Shown here: positions 1-64,000 of the stretch, piece by piece
Position numbering within the stretch: position 1 is the stretch's first letter
Layout: each line of letters begins with the position of its first letter
Source of the DNA: Rhynchobatus australiae
Lineage: Eukaryota
Assembly (NCBI GenBank): GCA_034780895.1
Contig: JAUZTB010000017.1
Location: 16,905,005-16,969,004, forward strand
DNA length: 64,000 nucleotides
Reading direction: 5' to 3'
Made by a program: the position numbers and the translations under genes
The notes under the pieces: model-generated
What the model saw: only the letters and a program-made list of their open reading frames with translations
Databases searched by the model: none
What the model was told of the DNA's origin: nothing

Positions 1-250
1 CACGATCTACCTTGTTGTGACCTTGCACCTTATTGCACTGCACTTTCTCTGTAGCTGTGACACTTTGCTCTGTACTGGTATTGTTTTTACCTCTACTACA
101 TCAATGCACTCTGTACTACATCAATGCATTCTGTACTAACCCAATGTAACTGCACTGTGTAATGAATTGATCTGTACGATCGGAATGCAAGACAAGTTTT
201 TCACTGTACCTCAGTACAAGTGACAATAATAAACCAATGCCAATACCAAT
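1..250 (+). mobile_element. 3' UTR of a Rex1/Babar-like LINE
   Basis: Closely similar to 25880-26045 and 38970-39172 (gaccttgcacc...tgcactttctctgtagctgtgacac...gtgacaataataaaccaat), ending in a ccaata-type tandem tail. Confidence 0.8.
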
Positions 251-2169
251 TCTGGATCCTTTCAATCAAATCAGACTATCCTTCAGTTTGCACTAATGCT
301 TTTTCTTAGTGCCTTCCCAACTTGCGAATTATCAAGCACTAAGAAAGGACAGACAACACTGGCAACAGATACCAAATGGAAAGGCCAAATGCAATGGGGT
401 TTGGCAACTCTGATTGGAGATATTCCAGGGACTTCCACTGAGTGAGTTGCAAACATTCTCTCCTCCCAGTCAGCTTCCCCAACCCATTTACAAAATGTTT
501 GCAATAAATAAAAAACATATCTTTATTAAACAATCCATTTGATTTTTCTCTTAACCACTATATCTAGGGGATTACTCTTTGGAGTCCCAGACAATTCTGG
601 AGGGTTAACAATCCTAGTGGGATTGCAAAGGCACAGCCTGAGAGCAGGTGCAGTTATTCAACAAGAATAAAACATCTTACAGGATAACAATACTTTTGGC
701 CCTTTGCCAATCTCTCAACCAGAGCCTACTCTGTCAACACTAAGCCAGCTGGGCCAGGCTAATCTTAGCCTCAAGCTCCTCATGGTTTCCAACCATGAAC
801 ATCTCAAAGACTCTCAAATACACCACAGCAGCCTTCCAGCTTCTATGCTGGAACCATTAGGGGAACATCTTCTGGAAAGCACAGCAGATTATAAAGCATA
901 CAAGAGAGGTCCCATGGGCCAACACAGGGTGATAATTGGTGCATACACATTTGTGTAAAGTGGTAAAGTGATGAAGCTCATTAAAATCATCATGTGCAGA
1001 CAAAGTTCCTGTAATGGATGTTGTTGCTGCCATGTTCATCATATTAATGCTGCTAAATTGGGCATTTGCACCTTTGTCAAAAAGGAACAAAAAATTTGGG
1101 CTATTATTGAATATCATAGCAGGGCAGAAGAGTTTATTTAGATGAAACACTCTTGAAATGCTACGGCCAAGGACTTATGGCTCCAGACAAGTTTTGCAGC
1201 CGTTCTGTGTTCAAACCTGCAACCTGCCAAGAATACTATCCAATTGTGATTTGAAGGGTTGTCCCAGTTGCATTCTACAGCATACCATCATATTAGCCAT
1301 TTTCTGTTGTCTGTTCTACAGAAAGTGACTAGACTTCTCCAGCCAATGAAATTGTTGATGTAGAACTTAATAAAGGTTATCTCTGAGAAGAGTCTGGCTG
1401 TCAAGTGTAAGCTTCTGAAAAATTTCAGAGACAAGATCTTCTTTCCAAGCAGCAACACTCTCACTTGCTGTGTAGGTGGGGTGGGGTATGGAAGAAAGGG
1501 GTGAGATAAAAGTTCAAATGTAATGTTGGAGAAACTGGAGTATCCATTGTCATTATGCTGTGAAATGGACAACTGAATTCAGGAGTAAGGACATCGCAGT
1601 TAAGTGCAAAAGTTCAGAAAATGTCTCAATGATCCTCTGCTCCTTCATAGGTATGCTGTTTTAGACTACCTATTCTCCAATCTCCAGAAATCAATTAATT
1701 AAGCTTCAGTATTTATGAAATATTCTCATTGCAAACTATCCTGAAATTGTTGCATTTTGTTGTATGAGGTATGAGTGAATTTTTAAGTGTTTTAATATGT
1801 AATTGTTGCTCAGGAATTTATCTAGTTCTAAAAAATATGAACAAAATCAATATTTTAGCTTTTAACCTCTACATTTACATTCTTATCACTATGTAGTAGG
1901 TTGCAAAATCTTAAAATATTAGATAAAAATTGTGCTTTATCCTTCCTTGATATCACTGATGACATCACTGCTATTGTTTACCAGGTATGTGAACCGATGC
2001 AAAGTATCCGTTAACGGAAAGAGGATTTGTTGACAATGAACTTACTAGATCTTTGATGGAAGTTTTCTTGAAAGTCAACAGCAAGGGGAGCAGCTTTACT
2101 GAGGAGCTCAAAATCCAGGCTGATAGCTTAATGAGAACCAACAGGAAAGTAGATATAGAACGTATGCTA

Positions 2170-2750
2170 TAAAACCAGAAAATGCTGGAAATACTCAGCA
2201 GGTCAAGCAGACAACATCTGTAGACAGAGATTTTACACTTCAGGTCCATGATGTTTGACCAGAATTAGGAAAGGTCAGAAATGAAAAAAAAATTAAGCTG
2301 CAGGTAATGGAGGGAGAGCAGAGAGAACAATAGGGAAGGTTAGTGAAAAGGAGAGACAGAATGAAGTGGGGCTGTTTCCAGAAGAGGGTGGTAAAGGTCT
2401 AAAATGAGATAAATGAAATCTGAATTTACCAGAAAAGAGAGAAAAAACATTTGAACATTGGATATGTGAGACACAAGGTTGGAAGGACCAATTATCTGAA
2501 AAGTGGGATTCAAAACAGAGTTGAGAAGGCTCTAAAATGCCTCACTGGAAGATGTTGTTCCTTGAGGTTACATCGAGCTTTGTTGGAACATTGTAGGAGG
2601 CCAAAGACAGACAGATCAGAGTGAGAGAGGGATGGAGAATTAAAGTTACCACTGCACACTGAATAAAGTGTTTCTCTCTGCACAGATACAGCCTGACTTG
2701 TGCATTTTCTGTTTTTATTTCTGAAATCCATGACCTGTAGTATTTTGTGT
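2170..2750 (-). mobile_element. Penelope-like element remnant with inverted terminal segments
   Basis: The minus ORF FNSPSLSHSDLSVFGLLQCSNKARCNLKEQHL resembles the C-terminus of the Penelope GIY-YIG domain. The ends aaaaccagaaaatgc and gcattttctgttttt are inverted copies. Confidence 0.7.
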
Positions 2751-3322
2751 CCACACATATGATATTCTATTGATGATCACACCACAGATCATCATACATA
2801 TTAAAGAATACATATCACTGCAAATCAGGGGGCAGTGAAACTGTCTAATGGAGCCTCCATGAGCAATCAATGACACCTCAGATTTGGGGTAGCCCACAGT
2901 CAGTTGAATCCTGAATCCTCTCCTGAACCTTGCAGATGTTCGTAGTGAAAATTGGTGAAGTGCCTGCTCCAGCACTCATGGCAATAGTCACTTGTTTAAT
3001 GCAAGCATAAACTGTAGACTAATTTATGTTACAGAATCTGCTGGCAACTTGTAAGGAGCTCAGTGCAATAGTCACCTTGATTGCAAAAGAAGTGGCATTT
3101 AATTGTAGGTTCTATGCTGTGATGGGTTCCTTACATAACTCCAGATTAAATATGTACTTTCCCTCAGGTAGGTACATTGTTTTATACCTGAAGTTTGTTT
3201 TGGGAGAGTCAGGAATCTTGCAAGTCTCCTGTTCACTTCTTCCTTCTCATATTGATCTTCTCCTCCTCTTGTGTGATCCAGTGATTTGTCACAAGGACTC
3301 TACAAAGTGATATGCTTTATGG

Positions 3323-3535
3323 ATGAGTCTAACCAGAATGATTTAACTGAAGGACTCCACCAGCTTTGCCAGAGAAATTTGACTTAAGGATCTATGAGTC
3401 TATCCAGTAAAATATGACTGAAGCATTCCATGAGTCTAGCTAGAATGATTTTCCTGAAGGAGTCCACAAGTCCAGCCAGTGATTTACCAGAGGGTCTACA
3501 GACATCCAGCCAAAGTATTTTGTCAGAATCTCCTC
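3323..3535. repeat. Degenerate minisatellite, about 36-bp period, about 6 units
   Basis: Units like atgagtctaaccagaatgatttaactgaaggactcc start at 3323, about 3359, 3394, 3430, 3466 and about 3498. Confidence 0.75.
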
Positions 3536-4619
3536 AAGAAGAAATGTATGCTGTCAGAAACCACTAGAGTCCAGAATATTGTGCACCCATCATATTCTGA
3601 AATTATCCATTTAGCGGAAAAAAGCACATGCAGATACAAAAACCGATCCAAATATCTGCAGCAAAGAAGAATGAATAATATTGAAAATGGCCTTTACCCA
3701 AATTGTCCCACCCATGGTTTGTATGAGGATTTAAGGACTAACAGAAGCACTATGGATGGAGACAAAAATTGCTTCATTTGACCTGGCATGCATGCAATAA
3801 TCAGGTCTCCTGTTTCAGACTCAAGTCAAAGTCACTTTCTGTTAAAGGAACCCAGTCTAAAAACTGACATTTATCTTCATCACTGTTGCTTCTACCTCCC
3901 ATTCCTCAATCATGACAATCATGACTACTTTCATTTTCATAAGCAATATGCTCCTAATCAATACTTTATTATATTATGATCTAATCACATAATTTGGGTG
4001 GCCTTACTGCACCAATTTTGAAAGAGATTGTGGACTATTATTGCAATAAAAAGGTGGAACTCAGAGAGAAAAGAGAAACTAAACTCTCCAAGCATAAATC
4101 CTGATTCTTGACTGCTTTCATTTACCAGTTTCTGGCCAATCTACCCTGAATCAATTTAACCCCCCCCCCCCCCACAAAGAAATTAACATCTAAAAATATC
4201 ACAAATNNNNNNNNNNNNNNNNNNNNNNNNNNNNNNNNNNNNNNNNNNNNNNNNNNNNNNNNNNNNNNNNNNNNNNNNNNNNNNNNNNNNNNNNNNNNNN
4301 NNNNNNATCAGAGCTTTACACTGAAAGAACAATTTGTATCACTACTACCATAGCCACAAGCTGCAGTATACACCAGCAATGATTTTAGTTTTAGTTAGCA
4401 TGAAACAATGCCACCCAATGTGCAATCAGACAACTTATATTTTGTTCTACATGAGATGAGGCTGTGCATACTTTGAACTGCATATATTTCTGGAAAAAAA
4501 AAGCACAAATGGTAAAACAAGTGCCAAGAAGGAAACTCAGTTCAGTTATATAACACTTCTGCAATGAGGAGGAAGGTTATTTATAGAAAAAGCACAATAG
4601 ATTCCTACCTTGACCTTAC

Positions 4620-4681
4620 CTTCGCAACATTCCTGTCAATATCCTCGAGCTCTTACCAAGGTTTGTATCAGTTTCACGCAG
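4620..4681 (-). CDS. vti1a: vti1a coding exon (equivalent of human exon 7), 62 nt: LRETDTNLGKSSRILTGMLR(R)
   Basis: ttttccattttccctttcAG|CTGCGTGAA...TTGCGAAG|GTaagg. It matches the recalled human LRETDANLGKSSRILTGMLRR; phase 0-2. Confidence 0.97.
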
Positions 4682-6321
4682 CTGAAAGGGAAAATGGAAA
4701 AGCAAAGGTTTACTTGGTAGAACATGACTAAATAGTTATTTCAGACACAAAAGTTCAACTTTCAAACTGAAAACAGGTCTCCACTGCCAATGATAGGAGT
4801 TCCTTTTTGCAGTTTTAGAAGAAAGACACTCATATTCTACCAAGAAATAAGTACGACTAGACTAGTACATCAAATAAAAGAATCTTTCTAGTTCCAAGAA
4901 AGCAATGCACTCTCACTATATAACCCATATATTTTTTTCTTCACAAGATGACAAATCTAATGTATATTTTCAGCATTAGCAGTTTAAAAAATATTGTGAC
5001 AGAAGCCAACTTTGATCATTTATATTCTTCATGCAAAAGAACTTTAGCTTTAATAAAAATAATTTGGCAAACACAGGAATAAGTTGAAACAGTCAAGGTT
5101 ATGACCTGGAATTCATAAAATGTTTGTGCATTGTAACAACATTTTATAAGGAAAATGATATTTCTCTATTCTACCTTTCTTTCCTAGGTAAAAAGACAGA
5201 ATTCCTTTAAGGTATATTCATGCACAAAAGTGCACACACCAATCTTTTGGGGAGTCTAAAGCTAGCATGTTGTTTTTGTACTGATCCCTTTTGCTACCTT
5301 TGTAGAAATATGCAGTCATAAAAAAAACCTCTGAACTGTGCTCTTGAAGTTAGAATTCTGGAATGAACAAAGAGGAATGAATTTGCATTTCTTTTCCCAC
5401 ACTAGTGTGGAATGCATACAATCTGAGAGTTGGAAAAACTGACTGCACAGATTGCTTGATTATAAATTTAAAATACAATGGCTGACGAAAATCAAACATG
5501 AAGTACATTTTCAGAGGTCTACAGCCAACCCGAACAAGCTAATGTTGCATTACGTCAATTAGCTGTTTTTTTTCAAAACTCCAGCCCAACCAGGATATGT
5601 AAGGGGGAAGGTTAAGAGATAATGAAAAAAAATGCAAATAAGAAAATTAAAAAGAATAATTCACATAAAAATTATCCTGTGGTGTTGTATGAACCAATTT
5701 TCAGTATTTACATACATTAAATATAAGGTTATAGGGATATGAGAATTATAAGACATAAATGGTAAGATACACAAACACAACAAATGATGACCGAAATTTG
5801 AAAATCTTGAATAAAGATTACATCCCTTGCTCATTTCACTACTCAGAAAAAAGACAAGGCATGGTTGTGCATTGAAATTTTTTTTATTATGTTCAGAAAA
5901 CTGAGGCACTTTTATTTGGGCACTATTTGCAGATCAATGCAATATTTTTTCAATAAACTCCAGATGGCAAAAGCTAACTGACATTTATTAATCCAAAGTT
6001 GTATGAAGAAAACAAACTTGAAATTAGATACAGTTCATGCAAGAGCACGAGTGTTAGCAACATTAATTTTGGTGGTTTTCATCCTACAGACAGAAATCTT
6101 TAAAAAACTGTCTATAAAAATCAGTCTAAATTAGGAATAGAGGTGGGCTTTTTCCATTTAGCTGTTAATATGCATTTACCGGTGTAAAATTTTATAGTTT
6201 TATGTTTAAAAAAAATCAGAGTTCTTTAAAACCCTTGATCTGAAGATGATTATTTAGCTTCATATTTTTTTTAAACAGAGATTGACCAAAACCCACTTCA
6301 GTTACACAATTTCAAACTCAC

Positions 6322-6392
6322 CCTTTCCCGAGCTCGTTGAATCTTTTCTTTGTCATGATGCAGGTTCTCCAGGATCTCCTGTCCAATTTGTT
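6322..6392 (-). CDS. vti1a: vti1a coding exon (equivalent of human exon 6), 71 nt: EQIGQEILENLHHDKEKIQRARER
   Basis: ttgggttgcAG|AACAAATT...GAAAGG|GTgagt. Phase 1-0, in frame with the previous exon. It encodes the SNARE core with Asp at the zero layer (LHH-D-KEK), typical of Vti1a rather than Vti1b. Confidence 0.97.
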
Positions 6393-7439
6393 CTGCAACC
6401 CAAAGATAACAATCACTACAAGTTACACTGCTTTTTAAATAGTTGATAAAAATGAATTATCAAAATCTATTCAGTGTGCAAAGCAGTGAGATAGAACCTA
6501 AGCTGAATCAACTACCTTCAAAACTTCACAGAAACTAAATAATGTTAATGGCCAACCTCCAACCTGCAGAGAAACCAATTTCTGCAAAAAACAATAGGAA
6601 AGTGGAGAAACATTGCAAAAAGCAAATTGTCTTTTGTATAATTTTGTAGTAAGTGGATAGGTCATTTCTAGAGAACTGAAGGATTAGGGGAAACATACCA
6701 TAAAATTTTTTTGAAACCAAATACAAACAATAAAACATAAAAGGTGCTATGGTAAGACTGGTAGAAAAAAAGCTCGGCTTCCAACTTCCAATTTCATAAT
6801 TATTGCTGAATTGTGGAAACATTTATTTCACATTCTATCTAAATATATTTATGTGAAGATCTGGCATTTTCTTTAAAATTTCTGACCTTAAATTCTTTGA
6901 AGATATTTACAAATGGGAATTTTCAGAGAAATCTCTGATCAGAGTTAATAATTTGTTTTTCTCTAAGTAGAAAGCATCTACAATGAAAAATTTAATGTTA
7001 TTAAAAAATTTTTAAACATTAAAATTTAATCAAAACTTAACAATTAAGAAATATTAAATAAAATTGACAATAATATATCTTGTATAGAGTTTGCGAAAGT
7101 GTTAACTGCTGGAGCTAACAATGACAGATGTAGCTGGATAAATTTTTTTCAGATATTTGACTATAAATTGATGTTCCCATTAAGGTATTTCTTCGGTACT
7201 GNNNNNNNNNNNNNNNNNNNNNNNNNNNNNNNNNNNNNNNNNNNNNNNNNNNNNNNNNNNNNNNNNNNNNNNNNNNNNNNNNNNNNNNNNNNNNNNNNNN
7301 NCGGTACTGGTTCGTCTCATGGGATTTTCAATAGCATAACGCCTCCCCAAAGGTTCAATGCATTTTAAGAATTTTATGATAAAAAGAATACAGTGAGAAA
7401 AATGTTTTAAGATGATCTCGTACACCCTCCCATAGAAAA

Positions 7440-8320
7440 AACAAGGAAAACAGATGCCATTAAATACTGCTGATTCAAAGCAGGTTGGTTAATTAGATTT
7501 TTCTCTGTTTCGTTTGGCTGCCAAGTTGACATCTTCACCTTGGTTCTAATGATTCAATCTATTTCTACCAGCAAATGTGACAATGCCACAGACAGTAATT
7601 GAGGGTAAAACATTGTCACTTTGATGAATTGTGTTTTTTCCTCATAGTCAATGACTAGTGAAGTCAATAAACAAGGAAAAGAAGCATGTCCGCTGGAATA
7701 TCACAAAATGAATTGTTGTCTTGACACATAGGGATCAAAACATCATACATTAATTTCATCCTGGTGTGGGGCACAATGGCATCTGCTTCACTCTGACTGT
7801 CTGCACAGATAAATAATTGGGGCTATCATCAATTTTGCAAGAGTTTTTTTTTATTCAGTATGCAGCACAACTGACGAACTTTGGCCCTTTTCACAAGGAG
7901 AACAGCCACAAGCAGAAAGTGCAGCCGTGACATAGATGACACTAGAGCAGTACCTCCTAAATAACTATATTCAAGGTAACTACAAGCTTGAAGATAAACA
8001 CATGAAAGGATAATTTTTAAGGGAGAAAAAAAGTACTTTTTATCATCTTTAAACAGTTCTATGAAGGCCGGTAGGGCTCGCCATCCTTGTGACTGGTCTG
8101 AAATAATTCATCCTCTGAATATGAATTAGCACTGGGTAATCACAGCATATTTATTACGCATTTCTGTGGTCCTTTCCTCCTGTGAATGCTGTATTATTCA
8201 TTGCTTCTGCCCTGACCCTGATGCGCTCCTGTTCTGACAAATCATACTTGATTAAGACAAATCTTTATTAGTTAGGTAGTCAACTTCCCCATTTATCATT
8301 TGCAAATCTCATTCCCCTTT
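7440..8320. promoter_or_regulatory. Candidate intronic enhancer block
   Basis: Non-repetitive and less AT-rich than its flanks; TTCAAAG at 7474-7480 and CTTTGAT at 7619-7625 (TCF/LEF), plus TAATTA and TGACA motifs. Confidence 0.35.
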
Positions 8321-8875
8321 TCCAAGTATGTTAAAACTGACTACTGCAATTTGGCAGAAGCTGTATAAAATGCTTATTATGGGAAATAAGTGCAAATGCA
8401 GATGCAAAAGTCAGCAATGGATGAAATGGGAGTAGGCTATATATCAGCAATTCAAAATAAACATATCAGAATTACAAACTTAACTCGTGCTATAACAAGA
8501 GGTGAATTTTGTTTTCGTTTATTTTACAATACAATATGCAAAGTTAGAATCTATAAGCGATTTAACCAGAAGACAGAGCAGTCCTCAACAGACTGTGCAA
8601 CAATATTGATACTCATTGCTTTTCCTTTACTACCAATATTGATCTTGCAAACCTGGTAAGCACAAAACTGGTCAACAATATATGAAATATTGTTAAATCA
8701 TACAGGAATTAAAAGATATTAAATTGAATAGTAAATGCCACTTCATGGTTCTGATGTCATATACCGGTCCTTAATTCATAAATCACAGGTTTATATTTCA
8801 GTTCAGACAATATTTGAAGTTGTTTACACTAACAGTTTTTGTTAGCGCACTCAATGAACTGCCTTACAATGATAG

Positions 8876-8975
8876 GACGGCATACTGGTGCAGCAGATTG
8901 TGCTGCTGCCACACAGCTCCAGTGACTAGGCTTTGATCCAGTGCTGTCTGTGTGGATTTTGCACATCTTTCCTGT

Positions 8976-9046
<71 letters not shown>

Positions 9047-9380
9047 NNNNNNNNNNNNNNNNNNNNNNNNNNNNNNNNNNNNNNNNNNNNNNNNNNNNNN
9101 NNNNNNNNNNNNNNNNNNNNNNNNNNNNNNNNNNNNNNNNNNNNNNGAGTTCCGCCCAGTTGCTCTGGTTTCCTCCCACGTCCCAAAGATGTGTTGGTAG
9201 GTTAATTGCCTATTGTAAACTGTCCCTGCTGGAGGAGAATCAGGGTCGAGTTGACAGGAATATGAGACAGAACTGGCTTTCAGAAAATAAATAGGAGAAC
9301 AGGATCGATGGTAATGCTCTCAGAGCTGGCACAGACTGGATGGGCTGAGTGGCCTCCTCCTTTGTCATAGGAATATATGA
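8876..9380 (+). mobile_element. tRNA-derived V-SINE (HE1-like) with CR1-like tail, interrupted by poly-G and a gap
   Basis: tRNA-like head; central ctggtttcctcccacgtcccaaagatgtg...ggttaattg; tail gatgggctgagtggcctcct. Confidence 0.75.
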
Positions 9381-11589
9381 GAATGATGACAGTGAAGCCC
9401 ATTTAAACAAAGTAATGAGTTGGGGGACAAGGGTGGGCAAAGAAGAAAAAGACAATAAGGAAATGCAATCCATGAGACAAACTAGTTTAAATACTATTCC
9501 TGTTGTCAAATGTGATGGGCTAGGAAGTAACTACATAAAGATTCTTTGCCAGATTTCTAATGTTAGTTAAATTCTCTCTCAAGTTGGTCGACGTGCAGTT
9601 AAAGATGAGTATGTTTTACAATCTTAACAGTTTGTAGGCATACTCTGAAACTATTTATGTAATGTTCTTCCCTTTCACTAAGCAATTTAATGATTTTTGT
9701 AGCCTTTACTTAAGGCTAAGATTTAGTTTTGCCTGAGGATTGCAGAGTGCTGTTTGAAGTTTGTTAAGCCATAGGTTTATACTGGATGTTGAACTGAGTG
9801 GTTATTGGTTAGGTTAGATTGCATATGTCTGTAAATTAGAACACGATGAAATTGAATAATGTCGGAATGATATTCTCCAGTTTTGTACTTGATTACCTCC
9901 AATGTCAGAGAAATTACACATTTTTTTCTTCTTGGACACATTATTTGGAGCCATTTGTCATACTCAAGAAATTAAATACAGGACTACCCATGACAGAACA
10001 AATTGCACATAGCCTATTTGAATAAGCATTAGTAGTGTGTAGGTTCTTTGCTTAATATACACTTCGTTCTTTTGTTGCAATGTTAAAAAGGTGGAAGAGG
10101 GTGAAATTCTTTACAAAATCACCCAAAGGTAGGCTGAACATACACATTAACTTAAGTTTTCATCAGAGAAATTGTTTTCAAGAGTTGTATCTTGCAAATG
10201 AAATTTTACAACTATAATGAATCACAATTAAATACAAAAAGGCAGACATTTTAGTTGTATGCCTTATAATCATAATTAAGAATTATGCCAAAGTGGTTTA
10301 TAATACTTTCTGACTCACTGATATTAATTTCCTATGTCTAACTTTGATTTTTATTTCTAACAGTACAACAGCAAAAACAGAATACATTGCATCATTTTGA
10401 GAACAAGATGCTAATCAATAAACTTATAAATAACTCAAATAAAACTTTGCAGCCCAAATGAATAGTATGATAGGACCTAAGAAATAGATATACCAATGCA
10501 ACAAAGGCAAAAACTCTTAAACTGAAATAATTTTGCCAGAATTCCTATCTTCTCATGTAAGAAAAAAAACAAGCAAAAATTAATAAAAAGGTATTGCTCT
10601 CGATTAAAATGCTAATAGTTCTTTGTGTGCAGTTCTTTGGGGAACAGAAGAAGTCCTCAATTAAGGATTTCTCATTCTGACACCAAATTTTAGGGTCACA
10701 TATCTAAAAAGCATTTCTCAAGTAATTAAAATAATTTTTGTGTTGATGTCTTTTAAATCAATCAAAGTTGTAAGCAATGTGAACGAATAACAGAAATATT
10801 GGCTGCCCATTTTACTTATTCTAAGAACAAAAAGTCAGTCTATTGGAAACCAAATCCACCCTGGCTGCGAGGATCAGTCAAACTCTGGAAAGAACAGTAG
10901 ACATTCTCAGTTGTCTGTAACAAAAAAAAGTGCTCGTGATATTTTCAAGACCTGCTCCATACATTGCTTCAATCAAAAGATATTAAAACATATTTTGAGA
11001 ACTTAATATTATGCCAATGGTCTAATGAGCAAACCTTCCCTGCTCTAATAAATGATACAGAGACCATTATTTCTATGCACAAGTAGATATCTGCATATTT
11101 TAGCCCCTTGCTGTCAAAAGCTGCTACACTTTATGATTCTGTTTGTAGGCTAGGATTTTGTAATAAGAATGACAGTGAGATGACGCTCAGCATGATTATG
11201 GAGTAAATCAAACAGCAACCTTCAATACCCACACAAATACAATTAAACACTAAATTGGGAATATGCTTTCTAAGTTGCCCTGTTCCTCCATGAGCTTAAC
11301 TACATTGGTACATCACTGCAAGATTCAGCACTAAATATTTGAAGGCCGCAAAGTTGCAGTATTTATATATCCATCATACTCGATGTAAAAAGTTAGGGAC
11401 TGCTCATTCAAGGGTTAACAATGTCTTAATTATGACAAAGTAACCTCAACAACATTCAATTTTATGTATGGAATCTTACTTCAGATTGATTATTACTGCA
11501 GATGTAATAATTATTTAAATATTTTAACTTGTTTCCTTTTGCGAACATAACAAAGTGTACCATTTATTGGAGCCAATTAAATGTAAAAT

Positions 11590-12070
11590 GGAACTCTATG
11601 TTGGGGATACTGATTCGTTGATCCTGCAGTGGACTTCGAGGATGCTGCAGAGACAACATTGGTGGTACTTCTCCAGGGCTTTCGCATCCGTGCTGTAGGT
11701 AGTGTCCATGTCTCTGAACATATGGTGAGAGGGATCATTGCTGCCTGGTAGGCCATGAGCTTTGTACCAGATCAGAGGTCTTGATCTTTGAATATTCTTT
11801 TCTGCTTTACCTTGCCTCCTGACAAGAAAAGGCTATGATGAGACCCCAGAAATTGTGGATCTCTTTCCATATCTTGGGAGCCATATCTCAGTGAAGTCAG
11901 ACATAAATGATGAAATTCACCACCACCTCCAATGCTCCAGAAATGCCTTTGGCCATCTGAAGAAAACACAATGAAAGTTCAGGACTTCAAACCTGGCACA
12001 TGATCTACCAGGCAGCACAGATCACCACCTGCATCGTATGCTTCAGAGTCATGAACCACCTACCCAAGTA
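11590..12070 (-). mobile_element. RTE/BovB-like LINE fragment (post-RT region), decayed
   Basis: Minus-strand pieces RIFKDQDL, GTKLMAYQAA and KALEKYHQ resemble RTE ORF motifs; frameshifted. Confidence 0.7.
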
Positions 12071-13069
12071 CCTTTACACCAAACTAAAAATAAGAAAATT
12101 TGTGCTTTCTGGTTTGGAATCTCTCTTATTGCTTGCTTAGTTGGCTCACTGTGAAGAATTTTCTACCAAAATGGATCTCTAATAACAGTAAGTTGGGGCT
12201 CAGAAACCCACGTAATGTCCATGAACAGCTGTCAGCATTGTGAGTGGCAAGTGCCATTTCTTTGAAGCTGCCTGGAAAACCTGGCCAAACATCTTATCTT
12301 TATATTTCAGTTGCTTGGTCGCTAAATACAAAAATTTTGAAACTATTCCAAGTATTTAATAGGTACTAAAATGACTGAGAAATTATCTTGTGGAAAATGG
12401 TTTATTCTTAGCTGTGCAGAGCTGAGTTGGTATCATGCTAAAGCTGTGACTTTTTGTTAAAATCAATGAAAATACAGTTAATGATTGTATTACATTAGAT
12501 TAGAGCAGTGATAGCACTCATTTGCCAAATGACAGATCAAGGCTGATGGCTATAATATGACCTGCCTTCTAATTAATTTTTCTTGAAAAAGCCACACCTC
12601 AGACCTGACACTTCATTTTATGAAATACTGCAAGAAGATCTGATCCTTCTTAAGAGATCATTATCCAATAAAAGTGGCTCAGAACTTAAAAAAAGCCATC
12701 TACACAATTAGTAACAACCTTAGGAACCCTACTTGTAGTCTTTGTTACAGCTACATATTGTATACTTAATGATATTCCTTAGAATACCATTCATCAGAAT
12801 TATTTTTGTTGAAAGCCTCATGCCAACCAATGGTGGAAATAAAACCAGTGTCTAATGCATTCCTCCAAAATAAGCAAAACCTCCAAGACACATTCTCCTA
12901 AAATATCAATAGATATCACGATGTACATATATAAATGTGTCAATTTTGATATTGACCAACTGGGCATGTGGTACACAAAAATTATGCTAATAGTAATTTT
13001 AAGTAGTAAAAGAATTAAATACAATGTTGTCATTTCATAGAGTGCAAGAACTACCAGATTCTTTCCATA

Positions 13070-13740
13070 AACATAAAAACGTAAATAGGAATCAGGCCAT
13101 TTTATCCCTCCAACCTGCTCTGCCATTCAATAGGATCATGATTCATCTGATCTGGGGCTGAGTTCTACTTTCCTTTCTATAAGGAACAGAAAGGAACTCT
13201 GACCTTCCTTTAATACAGAAGCCTGCCTATCTTGTCCTTGAATACATCTCATTTCCTCCACTGTCCACTGTGACAGAGAATTCACCATCCTCAGAGAACA
13301 AACACCTCGTATCTGCCTTAAAACAGACAACTCCTTATTCAGAAATGATGCCCCCAGTTCAACACCCCTCTGCCAGTGTAAGCATCCTCTCAGCATTTAA
13401 CCTGTCAAGCCTTCTGGGAATCATATCTGTCTCACTCTTCAAAATTCTATTGATTATTGGCTCATTTAGTTCAACATGTCCGAATTAGACAATCTCTTCA
13501 AAGCAGAATCAGCCTAGTGGATCTTCCATTTATTAATTCACTGGTGTCATCTTATGAGAGACCAAAAATTACTTTACCTGCTTCCTTTTAATACACTCAC
13601 AGAGGTTCTTACAGTCTATTTTTATATTTGTTAGCTTAATCTCATAATCTATTCACTTCCTATATTTATTTTTTGTAACTTTCTAATATTTTGCCAATCA
13701 GTTGGGCTATTACTAATCACTGCAACATTGTATGTCTTCA
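13070..13740 (-). mobile_element. Decayed CR1 LINE 3' fragment(s)
   Basis: aggccatt...cctgctctgccattcaataggatcatg is the reverse complement of a CR1 3' UTR. The minus ORF VCSLRMVNSLSQ resembles the CR1 C-terminal FSQRVVNLWNSLPQ. Confidence 0.65.
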
Positions 13741-16700
13741 GACAAGAAGGGAAATAGATACAAATGATGTGCTGAGTAAATGGAATACATCATAGGTGGA
13801 CTTCTATCCTTTTTCTCTTGTTTGAAACAACCTCACATGGATACACTGCATAAAGTTACACTTTAGAAAAGCAAAAGGTGCTCATTACTTCTATAGTAAA
13901 CTAATCAGTGTAAATTCTTTGCCTATATTATTTAAAAGAACAAAATAATCTTTCGGGTTAATAACCCTTTATCAGAACCAGAAGATGTTAGAGATATTTG
14001 TGGTCATGGGTGAATCCAATACAGGAAAGGTGATATTTAAGCTGGAGCCCATGTGACATGAGTTGCAGCCAAAAGCAGTAGCTGTGAAAATACTGTGGCT
14101 GTGAAAATAAACTTACTGAAACACATGTCAAATACAAAAAAGAGATATAGATAGCAATGAAGGTGAACTGGGTAAAGATAGCAACAAAAATCATCCATAG
14201 CTGGATCTTTATCTTAATGCTTTTGTTTCGAACAACCTCAAATGTGCAGCAGAGTCAACCCAAATGAATGATGAATATACAGCCATAAAGAAATAGAGTC
14301 CTTGTTTTTTTGAAAACAATACTCAACACTTTTTGATCATGCCACAAACATAAAAGCAAAGATTTTACTTAAGCTGAAACCATAATAAAGCTTTAATAGA
14401 CAACATTTATAGAATTTAACAAGAAACATGCCTCAAAACCAACCATGCTTATAAACATGTGCCAAACTTTAGAAATCTTTTCAAACAAAAATAATAAAAC
14501 AGTTATTTCCAACCACTTTGAACTTAAGAAACTTAGATCACCACCTATTAATTTACATTGCCATCTTGTTGGCTGAAACAAAATCAATGCACTTTATACC
14601 TTCCTTTACCTTATGACAGGCCTCCTGAGATTTTGCTCGTTCTCTTAGAAAACTATTTATTTTAAACAGATTGGTGCCTCCATTAAAGACCAAAAATACA
14701 AAACTCACTAAATATTTTCACAAACTCAGGTTCAGGGCAGCTGCATTTTACATTTTAAGGCCAGAATGCAAAGGGGAAAAAAAAAATCAATCACAAATAT
14801 TTCAGTGGCCAAGGGGATTAAAACTCAATTTCCCATAAAACCTTAAATTTTCTCTACTTCTACTATCCAATTCAACTGAATTCAATAAAGAAGCAAAACC
14901 TGAAAGACATAGGAAGGATAGCAATAATTGCATTTATTCCAGTAAAATCATACTATATTTATTGAAATAAAATGCAACAGGCACAAAAATAACATACANN
15001 NNNNNNNNNNNNNNNNGCAACTATAATAAACGTATATTGAATGTTACAACTGCCGATTAAGTAAAATTCTGACATCCTCCAAAAGATTTTAAGTTTGTTA
15101 AATAAGTAGTAAAATTGCCCTTAGCTACAGGTAAAATGCAAGTTATGGTTGCTGTTCTATTAAATACACAAAACATTTGACAGTTTAAATGGTATTTTAT
15201 TTAAGTTGAAGGGTTTGGCTTCTTTCACTACAGCTGTCAATGGATAGCCTGGAGGCCTGCACAAGATCAATGACAAATGGTCTACAAAATCTGTGCAACC
15301 TCATTCTAAACTCAGCTAATTGGAAGAGTGTCACACATACCACAGTTGTATTTATTTCTGCTCACGTGCGATAAATTCCACCAGACTGTAATTTAGATAA
15401 AGATGCGCAATAATTTGGAATTTAATTAGAGCAGGCAAACTCTAAAGCTTTTAAGACAAGTCTGTGTCCTGCATAGACTTTATTTAAATCTAGAAACAAT
15501 CAAAGTACAAAATCCAGACATATATTTCTGTAACTATTTACTTGCTTTTGATCAGATTACTTCTAAATGGGCCTAATTGATTATGGAGTTCTGAAAAAAG
15601 ATGCTTGAATTACTGGAAAGATATAGTATAGTTGCAAGAAACTGACAGAATTCAGAAAGCAAGACAAAATAAAAGCCAATTATTTTCAAAAATATAGAGT
15701 TTTGTGACATATTAAATAACACTTAATATTCAATGAAATATTGAATAATAAAATAATTCTATTTCCTCGAAAAGATAATTCATGAAATACAGAAATACTG
15801 ATTAGCTGTGCATACATGTAAAATAAGCAAAATGCATCGACTGGTCACTCTAATGATTATGTTTTGAGACTCTGGTAGTTCCAGTTAAAATTCTAGGAAA
15901 AGTTGAGACTTGCAATGTGGGTTTTGTCTTCCAGTTTTCACTTAAGCTGTGACAAGATAGAGCTTCAACTCAGAGAATTCCTGAAAACAGCTTACAAAGT
16001 GAAGATTGCAATAACAGGTGCCTGGGACTAAATTATAGGCCAAACTGTCTTATGACCCCAGTATAAGGTCATGAGGAAATATACAGAGACTCTGGGGAGA
16101 AAATAATAATATTAAAAAATAAGTAAATGAGGTCTCTTTTGTAATGAACTACAGCTATATATAGACTTCCAATGGCTTTTTATGGTTCCGCATGACCAAT
16201 TGTTCTTTAACCTGCCTCTTCTAAGAGAATACTTCATTGGACAATCCATTCAAACACTGAAACAATTACCCTGATCCAGTTTAAAAAAACTCTTCTCCAT
16301 ACATAAATACTCTACTTTGTGCTGGAGTTCATTTTAAATCAGGAGCAACTCTTTCAAGTTACGTCCCTGTCTTGTCCACCCTGTTGCAATTTCTTGCCAC
16401 AATGCCAACAGCTGATATCTTCCCTATTTGACTATTCTTCTCAATCAAATGTATTTTATCATGAGATAAATGTGGAGGTGGATGGGAGGAAATCACAGCT
16501 AAATCTAATCCTGTACTTCCGCGGCCCCCCCCCCCCCCCAATTTACAGAAACATGCCCTTCCAGCAGAGATCAATTTATTAGGTCATGAAACTAATTGTA
16601 ACATCCCCAATATCACAACTGTTGTGACCAATTCCATATAGGTCAGGGACTGAACATAGCCTTTTCTGGACTGTAAGACAAAAGTGAGAGCACTCAGAAT

Positions 16701-18852
16701 AATTAATGACACTTAAAATAATGATTAATTCCTTGGCAGCTGTGAGCTGTCCACATTTGCTGCTCTTCTACCTGTGGGTCCACACTTAACTGAAGCAGAT
16801 CTTCAAGTTCAGTATCCTGAACAAAGTTAGCTCCAGTTAGGTTTAAAAGGCTCTGCACAGCGCAGGGCTTATTGCAAATGGTATCATATTGCAGTCTTTG
16901 AACAAACTCTGCCCATAGAAAGGTATTGACAGATGGTGAAGACATGCCTCCAGCTTAACTGTCTGTCAAATAGTTTGACATAATAGGGAAAATAACTACC
17001 AAAATCATTCCTGAATATTCAAAATCCCTTAAAAATTAATCACACTTAAAACAATTAAATGCATTCAAATTGACTCAATTTGTTCAAGAAATGTAAATCA
17101 CCTGAAACTTCCTACACATCCTCACAGTCATTCTACCTTACCGAACTAAACAAAGTCATTGAGTCTGTGCCAAGACCTGGGAGTAGGCTCATCAGAAACA
17201 GTTGGGGAATTACAAGACATTACCATTCCACCGTTGGACTCCAACATCTAATGTAGCTGTCAGGAAATGGCCAGCAAACATCTTTCAGGAAGTCTGCACA
17301 TCTGCATGGTAGTCCCAAACTTCCTGACAGTTACAAAAGGAAATGCCAGCAATTCTAGGCAGAATTTTCAACATTTCTCAGGAAAATCCAGGTCATTAAT
17401 CCAAAAAATTGATGGATATGCTGAAACAGTTCTTGCATTAACCTCTCCACCTAAGTGGTATAATGGTAGAAGTTTCACAGTTCAGTGGAAGGAAGGTAGT
17501 ATGAGCAGTTTAAAGCTATTTTTATTGAAAATAAGCTCCATTTCTCACTTTCCTTTGAAAAGGAATGTTTTCCTACAAGGCTTCCAATGTGAATGCCAAC
17601 TGAAAACTCTCAGCTATTGCAATGTTGACCTGTGAATATTTATCAACATAACAAGTTTCAAGTTTATTAAAATAATCTTGATAGTTATCTTTCTAATTGT
17701 ACACCATCATCATATTTAATAAAATACCCTTAATTCCTGAGATAAATCTGGACATAAATCATCATTAAGTGTGGGAAGAACATAAGCCCAAACAGTAATA
17801 CTCTAAAACTCCATTATATCCTTAGTGTTTTACAGCCCCCAAGTGCTTTGGAGGGATTATTATAGCCGACAAAACAGGAAGGGGAAAATTCATTGAAATG
17901 TTTTGAGAAACCTGTTGAAATTTCTCCACAAAAACTGGCAGTTTCTGGCAACTATGTGACATAATTCTGCTGTGTTTTTGTATCCTAAAATATATGGTTT
18001 TCGGCACCATGGCTCCATGAATCTCAGACCAAATCCAACACCTAAATTAACAACTGTTATTGACAATGTTAGTAACAATGACACTAAAGGTAATGCAAAC
18101 AAGTAAGAATAATGTAACATTAACCCCAGAAAAGGTGTTGAATTAGTTAAAGACTATATTTTAATTGGCAAGATATTAAACACTTCCAATCAGTGCTTAA
18201 CAACTAACAACCAATAAAATGTTGAACAATATATCCAAAATAGTAGACCTCCATTATTTGACTCCTCTGCATGCACATCAGCAAGACTATGAGTAGAATT
18301 CCTTGCTGGTTCACAACAGAGGTGACATACTGTTATGCTCAGAAGATGACAACTAATAGATATTGTAAATTTAACCAGTTCAAACCTGGAAGGAATCAGA
18401 TGTACAATAAGTTTATGGCTGCTGTCACTTTTGCAGGCATAGAGTCCTTACGTACCTAAATATTGGAATGTATTGGGCTGAGAGAACTGGAATCTTAAAC
18501 AATATTTGCCATCCCATAACCAGCATCCATGAATTGTATTATTTATGCTTTTCTATTGTGCTTTGGAAGGAGAATTTCTGAGTGGGATACAGTTCAGAAA
18601 TTATCTAGTCTGATGCAATTGACTAGAGCATATTGGGCCAATATAATTAGAGAAAGTATTGAGACTGAAGAGAAACATTTTTTGGTTGTAATAAAATAAT
18701 TAGTAATGGGAATAACACAATGTAGACAAATAATTTTGCAACATCGTTGTTTCCTCAATTTGTATATCCAGCACATATATATTCCTTTTTGTTTAAAATA
18801 ATGTTTGCTCAGAAATTTCTACCACAATATATCTGCCAACCACCATGTCAAA

Positions 18853-19488
18853 TTGAACTAATCAGACAGCGAAGGTTATCAAAAATTACAAGAGGATTTT
18901 GATCAGCTGGGTAAGTGGACCAAGGATTGGCAAATGGCTTTCAATTCAGCTAAGTGCGAAGTGTTGCACTTTGAGAAGTCAAACCAGGGTACGATTTATA
19001 CAGTGAATGGCCAGGTCCTGGGCAGAGTTGTGGAACAGAGGGACAAAGGAGTACAAACATAGTTTGCTGAAAGTGGCATCACAGGTAGACAGGGTGGTGA
19101 AGAAGGTGTCTGGCAAGCTGGCCATCATCAATCAGGGCAATGAGTAGAGGGGTTGAGTCGTTATCTTGCAAGACACTGGTGAGATCGCATTTGGAGTATT
19201 GTGAACAGTCTTGGTTGCCCTATTATAGGAGGGACATCATTAAACTGGAAAGAGTGCAAAGAAGATTTATGAGGATGCTGCCAGGATTCACAGGCCTAAG
19301 TTATAGGGAGAGGTTGGGCAAGCTAAGACTTTATTCTTGGGAATTTAGGAGATTGAGGGGTGATTTTACAGAAGTGTATAAAATTATGATGAGTATAGAC
19401 AGGGTGAACGCACATAGTCTTTTTCCCAGGAATGGGGAACTAAAAATTACTGGGCATAGGTTCAAAGTGAGAGGTGAAAATTTTGAAT
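18853..19488 (+). mobile_element. CR1 LINE fragment (ORF2 C-terminal region)
   Basis: KTLVRSHLEYCEQSWLPYYRRDIIKLERVQRRFMRMLPG...RRLRGDFTEVYKIM...GHRFKVRG are typical CR1 motifs. Confidence 0.9.
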
Positions 19489-20190
19489 CCAATTTACCAA
19501 GTCACGATGGATCCCATGTGCTTTAATCCTCTGGATCAGTCTACCATGAGGGACCTTGTAAAATGCCTTACTAAGGTCCATGTAAACAACATCCACGCCC
19601 TACCCTCTGAAATTGTCACCTCCTCAAAAAACTCAATCAGGTTTGTGAGACATGACCTTCCCTGCACAAAGCAATGCTGACTATCCTTAATAAGGCCATG
19701 TTTTTCCAGACATGAGTAAATCCTATCCATGAGAAACTTCTTGAATAATTTCCCTGCCACTTATGTAAAGCTCATTGATCTATAATTTGCTGTATTATCC
19801 CTATTGCCCTTCTTAAACAAAGGAACAACACCAGCTATTCTCTATTCCTCTGGGACCTCACTTGTGGCTAAAGAGGATATAAAGATCTCTCTCAAGGACC
19901 CAGTAATCTCCTCTCTCATCTCCCTCAATAACCTGGATAGATCCCAACAGGCCCTGGAACTTATCCACCATAATGCCCTTCAGGATACCCAACTCCCCCT
20001 CCTCGACACCAACATGCCTTAGAATATCAGCATAACTGTCCCTGATCTCACTATCCTCCAAGTCCTTCTCCTTGGTGAATACCGATGTGAAGTACTCATT
20101 TAGTATTTCACCCACCTCCTCTGGCTCCAGGCATAAATGTCTTCCCTAACTGGTCCTACCCTTTCCCTAGCTGTATGTATGCAAAATGCC
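19489..20190 (-). mobile_element. CR1 LINE fragment (RT N-terminal region), inverted
   Basis: Minus ORFs contain GEILNEYFTSVFTKE and LIKDSQHCFVQGRSCLTNLIEFFEEVT. Confidence 0.9.
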
Positions 20191-20379
20191 TTGGATAGAG
20201 AATTCAAGAATCATCAACATGAACATCAAAAAAAATGGATCTTAGGTGTTATTTCCAAATAAATAGTAGGGAAAGGCAGCACAGGCAATAACAAATAAAA
20301 CAGAAGTTAGGACAATTTGTCAGGAAGCTCCTCATACAAGCTGACTAAAAGTGTTCCAGACAAGGTGCTGGAGGAAAAG

Positions 20380-20655
20380 TGGAACATCAGATGATGCTGC
20401 TGCTTTACAGCTCCTGGAATCTGGGCTTGATCCTGACATCAGATGCTGTTCATGCAGGATTGTGTGTTCTCTCTATAACCATGTAGGCTTCTTCCTAGTG
20501 TTCTGGCTTCTTTCCACATCCCAAATACATGGTTAATTGTCTGCTATGAATTACTACAGAGTGCAAGTTAATGATAAAAAGGAATCAAAGGGGAAATCGA
20601 TGGGCTTGTGTGTGAGGATAAGTTGCAGGGGTACAAGGAAGTAAAGGGTGAAACT
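20380..20655 (+). mobile_element. Decayed V-SINE
   Basis: tgctgctgctttacagctcc...gggcttgatcctgac...tgttctctct...ttccacatcccaaa...ggttaattg, similar to 8876-9380. Confidence 0.6.
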
Positions 20656-22110
20656 GGGACTAATTGGAGAATGGCAAATGTTGTTCCATTGTTCAAGAAA
20701 GGTAAAAGGGATAATCCCGGGAATTATAGACCAGTTAGTCTTACATCAGTGGTGGGCAAGGTATAGGAGAGGATTCTTAGGGACAAGATTTATGAGCATT
20801 TGGAGATGCATAGTCTTATAAGGGATAGTCAACATGGCTTTATTAAGTGCAGGTCGCACCTCCCAAGCCTAATAGATTTTTTTGAGGAAGAGACAAGATG
20901 GATTGATGAAGGCAAAGCGGTGGATGTGGTATATATGGATTTTAGCAAGGCATTTGACAAGGTTACGCATAGTAGGCTCATCCAGAAGGTCATGAAGTAT
21001 GGAATCCATGGAAAATTGGCTGTGTGGATTTGGAATTGGATTGCTCACAGAAGGCAGAGGATGGTTGTAAGAAGGGGAGTATTTGACCTGGAGGTCGGTG
21101 ACTAGTGACGCTACGCAGGGATCTGTTCTGGGACCCCTGCTCTTTGTGAGTTTTATAAATGACTTGGATGAAGATGTGGAAGGGCAGGTTAGTAAGTTTG
21201 TAGATGACATGAAGGTTGGTGGTGTAGTGGATAGTGTAGAAGGTTGTCATAGGTTGCAGTGGGATATTGACCTGATGCAGAGCTGGGCAGAGAAGTTGCT
21301 GATGGAAGTCCATCTGGAAAAGTGTGAAGTGATATACTTTGGATGATCTAACTTGAAGGCAGAGTATATTGTACACTGTACAGAGTACAGAGACAGAGTT
21401 AATGACAGCATTCTTAGCAGTGTGGAGGAACAGACAGATCTTGGGCTTCTACTACATAGATTCCTCAAAGTTGCCGCTCAAGTTGATAGGGTAGTATAAA
21501 AAGCATGAGATGTGCTGGCCTTCATTAGCTCAAGAGAAGAGAGGTAATATTGCAGCTCTATAAGATCCTGGTTGTGTCACATCTGGAATATTGTGTTCAG
21601 TTCCGGTTGCCAAATTATAGGAAGGATATGAAAGCTTTGGAGGTGCAGAGGAGATTTACAAGCATGCTGCCTGGATTGGAGAACATGTCTCATGAGGAAA
21701 GGCTGAGCAAGTTAGGGCTTTTCTCCTTGGAGAGACAGAGGATGAGAGGAGACTTGATAGAGTTATATAAGATGAGTGGACAGCCAGCATCTTTTCCCCA
21801 GGGTGGTAATGGCTAATAGTAGAGGTCACCCATTTAAGGTGCATGGAGGAAAGTTCAGGGGGGATGTCAGAGGTAGGTTTTGTTTTACACAGAGAGTAGT
21901 GGGTGCCTAGAATGCACTGCCAGGGGAGGTAGGGGTGGTTGGGGCTGATACGATAGGGTCATTTAAAAGACTCTTGGATAGGTACACGGATGAAAGAAAA
22001 ATAGAGGATAGAGGGTTATGGGAGGTGAAGTAGAGTGGGAGATAGATAGAATGTGGACCCAACATCGTGGGCTGAAGGGCCTATACTGTGCTGTACTGTT
22101 TCATGTTCTA
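20656..22110 (+). mobile_element. 5'-truncated CR1 LINE (RT through 3' UTR), inactivated
   Basis: SQHGF, VDVVYMDFSKAFDKV, QGSVLGPLLF, SKFVDDMK and HLEYCVQF motifs with stops and frameshifts; 3' end gggctgaagggcct...ctgtgctgtactgtttcatgttcta. Confidence 0.93.
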
Positions 22111-22589
22111 ATGAGATTGCTGCCTAGGAGTCCTTTTCAGTCTCTTTCAGTCTCATTGGATGCATAAGTCTTTGACTTCCACCTTTGGTGGCACATGGAT
22201 GGGTGTCCTAAAATTAGTTTAGATGGCTGAAAATTGGTAATTTTGAACTGGAACCAGCTCAGAAGATTTGTCCATTTTATTTTTATAATCACTCTTTCAG
22301 TCCATTTCCTCCAGAAAAGAAATCCAAAAAAAATTATGGTCTGAATCTTGAGATCATTGAGACCAGACAACATTGAGCCTCGAGTTAAAAGTAACAAGTG
22401 ATTGTCATGCCACATATTGTTGGACAAAGGTTATCCTCAGCAGGAGAGTGTCCAAACATTCACCTCCTAACACCCCATCGCAACACCAAAAGATCAGAAT
22501 ATGGATATTCTGCAGTATTTGCTTACAATCCAATCCACTAAAAGGTTTTCCCACCTTTACTACTTCTAAAGCAGAGGTATAATGGAATT

Positions 22590-22990
22590 GCCTTGATTTG
22601 CTTGTACCTACGCAGCTCTGACAACACTTAAGAGGCTAAGTGTCATCTAGAGTAATGCAGCCCATTTATTCAGCATCTCATCCACTACCTTGAACATTTA
22701 CTCCCTCCTTCATTGCTGTAATGACTACAGTGGGTGCTATCACAAAATACACAGCAGCTCCTCGCCATACATTCTTCAACAATGCTTCTGGAAACTCATG
22801 ACCCACTTTTAGCACCAATAAGTAACAAGGGCAGCAGGTAAACTGCTATATGCAGGTTTCATAACTTGGACATATTTCACCCTTCTTTGTTGTTTGGCAT
22901 AATCTGGGACCGGGACAGAGGGAGAAGCTTCGCCACCAAGAGCAATATGGATAAACAATCCTGGCCTTGCCATCAATACCCACATCCAAT
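22590..22990 (+). mobile_element. Old CR1-group LINE 3' fragment of a different family
   Basis: gcagctctgacaacacttaagaggcta...actaccttgaacatttactccctc translates to AALTTLKRL...TTLNIYSL, followed by a tail ggccttgccatcaatacccacatcc. Confidence 0.55.
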
Positions 22991-24018
22991 AACTTGTTAA
23001 GAGAATAACTCTCCTAAGATCTTCTGTGGGATTTTACATGGAATTTACAATCACAGGGAGTCTGGAAACACTGTAGTGTCATCTGCAGGTGGTATGCAGA
23101 CAAGGCAAGCAAAAGCACAGCTCTCAGTACATCTCTGAAGAAGGTTTACCAAGGCTTGCAGATTTTAAATCAAGAAATGCGTGTCAAAGTACTGAATTTA
23201 GTGCAATATAACATAACATACATTTTACAAAAGTAATTTTTCAGAGCAGGAGAAATTTTTAGTAGTGATTAAGACTAATCACATCATTAAAAATTGACTT
23301 ACACTTGAATGGGCTAGCCGAACTTTTCTTGGCAAGTTCAGTGGATATCAGTGAGTAAATACTTCAGCTTCACCCTTCATACTTCTAACGTCAATTCTCT
23401 TATGAGGTATATGTGCAATGAAGCTTATCGAGATGCAGAGAAAAAGTAGACAGCAAATTTCTGATTTCTATTACGTAATGGCACAAGTAGAGATACCCGG
23501 AGTTGTTGTTCAATTAACTTCAGAAAAAGTGAGAGCTGACGGCCTCATTGTTATCTCTACTGCACAATCTGAGCCTATGCTATTATATGCAAGATGTTCC
23601 AAATCCCACTGCTGTGAAGGGTAATGACGGGTCAATTACATTCAACTGTTATAGCTGCACATAAACCATACAAAGCACATTTTTTAACCACAGACATGTC
23701 TTCTCTTTAAGTATAATACTAAAACAAACTGCATTTGTAAAACTCTGGATGCTTATTTCCCTTTATCAAATGCTCAGTTCATGACTAGGAACATACATCT
23801 TAAATGTACTTGTGTGATTCAGTTGAGTTGAATATAGAATATATGAAGTCTTAGTAAGTTTACCCAAAGGACTGGTGGATCAGCTTACTAATGGCAATAA
23901 AATCAACATAAATTTGGTAGTAAAATGGAAGGTATATATTCAGGGTTTTAAAATCTATTATCATGTTAGCAAGGATCCATTTCATCCTGGACCTTAGAAA
24001 GATTAGTAACTTTGAGCA

Positions 24019-24313
24019 GGCACGGTAGTGTAGCAGTTAGCACAATACTGTTACAGCTCCAGCGACCCAGGTTCAATTCCGGTCACTGTCTGTAAGGAGT
24101 TTGTACATTCTCCCCATGTCTGTGTGGGTTTCCTCCGGGTGTTCCGGTTTCCTCCTGCATTCCAAAGTAGTACAGGTTAGGAAGTTTTGGGCATGCTACG
24201 TTGGCACCGGAAGCACGGCAGCACTTGTGGACCACCCCCCAGAACACTCTATGCAAAAGATGTATTTCACTGTGTGTTTCGATGTACATGTGACTAATAA
24301 AGATATCTTATCT
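24019..24313 (+). mobile_element. Relatively young tRNA-derived SINE
   Basis: A box (tagtgtagcagttagc), B box (ggttcaattcc), V-domain-like ggtttcctcc and tail aataaagatatcttatctt; second copy at 27295-27590. Confidence 0.88.
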
Positions 24314-25144
24314 TGGTTGAGGATTCAATCTAAACCTTTTGACAATGTTTGGATTTTAAGTGCACAACACAAAAAGCAAAGATTCAATGATACTGAGCAG
24401 AAAGTGTTATTTAATGCTACAAAAGCAGTACTATTTAACATTACCTATCACGTGTTGGTTAGTAAATGTTGTAATTTATTGCTCTTTATAAACAGAATTT
24501 TCAGAGCAAAATTTATCTCTAAATCTGTTTAATACATATAGAAAAGAAAGAATAAAGTTCTAGGTAAGAAAAGGGTAGGTTGGTTAGAGTACAGGTCATT
24601 TCAGTACCAAGTACCCAGTATCAAAAGAAGTGAAGGGACTTGTCTGGATGAGCTGAACAGCTTCTATCATTTATTTTCCCCATTCATATAGACACTGAGA
24701 TGACAATTACATCTATTAATAAAATTAAACTTAATATTCTGATCAAAAGTATTCCTGAAGTTTATATTTTCCAGACTTTTTTGTGCCTATCAAGGTGTTA
24801 ACACTAGGAAATCATGCTCATTTTCATTCTCAATATTGGGATTGATATCAAATCTTTCAATTTCAAAATATTAAAATTTCAACGCCTAGAGAATTTTGCT
24901 TTGGAAAATTCATTTTTCATAATACTGTAATATCACTTAAAATAGCATCTTTCCTGAACTCTGGCAAGTACCTTTTCATCTTCCCAATATCCTTGGACCA
25001 TTTTGTGCCTGCAAATTAATTGTCAATTTGTGAGCAATTTTGTACTGTGGATTATACCCTCTCAGAAATGGATATGGACTCACCCAATTCAGTTCAGGTG
25101 GTATTTGTGCAAAAGGCAGAAACAAGAAACTACTTCTTATCACC

Positions 25145-26045
25145 TGTGTCCCCTACTCTACTACCCATGACTACATGGCCAGATTCTACTCCAACTTCAT
25201 CTACAAGTTTGCATATGATACCACCGTAGTGGGCTGTATCTCAAATAACGATGAGTCGGAGTTCAGGAAGGATACAGAGAGATTAGTGACAATGAAGTCA
25301 TGACAACCTTTCCCTCAATGTCAGCACAACAAAACAGTTGGTCATTGGCTTCAGGAAGGGGGACTGTGCACAGGCTCCTGTGTACATCAACGATGCTGAA
25401 GTCAAGAGGGTTGAGAGCTTCAGGTTCCTAGGATAGAACATCACCAATAGCCTCTCCATGTATATGCCATGGCCAAGAAAGCTACCAGCTCCTCTACTTC
25501 CTCAGGAAGCTAAAGAAATTTGGCATGTCTCCTTTGATACTCACCAACTTTTATTGATACACCACAGAAAGCATCCTATTTGGATGCATCACGGTACGAC
25601 AACTGGTCTGCACGGGACCGCAAGAAACTGCAGAGATTTGTGGATAGAGCCCAGCACATCACGGAAACCAGGATCCCTTCCCTGGACTCTGTCTATACTT
25701 CCCATTGCCTCGGAAACACAGCCAGCATAATCAAAGACCCCACCCACCCTGGACATTCTCCCTTCTCGCCTCTCCCATCAGGCAGAAGATACAAAACCTG
25801 AAAGCACGTACCACCTGACTCAATCCTGCTGTTATAAGGCTATTGAACAGTTCTCTAGTATGATAAAATGGACTCTTGACCTCACCATTTACCTCGTTAT
25901 GACCTTGCACCTTGTTGTCTACCTGCACTGCACTTTCTCTGTAGCTGTGACACATTATTCTGCATTCTGTATTTTTACCTTGACTATCTCAGTACACTGT
26001 GTAATGAATTGATCTGTATGAACAGTATGCAAGACAAGTTTTTCA
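25145..26045 (+). mobile_element. 5'-truncated Rex1/Babar-like LINE (RT C-terminus plus 3' UTR)
   Basis: IYKFAYDTTVVGCISNNDESE (decayed KFADD) and ASIIKDPTHPGHSPFSPLPSGRRY are Rex1-type motifs. Confidence 0.88.
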
Positions 26046-26409
26046 TTCTACTTTGGTACAAGTGACAATAATAAACCAATTCAATACTTTCCTAGATGTT
26101 GTCAGCATCCAAAAGTACACTGAAAGTCTTTCCACATGTTTGATTTTTCAATGTGCCAATGACAATGCAAATCAGAGGCAATGTTCTAATGTTCTTTTAA
26201 TGTTCTAGTGTACAAAACTGGGAAGGCCAATGGACGGAAGAAGGCTCTGAAATATTGAAGAGTTCTATACCTCCAAAAATTAAGAAAGCAAGCAGAGTCA
26301 ACTCCAGATATCAATCAGCAAAATACCTTTCGTGAAACCACTGTGTCTGAATCAGCGACTGAGATCACACTGGCCAAGGAGGACAAATTGGTTCACTGAG
26401 ACAGAGCTG

Positions 26410-26970
26410 ATATTGGCTTTGTTACTTGCAAGTTGGGACATTATGTTGTAGTTGTACAAGACATTGGTGAGGGCATACATGGAATATTGTATAGAGTTTT
26501 GATCACTCCGTTATGACAAAGATGTCATTAAGATGGAAAGAGTGCAAAGAAAATTTACAAGAATATTGCCAGGACTTGAGGGCCTGAGTTATAGGGAGTG
26601 GCTGGGACATCATTCCCTGGAATGTAGGAGACCGAGAGGGATCTTATTAAGGTGTATAACATCATGAAGAGTACAGACTGGCTGAATGCACACAGCCTTT
26701 TTCCCAGGGAAAGGGAATCAAAGACTGGAGTGCATAGGTTTAAGGTGAGGGGGAAAGATTTAAAAGGGACTTGAGGGCCAACTTCTTCATGCAGAGGGTG
26801 GTGCATATATGCCAGAAGAAGTGGTTGAGGCAGATAAAATAACATCATTTAAAAGACACTTGATCAGCTACATGGATAAGAAGGCTTCAGAGAGATATGA
26901 GCATCTTGGTTGCAGTGGGTGAGTTGAGTTGAAGGGCGTGTTTCCTTTCTGTATTACTCCAAGACTCTAA
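26410..26970 (+). mobile_element. CR1 LINE 3' fragment
   Basis: LYKTLVRAYMEYC and ERVQRKFTRILPGLEGLSYRE motifs; 3' UTR gaagggcgtgtttcc...actcta. Confidence 0.85.
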
Positions 26971-27029
26971 CATAACATTTATATGATAGATTATCCCATT
27001 TTATTGCTATAAACAAATATGATCTGGAC

Positions 27030-27870
27030 CATAGAAAGTGCAATTTGTATTCATATAGCAGCATTCAGTCTCTGGTTGCTCAAAATGCTTTAAAGCCAAT
27101 GAAGTGTAGTCATTACTGTGCTAATAGTAAGTACTGGGGATAATCTTCACACAAAATGCCATAAACATGCCACAATGACATAGGGGCAGGNNNNNNNNNN
27201 NNNNNNNNNNNNNNNNNNNNNNNNNNNNNNNNNNNNNNNNNNNNNNNNNNNNNNNNNNNNNNNNNNNNNNNNNNNNNNNNNNNNNNNNNNAGGGGCAGGC
27301 ATGGTAGTGTGATGATTAGTGTAACGCTATTACAGCACCAGCAATCTGGGTTCAATTCCAGCTGCTGTCCATTAAGAGTTTGTACGTTCTCCCTGTTTGT
27401 GCTTGGGTTTTCTCCAGGTCCTCCGGTTTCTTCCCACATTCCAAAGGCGTAAGGATTAGGAAGTTGTGGGCATGCTATGTTAGCACTGGAAGCGTGGCGA
27501 CACTTGTGGGCTGCCCCCAGAATGCTTGACACAAAATATGCATCTCACTGTGTGTTTCGATGTACATGCAACGAATAAAGATAATTATCCATTCAACTAA
27601 AAAAAAGTTATCAGCAAAAACACTACGAAGAACACCTCTGCTCTTTTGTAGATCTTTTACATCAACCTGAATTTGGAAATAGATTAAACTTCCATTGGAA
27701 AGATGATACCTCAAAAAATGCAACACTCCTGGAATTGGAGCATCAGTCTGGTTGTTGTGCAATGACTCTAGCTTGAAAGCATAACCTAAATAGCACAGGT
27801 TGAACTGTACCATTCCCCATTTTAACATGAATGACCTGAGAATGGGTTCTGCCACTAAACTCCAAGTTGT
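27030..27870 (-). mobile_element. Old Deu-domain SINE (SacSINE1/AmnSINE1-like) split by a younger SINE
   Basis: agccaatgaagtgtagtca (27030-27180) and gatcttttacatcaacctga...gaaagatgatacctc...tcagtctgg (27630-27870) parallel the copy at 33865-34180. Confidence 0.55.
27295..27590 (+). mobile_element. tRNA-derived SINE, same family as 24019-24313
   Basis: Alignable along its whole length with 24019-24313; B box ggttcaattcc. Confidence 0.88.
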
Positions 27871-30800
27871 ATCCAGCAGCACAGCAAAGTGATGGACTAG
27901 ACACTCTGAACGTCTGCATGCCTGGATTTTGCACATTTGTCAGCACATGCATGAAGTCCCAGATTGATTGCCATTTAAACAGCTCAATACCAGCAGTTTC
28001 AAACTAGCGCAGACCACAGTTTGTTCTTTAAACTTGCACTGAAGCAAGTTTTCAAGTTTTGACTGAGACATAATGTAAAATAAGAACACACAAGCTGGTG
28101 CTATAGACATAGTGTGGAGCCTAAACTAGACTAAAACAACACTCTATGTATTCCTTGAAGGCTTTTTTAGATCCTNNNNNNNNAAGGGCTCTTAAAAGTG
28201 AATGGTATTTTCTAAAGCAAAATACAGGTCTGATATAGATCAAGTCAATCTGACAGCCACTATTAGTAAATTCTCAATAATCAGACCAGCTGCAGGGATT
28301 TCAACAACTGCAATCCTTAGGTAAACATCAGAGTGGAGCTAATACTCCTTCAGCAAGCATATCTGCATAATCCTAGGATAACTCCTAATGCTTTGCTAAA
28401 CAAGGAATTTAATATATATTTGCCAGGGCTGGATTTAAAGCATGCATGTTGAAAGAGGTGACGTGCCAAGATTTAAATAAGTCTGAACTTTTCAGGAAAT
28501 TTTAAAGACAGCAAAAAATAATCCATTTTGCCTAAAGCAACAATTACACTTGAACATATGATTATCTTTGTTGTTACTGTGTATTACTGAGTATAGTATG
28601 CCATTCTTCAAACAGATACCTCTCAAAGGTACAGCAATTGTTCATCGTGTCTACAAAACTAGGCTTTTAAAAAGTAACATTTGGATTTAAATGTTTAAAA
28701 CACAATAATTTTTGGTGATCAGTAGTATGACTACCTTTGTTTCTGGAGAAGATTACATTATTCATGGAAGAATTCCACAGCTGTTAAGACAGCAACTTTT
28801 CATGCTTTCGTCCAAATATAATCCTTTACCATATGGTTCAACAAAAAGGCAGAGATTGTTTGGGATGGGTTGAGCAAAGGTGGGAGAAGGGCAGGTGGAA
28901 TGGGTATTAGCTATGGAGAAGGAATGCCTAAAGTCAAATATAGACTACACCTTATCTAATACATGTTGAAGTTAATAAGCTACAAAACAGTTTAGATAAG
29001 AATATAAGAATAGAGGACAAGCAACTATATTTACAAGGTTTAAGCACATTTTACATATTAAAAAAATAATGAATAGTGTACACATGGAACAGAATCCCAG
29101 GGAAGATAACTGATGAAGGGTAACCTGTCTTAAAAGGGAACTGAAAGAGTATTTCTTGGGAAGGATATTGGATTTGAAATATTAGTGACACTGGTTGACT
29201 ATTTTTTGGGGAACAAGGAAAAAACATTGAATTTCAGTGCTATATTTGATCAAATTCAGTTCAAAATAATTGATATACAGCTGTGTTGTAACTGGTTTGA
29301 TAAACAACTTCTTTTGCCTCTAGACTTACTAATGTTATGTTCTGGAATGTTTTCCAGTAGGGACTAATGGATATAGATTGGAACCCTTGAACAGTTTTCT
29401 TCTTTCCTTGCCCACTGCTTTTGATCAATTATGTAGCTACCACTGATGCAGGTGAGATCAACTAATTCAACATAGAACACAGATCAAATTTGAAGTCTGT
29501 AATACACAAAACAAACAGAAACACAACTTGTGACAAGTAATATGCATCGTACAGAACCTGGAATAATCGCACGACCTTAGGACCCCAGCACTCCTGCTAC
29601 AGATTTATTAAAACATTTTTGAAATTCCGACTTCAGATGCCTTTATATGTACTTCTTCCAATTCATGTGACATAGCTGTTGTTGATATGCTCCCAAGTAC
29701 AAACCATAAAATACTTTAAATATACAAGCTTATGAACATTAAGAATTTTCACTACATTACTTACCATTATTCATGTTTTTAATGCATTATATTTGATGTA
29801 CACGTTTTACTCTGTGCATCAGTGAAATATTCAATTTGTACTCATACTCAAACGGATAACTCCAGCTGTTGCTATTTTCAAGTGCAGCAAGCTGAGTCTA
29901 ATTGAGGGTGACGTATGACAGAATACTCTGAACAGTTTAAACCAGTCATGACTGAAGCTGCTGACAGAGCCTAAATGGTGCATGGCAGTAGGTCTTGCCC
30001 TGGCCTTGCATGCCAGCATTAGTGCAGATTGCCTGTCAGGAGACATCATGAGGTGCAAATAGGCCAGAACCAGTTTTTAATGTTTTTTTCAGTTAGTGTC
30101 ATCAGCCATTCACTTCAATATTTACATGCCAAATGAGGCTCATTAACCTTATTAATAACTGAACAGGACTCCTGCAACAAATGAAACAAATGTAGGATTT
30201 TCACTTTTCTTCAAATAAACCAAAGCCTAAATAGTGATGTTGATTTATTATCAAAATATCCATGCTTTTCAAGATGAAAAAAATGTTTTGTGTGTGGTAT
30301 CCAGCTCGCATTACAAAAATAGAACATATTTGAAAAGAAGTGTCTTAATTAAAAATCAAGTAGAAAGTGCAATGAAGACCAATACTGGCACTAAATGAAG
30401 ATGTCAGATCAGGTACTAACTAAATATTTCTGAGGATTAATGCATTTCCATTCATTAAATTCAAATATCATGAATAGTTGCATTACATGTTGCTCTGGCA
30501 TAAAGATAAAAGTAGCCAGAGTGAGCTTTGATTTTCCACACCACCTGATTGCAAATACTCTCAAGATGAAACATGCAACTCACATTGATAGAAAATTATC
30601 TTTCATAAGCCTTCGTAAAGTTGAATATTCTAGGGGTTATTGCAAATCCAGCAATGAGCTCCTAGGTATGGAGTGAAGGTTAATATATTAGGCACTTAAG
30701 ACTAATTCTGATTTAAATTAACCCATGAAACCTCATCTGTAATGTTTAATTAAAAACTCATTTGCAATATCAGAATTTATTTCTAATATGTAAAACAAAA

Positions 30801-31419
30801 TAATTGCACCAAATTTACATTGAAAAAGTTAAGTTAAAGTAACAGATCTGCTGGCATTATGAGATTACAGAACACCCAAACTCAAATATAGCACTGAAAA
30901 GATCATGCAGTGAAACAAATAAAATTCTTGTATTCTTCAGTATGCATCCATAGTACATCTCAAAATAGAAATGTTTACAGTGAAGTTTTACTTAGGCTGG
31001 ATAGTGAAGTTCTTATAAGAACAAAACACCACTGACACTGCAGTCTTTTTAATTGCTTCATGTTGCACTAGTCAGAACAATGATTCCCATGCTGTATTGT
31101 ACCCGCCCCCATTAATAATTATTTGCAAATTGTGCAAGTTAAAAGAAAATATCTTTCTATAATGCTTATCGCACATGTATTGATTCTAATTTTAGTGATG
31201 CACTGATGCTATGAAATGTGTTCCTATTCAATTATAATTTCTATTGGCAATTTCTTTCAATGATCATCAACATGGAACAACAGGCTGTTATCCAAGAAGT
31301 TGAAGCAAGCAAGCATAAAGCCCTCCAAACAGAGAAACAGTCAGTTAACTAATTAAATGGGGTGGAAACTAATAAAATAAATAACTTTATTAACTGGTTG
31401 CTCTTTGCTGTATAAATAC

Positions 31420-31812
31420 NNNNNNNNNNNNNNNNNNNNNNNNNNNNNNNNNNNNNNNNNNNNNNNNNNNNNNNNNNNNNNNNNNNNNNNNNNNNNNNNN
31501 NNNNNNNNNNNNNNNNNNNNNNNNNNNNNNNNNNNNNNNNNNNNNNNNNNNNNNNNNNNNNNNNNNNNNNNNNNNNNNNNNNNNNNNNNNNNNNNNNNNN
31601 NNNNNNNNNNNNNNNNNNNNNNNNNNNNNNNNNNNNNNNNNNNNNNNNNNNNNNNNNNNNNNNNNNNNNNNNNNNNNNNNNNNNNNNNNNNNNNNNNNNN
31701 NNNNNNNNNNNNNNNNNNNNNNNNNNNNNNNNNNNNNNNNNNNNNNNNNNNNNNNNNNNNNNNNNNNNNNNNNNNNNNNNNNNNNNNNNNNNNNNNNNNN
31801 NNNNNNNNNNNN
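31420..31812. other. Largest assembly gap (many other N gaps of 8-100 bases occur through the window)
   Basis: Run of N. Confidence 0.99.
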
Positions 31813-33389
31813 GTAGGCATTCTGACAAGCAAACCTCTAATTCATTTGCTCAAAGGCATGTAATTAACAAAGTTAGCATTAAGATCTGAAGTATTATTTT
31901 CATATAGTTCAGAATATATGATAAAGGTTTCTTATCTAGATTTTTGCATCTTTAATTTCCATTACTAATTTTCATTCTTCCACAACAATGTGCAAAATGT
32001 GGTGATTACATTCATGCCAATTATGCCCAAAATATATATACTAGAACCCAATTAGATGCTCAAGTGTCCTTTTTGAATGCTAATGAATTAAATGAAATAT
32101 CAGTAATGTAAATATATAGCAAAGAACTGCACATTCACAAAAGTCACTAAATTATTCAATGTATAGGCAAAAGGCACATGGTGGATGTGGGTACTGCTGA
32201 GCTTTACCTTTGCTTTCTTTTCCTGCATTTTCTTTTTGGATATTGGTATTTAGAGGTTAAAGAATAATGTTGTTTCCCAAATGCAAAGACTGCAAAAACA
32301 TTGCATTCTTTTTACCATATGTCCAGCATTAGGAATACTGGAGACTGGCCAGGATCATAGCTTTGGGTAGCAATAGAGAATTTCAGTGTTTTTAAAATCT
32401 GCCTCTTCAGGAAACTCATTAGGTAAAGTAAAGAAGGGACCCTTCCATGTTATCATTACAATCACCCACTTCGTCAAATATCAACATTGTAGTTGTGTTT
32501 TCTTCAAAATGCATACATGTTATTGGAAATTCAGAATGCCCTTTGAACAGAAAATGATTGTGTACAAAGACAGAAGCGATAATGCATATTCAATTTCTGG
32601 CCAGTGTTTTTTGTGGGTTCTGCATTTAAAGATCATTCAAAGTATCTTAAGCCACATTTACAAACACAAATTGCCCTTACTGATTTTAACCACAAACCAT
32701 TACCACAGGGAGTTATGTATTTTTAGGTTTTAGTGTAATTGCTTTTACTATAACACATGGGAAATTGGTATCTGTATTGAAATTATACATGCTCTTAAAA
32801 GTTCAATTACGGTGTTTGTTGTTTATTAAGAGCTAAATGGTCTGAGTGTAAAATCTGTTAAAAAACCTTGCTCTGATAAAATACCAAAGTCCACTTGAGC
32901 TAATAAAGACATGGGATGCTTTAATTGTTGTTATAACCAACTTTATACAATAGATAGTCAAAAGTAAATTGCAGACATGTAGGCGTTCTTAAGCTCTTAT
33001 TTTAACAACTATTTTGCCCTAACCATGACCACTCAAAATGGAGGAGCAGCATTTTGGGTTGCCTAAATTGACAGGGCATTAAATACCTTGTGATAATTCA
33101 TACCTGAGTGTTGGTTATTCTCACTTTAATTTTATTCCATTTTATTCTTTTCATCATTAAAAGAATATCCAACTATATACGTCAAGGCAAGTCAGACTAG
33201 TTGGGAGCACACTTGCCTCTTCATCAGTTGTAGATTCAAGTCACACCATAAAAACACGAACACTAAATACTGCAGGGCAAAATTTGTCAAGGAGAAAACA
33301 AAACATTTTTTTTGTCAGCCTCAGAATGTGTGTATATTGGCTGCATACTTTAAGACAGGAGACAATTCCATCATTGATAATTACAGTGG

Positions 33390-33860
33390 GTTCTTCCTGT
33401 TGGTCTGCCACAGAGAACGTCATCACCAGGGTTCTCCTCAGCCACAGTCTCTCAATTACCAAGCAGCTGCTCCCGAAAGTGCAGTGTGGATTTCATCTAT
33501 CTAGAGGTACAGTGGACATGACTTTTGCCACACATCAATTTCAAGAGAAAGGCAGAGAACTGCATCAACCAGTTACATGCTTTTTTCTCATCTCACAAAG
33601 GAGTCTGACACTGACAACCAAGAACAACTGTGAAACACCTTTCTCATATTTGGCTGCCCACTGATGTTCATCTCCATCTTACATCTGCTTCAGCATATGG
33701 CATGATCTGAAATAACAGGTCCTGAGCAGTGCCAATGCCATTGCAAGCTGGTGCATCACCATTCCAACATTTTTGTCTCTATTGTTTTTGCTACAAATGG
33801 CAATCTGTTCAACTTGCATCACTTCTGTCCTAGAACCAAGGTGATCCCAACATCAGTTAT
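33390..33860 (+). mobile_element. RTE/BovB-like LINE RT fragment
   Basis: LLPKVQCGFHLSRGTVDMTFATHQFQEKGRELHQP matches the RTE RT motif LPESQCGFR..RGTVDMIF..RQLQEKCRE. Confidence 0.8.
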
Positions 33861-33864
33861 TGCA

Positions 33865-34180
33865 CCCTGAAGTGTAGTCAATGTTGTAGTAACTATATTG
33901 ATCAAATTAGCATTTTTGGAAATGCTGAGGGTTAAATACTGTCCAGGACGTCAGAAAAACTCTTATTTTTCCCTGAAGTGGCATCATGGGATCTTAGTCC
34001 ACTTGAAATAGCAAAGCCTTGGTTAAAGTCTCATTCAAAACAAAGAACCTCTGATATTGCAAACCTTCCTTAGGATGGCATTGGGTTATCAGCCTAGATT
34101 TTTGTGCACAAGTCCCTGGAAAAAGTGATTGAGCCATAAACCTTCTGACTCAGATCAAATTATGTTACCAACTGAACATC
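33865..34180 (-). mobile_element. Deu-domain SINE (SacSINE1/AmnSINE1-like)
   Basis: catgggatctt...ggttaaagtctcattcaaaa...tcagcctagatttttgtgcacaagtc...aaccttctgactcaga resembles the reverse complement of the Deu domain and its tRNA-like head. Confidence 0.7.
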
Positions 34181-35029
34181 TGGGATAAAATTTTGATTTG
34201 TTAAACAAAATGTTCAAAGTATTTTTTCCCCCAGATGCAAGAGATGTTGTGTATTCTTTTAGCCTTTTCATATTATCTACTCTTGTTTTAGACATTAATG
34301 CTTGTGCGTGCATATATGTGCAAATAATGAAAAATGGCAAATGCACTTGAGCAGTGGAATTGCTTTGTGATGCTTGGAGCATATTTGGAATTAGAGAATA
34401 TGTTACATCATAACATAGCATTGCGACCCCAGGAGCATGCGTAGATTATGAGAAAGTGATGTCAGACAGCTTGTCTGGCAGCAGGTACTATGAATTAGGA
34501 TTAAGCGATCAAAATCTGATAGTTCTTCCCTTATAAACAATGTACAAACTGCTTTAATTTGGTTTTAGTCATTCAATGTCAGAAGAACATAGTTATTGTT
34601 CTGTGAATTCTGTTAACTCATGAATTTACATCATAAGGGAAACAGTTAACTAGTTTCATTGCCCTGTTTTGCAGTTCAAAGCTTTTAATTGTAGATCATT
34701 TTCAAAAATCTCACCACTGATGATTTCACTGCATCTAGATTACCTTAAACAGCAAGGGTAATGTTTAATAATAACTAACTTGAAAATATATTTTGGAGAA
34801 TGGATCTATCACAAAAGCATAAATAATTCTTTGAGCCCCTTGAACTCCCAGCATTCAACGGTAGAAATGTGCCCTGACTCGATGAAATTGATTTTATCCC
34901 ATCATTATCAAATGGCCTGGATTATGGCAGATCTTGCTGACTAAATCACACAAAGAATGGCATTTCTTATTTGTGCTTGTAAGTTTAGAGCTGCACCAGC
35001 AATTTTCAGACTTCACTCTATGACTGGAC

Positions 35030-35770
35030 TGCCCATGGAGTCCAACAGCAGAATAGGAGCTTGCTGACATTCCCCAGCACTTCTATGGGCTCATTCATTT
35101 GAATAAGGAATGCAGAGTTGCAGAAAAGATAACAATAAAGTAAATGACATCTCACTTTAATATTATGTGCTTTATTTAATGTTTTGATAATGCATTTTAA
35201 ATGTTTAGTTGATGTTATTTTTAATGATTTAATAATTTTTTAAATCTTAATTGCACATTTCATTTCTAATTGCTTCTGAATGTCAAGGACACTCACAAAT
35301 AATGGGCAGGATTGTGCCAGATCCAGCCACTGCCCAAACTTGCCATCCATATTAATCTGATCCGGACAGAGAGCCAACGAGGTTGTCTCTCTGTATCTGA
35401 GAGTGCTCCACAAAATGGAGCAGGTTATGAATAGCAATTAAGCTTCATGCAGCAGATCTTGAGGCCCTGCCTCCCTAAACATCCTTTTGGACTTTTGATG
35501 ATTCGCCTCTGTCAAAGGCAATTAACTATTTTTAAATGGTTCTAATAATATTGAAAAACAGTTCAAATAGACATAAAAATAACAATAAATTGAAGTAAAA
35601 CACCTAACGTACTTGACATTAATTACAAATATTAAAGTAAATAAAGAACCACTTGACATTTTACTTAAGATTGACGACCCATTTCAAGAGGATGGGTCTT
35701 TTTACTTACAACAGCCATGGCTGGCATGAATCTGATGATCTGAAAGTGGAATGCATCTATCTCAGCATGT
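35030..35770. mobile_element. Probable decayed non-autonomous DNA-transposon-like element with internal inverted AT-rich arms
   Basis: A T-rich arm (35135-35240) and an A-rich arm (35520-35670) are loosely reverse complementary around a more GC-rich core. Confidence 0.35.
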
Positions 35771-36199
35771 CAATGCTCTGCCACTGGACTCAGATTCATG
35801 TATGATCAATGTAATGTAAATGTATCCTTATCTTCAACTGTTGAGTTCAGTCTGGGTTATTACTTATTACTATATCTACCACATCCTTGCTAGCTCTGGG
35901 ATATGTGGTTCCCAAAAACTATCCTGAACAATAAATTTAGTACTTTTCTGACGTACTTTGTTTGCTTATCTCATTCAATATGCAAGTCAAAATAGCCTGT
36001 AAAAAATAAATCAGCCTTTACTACATGTTCATGTAATCTCTTTAATTATATCTTCCAACACCTTAATCCTGCTACGAGGATGCATACATATAATTCCCAC
36101 CTCCTACTATATAGCAGTCTGTCTTATTTACTTAATTTCTCTCAATGTCAGTAAGCAGTAGAAATATTAAATACTAAGGCACATTTAAAATATTTATTC

Positions 36200-36960
36200 A
36201 AAATCATGAGGGACAAGGACTCAAAAAATTAACAAAGCAAACACACTGTAAAGAAGAAAATAATGCCACAGAAATGTTACATGTACCCAGGACGAGGTGG
36301 TTTCCATCCCAGGGATCTAAAGAAAGTAGACATGAAAATTGCTGATATCCTAACAATAATTTCCCAGTTTTCTCAATTGGGAGTTCTTCCTCTAAACCAG
36401 AAAGTTGCACATGGCACTTAACTACTTGTGAAAGGAGAGAAAGCATGGAATTCAAGACGAGTTAACCTAATATCTGATGTTAGAAAATTACTAGTATCTA
36501 TAACTAAGGATATTAATAGATCAGGAAAAAAAAACTAGCATGGTATTGGAAAGTACAAGACTTGCCTAATGAACTTGAATATTTTGAAGTGACTAATGCA
36601 TACAATGGCCACATCCACGGGTATTATGATTATGGATTTCCAGAATGCATTTGATAAAATTCCTCACTGGAGATATTTAGCCAACAATTAAGTAATTGAA
36701 GAGGAACAAACTGACCCAGCTTAGAAAATGGCTAAGTAGCAACAGACAGAGGGTAGGGATAATGGGTAGGCACAACAATTGTCAAGATCTGTTTTGGGTC
36801 TTCCACAGCTCACTCTGTTTATTAATGTTTTGGATGATGGAAGAGGAAACTATATCTCCAAGGTTGCTAATAATGTAAAGATAGGTGGAATCACAAGCAA
36901 CGCTGTTGGAAGTATAAAAATAAACATATTAATAGATTAAACAGATAGGCAAAACTATAT
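36200..36960 (+). mobile_element. Highly decayed CR1 RT fragment
   Basis: atggatttccagaatgcatttgataaaattcctcac encodes MDFQNAFDKIPH; WLSSNRQRVGI follows. Confidence 0.75.
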
Positions 36961-38009
36961 ATATGGATCAAAGCCACAAATCACCCCTAAATTCACTGCA
37001 TGATAGAATGCATTCAAAAGGCTAAATAACCATTCCTGTTCTTGTTCAACAGTTAATCTGGAATGCAGATACCATGTGTTTGTCTGATACCAGTGAATCA
37101 CAAGTCTTCTTTTAGCAGACAAGACAGATAAGAGTCTAATTCTCAATTTTAGTAGCTCATTCAAAGGTGCTCAAAAAAGAAAATTGACTAAGTTTAATAT
37201 GGGTTAGTAATTACATTACATGCATTTTGATAAAAGTATACTAATATAACATTATTTGTGCTTCACTCACTTTTTGCACCGAATTAAATAGAATATACCA
37301 GCAAGGAAACAGGCCCCTTAAATTTAAGTGGTCACAGCAGTAACTTCTCTCCACAAGAGCCTTCATACACCCTATGAATAAAGATGATGGCAAAGCAAGT
37401 AAAATATTTAACACTAACAAAAAATATATATATTTTTAGTCAACAGAAGACTGGGTTTTCACTTTGTTCCAACTGTTCATCATTTCCAAAAACCAGAAGC
37501 AACAACAATCAATAGATTTCTATCAAAAACTGTATGACCATAGCAACTGTTTCTCCAGCTGCAGTACATGCCAGAAATAAAAGTACAGAATCACTCCCAT
37601 TGGCAATTTCAACTAAACGGTTGTCCCTTGCAGCTTGCCGGCTGCCAACTTTGAGGTTTGCCATACAGCAATAAAGACCTTTTTACTGTCGAAAACAAAG
37701 CCTCCATTCACAGATATGTAGCCTGCAGACATACTATAAGCACAGGCAAGAGAAACACTGGGAAAAGAAAGAAGTGCATCCTCCAAAATTAGAGGTCCTG
37801 AGTTCAAGCCCTGGCAGCTTGATGCTCAAAATTGCCAACCTCAATTGAGCTAAATCCAATCAATTCCTGGATAGGAAACCAGTCACACTCTCATATTAGC
37901 TGAGTATTTTGCTTTGAGAGAGAATAGTNNNNNNNNNNNNNCATTACCCCCCCCCCCCCGCCCCAAAACAGCTGACAAACACTGGTGATAACCAATGAGA
38001 AGTTTGCAG

Positions 38010-38075
38010 TTACATGGAACAGAGAACAGTAGAGCACAAGAACAAGATCTTCAGCCCATGATATCTGTACTGACC
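38010..38075 (-). mobile_element. CR1 3' tail remnant
   Basis: gaacagtagagcacaagaacaagatcttcagcccatgat is the reverse complement of the tail seen at 22060-22110. Confidence 0.6.
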
Positions 38076-38719
38076 AATCATCATCAGTAATGCAGTTTGG
38101 GTTATTCTCAAATAAATGTTTTCAGACTTTTGTTTTTAAAGCCCTGGTAGTTTGCTGTATAATATCAATTTTTAATTCCTCTTTCCAAAGACAAATACCT
38201 TCCCGATAAGGCCTTCCTAATAAGGAACTTTTACCAACACCGCAACCACCCACCACCACCTCTATTTTCATCAGAAATGGAGATACTGCACTTGTGCAGA
38301 TGGACTATGAAGTAAGCCACTTTATTTCAGAATGGGTAGAATCTCAATATGATCACATCCTTCTCTCTGTAACCTCTTCCTAAGCTGCTAGCTTCAGATT
38401 TACAGGTGAAGCTGTGGTGCAGCTGGCAAATGAAGCTCTCCCATTTGGTCTGGAAATAATGTAGCCAAATCCAAAAGAGACTACTGGCAATTAGCCAAAC
38501 AACTTGGATTCAAGCTCAAATAGCAGATAACAATGTTGAAGTGTTAAAATCATCCACCAATCTCAGCTGCAACATACCAGAAGTAGTGGGGGAGAAATTA
38601 AGAAACAAGTAACAATTACACATAAATGCACAAATAAGCTCACCAGCACAATTATCCAACCCTATAACCTGTCCATGTTCTCCATTTCTTAACAGAAAAT
38701 GAGATGTACATCAAGTAAT

Positions 38720-39172
38720 TTCAGAGAGGTGTGAGCGCAGCCCAGTCCATAACGCCAACCAGCCCCTCACTGCATTGACTCTGTCTACACTTGAGAAAAT
38801 AGCCAACGTGATTAAGGAACCCTCCACCCCAGTCATTCTCTCCTGTCCCTTCGAGCAGAAAATACAAAAGCTTGAGAGCACATACCACCAGGTATGAGGA
38901 CTGCTTCAATCTTGCTGTTATCAGACTCTTGAACAGACCTCATATGTTAAAGGATAAATTCTTGATCTCCCAATCTACCTCGTTGTGGCTCTTGCACCCT
39001 ATTGTCTATCTGAACTGCACTTTCTCTGTAACTGCAACACTATATTCTGCATTCTATTTTTCTTTTTACCACCTTGATGTACTTATGGATGGTCTGATCT
39101 GTCTGGATGGCATGCAAAAGGAAGGTTTTCACTGTATCTCAGTACACGTGACAATAATAAACCAATACCAAT
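38720..39172 (+). mobile_element. Rex1/Babar-like LINE 3' fragment
   Basis: RAHTTRYEDCFNLAVIRLLN followed by the 3' UTR shared with 25860-26045; tail aataaaccaataccaat. Confidence 0.8.
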
Positions 39173-42100
39173 GCCCATCAGGTTTCCTGCAGATATACTA
39201 AATTCACTTCAACAAACATATCACTAATGCCGAGGTCTGTTGTCAAATTTGTCCAGCAGATTCGGAAAAATAATGGCCACGAGGTTCAGATTCTTCCTAT
39301 TATACCTTGGCTCATCACACTAGAGCCTCATGCCCCAATATCAAGAGCAAGGCTGAAACTGACCCTAGTGCAGATCATGGATGATGTGAACATGCACAAC
39401 TGAGCTCAACTTCAGCTTGTACTGAGAATAGCAATGAGTACAGAATAAGGTCATCCAGCAGCAACAAGATGTAGCTACTCCGGCATTATGCCAACCACAA
39501 CACAATAAATAAGTTTACAGAATCTCTCCTACTTAAAAACATTGCAGTTAAGGCAGCAAATGCTTTAATGGCCTAATCTTCATTGTAAGTGCACTTACTA
39601 TGAATTTCCAGTTTGACTAATTGCATTGCAACTATAGGCAACCAGTTTTGTGACTAGTTAACATTTGCTAATAAGACAAATTTTGTCATGCAAATTTTGT
39701 TGACAGAATGTCAATTACCACTTTAAAAGTATTGTAGTTAAGTTTGTTCAGCACAGTGAGAGCTACAGTCTGAATTACAAGCCTGGAGGTTGCAAATAAA
39801 CACCCAGCATGACAAACACAAACTCCAATTACAATCATTAAGAAAAGATTTTTTTCCTGGATTATGTCATGAAAGATTTTGGCCTAGCAATTGATCCATG
39901 TTTTCTTCTGGCCTTAAAACAATGTTGCGGTCAACCCTGATACTCTTTGTATAAAGAAAGTTGTATAAAGAATAAGAATTTCAAATGTCAGTTTCAACAT
40001 GACATGTCATATTGCAAGTTCCTGGGATTGTTGGACTGTAATTCAGGAGATGCAATGTTTGCATCTTGCTCTTAAAAGGGCATACCACTTCATAAGCAAT
40101 ACTCTTCCAGCCACTGGAGGTGATGCAAACAAATGATGGATTCTGCAACATTGAGCGAGGGACAGGGACCAAAGAACCTGAGAAAATTGCTGAAAAATTG
40201 TGACTGCAGGAAGCAAGTTCTTTGTGCAGGAGTCCACAGACACCTTCTTGAGCCGTAGCTAGGTACTTTTGGCAGGAAGTGTCAGGGAGGACCGTGAAAG
40301 GAAATGCTACACTTTGAGAAAGGCTGCTATACAAGCAAATGTCCATGTCCATTCCGTCTGCTCTCTTCTGCATGAGGAGGAAGATACAGCAGGGAGCAAC
40401 AAATTGTGAGATGTTTAAAAAAAATACCAGCAGCAGCCTGGAATAATCTTGAAGCTTGGAACCTGGGAGTGACAATCACCCTGACCTTTATGGTCAAAGT
40501 GGTTAAGAAAGATGTAAGAGGTTAATGTTTGAGGTCATAGGAGATCACAAATCTGTGATTACAAAGAATGCAGATTGAGCACTAGCCCTACAAATAGCAT
40601 TTCTTAAAGGGGAACTGGTGATAGTAAATGCTGATTGTTCTGTGTGGAAATAATAATTGCTGTTTTTCAAACCAAGAAGCTTGAAAATCTCACTTCAGTT
40701 GGATTTTGCATGTTGCACAACTGTTGATGTAACCTGGGGATGGGGGGAAATTTTACACAATAAGTGTTAGGGGTCAAAAACCCCACCTAATAAATGTGCA
40801 GGTAGTCGTTAAGTGCTGAGGAAACCAGAAATATGCACAAAATTAGTCTGCTCCAGGAACCATGTTTTTTTTGGAGTTGTCTAAATGATGTTACAGCCCT
40901 GCAAATTTCAACTTGGTTAAAAGCAATAATTTCAATATTTTATAGAATTCTCAAAGTCTGCACTAACATTATTAATCATGCACGGTTTTGCCTCAAAACG
41001 TCAACACTTCTACNNNNNNNNNNNNNNNNNNNNNNNNNNNNNNNNNNNNNNNNNNNNNNNNNNNNNNNNNNNNNNNNNNNNNNNNNNNNNNCCCCTTTTA
41101 CAATGCGTGGTTTCCTTTACTTGATGAATACTTGGATTAGGAAGTCATTCAAAAAATGCTTCAGATATATACAATAGAAATAACATGTTTAAGACAAAGA
41201 ACTGTTCATAGCATTCAAAATTAACTAGTTTCAACTAAACCTTCATTGTTTCAGATCTATGATAAATAGCAGGCCGATATCTGGAGAACTGCGTGGCCTA
41301 GTTTTATTGTGGTAATTTGTTTTTTTGTGTTGCACTATTGCATTGCCTTGATAAAGTGACCAACAGATTTTGTCAGATGGAAAGCTGATCTTAATCATTT
41401 CAGTTTGATGCTATGGGACCAGCTTGGAACTTGTTAGAGCCAACAGAGATCAGGCTGCCCAAAATAACTTGAACTAACTCAAATATGACTGTATCATTCT
41501 AAAGAGGTACCATCCAAACATTATTACTGATGTGCAATATGAGGCGTAACATTCATCCTCGGAAGGCTGGTAAAGCAAAGCAATAACTTTTACTTATATA
41601 GCTCTTAGAGCTCACTATGCCATTTTTAGCTCTTTATCAGGGTCAAAAAAATTGCATGCAGGCAAATCCAAGTCAGTACTTCTGATCAACATTTGACTGG
41701 ATATAGGTTGTTCATCATAAAGACCCAAGACCCCAGTCTTGAGTTATTTCATTGCTATTCTGTGGTAACGAGCAATAACTTTGAGCACGTGCTTTTGTTA
41801 AAGGCAGCCTTAGGATACACTGAGTAGTTGTGAATAAGCACTATTTCTATTGACTGATGAAGCCAGAAGCACTGAGCTTTGTTTGCTAAGGCACACTGAA
41901 GATCTATTGAGTACCTTAGCATTTGACAACCTGAGGTAGTAGAAGAAATAAAAGGAAAATATTCCTTGAATAAGTATAACTAGTTACAGAAAATATACAA
42001 TTTATTCACAGTCTTTACCAATCATCTGCAGGCATCCTAAGAAATACATTTGTAATATTTGTTACAGGCACTTCTAAAAACTTCAGTAATAATATGTTAT

Positions 42101-43639
42101 TGGTCAATTTGGTCACAAATTGAGTCCATGCAATGTCATTCTGAATTATGAGACTACCAACAAGTTAAGAGTACTGATCATCGCAGTGCAAGTCAAGAGG
42201 AATTGAGACTGAATTGACTGGAAGATAGCAGAGGCATCTGTCCCAGATGTTGACATCAAGAAATGCCAATGATCCCAATGCAGGAATATCATTTGAGGTG
42301 GTGCAAGAGAGTTTGGGACAACTACGTCTGGAGTGAATAGGAGAGCCTAGAAAGTCAAGAATTTCCAAACAGGCCAGGAGGGGTAGAAAGGATTATATAC
42401 CAAGTTCTTTTCAGAACAACTACTGCATAATGCTACTTGTTGCTGCATATGCTGGTGAAAGAAAGACTGTATACTGCAGAATTAAATTAGGTTCTGAATA
42501 ATGTAAATAAGCCTCAACATTTCAGTATTTATGAGATCACTGTGAGCCAATTCAAACCCCAGAACTTTGGTGGGGTGCAATTACAGTCAATATTGGGCAA
42601 GTTCAATTGGCTACCAATGTAACTCTGCTTCAAGACCACATCCTCCAGAGGGATTGGATTAAAGACTGGTGTTTTCTTTCTACATTTGTTGAAACCAGGT
42701 AACTGGTTACTACGTGGATGCCTTATGAAACACTGTTATATGCAGTTATAATCAATCTGGCTTGCTACCCACATTCGCAGCCCTGCTCCTCCCCTGCATT
42801 ATTCCAGCAACCACACTTACTGAGACCTGGCTGCCATGATGCTCCTGCCTAGCAGAGAAGGCCACAAAATGATGGATGGGGCAATCTGATGCCCCAATCT
42901 GAAATGCCCTGATGACTTTTTGACAGCTTATACTAGAAATTAATTTAAAAAAAAACAAAGCAAAGAAAAATAAAGAAATCACTTACCTTTCTAATCAAGG
43001 TCAGGGACCCCATTGAAAATGAATAGGGCCATGCTTCCAATGACTGGTTCTTGTGACTGGCATAGAGCTGAGAAACCTGATGTATATCCAGCCCCTCATA
43101 TCAGAATTTTTATATTCAGCCCCAGACTCGCTGCTGAAAACTGAAGCAGAGTAGAAGTGCTGAATCACCAGCATCTAATCTTGAGCTTACCACTGACATC
43201 TGTGTTTCAATGTGCAGGCGCAGAATTCAGTGACGATCTGACACACAAGAAGGACAACAATGTCTCAATGGAACCAATAGCCACAGGCAAGAATGACTCG
43301 GGCCAAAGTTCTCAGATATTTCAGTGAAATGATTAACCAAAAACAAGCACTGACTGTCACAAATCTTCAATTAGGTATAAAGTTACAGGCAAAACATTTT
43401 TTGGTGTATTTATGGAAACTTCAGCCCAAACTTAAGCAAGCAGCAATTAGCACTGACACAAGGCCAAATTAATCTCATCCTCTCAAGAAAGCTGCAATTT
43501 AAATATCCACCCAAGATTATGTCATCTAAGGTATTTAGAATTTCTCAAACCACTGTACTTTTCATATCATACTTCGTGCCAAATGCTGAACTTGCTACAG
43601 CCCATACACTCAGGACAACTGCAACATTGACATTAAAAC

Positions 43640-45275
43640 AAACATAAAATGCTGCAGATGCTGGAAATCTGAGATATATACAGAAAGTGCTGGAAATACA
43701 CCACAGGTCAAGCAGCTTCCATGGAGAGAGAAACAGGGGTGAAACTTCAGGTTTATAACCTTAGAGTTATATTATCAATAAGCCTACTAACAACATTGTT
43801 TGGTGAACTGACCTCACTATCTTGCAAAAGCTAACACCAGCTCTCTAATATCTTCTCATATTCCCTCTGCACCACCTAACTTTAGGCTATTATTTCCTAC
43901 ACAGTCATTCATTCTATTTCCTCTGGTGATCTTCCCTCCAGTTTTCAACAGCAGTCTCCCAACATACACAAACTCCGTCTTCTCCTTGAGATCCACAAGT
44001 AGTCAAGTCCTTTTAAAAAAAATTTCAGCCAACTCCTGTCACCCAGACAGAGCTTATTCTTTTTCTTCTTGTCCAGTACCTTCCCACCTAATCCATGACC
44101 CTTCTGCCACACTTGACTGCTTTCTTAGCTCACACTATCCCATTTTCACCATAAATACCCAATGCCTCTGTACCCCTTTTTCAAATGGCTTGAGGACCCT
44201 CAGCTTTTCCTTTGAATAGCCACACACAGCCTTACATTAAACTTCCCCTTTAAATCCACTCACTTCATCCTAAGGGTTCAAGCTATGCCTACCCCTTTCT
44301 GACAAACTTAAAACATTTGTTTCAGTTGGTCCTCTCCATCACCCTTTTCTCCAGTACAAGGACGACAATTTTGCAGTCACTTCCTGTTCTTGCCCTGCCT
44401 AATAAAATGTCATCTTTGCTGCCAGTTTCTACTCACTCTCACATTCACATGGTTAATTGCCAGCTCTCCCCTTCAATTTTTTCCATTTCCATTTTAGGAA
44501 ATAGGATAGACACCAGTGTCCACTACAAGAGCAGAGACTCCTTAGCTACATTGACAACACTTTTTCCCACTTTACTTTCTATAATTATTCCCTTCACTCA
44601 GCTTCCCAGTACGTCACAACTGTTCTGAAACTGTCATCTTCTGTACCAGTACAGACCTTCCATTTTCTTCCAGCTTGGATTCCCTTCCACCACAGTTGAT
44701 AGGATCCTCAATCATATCCATTCTGTTTCCTACTTTTCCACTCCTACACTCCCCCTTCCAAAACCAGGATCATATTTTCCAGGGGGTCAATTCTCCACAG
44801 ATCCTGCATGACCTGCTCATTGTCCCCAGCGATTTCTGTCTTCATTTCAGATTTCCAGCATCTGTGTCTTTACTTTTCCATTCTTGTCCTACTATCACCT
44901 TCTTTCACTTGTGTACTATCACCCCTGTAATCTGTCCTGCAGGGACTGGAGGGATATGGATGATGTACAGGCAGAAGCGATCTAGTTTAATTCTGCATTA
45001 AGTGCAGAGCAGACATTGTAGGCTGAAGGGCCTGCTCCTGTGCTGTACTGTTCTATATTTTATGTTCCAAACCATCATTGACCTCCTCTTCTTCCCCCTT
45101 TGTCTGAATCTTAAAACCTATTTATCTCCAGCTTTCCCCAGTTCTGATAGAAGATCATTGACCTTAATAGTTTAGCACAATTACTCTCTCCATTGAGGCT
45201 CCTTAACCTACCGTGTACTTCCAGCATTTACTGGTTTTACCTCATGTTTCCAGCAGTCACCGTGCTTTGCTTTTG
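43640..45275 (+). mobile_element. Decayed Penelope-like element with inverted termini and nested insertions
   Basis: ISILGNRIDTSVHYKSRDS resembles the Penelope RT segment (..T.V.YKPTDSH.YL). The left end gatgctggaaatctgag...agtgctggaaatacac and right end gtgtacttccagcattt...ctcatgtttccagca are inverted copies. Confidence 0.7.
44940..45068 (+). mobile_element. CR1 3' end nested inside the Penelope-like element
   Basis: gagggatatgg...ggctgaagggcctgctcctgtgctgtactgttctatattttatgttc. Confidence 0.75.
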
Positions 45276-46669
45276 TTATCGTTATATAGCATTGTATGAG
45301 TGGTGTACCATAAACTTAAAGGCAAAGTCATGGACAGGCAGATATACTAGTAATTTTCCATTTAAACTGAGTAATTTACCAAGTGGAAGATGACAGAAAG
45401 AAAAGATGTTTTATTGCATAATTAAAGCATGACTACAGAGTTTCATTCATTTGTTTGCAGCAATTCAAAATCCACATTTTGTAATGTATAATTTGTGGTC
45501 AATGGATTCAATGACTATAATAGCATTTGAATGCACTACTGGATATCTTACTTTTTTTTTTACAAAAATATAATTCATAAACCTAAACCCATACAACAGC
45601 AGAAAGTAATTTGATGAAAATCAAAGTTCAGAACACATGTTAAAGGTTTTACTAATGCTTAAATATTTGTAGATGTAACAAAGGATGATTTACGACTCAT
45701 CAAGGTTCCCAATGTCTGGAAAGTTGAGATCCCTTGAATGTANNNNNNNNNNTAGTATTTATCAACCCAGTGGTGCAGAAGGTGAATTAATATTCAGTTA
45801 TTAATTCAATGTACTGTAACAGTCAAATAATTTCAACAATATATGTTAATTTAGCTCCCTCATATGGTTGAGCTCAGTATCTTCCTTCAAGATGCTTTTG
45901 GTGATGAAAGCAGCACTCATGAACAAATGGACTCATTCTAGCCAAATTTAACAAAAAACAAGATAAAACAAAAATGCAAATTAAAGTATCAATTTTTTAT
46001 TAAAACCTTACAGACAACATAGCATTTAAAGACCAGCAATACTATATCACGTGACGGCACCCACAGATCTACATTTTGCAGTCAGCAGTGAATTGTACTT
46101 CACTGCTGACCTTGAAGCTAGCCACAAAGATCTAGCAATCTATGGTGTGGACCTCCCATTTTCTGACATCAATGACACATGTAACAGTCATAATATAATC
46201 AAGGTAAAGACATCAAGGAATTGTCACAAGCCAAAAAGCAGGGTAGGAAAAACAAATATTTAACAAAGTTTTGATACATTTCACAGATTATTAAGTAAAG
46301 ATGGAACACACACAAGATTAAGGTAGTTGAAATTTCATGCAGTATAAAAAGAAGAAAAAAAATTAAATTTCATTCTTTTGAAATATTTACGTGAGTGAAT
46401 TACAATCCACATAAATAATATTTTTGGGCCAAGGAATTTCCTAAGCTGTAATTAGGTAAGTTTTTAATGATAAACTAAACTCTAGATTCTATATAACATT
46501 TTCAGCATGGCTGGTTTGAATTCTAGTCAACCACTAAACTGAATTTTTTTTAGTTCCAATGGAGAAATTCACAAAATAATATGGAATGTAGAGGAGGGCT
46601 GATACACTGGGAGCAACTTTTAGATTTCCACATGAACCTATGAATGTTTCTCATGCTTTTCATATTTTG

Positions 46670-47012
46670 TTTTGATATGGGAGGCCATTTGGCCCAATAA
46701 TTCTATGTCAGCTCACAGACTAATCCCATCAGTCCCATTCTCCTATTTATTTCCCTGTAATTGATCCTCTCACACTATCCCCCCACTTCTCCTGCCACCC
46801 TTCTAAACAAAGTGTCATTTATGGGAGCCAACTAGCCTACCAGAACAAATTTGGGATGTAAGAGGAAATCAGGGCACTGGGGGGTGGAGGATGCACTTGG
46901 TCACAGGGAGAACATGCAAACTCGACAGAAACAGCACCCGAGGTTAGGATCGAACCTGGGTTAACGGAGCTGTGCCGCAGCAGCACTAACAGCTGCACCA
47001 ATGTACCACCCT
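46670..47012 (-). mobile_element. V-SINE/HE1-like SINE
   Basis: Minus head ggtggtacattggtgcagctgttagtgctgctg...ccaggttcgatcc (B box), then gtttgcatgttctccctgtgacc; CR1-like tail near 46680. Confidence 0.75.
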
Positions 47013-47439
47013 CCAGACCAGATGTGCAGATGTTCCAAAGTGAACGTCATTTTACTCAGGTAATGACTGTGAATAACTATATTTTAGCTCCCATTACAAC
47101 TGCAAAATCCTCACCATATACTTAAAACATTTTTATTCCAGGCTATGGCTGCAAAATATATACATCAATATGCAGAGAAATGGTATTGCCATCTTTCCAC
47201 ATCCCTCTCCTCAAACTTATCACAGCTAAAATACAGCTGACACGTCAGCATTATTATTATTACTAAATTGTCTGAAATTGTATTTCATGTTACCAGCTTT
47301 TTATATGTACCAATTTTAATATACATTTGTGGTGTGTAATAGAACTACTTAACAGTTGAATGACATGTGGTGGCAACTTAGCTCAAAATTACCCACAATC
47401 GTAATCAAGCCATTTATTTCACAAATAATGCAGATGTGC

Positions 47440-47889
47440 AATAGAATCACAAAAAGGTTACAGGATGGAAAGAGATTATTTAACCCATCGAGTCCATACC
47501 AGCTCTACGTAAGAGCAATCAATCTAGTCCCATATTCCCACTTTCTCCCAATGGTTGTCATTTTTTTCTTTTAAGTACATATCCATTTCTCTTTTGAATT
47601 CCACAATAGAATTTGCATCCACTAGCTTCTTGGCAGTGTATTCCAAATCCTAACCACATGCTATGTAAAAAAAAAGTTAACCATCTGTCACTTTTGTTTC
47701 ACTTTTCCAATTTACCACCATTCTAAGAACTCCAATTCTTGACTCTTCTATCAATGGGAACAGTTTTTAATCTACCCTGACTGAACCATTCATGATTCTA
47801 AATATCAGATTCCCTCTTAATATCTTTTGTTGATGGAAAAACAAGAGCAGCATTGGAATTCTAAAGTTGTTCATCCCTGAAATCATTGG
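47440..47889 (-). mobile_element. Decayed CR1 3' fragment
   Basis: The minus ORF ends LRGNLIFRIMNGSVRVD (compare LRGDLIEVFKIM.G.DRVD); ttccaaatcctaaccac is the reverse complement of a RVVR.WN-coding region. Confidence 0.65.
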
Positions 47890-48084
47890 AGCAACAAATA
47901 ATCTGCTAGAACAACTCAGTGGTCGACGTTTTAGATTGAAACCCTGCATTAGGACTAGTCTTGACTGAAAACGTTGACAATTCCTTCCTCCCCCTCCCCC
48001 CCTACAGATGCTGCTCAACCTCCTGAGTTCCTCCAGCAGATTATTTGTTGCTCCTGATTCCAGTATCTACAGTCTCTTATGTCT
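47888..48084. mobile_element. About 200-bp hairpin, Penelope-terminus-derived mini-element with flanking direct repeat
   Basis: Inverted arms ggagcaacaaataatctgctagaacaactcag (47888-47919) and ctgagttcctccagcagattatttgttgctcc (48023-48054); cctgaaatcattgg is repeated at 47876-47889 and 48085-48098. Confidence 0.8.
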
Positions 48085-51000
48085 CCTGAAATCATTGGGA
48101 TGGAAAGATCTCCAACTTTTTGACAGCAATTTGGGGTTTAACTCAGAAGTGTTTCTTAGTTCAGCTTTTGAAACATTAACATTCATAAAATAATTGTTTT
48201 AATGATCCTACTTGAACTTTTCTAGCAATTATAAAAGATTCTTTTAAGATTCCTGTGGGGAATTCCCTTAAGAAAATATGAAGTAAATTTGATTGAGAAA
48301 AAGATGTAATATACATATGTGAATTCTTTGTTCTAGCACAAAACCATACATAAACATTTCAAGGCCCTATGAGAAACTGTCAACTTAAAACATACCTATT
48401 TTGGTACAATGTTCATTTAGCAATATTTTTTTGCACAAAAGCATGCATGCAGCATAAACCAGAGTCCTATAGATCAACAAGTCTGAATTTATCCTGAAAC
48501 AAAGTTATATTTTTGCAGATATTTCAGCTATTGGAATGTTCATAAAACATCTTAAATTATAAATGGCAAAAAATATTAGATTTTGGAAGGAAGGTCAATT
48601 AGTATACTGAATTATATTTTTAAAAAATCAAGTTTTTATTTTAATAAACTCATAGGAATAAATAAATGAGGTGTATGTTACGCAACCAATAATCAAAAAA
48701 GATGAAAATATATACCAATATAAATATTTTAGTAAACTGCCACACAAAAATACATGAATGTTTAATTTAGGCGCNNNNNNNNNNNNNNNNNNNNNNNNNN
48801 NNNNNNNNNNNNNNNNNNNNNNNNNNNNNNNNNNNNNNNNNNNNNNNNNNNNNNNNNNNNNNNNNNNNNNNNNNAAAATACATGAATGTTTAATTTAGGC
48901 GCTACCTATGTCATTATCTGTTACACATTCTTCCACTGATTCCCTTTTGGGAATCTCAAAATGCATGCAGTTTTTTTTAAATCTCTCGATTTCAGCATTA
49001 CTTTATATTCCGCTGAAAACACACAGACTCCTATGTAGAGGAAAAGCTCTCATTCCTCATATAGCACCGAGGAACATATGAGAAGTATATTCTTTAGAGC
49101 CTCCATAGAGTCACAGCATTTTTTTAAGTTTCTGCATTTCACTTGGGATTCTGCCTTTTCAGAAATTAGCAAGTCTGTTTTGAGTTTTGCCACTGCAGAA
49201 GTCTTCATGCATATATATTTTTGCTACCCAAAACAAGGAGTAACCGTCTACAAGGCCATTGTCAAATTTAAGAGAAAAACAGAAAATTTACTTTAGTAAC
49301 TTTACATCTTTATTAGATCTGACTTGAAACATGAAGTAGTTCAAAGTTAAGGATGAAAAGCTCAAGCCATAAAAATGACTACAGATCTAAACGCTGCTCA
49401 TTCTGAATAGTCTAAATGATGGCGATTAATGTCGGCTTTACATATGTTTCAGATTTACATCTACAATACTGATACATATATAAAATACTTTTTTCTAAAT
49501 TATATGTTACAGCTTTTACATTGGTATTTTTAATGTATTTCATGGGTGTGAAGTCTGATCTTAATAATTATGATCTATCATGAAATACCATTCATATTTA
49601 TTCAACATAATTACATAAATTGTTGCATCTCATTCAAACAGACTCCAGGCAAATCCATTTGAACCATTTCTGACAAGTGAATTCTACTTTATACTTAATT
49701 CAGAGTTTCAAGAATCATATTTATCCCCTGATATCATATTAAGTTTTGTATGGAAAATATGAAATGTGACATCTTATGCACTGTAGGTCCCAAAGGAGGG
49801 AAAATGGTTTGGAGAAAACAAATTTAACAGAAAAACACCTAACATTATATGGAAGAACAGGTAGTATTTCAAATTTCCTATGCCACAGCCCTTTGTAATT
49901 GTGGCTGATAGAGGTTTAATTTCCTATAGTTGCAAAGAATGATGTACATGTACTGATGTACTTCATTCAGTGCAGATATTTTTATGTAGAGTGTGATAGT
50001 AATAAAAAGTAATTGGCTGTAAGGAGATTATGCTAACTTAAAGGCAAACAGTAATATAAATGCACACTGTGAGTGCAATCATTCAGAAATCCTACAATAT
50101 TGTTTTTAAAATGCTATTATTTATCTCAAGTTGAATCATTTACTGAAAAATGTTTACATTCAAAATAACTCTATATGCAGTGTTAAATAGCTAAAACATT
50201 TGTAGAATGAAGGTTACATTACATTCCAAAACTGAAGCTCAACAATTTATTAATTTAGTTGAAGAGCAGTATTCAGTATAACATACAGAAAACTGGAACT
50301 TTCCTGCGTACTCATTTCATTTTGTTTTGCATACAAAGGTGTCATATTAAATACAGCAAATGGCAGGCTCAACTGATCAAAATGAATAATAATGGCCTTG
50401 ACTTTAAGTTATATACTACTTGCAAGCTAATATTAAAAAAGTACTAGTTTATATGAACTTAAACTGGGAGAGAGTACTACAAAATTGATTGTAACCAAAA
50501 TCCCACAACGATTCTCTTTTTAAAAAAAAGATTTGTCTCCTAGGTAATAAAGCAAAGCATACATATGTAAAAATTATGGTTAAGACCTAAATATGCTGAA
50601 AGATACAGTTTTTTTTAAAGAAACAATGCTACAGCAAAATATTTAGAAACACATTGACATTAGAAACTCAGTGCAAATACAATTCGTTATTTGCTTGTTT
50701 CAAGGCACAATCATGAAAAATATGAAATGCACTAAAGAGCATAGCAAAAGAATCACAGCTAATATTGACCACTGGCATTCTCAGAATATTCTGCTCTAAT
50801 TTAGAGGCAGCAAAAGACAGCATAACTTCTGAGTTGTCTATCTGTTCTGACCCTCCCAAGTTTCTCCCCAACATTTAATTCTTCCTCCTGAAAGACTGCA
50901 TTGACCACTGCATATTCTGTGTTAACTAGACAAAGTCTGCACTATTCCAACACTGGTTTCTTTGTAAGCATATAGAAAATGACCTACTGACACTACACAA

Positions 51001-51616
51001 AGATAGTAATTATTGAATTACACAGTCTGTCATTGTCGTTTTTGTCACACCTCTAACAGGTGCCATTAACAGAACTGCCAAATTATAATAATCTTTTCAA
51101 GCCCTCTGTGGTCCTAATAATGCCTTTTTCCTGCCCACATAATCAAGGTGTGAACAGTAAACCATTTAGATTGTTACTAAATATAGTGAACTGAAAGCTT
51201 TGACTTGTAGCTTGTTAAGATTGAAGAGCATTTACTATAACATTTACCATAAAAATGGTTTACAGTGCAGGATAATAACATACATTACAAAGCACTTAAT
51301 ATCAATAGCAAGAGATGGAAACACGAACATCAGTTGCACTTATTTCTAATATAAAATAGCTCATAATTTATGTTATGGAACTGCATTATATTGTGTGCTA
51401 CATTTTTTAGTCAAAAAGAATTCTTACTTCATTTCAGACTTCCTAGATGTAGGTATTAAAAGATATAAAAATGCAGTGAATATAATTTGTTATTTTAGGT
51501 TTTTTTTGGATTAAATCAGATGAAACACAACAATAGTAATTAGAAAAGAGCACATATATATTCCATGATAAGAGGTGGAAAAAAAATACTCAGGAACCTT
51601 AATTCTCTGCATCGTC

Positions 51617-51686
51617 TGCATACTTGCATTTACCAGATTAAAATTACAGTGCATATTTGCATTTATTATATTAAAATTACAGTGCA
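51617..51686. repeat. 33-bp tandem duplication
   Basis: tgcatacttgcatttaccagattaaaattacag followed by tgcatatttgcatttattatattaaaattacag and tgca. Confidence 0.8.
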
Positions 51687-54600
51687 ATGGCAGTTAATTA
51701 TATGCTTCTTCAAATGGATTTTTAAGTTTACTTTATTTCAAAATCTAATTTCATTTTGATGTATCACAAAGAAAAAAGGGTATCCTAGAAGTTGTACATC
51801 ATATAAAATATATGTTTCTTACACAATTACTGAAGAGTTGTATATGCATGTGTGCACATATTCACATGAATGTATGTATTCACACAAAAATATACTATCG
51901 CCTTCATGACATACATAACATTCTTATTTTGGCCTGTTACTACACTTTTAATTTTAAGAATATTATTCACATTAATCACTGACTCTGCAAGCATGATTCT
52001 ATGATGACTCCTAAGGAAACACAGTTCAGTTTTCTTGCATGAATAAAGATAAGGTGGGGTAGGTGTGAAGTAAAACAGAGGAAATGTCAAAAAATACAAT
52101 TCTTGTTCCACTTCCTTTCAGTGAATAAACAGCAAATTATTCTGTTTTAAATTATATTTGCTCTGTCCACTGCATTTTTAAAATATATTATTGCTTTTGT
52201 TAATAGCTTATAATAAATAATGTGACTTTTTCTATTGATAAAAACACATTGAAAGCACTATCCCTAATTCATTTGGTGCAAGGAAAGACTTAATAGACTG
52301 GTGATATACATTTAAATAGAATTATCATTCCTGACAACAGGGCAATTTTATTTTTTCTGAAAAAAAATCACTAAGCTTTTAAGAAAAGAACTAGGCAAAT
52401 TTTAAATAGACAAGAAAAGAGACAACCATTTTACTGCACTGCTTCATGAGCTGATGTGGCATTTAAAATAACTGCCATAATGTGAATTGAAACAAAGATC
52501 AGTTCCCTGTCTTTTGGTCAAAATCATTCTAATATTAAAATAATATCAATTTAAACACACTCCTTGGGATTTAAGGAGATCTGATTTCTCAAAGAAATAT
52601 TTACACTAAGTATTTGAATACTATTAAATTAAGAGTGTGCAAGATAAACTTTTAAACTTTTCTTCCCATGTTTATTCATAAAAAAAGTCAATGTACAGTT
52701 GATAAAAATATCTTTTGTTATATATTAAAATACAATTGAACTAACAGTAGCTCTCATTTTGTCTGCTCCAGACTTTTCTATGTTTAAGATTTCAAATTAT
52801 TGACTAGATTACTACTGAATTAACATAACACTGCTGAATTATGCACTAGTCAAGAAAAAAAGGTTGCCAGAAAAAGGACTGAAATTTACAAACAGCTCAA
52901 GAGCACAGCCTATCTGTGTTACCCTAACTATGTCATTTTAAATTCAACAAACCACCTATTCATTAGAATTTTGATCCAAAAAAACGTTCATCATGGATTC
53001 TGAATACCTTTTGTTCCTATAATTTACCAACAAATTATGATTATTAATCCACCCAATAAATAAATCAATCAACCAACTTTTCTTCGAGTTGAATGACATC
53101 TTTTAAATCCATAATTTATTAGTGACAATGCCTTCATCTGAACTTCACCTCTTAACAAATCTGTCAGCTCCTCAAAGTTCAACAAAAGCAACTTCCTGAG
53201 GTTCCACTTCTGCCCTTTGTTTTCCACTTCCTTTTGCAGACCATATTAAACAACATCTAGACTACACTTGGAGTGTCACAGAACGGTCACCACAGCTGTT
53301 ATTTTCCTCTCAGCAAATGGAATTATTTTGTACAGCTTACAAACAAAAGATACCATGGCACCTGATTGATTCCCATCATTCTAAAAGTAAAAACATGCAG
53401 TAGCTAAATGCCTACCTTTGGTAATACTGGCTATTTTCAGGATAATGCAAAATAAATCTAAATACTGGATTGTTCACTGAACATTGTAATCATTAGAAAT
53501 AACTACATATGCCTTAAAGTTCTAGACTATGTCTTGTCTATCAATTATATTAGATTTAAACAGGATTACTACTTATTTACTATAAACTTTATTACTTCTT
53601 GCTGACTAAAGTTTCAGTGTTTTCTGAAAATATATTTAACTCTGAAATGAAGATTATAAAGTGCAAATTATTTTCACTATATATCAAGAAATCGAGTCCA
53701 CGTTAATAAGGTACAGAAGTACAAAACATCTGCAAAAATTCAGTTCTCAGTGATCAATCTAGAATTCAAATGAAGTGTCCACAACAGTTAACAGAAAGAT
53801 CAAATATATAACCAGGTATTGCTGGTTATTTTATCACATGGATACATTGCAATATATCTAATTTTAAAAATACATAACAAACATCTGCCATTTAAGAGGA
53901 AAAAGTGAAACATAAATTGTAAAATCAGAACGAAACAGCTTTATTCATAGAATTCTGCAGGAACAGTGTTGAGCTAAATAATCCACAATGATTGTTGCAG
54001 AGATAGGTTTGGCTGAGGGTGGACATTCAACCAACCTATCATAGTGGTTCAAACAATATAAGCAAACCATTGGATCAGAAAGTTTTCAGACACTAACTGA
54101 GTTATTTAACAAACTTACTCAAAGAGTAGATTCTCAAAAAAAACTAACATATCATGTTGACGTTAATCAAGAAGTATTTGCATTTAAAATTCAATTAATG
54201 TCCATTTTGTAGATTAACATAAAACCTAGAATTTTAAAAGTTAGTGCCTAATCTAATTTTGCAGCATTGGATTACAAGATTTCATCATTCACTAGCTCCA
54301 GTTGTAAATATACCAGCAAGGAGTAAATGTAAATTTCACTCTTCATTGTAATCTGAATACTTAAAATAAGAACATATTTTTAATTTTTTTCTGAAAATAT
54401 CAGTGTTTTTGAAATATATTTATGTAACGANNNNNNNNNNNNNNNNNNNNNNTATTCTTTTTATATGTCAAGAATGAGCAAAATAAAATTGAAATAACAA
54501 TTGGTAAAAAGTGTGTGTGTGTAAAAAAATGCTAATTCTCATTTTTATCTACCTTAAAATGAATATATATATTTTATTCATTTTTTGTTATTAAATACAT

Positions 54601-54859
54601 TAACTCGGAACAGCATTGCACTTTAGTAAAACCATTGACGACGTGTGTACATCAGTAAATTTTCAAACTGCAAACATTATTTAAAAAGTGCAGCACATTT
54701 GAAACACAATACCTTATTCCACTCAGTGATATTTTCAGATATTAATATGAATAATTTCCCCATAAAAGTAATCAAAACTGTGCATTAAATAACAGAAACA
54801 TTAAGAAATAAATGTTCTTTTTAAATCAAAGGTATTAAATTTTTTTGAGGGTGTAAATG

Positions 54860-55650
54860 ATGCTCAGCTGTCACAAGGCTTGGCGACATCTGTTTTCTCT
54901 AATTACCAATACTCTCCTCTTTTTGAGGAGTTTTTCAAAGAAAACCAAAAACAAACTATTGAATTCTCTTAAAGCCCTGTTCTCTTTTAGGCTTCTGTTG
55001 GCCATATCATGGTGAAGATCATTGCATGTTGAGCTGGCCATTGTGCAGATTGTGTGCTTTGTTTGGGGGATAAATTGGGGTTTGGGCCTTAGCTACCGTA
55101 GTTCAAGCGTAAAATACTTTGCCATAACACCGTATACTGTTGCCAGCGACCCTCTAAATCCTTGAACCAACTGTGTCCTTTAGTGTCACAACAAATAATG
55201 CTGATTTATTACAATGTGCAAGTTTCTACTGATTAAAATAAGCCACAAGCACGTGGTATTGGAATTAGCACATTTAGAAGCCTGTTTCCCACATCCTATT
55301 TTGCGCTAGTGCGGCTGATCCCTGCAATTCTACGCGGGTGCAATTTTAATGACTGCTATGTTTTTGATGTTTCGATGAAAACGCTGCTAGGTGTTTGTGG
55401 CAGCACTAGATACCGAGCCTGAATTGCTGTGATTGGAACGCTGTGACACTAGCTCTGTTTACGATATCATCGGTGTCATTTTCCTTTTAACGATAAGACA
55501 CTTCCCTGACAAGGCTCGATTAGGGAAAAAATTATTATTACATTCACTTTTTTCAGACAGGATAGCGAGATAAACTGGAGAGAGCCTTAGGGGAGAAAAA
55601 AGGTGAAGATACCAGAAAAACAAATAAAAAAAATCTTTGCTGCTGTCAAA
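54860..55650. promoter_or_regulatory. Candidate intronic enhancer / conserved non-coding element
   Basis: 18 CpGs counted in 55096-55567 within a CpG-poor background; TGATTTAT, CACGTG and TGACA motifs; no recognisable repeat. Function is inferred only. Confidence 0.5.
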
Positions 55651-56399
55651 CTATTTAATTAATAGAAAAATATACTGAATATTATATTCATCTTCAGTAA
55701 TACGGATTCATTTGACTTTTATTACTACTAACTTCCTGATTTTATAATTTTGCATTTTAGGTTCCTTTGGCTTTGATTAATTTTGCACTGTGCATATTTC
55801 ACAAAATAATATGAAATATTCTTTATCATGCAATGATACCAGATGCAAGATTAGTTCACTCAATGCTGATTTTGCTAAAGAATAAAGATGGTTAAGTAGC
55901 TAACAAGATGCAGCACTTTCTTTAAGTACTCCAGCTTCTTTCCTAATAATAGGGAAGCTGTGAGTGAGCCAAAATACACAATATGTCCCATTCAAAAAGG
56001 CTAAATGTATATTGGCGTCATTATTCATTCTACAGGAAGTTCTAAATTCATGACGATAAAATAATTAAGTCGTTTTACATTCAAGAACACTGAAGAAAAC
56101 ACTACCAACTTATTGGAATTCTTGCTGAAGCTATTAAACACTTTTGGATGTTTTGTATTAAAAGGAGGGTGAAAATTAGGTTAATTTCACAACACCAACT
56201 GCAGGTTATTTTCAGTAATGCTAGATTAGAATCATTAGGTGCTGCTAATTGTTAGACTCTGTACATCCAAGACAATTATTGCAAGAACAACCATATCAGA
56301 TTCTCCAGTTTTGCTTCTGTTGACTAAAACATCAATAGTGAAGTTACCAGAGGCTAGGGAGAGATCAGAGTGTGATGGTTACAGGAGTACTTGAATACC

Positions 56400-56830
56400 C
56401 ATCGTCTGGCACAGCAAGATCTCAAAGTCTCCAATAGGCTTCAAAGAGAACTGATTATTTTTTTTCCAAGACCCTCCGCTTTCCAGTGAAGCTGTAACCA
56501 TGATTTTTTTTCCGCCTAATGCCATAGAAAAAAAATCAAAACAGGCTAAACAAATTGATGTACTCTTTAATATAGTCAGTGCATCATCATAGGATCTTGT
56601 GTCTCGCTTGCTGACAAGTTGAGCTCTGTGTACCACACATCTATCACTTTGTTGGCAACTTCAATGCTTCAGGAGAAAAAAAGCCTCTCAATTGAGATAT
56701 TGGCACCTTTGATTGACATAGCCTAATCAGCTTATCTGCACATTAATAAAGCTGATGGCCTGCAGTGTTGGTCTTGTACCCAAGCTCAATGAACTTACAG
56801 GAGCAAAAGCCTCTAGGGCCAGCCTAATGG
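56400..56830. promoter_or_regulatory. Candidate enhancer with overlapping TCF/LEF and Pbx-Meis motifs
   Basis: CCTTTGAT at 56706-56713 overlaps TGATTGACA at 56710-56718, followed by TAATCA and CTTATCT. Confidence 0.4.
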
Positions 56831-57689
56831 TACCAGAAGCCATTTACTGCTGAATGCTTCCAGAAATAGCAGAGTACAGCAGCAACATGGTTTAAATGTG
56901 AAAATCTTTCCATTTGTTTTGAGAGATTTTTATTTCCTGTTGTAAAGTATTTCTTCTGCTTGGATCATGTTGTATCCCTAATATACCTATTAACATAAAG
57001 CTCCATTTAATTTTCCAGACTTACAAACAAACATTTATTCCATCAATACTATTTTCAGTTACTTGCAACGGCATTTCACACTAGTAATGAGTAATGGACA
57101 ATATACGTGTAGAAATGTAAACTATTGCCTGAAGTTCTAATGATATTACACAAATGGAACAGATCACAAGGACAGACACAAGATCCTTTGGTATCAACAG
57201 AGTCTGGTCACTTTATACAAGATTCTTGCATTCCTTAAAAAAGTCTCTTCAAAATAAAAACATTAAAATGGAATGCACAAACCAAATATGTTGCATTACT
57301 CATGTTTATTTCAATTATGCTACTGTCTGTAATTAATTTGTAACTTTAGTATTCAACTACAAACAATTTGTGAACTTAACTCTGAAATGCAGTTCTCCTA
57401 GGGCAATATCCTACAATGTTTTTACTGTGCTGAATGATTATTTAACTTGTTAAAAAAAGGTAATATTATTTACTTTTAAATATCAAAAATCACACACCAA
57501 AAGAGAAGTGCATTCGTGATGGTATGGAATTGTCTATTTTAAAGGTTTCTCTTCATGTTCAATTAATGCACAGGTGTGATTACGTGAAGACTTTTGTTAA
57601 ATGCTTAATTTAACAATGCCTTATATTTCTAATTAATATGCTGCTGCAATTTTGCATTAGTTATGATGTTTAATTCTTTTCACTACTCT

Positions 57690-58570
57690 GCCTTGGACAG
57701 CTCCGGCATTCTCACATGCATCTATCCTGTGGCCCCTCCTACTTATTCAAATGCCATCCTTTGGCAGCGTCATCCAACCACTGGACCAATTTCCCCAGAT
57801 ACTGACTACAACAACTCTCATTCTACAACACCACTCTTGAGCATCCTGACCTTCTATGAATTATCAATCAGCATGTCTGACTGACATCCATGACTAACTA
57901 AGTAGAAATTTCCCACCAACTGGATATTAGGAATACCCAAAGCATATCCTTTGCCCTGCCCCAGACCTCATGACATTACCTTCTACCTGACTACTGTCTG
58001 AGGCTAAAATTATACCATTTGCAAACTTGGAGTCAAATGTTACNNNNNNNNNNNNNNNNNNNNNNNCTTCAGGCTAAATATTGAAGTAACTTCATAACAT
58101 TGCCTAATTCTAGCCCTGTCTCACTTGCTACTGAATCTGTCATCCATGTCTTTGTTGCATCTTCACTACTATTCCAATGCACACCTAGCTTATCTACTTC
58201 ATTCTACCTTCAGTATAGAGTTGGGGATCACACCATACGCAACAACTGTATAAAATGTCCCAAGTCACAGACAGTTGCTCTCACTGATCACCCAGATACA
58301 CACTGAACCATACTGGCTCCCAGTTAACCAATGCCTAAGTTTCAAAATGATCATCCTTGATTTCAAATATCTACATAGCCTCACACATCCTTAGTTCTGC
58401 AATTTTCTCTAGTCCTATAACCCTACTCGATACCTTCCCTCCTCCAAATCCATTCTCGATCATTCCCAAATTTAGTTGCACCTTCATTAGTTGAAGTGCT
58501 TTTAGGTGAAGCTCAAGGTCTGGAATTTCATTCCACATCTCTGGAGAGTTTTCCTCATCATATGACATAT
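57690..58570 (+). mobile_element. Old L2 LINE fragment
   Basis: TESVIHVFVAS (compare AETLIHAFVTSRLDY) and YWLPVNQCLSFKMIILDFKYLHSL (compare LHWLPV.QR..FKIL.LVFK.LHGL). Confidence 0.75.
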
Positions 58571-60937
58571 TGCTATGGGAAAACTAATCTCTGCTCAAGA
58601 AGAGAACACTCTTTCATTGTCTAAAACATACACTACCTGCTTTCTTATCACAAAACTAAAGGTCCAATCACAAAAGTCTTTGATACAGATTGCCTTCGAA
58701 CCTTTTTGATGCAATTTATAATGGCACTTGCAAATTTCAATCCTCAATGGGTGTAGAAAAAGACAGGCAAAAAACAAGAGATATTAGTTGGTATATAATT
58801 ATCATTAGTTTAATCAATAAATGTTGCATTCTACTAAAAAAAACATTGTATTTATTTTATTCAGAATAAAGAGCAGAGAAATACATGGCTGTAATTCAGT
58901 CTCAAGGTTCTGACATGATCAAAACCCCTCAATTCAATTGCAGCCTTTTATCGGACTATCTGCCATCTATTAACCTATATACAGAAGTGTCACATCTCTC
59001 TAAAACAGGGTGGTTGATTTCTCAGTAAAACTAACCGCTTATTATCCAAGGTCTGGTATAATGAATGCTTGTAAAACTCTGTCAGCTAGTCACATAACAC
59101 AGCCACACAAAAATGCAGTGAACCCACTGACAACTGCTATCCGAAGATGCAAACTTCACCAGGAAAATTCTAAAAGTTCCAAAAATGGAAAAAAAAATTG
59201 TTTTATATCACGGAGCTGTTACAAGCTTTAATAAATAGCTTTGCTAGAAACAAGAATTTACTTGTCTCACTATAAAATACTTACAAAAGCTACTTCAGTT
59301 AAATTGAGATTTTGAAAAAGATTGTTTTTGATTTTTTTGGTGCATTTAACCAAGAAAAGTTAGTGTGAGATCGTGTGTTTTTTATTCCCCTTACCAATAT
59401 ATTTTCCTTTGTCTCCTTTGAGGAGTTGCATCTCCAGAGATGCTTCATTCGTCAATACTTTGTCAAATGCCCAAATGGCCATTANNNNNNNNNNGTTGGC
59501 GAATGTCAATCGGCTATTCCACTACAAGGATATCTAAACCAAGCCTAATGTTGACAAGAAATGCAAGATTCCAACAGAGCTATTGGATAGCAATCAGAAG
59601 TGGGAATTCTGTCTGACTTTTACCTTCCAAACCTATTGAAGAATGCCCACTGCTGAGATTGACTAATGCAATGCAATTTAGCAATAAATCACATTAGCAT
59701 TCTGGTCTGTATTTCTCAGCAACATGTATTGCTATGTATTGCTTTCACCAAATATACTCCACATAATGCCAGAACAGAGAGTCAAAGCAGTTGCCAATTA
59801 GAACTCTAGAGCTTTGCACTAAAGAAACCTGAATATTATTAGAACTCTCTGCTCTTAGCACGTTTGTTTACATTCAGTGTGTGAAAAAAAAATCATCCGG
59901 CTTGCTCTTAATTCATTTTAACTGAATTGACCATAGTAAATTTTTTATTCAATAGCTGTAGTTTGCTTTTATCCTGAATGATCCTCAAAAGGTTTACACA
60001 TTTTTCTGCTGGATCTGCTCTACTGGTGTCTTTTTTAGTCTCTGAATAGGCAACAACCTATTTCTTTGTTTTCTCAGTTAAGGTCTCTCTTACAGAGTCC
60101 CTTTTGGCTGCACCACCTTTTTGAAAAGATTCCCATTGACAACTTTCTCCAATGTCTACAAATGTATTCTGCCTCAATATTTTGATATGATTTGTTTTTA
60201 ATCTCTTACCTGCTTTATTTTCCCCTTACTACTTTTAATACCTTGCATCAGTCCACATTCTTATTAATTTCACTTTGCCTCTCTCACCATGAGATTTCTC
60301 ATCTCTCCTTTGCTGCTGTGTATTTGAAGCCTGATTATGAGTATAGTGCTGCAGAATTGTTCCACCTGACCTCAAGCTTGAACCATATAATTTCTGAACT
60401 TCCTTTCAAAAATATGGAACACATATAAACTATATTATTTCTCAGAAATTTAACAGGAAAGCAACGAATAACTTGCTCAGTCATAAATGCCTATACAAAA
60501 ATAAATCACCTTCTACCTTCAGCCCAAAGTCACTGTGATTTACTTTTACATTAACCAATTTTTTCTTCATTAAAATGTGTGCAGAGAAATTAAAGTTTTC
60601 CACCTGATAAGTATAACAAGAGAATTAAGATTATAAATGTGGTTGTTCCTTAAGAATTGAAATACTCCACATGGAATTTTTGCTTCTGCAAATACCTTGT
60701 AATTAATAAGTAAAAATATTTCACTATATATTATTCTGTTAGATAAACATCACATGTTGTTATAATACATACATTTGAGAAACACAAATAAACACCTGAT
60801 CACCATGCCAATTTATAAGCTACATTTATAGCTGATGTCTTTCCACGTGCCTCACCATGAAGTGCACCAGAAATGTCATGTGTCATGATCACTACTGCGC
60901 ATAAGGCAGATAATTTGTTCCCTCTCAAAATCCTTAC

Positions 60938-61022
60938 CAGTTTCAACGGTCAGTTGATATCCAGCCTCCAGTCTCCGTGTTGACCTTTCCAACCGCTCTG
61001 TATTATCCAACAGGCATGCTCT
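60938..61022 (-). CDS. vti1a: vti1a coding exon (equivalent of human exon 5), 85 nt: RACLLDNTERLERSTRRLEAGYQLTVET
   Basis: ttttgtttcAG|AGAGCATGC...GAAACTG|GTaagg. The translation matches the recalled human VTI1A segment RAHLLDNTERLERSSRRLEAGYQIAVET; phase 0-1. Confidence 0.97.
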
Positions 61023-62819
61023 CTGAAACAAAATTGTAGATGATTATAGACAACACTTAAGCACTAGGTACAATTATATTTAATTTTATAGTAAAGGAAC
61101 CATCAAGGGAAAAATTGCTAAATTTTGGAATCAGGCAGTGTAATAATTTTTAGGAAGAGCCAGGTTCAGCAAAACAAAGAAATAAAATCTATTTTTTTTA
61201 TATATAAACTGTTCAGGTAATTTAACTTCTTCAAGAAAATGATATTTTCAATAGATGCCAAAAAATCCACGTGCTATTTTCAGCAAATGAGGATGAAGTG
61301 GATGCCATATGTAAAATCATTTTTCCTTAAATTAAAATTTAGTCAAGGCTAAATTCTAAATATATATCTATACAAACATAAATAAACATCTGATCACCAT
61401 GCCAAAGACATAAAATAGAATTCCAGTTTTGTGCACAGAGAGACTCTTGTAGATTGGGGTAGAATAAGGTATTGAAAACATATGTACTTAATCTAATGTC
61501 AATTCTTTGTATCAAGTTTGAAATTACTATTTCCTTGTATTGAACTAAATAAAGTTGGATTTTTTTCAGGAAACAAAGAATAACATTATGAAGCCTAATT
61601 TAACAAGAATTAATCCTGAGCAACGTGAACATGATGTATTCGATTCCATCTGAACCATTAAGTTTTACACACATATATTTATGGGTTAGAACAATTTCAA
61701 AATGCTAACATGATGTATTACCATCGTAACCAAAAATCAGTTTCATTAAATGTTCACAAATTTCCAAAAGTTCATTTCAATGATCTCTTACCAATAGAAG
61801 ATAAGTGCCACATTTTTGGAGACAAGACTAGTGCAAGATTTAGATTTGCTACGTTTTATTGATTATTAGCAATACATTGCAATTTGAGAACAATCATGTG
61901 ATAGTTTTGATCTTTAATAGTTTTTACTTGCATTTTTCTAACCTGTCTTATTATGAGATCCTACAGAATTTCACTTGGGATTCTGTGCTCATTACAGCAA
62001 AATGTGAATGCCAGGAGTCTTATTTAAACTGATGTTCTGTTGAATAATTAGGCTCCAATAGTGTGCCACACAAGTTGAAATAAATAGCTGTATAATAAGT
62101 GGAATTTCAGATAAGCAGAGCTGCAGCACAATTATCATATCTTATACAAAAAGCATCTGCAACATTTTATTGTTATTGTTACTGCGTCATTAACATACAC
62201 AAGCTTTTTACGACCATGCTAAAAATGAAAAAAAGCCTTTAATCAGTACGTAATGAATTTAAGTATTAGAATTGAAGTTTATTTCCACAAGTAAACAGAA
62301 AATAATGTCAAAAGCACAGAAACCATATTTTGATTAATGCTCTTCAAAAAAAACATCTGTATCTACATATTGCAGGAGTGCAAATTATTACCTTTAACTG
62401 ATTAGACCAAGATACACATAGTTAAATAACTCAATCTAGGTAAAGGAATATGGAAAATTATTGAAGTTTAGAAGCAAAGGTTTATTTTGTTCTTTTCACT
62501 CTTTGCTGTAGTCATGAAAAAGTTCAGAACTTGTATTAAGTGTTTTAACAATTTCTTTTTTTGCGAAGAAATACTAATGCACGAAAAAAAGAGGAAAGGA
62601 ATGGTTTTCACATACAGGACAGGATTCCCACTTGCAATGTTGTTTCCTATACTTTACACCCATCAACTCTTTTCTTTGGAGAATTTTAATCCTATATTCT
62701 TTCAGGGAAAAAAAAAGGCGAGACCCTGGTTTGTCATCCAAGTTCTATTCATGCTGTCAAAAGGCATACAAACTAATCACATGGAAAAAACAAGAGGGGC
62801 TACCACATTTCAAGACCAT

Positions 62820-63350
62820 TTTTAAGTTTGACAGTCAGAAAGCTTCACCAAGAACTTTCTTCCCTGACAGATGTCACTTAAAATTGGAGAAATACTTTCT
62901 AATAAAAATGGTGCCATATGAACAATCTGAATCATGTCCATAGAAGTGAGTTGCCTTGCTCTAATGAGCCCCTATGGATCTCCCTGATGCAGCTGTATTG
63001 ACATGCTCACTTAAGCTAATACACCTAGACCAAGATGCCTTGGTGCCTTGAGCACTGACAGTCTGGGATACTGACAGTGTATCTTGCTTCAATCTACAAA
63101 GAAGAAGTGATTAGAATGTTATCATTACCATTCGAAACGTGATTTTCCTATTCCCTCCTGGCAGAGGTGACATATCTGTGAGATGTGGCCAGCAGATCGC
63201 AGCAGCTAAAGCCACTTCAAAGCTTCCCTTGAAATTTTTTTCGAAATCATTAGAACAATGTGTTCAGATCAACGCAGATAGGACCTGATGTGAAGGTCAG
63301 GCACATTGCAATAACAATCTATACTAATTAATCTGGTTCTTCAAATAGTG
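62820..63350. promoter_or_regulatory. Candidate regulatory block with clustered TGACAG sites
   Basis: TGACAG at 62829, 62865, 63056 and 63072, all on the same strand. Confidence 0.4.
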
Positions 63351-63527
63351 AGTATACTTGTTTTGTATAAATTATACCGAAATTTATTTTATTTTTATAT
63401 TATGCAAGGTAAAAAAAATCTTGTAGGATTTGTAACATGGTTCTCAAAAAAAATTAACAGTTGACAGAAAACACCAATATTTTCCAAACAAACACAGATA
63501 CCTAACAACAAACAAGGATGCACTCAC

Positions 63528-63548
63528 CTCTTCACGCAATTTTATCAA
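63528..63548 (-). CDS. vti1a: vti1a alternative 21-nt microexon (LIKLREE, Vti1a-beta insert)
   Basis: Minus strand reads ...tttctgtgcgttcacAG|TTG ATA AAA TTG CGT GAA GAG|GTgagtg. It has a long polypyrimidine tract and a consensus donor, and is phase 0-0. The peptide equals the 7-aa insert known from mammalian brain Vti1a-beta and lies upstream of the RA(H/C)LLDN exon as expected. Confidence 0.95.
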
Positions 63549-64000
63549 CTGTGAACGCACAGAAAGATGAAAAGGAAAGAAATGGCAGGGATGAAACATC
63601 TGTCATACAGTTGGGTATAACATTAACTATGACAATTTATCTGTTTACATACTTCGTATTAAGAAATCATAGAAGAACCTCTTTAAAGACCCTAAAAAAG
63701 CTCATGCAAAGAGAATTTTCAAAACCACATTTTGAAAGAACAAAGATTAGTTTTCCCTTTGTCAACACAGACTGTTACAATCATTTGTCTCTTATTTAGT
63801 ACGCGAGAGGTATGTTTGCCGCAATCTTCAAAGAGAGAAAGAGGGGCTTCATGGCAATGATTTTAAAGAGGCAAAGAGAAAATGGAGCATTATTTTAGGG
63901 AGATGATGCGTAAACCTAATCGCAGTTATCTAGTTAATAGTTACAATTAAAGCAAAGCCATTGTGAAATCACATTAATAAAAAAATTACATTAATCAGGC

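Follow-up and report, generated by a model that had tools for sequence, protein, structure and literature searches.

A ray copy of the 21-nt Vti1a-beta microexon with flanks resembling those of SRRM3/4-regulated neural exons

Inspection of a 64,000-nt stretch of the genome of Rhynchobatus australiae (G000:C17:16905005-16969004; hereafter, the window, meaning this whole stretch) revealed a 21-nt exon of vti1a on the minus strand, which we read as the ray copy of the VTI1A microexon that marks Vti1a-beta, the brain isoform of this vesicle-fusion protein. We put the probability of this reading at roughly 86%, including the parts on tissue use that are drawn from its orthologues, i.e., that most tissues probably skip the exon and that SRRM3/4 probably bring about its inclusion in neurons. 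The exon as such is already known, as its neural pattern and regulator have been published for zebrafish and human and it is present in shark and ray gene models. Given those models and the zebrafish studies, the ray exon is therefore ordinary rather than a novelty. The features used in the analysis are listed below.

63528..63548, minus strand: 21-nt alternative microexon of vti1a, phase 0-0, encoding LIKLREE (residues 117-123 of the 226-aa isoform)
63522..63527, minus strand: 5' splice site GTGAGT (donor GAG/GTGAGT)
63549..63601, minus strand: 3' splice site, with its AG, about 50 nt without another AG, 85% pyrimidine at -45..-12 and three UCU
63557..63559, minus strand: UGC at -11..-9 of the acceptor, a putative enhancer in the SRRM3/4-type position
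63462..63521, minus strand: UGUU-rich tract right after the donor, six TGTT in 60 nt, a candidate splicing element
63703..63708, minus strand: single UGCAUG (RBFOX consensus) at -160..-155, the only one within 1 kb, a candidate site
60938..61022, minus strand: vti1a exon 5, 85 nt, in which the Qb-SNARE helix begins, 28/28 residues matching P0097
6322..6392, minus strand: vti1a exon 6, 71 nt, holding the SNARE zero layer, 23/23 residues matching
4620..4681, minus strand: vti1a exon 7, 62 nt, 20/20 residues matching

Positions 63548-63528 are bounded by AG and GT and read LIKLREE in minus-strand frame 0, exactly as an earlier note on this DNA had described; its remark that the exon is absent from the list of open reading frames is true and trivial for seven codons. 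The peptide occurs once across the six frames of the window, where it was expected by chance 3e-4 times, or 1e-6 times with AG/GT ends. A chance intronic match to LIKLREE is ruled out by the latter expectation together with the correct intron, strand and phase and the orthology, and we regard it as vanishingly improbable. Scanned blindly for strong exons, the minus strand gave 45 rows, with the microexon and exons 5 and 7 among them. Compared with the exons printed in the supplement of PMC12626420, the ray exon is identical at 20/21 nt to that of zebrafish and at 20/21 nt to that of mouse, and is one synonymous base off from each. Exon 4 ends in phase 0 (ENQ/GT) 1,988 nt upstream of the microexon and exon 5 starts in phase 0, 2,505 nt downstream; since both flanking exons are in phase 0, inclusion keeps the frame.

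The host gene lies on the minus strand and spans ~261 kb. Exons 1-4 and 8 fall outside the window on the same contig (G000:C17). Neighbouring stretches yielded exons 1, 2 (59 nt) and 3 (111 nt), exon 4 in its 3' part, and the last exon, which encodes the membrane anchor. Over nine exon pieces, 213/213 readable residues equal those of RefSeq XP_051883181.1, the 226-aa isoform X1 of a sawfish, insert included. In the elephant shark model the microexon is the only piece identical to the ray, and every other piece differs. The protein holds Pfam domains PF05008 and PF12352, the terminal exon is hydrophobic, and the PDB matches gave E values of 1e-38 for Vti1a versus 5e-7 for Vti1b. With Habc, Qb-SNARE motif and membrane anchor all present, the gene is the orthologue of VTI1A rather than VTI1B. 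The naming of the gene and exon in the earlier note was thus right, and so was its guess of a cartilaginous fish: the top five matches in the exon 3 search were all rays with 100% identity, which together with the sawfish identity identify a batoid.

Features reported for SRRM3/4 targets are a UGC between the pyrimidine tract and the AG, a long AG-free zone and a strong donor (10.1101/2024.09.17.613571). The ray exon has this architecture: it is 21 nt long in phase 0-0, a TGC starts at -11, no further AG occurs upstream until -53, and the donor reads GTGAGT; candidate branch-point adenosines are predicted at -44 or -55, and a second TGC lies at -39. The UGC, the pyrimidine tract, the UG/U-rich tract and the TGCATG were all located where the earlier note had placed them. 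A TGC starting in -20..-6 was found in 0/6 of the other readable vti1a acceptors (six rather than seven constitutive acceptors were compared, as the 5' part of exon 4 and its acceptor are an N stretch). Because a TGC also occurs in -20..-4 before 388 of 1,289 intronic YAGs (30%), the UGC alone is modest evidence.

Further evidence came from the orthologues. The zebrafish exon (DreEX0084665, 21 nt) has a PSI of 78.6 in neural tissue, 4.8 in muscle and 0 in liver, with a dPSI of -49.7 upon eMIC depletion, and the human exon (HsaEX0070740) has a neural dPSI of 76.5 and gains 91.5 upon eMIC overexpression (PMC12626424). Both UC repeats and UGC were scored present for the zebrafish and mouse exon (PMC12626420), and a UC-rich tract and an upstream UGC are what these exons have in common with the ray copy. 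Across two classes of SRRM3/4 targets, UGC was reported in 79% and 74%, respectively, and as not strictly required for the SRRM4 response; microexon sequences from shark to mammals kept that response in human cells, in a study whose main text does not name VTI1A (10.1101/2024.09.17.613571). In the ray assembly, two SRRM_C (PF15230) loci scored above the cut-off, on C66 and C57 (L042, L043), and these eMIC-encoding loci are likely the putative srrm3 and srrm4. Orthology thus argues strongly for SRRM3/4 control of the ray exon, and makes nerve-specific inclusion likely. The SRRM3/4 control proposed earlier is supported for the zebrafish and human orthologues; the UGC at -11 fits it, being a motif that is neither rare nor always needed for an SRRM4 response. 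"Neural" may here mean neural plus neuroendocrine, because VTI1A is listed among genes with islet microexons (10.1101/2022.04.02.486809); in the zebrafish endocrine pancreas the PSI is only 1.2 (PMC12626424). Splice variants of Vti1a have been described as enriched on mammalian synaptic vesicles (PMC9197314, a review).

The sequence right after the donor is unusual. Positions +7..+66 are 75% G+T with six TGTT. When the gene was tiled into 4,000 stretches of 60 nt, 3 reached that G+T level and 1 reached that TGTT count; these figures may include the tract itself and stem from a test picked after the tract was seen. The seven other vti1a donors are followed by 0-1 TGTT each. This tract is the rarest feature of the flanks and more striking than the RBFOX site. 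CELF-type proteins bind UGU, and the exon could be neural but mainly driven by a CELF-type binder on the downstream tract or by PTBP1 derepression. SRRM3/4 would then play a lesser part, and the upstream UGCAUG would have no effect or a repressive one. We consider this alternative clearly unlikely. Besides the rarity of the UGUU array, it would fit the zebrafish result, in which inclusion dropped by ~50 points from ~78 upon eMIC depletion and not to zero (PMC12626424), and the report that PTBP1 targets the UCU-rich pyrimidine tracts found at microexons (PMC4317164). The gain of 91.5 points in human cells upon eMIC overexpression (PMC12626424), the listing of both UC repeats and UGC for the mouse and zebrafish exon (PMC12626420) and the UGC kept at -11 in the ray all speak against it, and favour SRRM3/4 as the main regulator.

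The earlier note had further pointed to the UGCAUG as the RBFOX site, a weak point of its reading. There are 117 TGCATG in 244 kb of the gene, giving P = 0.07 for one within 160 nt upstream and P = 0.14 for one on either side, so the evidence from the site is weak and not clearly beyond chance (7-14%). TGCATG was absent within 1 kb downstream of the microexon, the side on which both the enrichment and the enhancing effect of RBFOX sites near microexons have been reported (PMC4317164). As a single site, on the wrong (upstream) side and near chance, it led us to reject RBFOX activation.

With SRRM3/4 as the probable regulator, the splicing machinery by itself would recognize the short exon with its long AG-free acceptor poorly, and SRRM3/4, through the -11 UGC, would bring the exon into use in neurons. 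Inclusion would then add one heptad directly ahead of the Qb-SNARE motif. The insert (residues 117-123) sits between Habc (PF05008, 1-91) and the SNARE motif (PF12352, 132-196) and is exactly one heptad long, and counting in steps of 3/4 from the zero-layer Asp165 puts Leu141, Leu134, Leu127 and the insert Leu120 on the same face. AlphaFold (70-row alignments) returned one helix at 115-225 with the insert versus 114-218 without it, at moderate confidence (pLDDT 62 for residues 111-120 and 81 for residues 121-130; pTM 0.42). On the other side, a SNARE motif in isolation is generally regarded as mostly unfolded. The insert is covered by 0/5 of the matched PDB sequences, and 2nps_C (the Vti1a SNARE chain) aligns only from residue 124, i.e., from the first residue of exon 5. 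From these models, the extra heptad thus probably extends the SNARE helix N-terminally, and Leu120 is predicted to be in register with the SNARE layers. The longer helix may tune complex assembly or the sorting of the neuronal vesicle form, and would not change core fusion. Two 2025 studies deleted the exon in zebrafish, with mild consequences, i.e., altered social leadership (PMC12626424) and lower telencephalic activity (PMC12626420), and the role of the seven residues in Vti1a was noted as open (PMC12626420). The one-heptad reading is a testable guess at what these residues do.

Gene models of relatives were then compared for the insert. Among the named models fetched, LIKLREE was detected in at least one model of 14/20 cartilaginous-fish genera; the clusters were represented by at most 15 members each, so the six blank genera are not absences. 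In the chimaera Callorhinchus, 5/7 entries had the insert. RefSeq isoforms X1 of 226 aa with the insert exist for several rays, sharks and the elephant shark (e.g., XP_051883181.1, XP_055502856.1 and XP_042192605.1); they already hold the peptide of the ray exon and carry no information on tissue or regulator. Paired models of 226 and 219 aa were found in rays, a shark and the chimaera, and a skate-like cluster from assembled sequencing runs had the insert in 2/6 members and lacked it in 4/6, which is consistent with both spliced forms being produced. Skipped and included forms are thus both represented in models of close relatives of Rhynchobatus australiae. The expectation that automated annotation could easily miss the exon was borne out for Hypanus and Rhincodon, whose X1 models have 219 aa without the insert, but failed as a general statement given the 14 genera with insert-bearing models, and we rejected the idea that the exon is hidden from annotation.

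The same models bear on whether the ray exon could be used without strong tissue restriction, or be a rarely used remnant, which we judge very unlikely. The Hypanus and Rhincodon X1 models and the six of 20 genera with no insert-bearing model among those listed would be expected under such a reading. Against it, models with and without the exon occur together in 14/20 genera, the match of 20/21 nt to both zebrafish and mouse comes with intact splice sites, and the blank genera lose their weight with at most 15 members considered per cluster.

Beyond cartilaginous fish, 447 proteins were fetched, many of them redundant or not spanning the junction, and 127 had the insert (120 LIKLREE and 7 LLKLREE; the three of these seven that were checked are from poison frogs). 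Mouse NP_001280614.1 and rat Q9JI51 have it at the same junction. The presence of the insert in holocephalans (chimaera), sharks, rays, bichir, coelacanth, teleosts, amphibians (frogs) and mammals places the peptide, as judged from protein sequences, in the jawed-vertebrate ancestor, as had been proposed. For the neural switch, to which the same age had been ascribed, the dating would rest on the zebrafish and human data plus the motifs.

The search in lamprey and amphioxus that the earlier note recommended was run on protein models, and its lamprey half gave a result: the insert was found in 0/5 cyclostome models, three of lamprey and two of hagfish (XP_075920691.1, XP_075920693.1, XP_032801002.1, UniRef100_UPI00358EA07C and UniRef100_A0A8C4NGH8; proteins only, exclusive of the lamprey X1 isoform), which are orthologous and alignable across the junction. 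No amphioxus-named protein was among the matches; the distant non-vertebrate or unnamed proteins that were aligned lacked the insert. A search with lamprey VTI1A gave 837 matches, and the best 120 of them included no further close cyclostome cluster. These protein models give a weak hint that cyclostomes lack the insert. A more far-reaching reading would make the exon a near-frozen invention of jawed vertebrates that is absent from cyclostomes. Its in-register heptad would create a surface for binding or zippering that is specific to neurons, and the UGUU array would act beside SRRM3/4 as a second control element not described before; we offer this as speculation and hold it to be rather improbable.

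Compared with known systems, the ray exon shares gene, junction, 21-nt length and LIKLREE with the VastDB events HsaEX0070740 (human) and DreEX0084665 (zebrafish). Rat and mouse Vti1a-beta (Q9JI51 and NP_001280614.1, 224 aa) have the same LIKLREE, whereas the ray host protein is two residues longer, in exon 4. The ray exon resembles the SRRM3/4 (eMIC) neural microexon programme as a short in-frame exon with a strong donor, a long AG-free acceptor and a UGC near the AG, in a host gene of vesicle traffic. It differs in the UGUU array after the donor, which is not among the features of the programme as reported in the portions of the sources consulted, and the dependence on SRRM3/4 has been shown for its orthologues only. 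The literature search found no description of the exon specifically in cartilaginous fish or cyclostomes in the accessible parts of the sources; two preprints with elephant shark data (10.1101/2024.09.17.613571 and 10.64898/2026.09.05.749416) may cover it in their supplements. The ray adds one more early-diverging copy of the exon flanks; a comparison with those of teleosts and mammals would tell old control elements, perhaps the -11 UGC or the UGUU tract, from later ones.

Several further observations were made on the gene and its surroundings. Intron 5 is 54,545 nt long (6393-60937) and makes up most of the window, and the introns beside the microexon are only ~2.0 and 2.5 kb. Short peptide stretches in intron 5 (e.g., near 19694 and 26643) bear a resemblance to decayed LINE-type reverse transcriptase. 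On the minus strand ahead of vti1a exon 1 lie two 71-nt exons (G000:C17 17088688-17088618 and 17099575-17099505) that look like a long-chain acyl-CoA synthetase, one of them with a weak AMP-binding_C match (E = 0.056); presumably they belong to ACSL5, the neighbour of VTI1A in human.

At the other end, a weak tblastn match (E = 0.001) to the alternative C-terminus of a Narcine vti1a model lies ~20.4 kb past the low end of the window (window-equivalent -20431..-20523), and many ray and shark vti1a models (189/196 aa) stop at the end of exon 7, without the membrane anchor. The 3' UTR (L027:1100-3190) is well kept in relatives, with a 56-residue reading from a sawshark model matching at 96%. At least half of its sampled words were present in 10 listed sequencing runs; the search with exon 8 and the 3' UTR listed 23 runs, none of them on record as RNA. 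In exon 4 (L022, ~5538-5591), the models of cartilaginous fish, lamprey and hagfish have two extra residues relative to bony vertebrates, a distribution that suggests a loss on the bony-fish stem.
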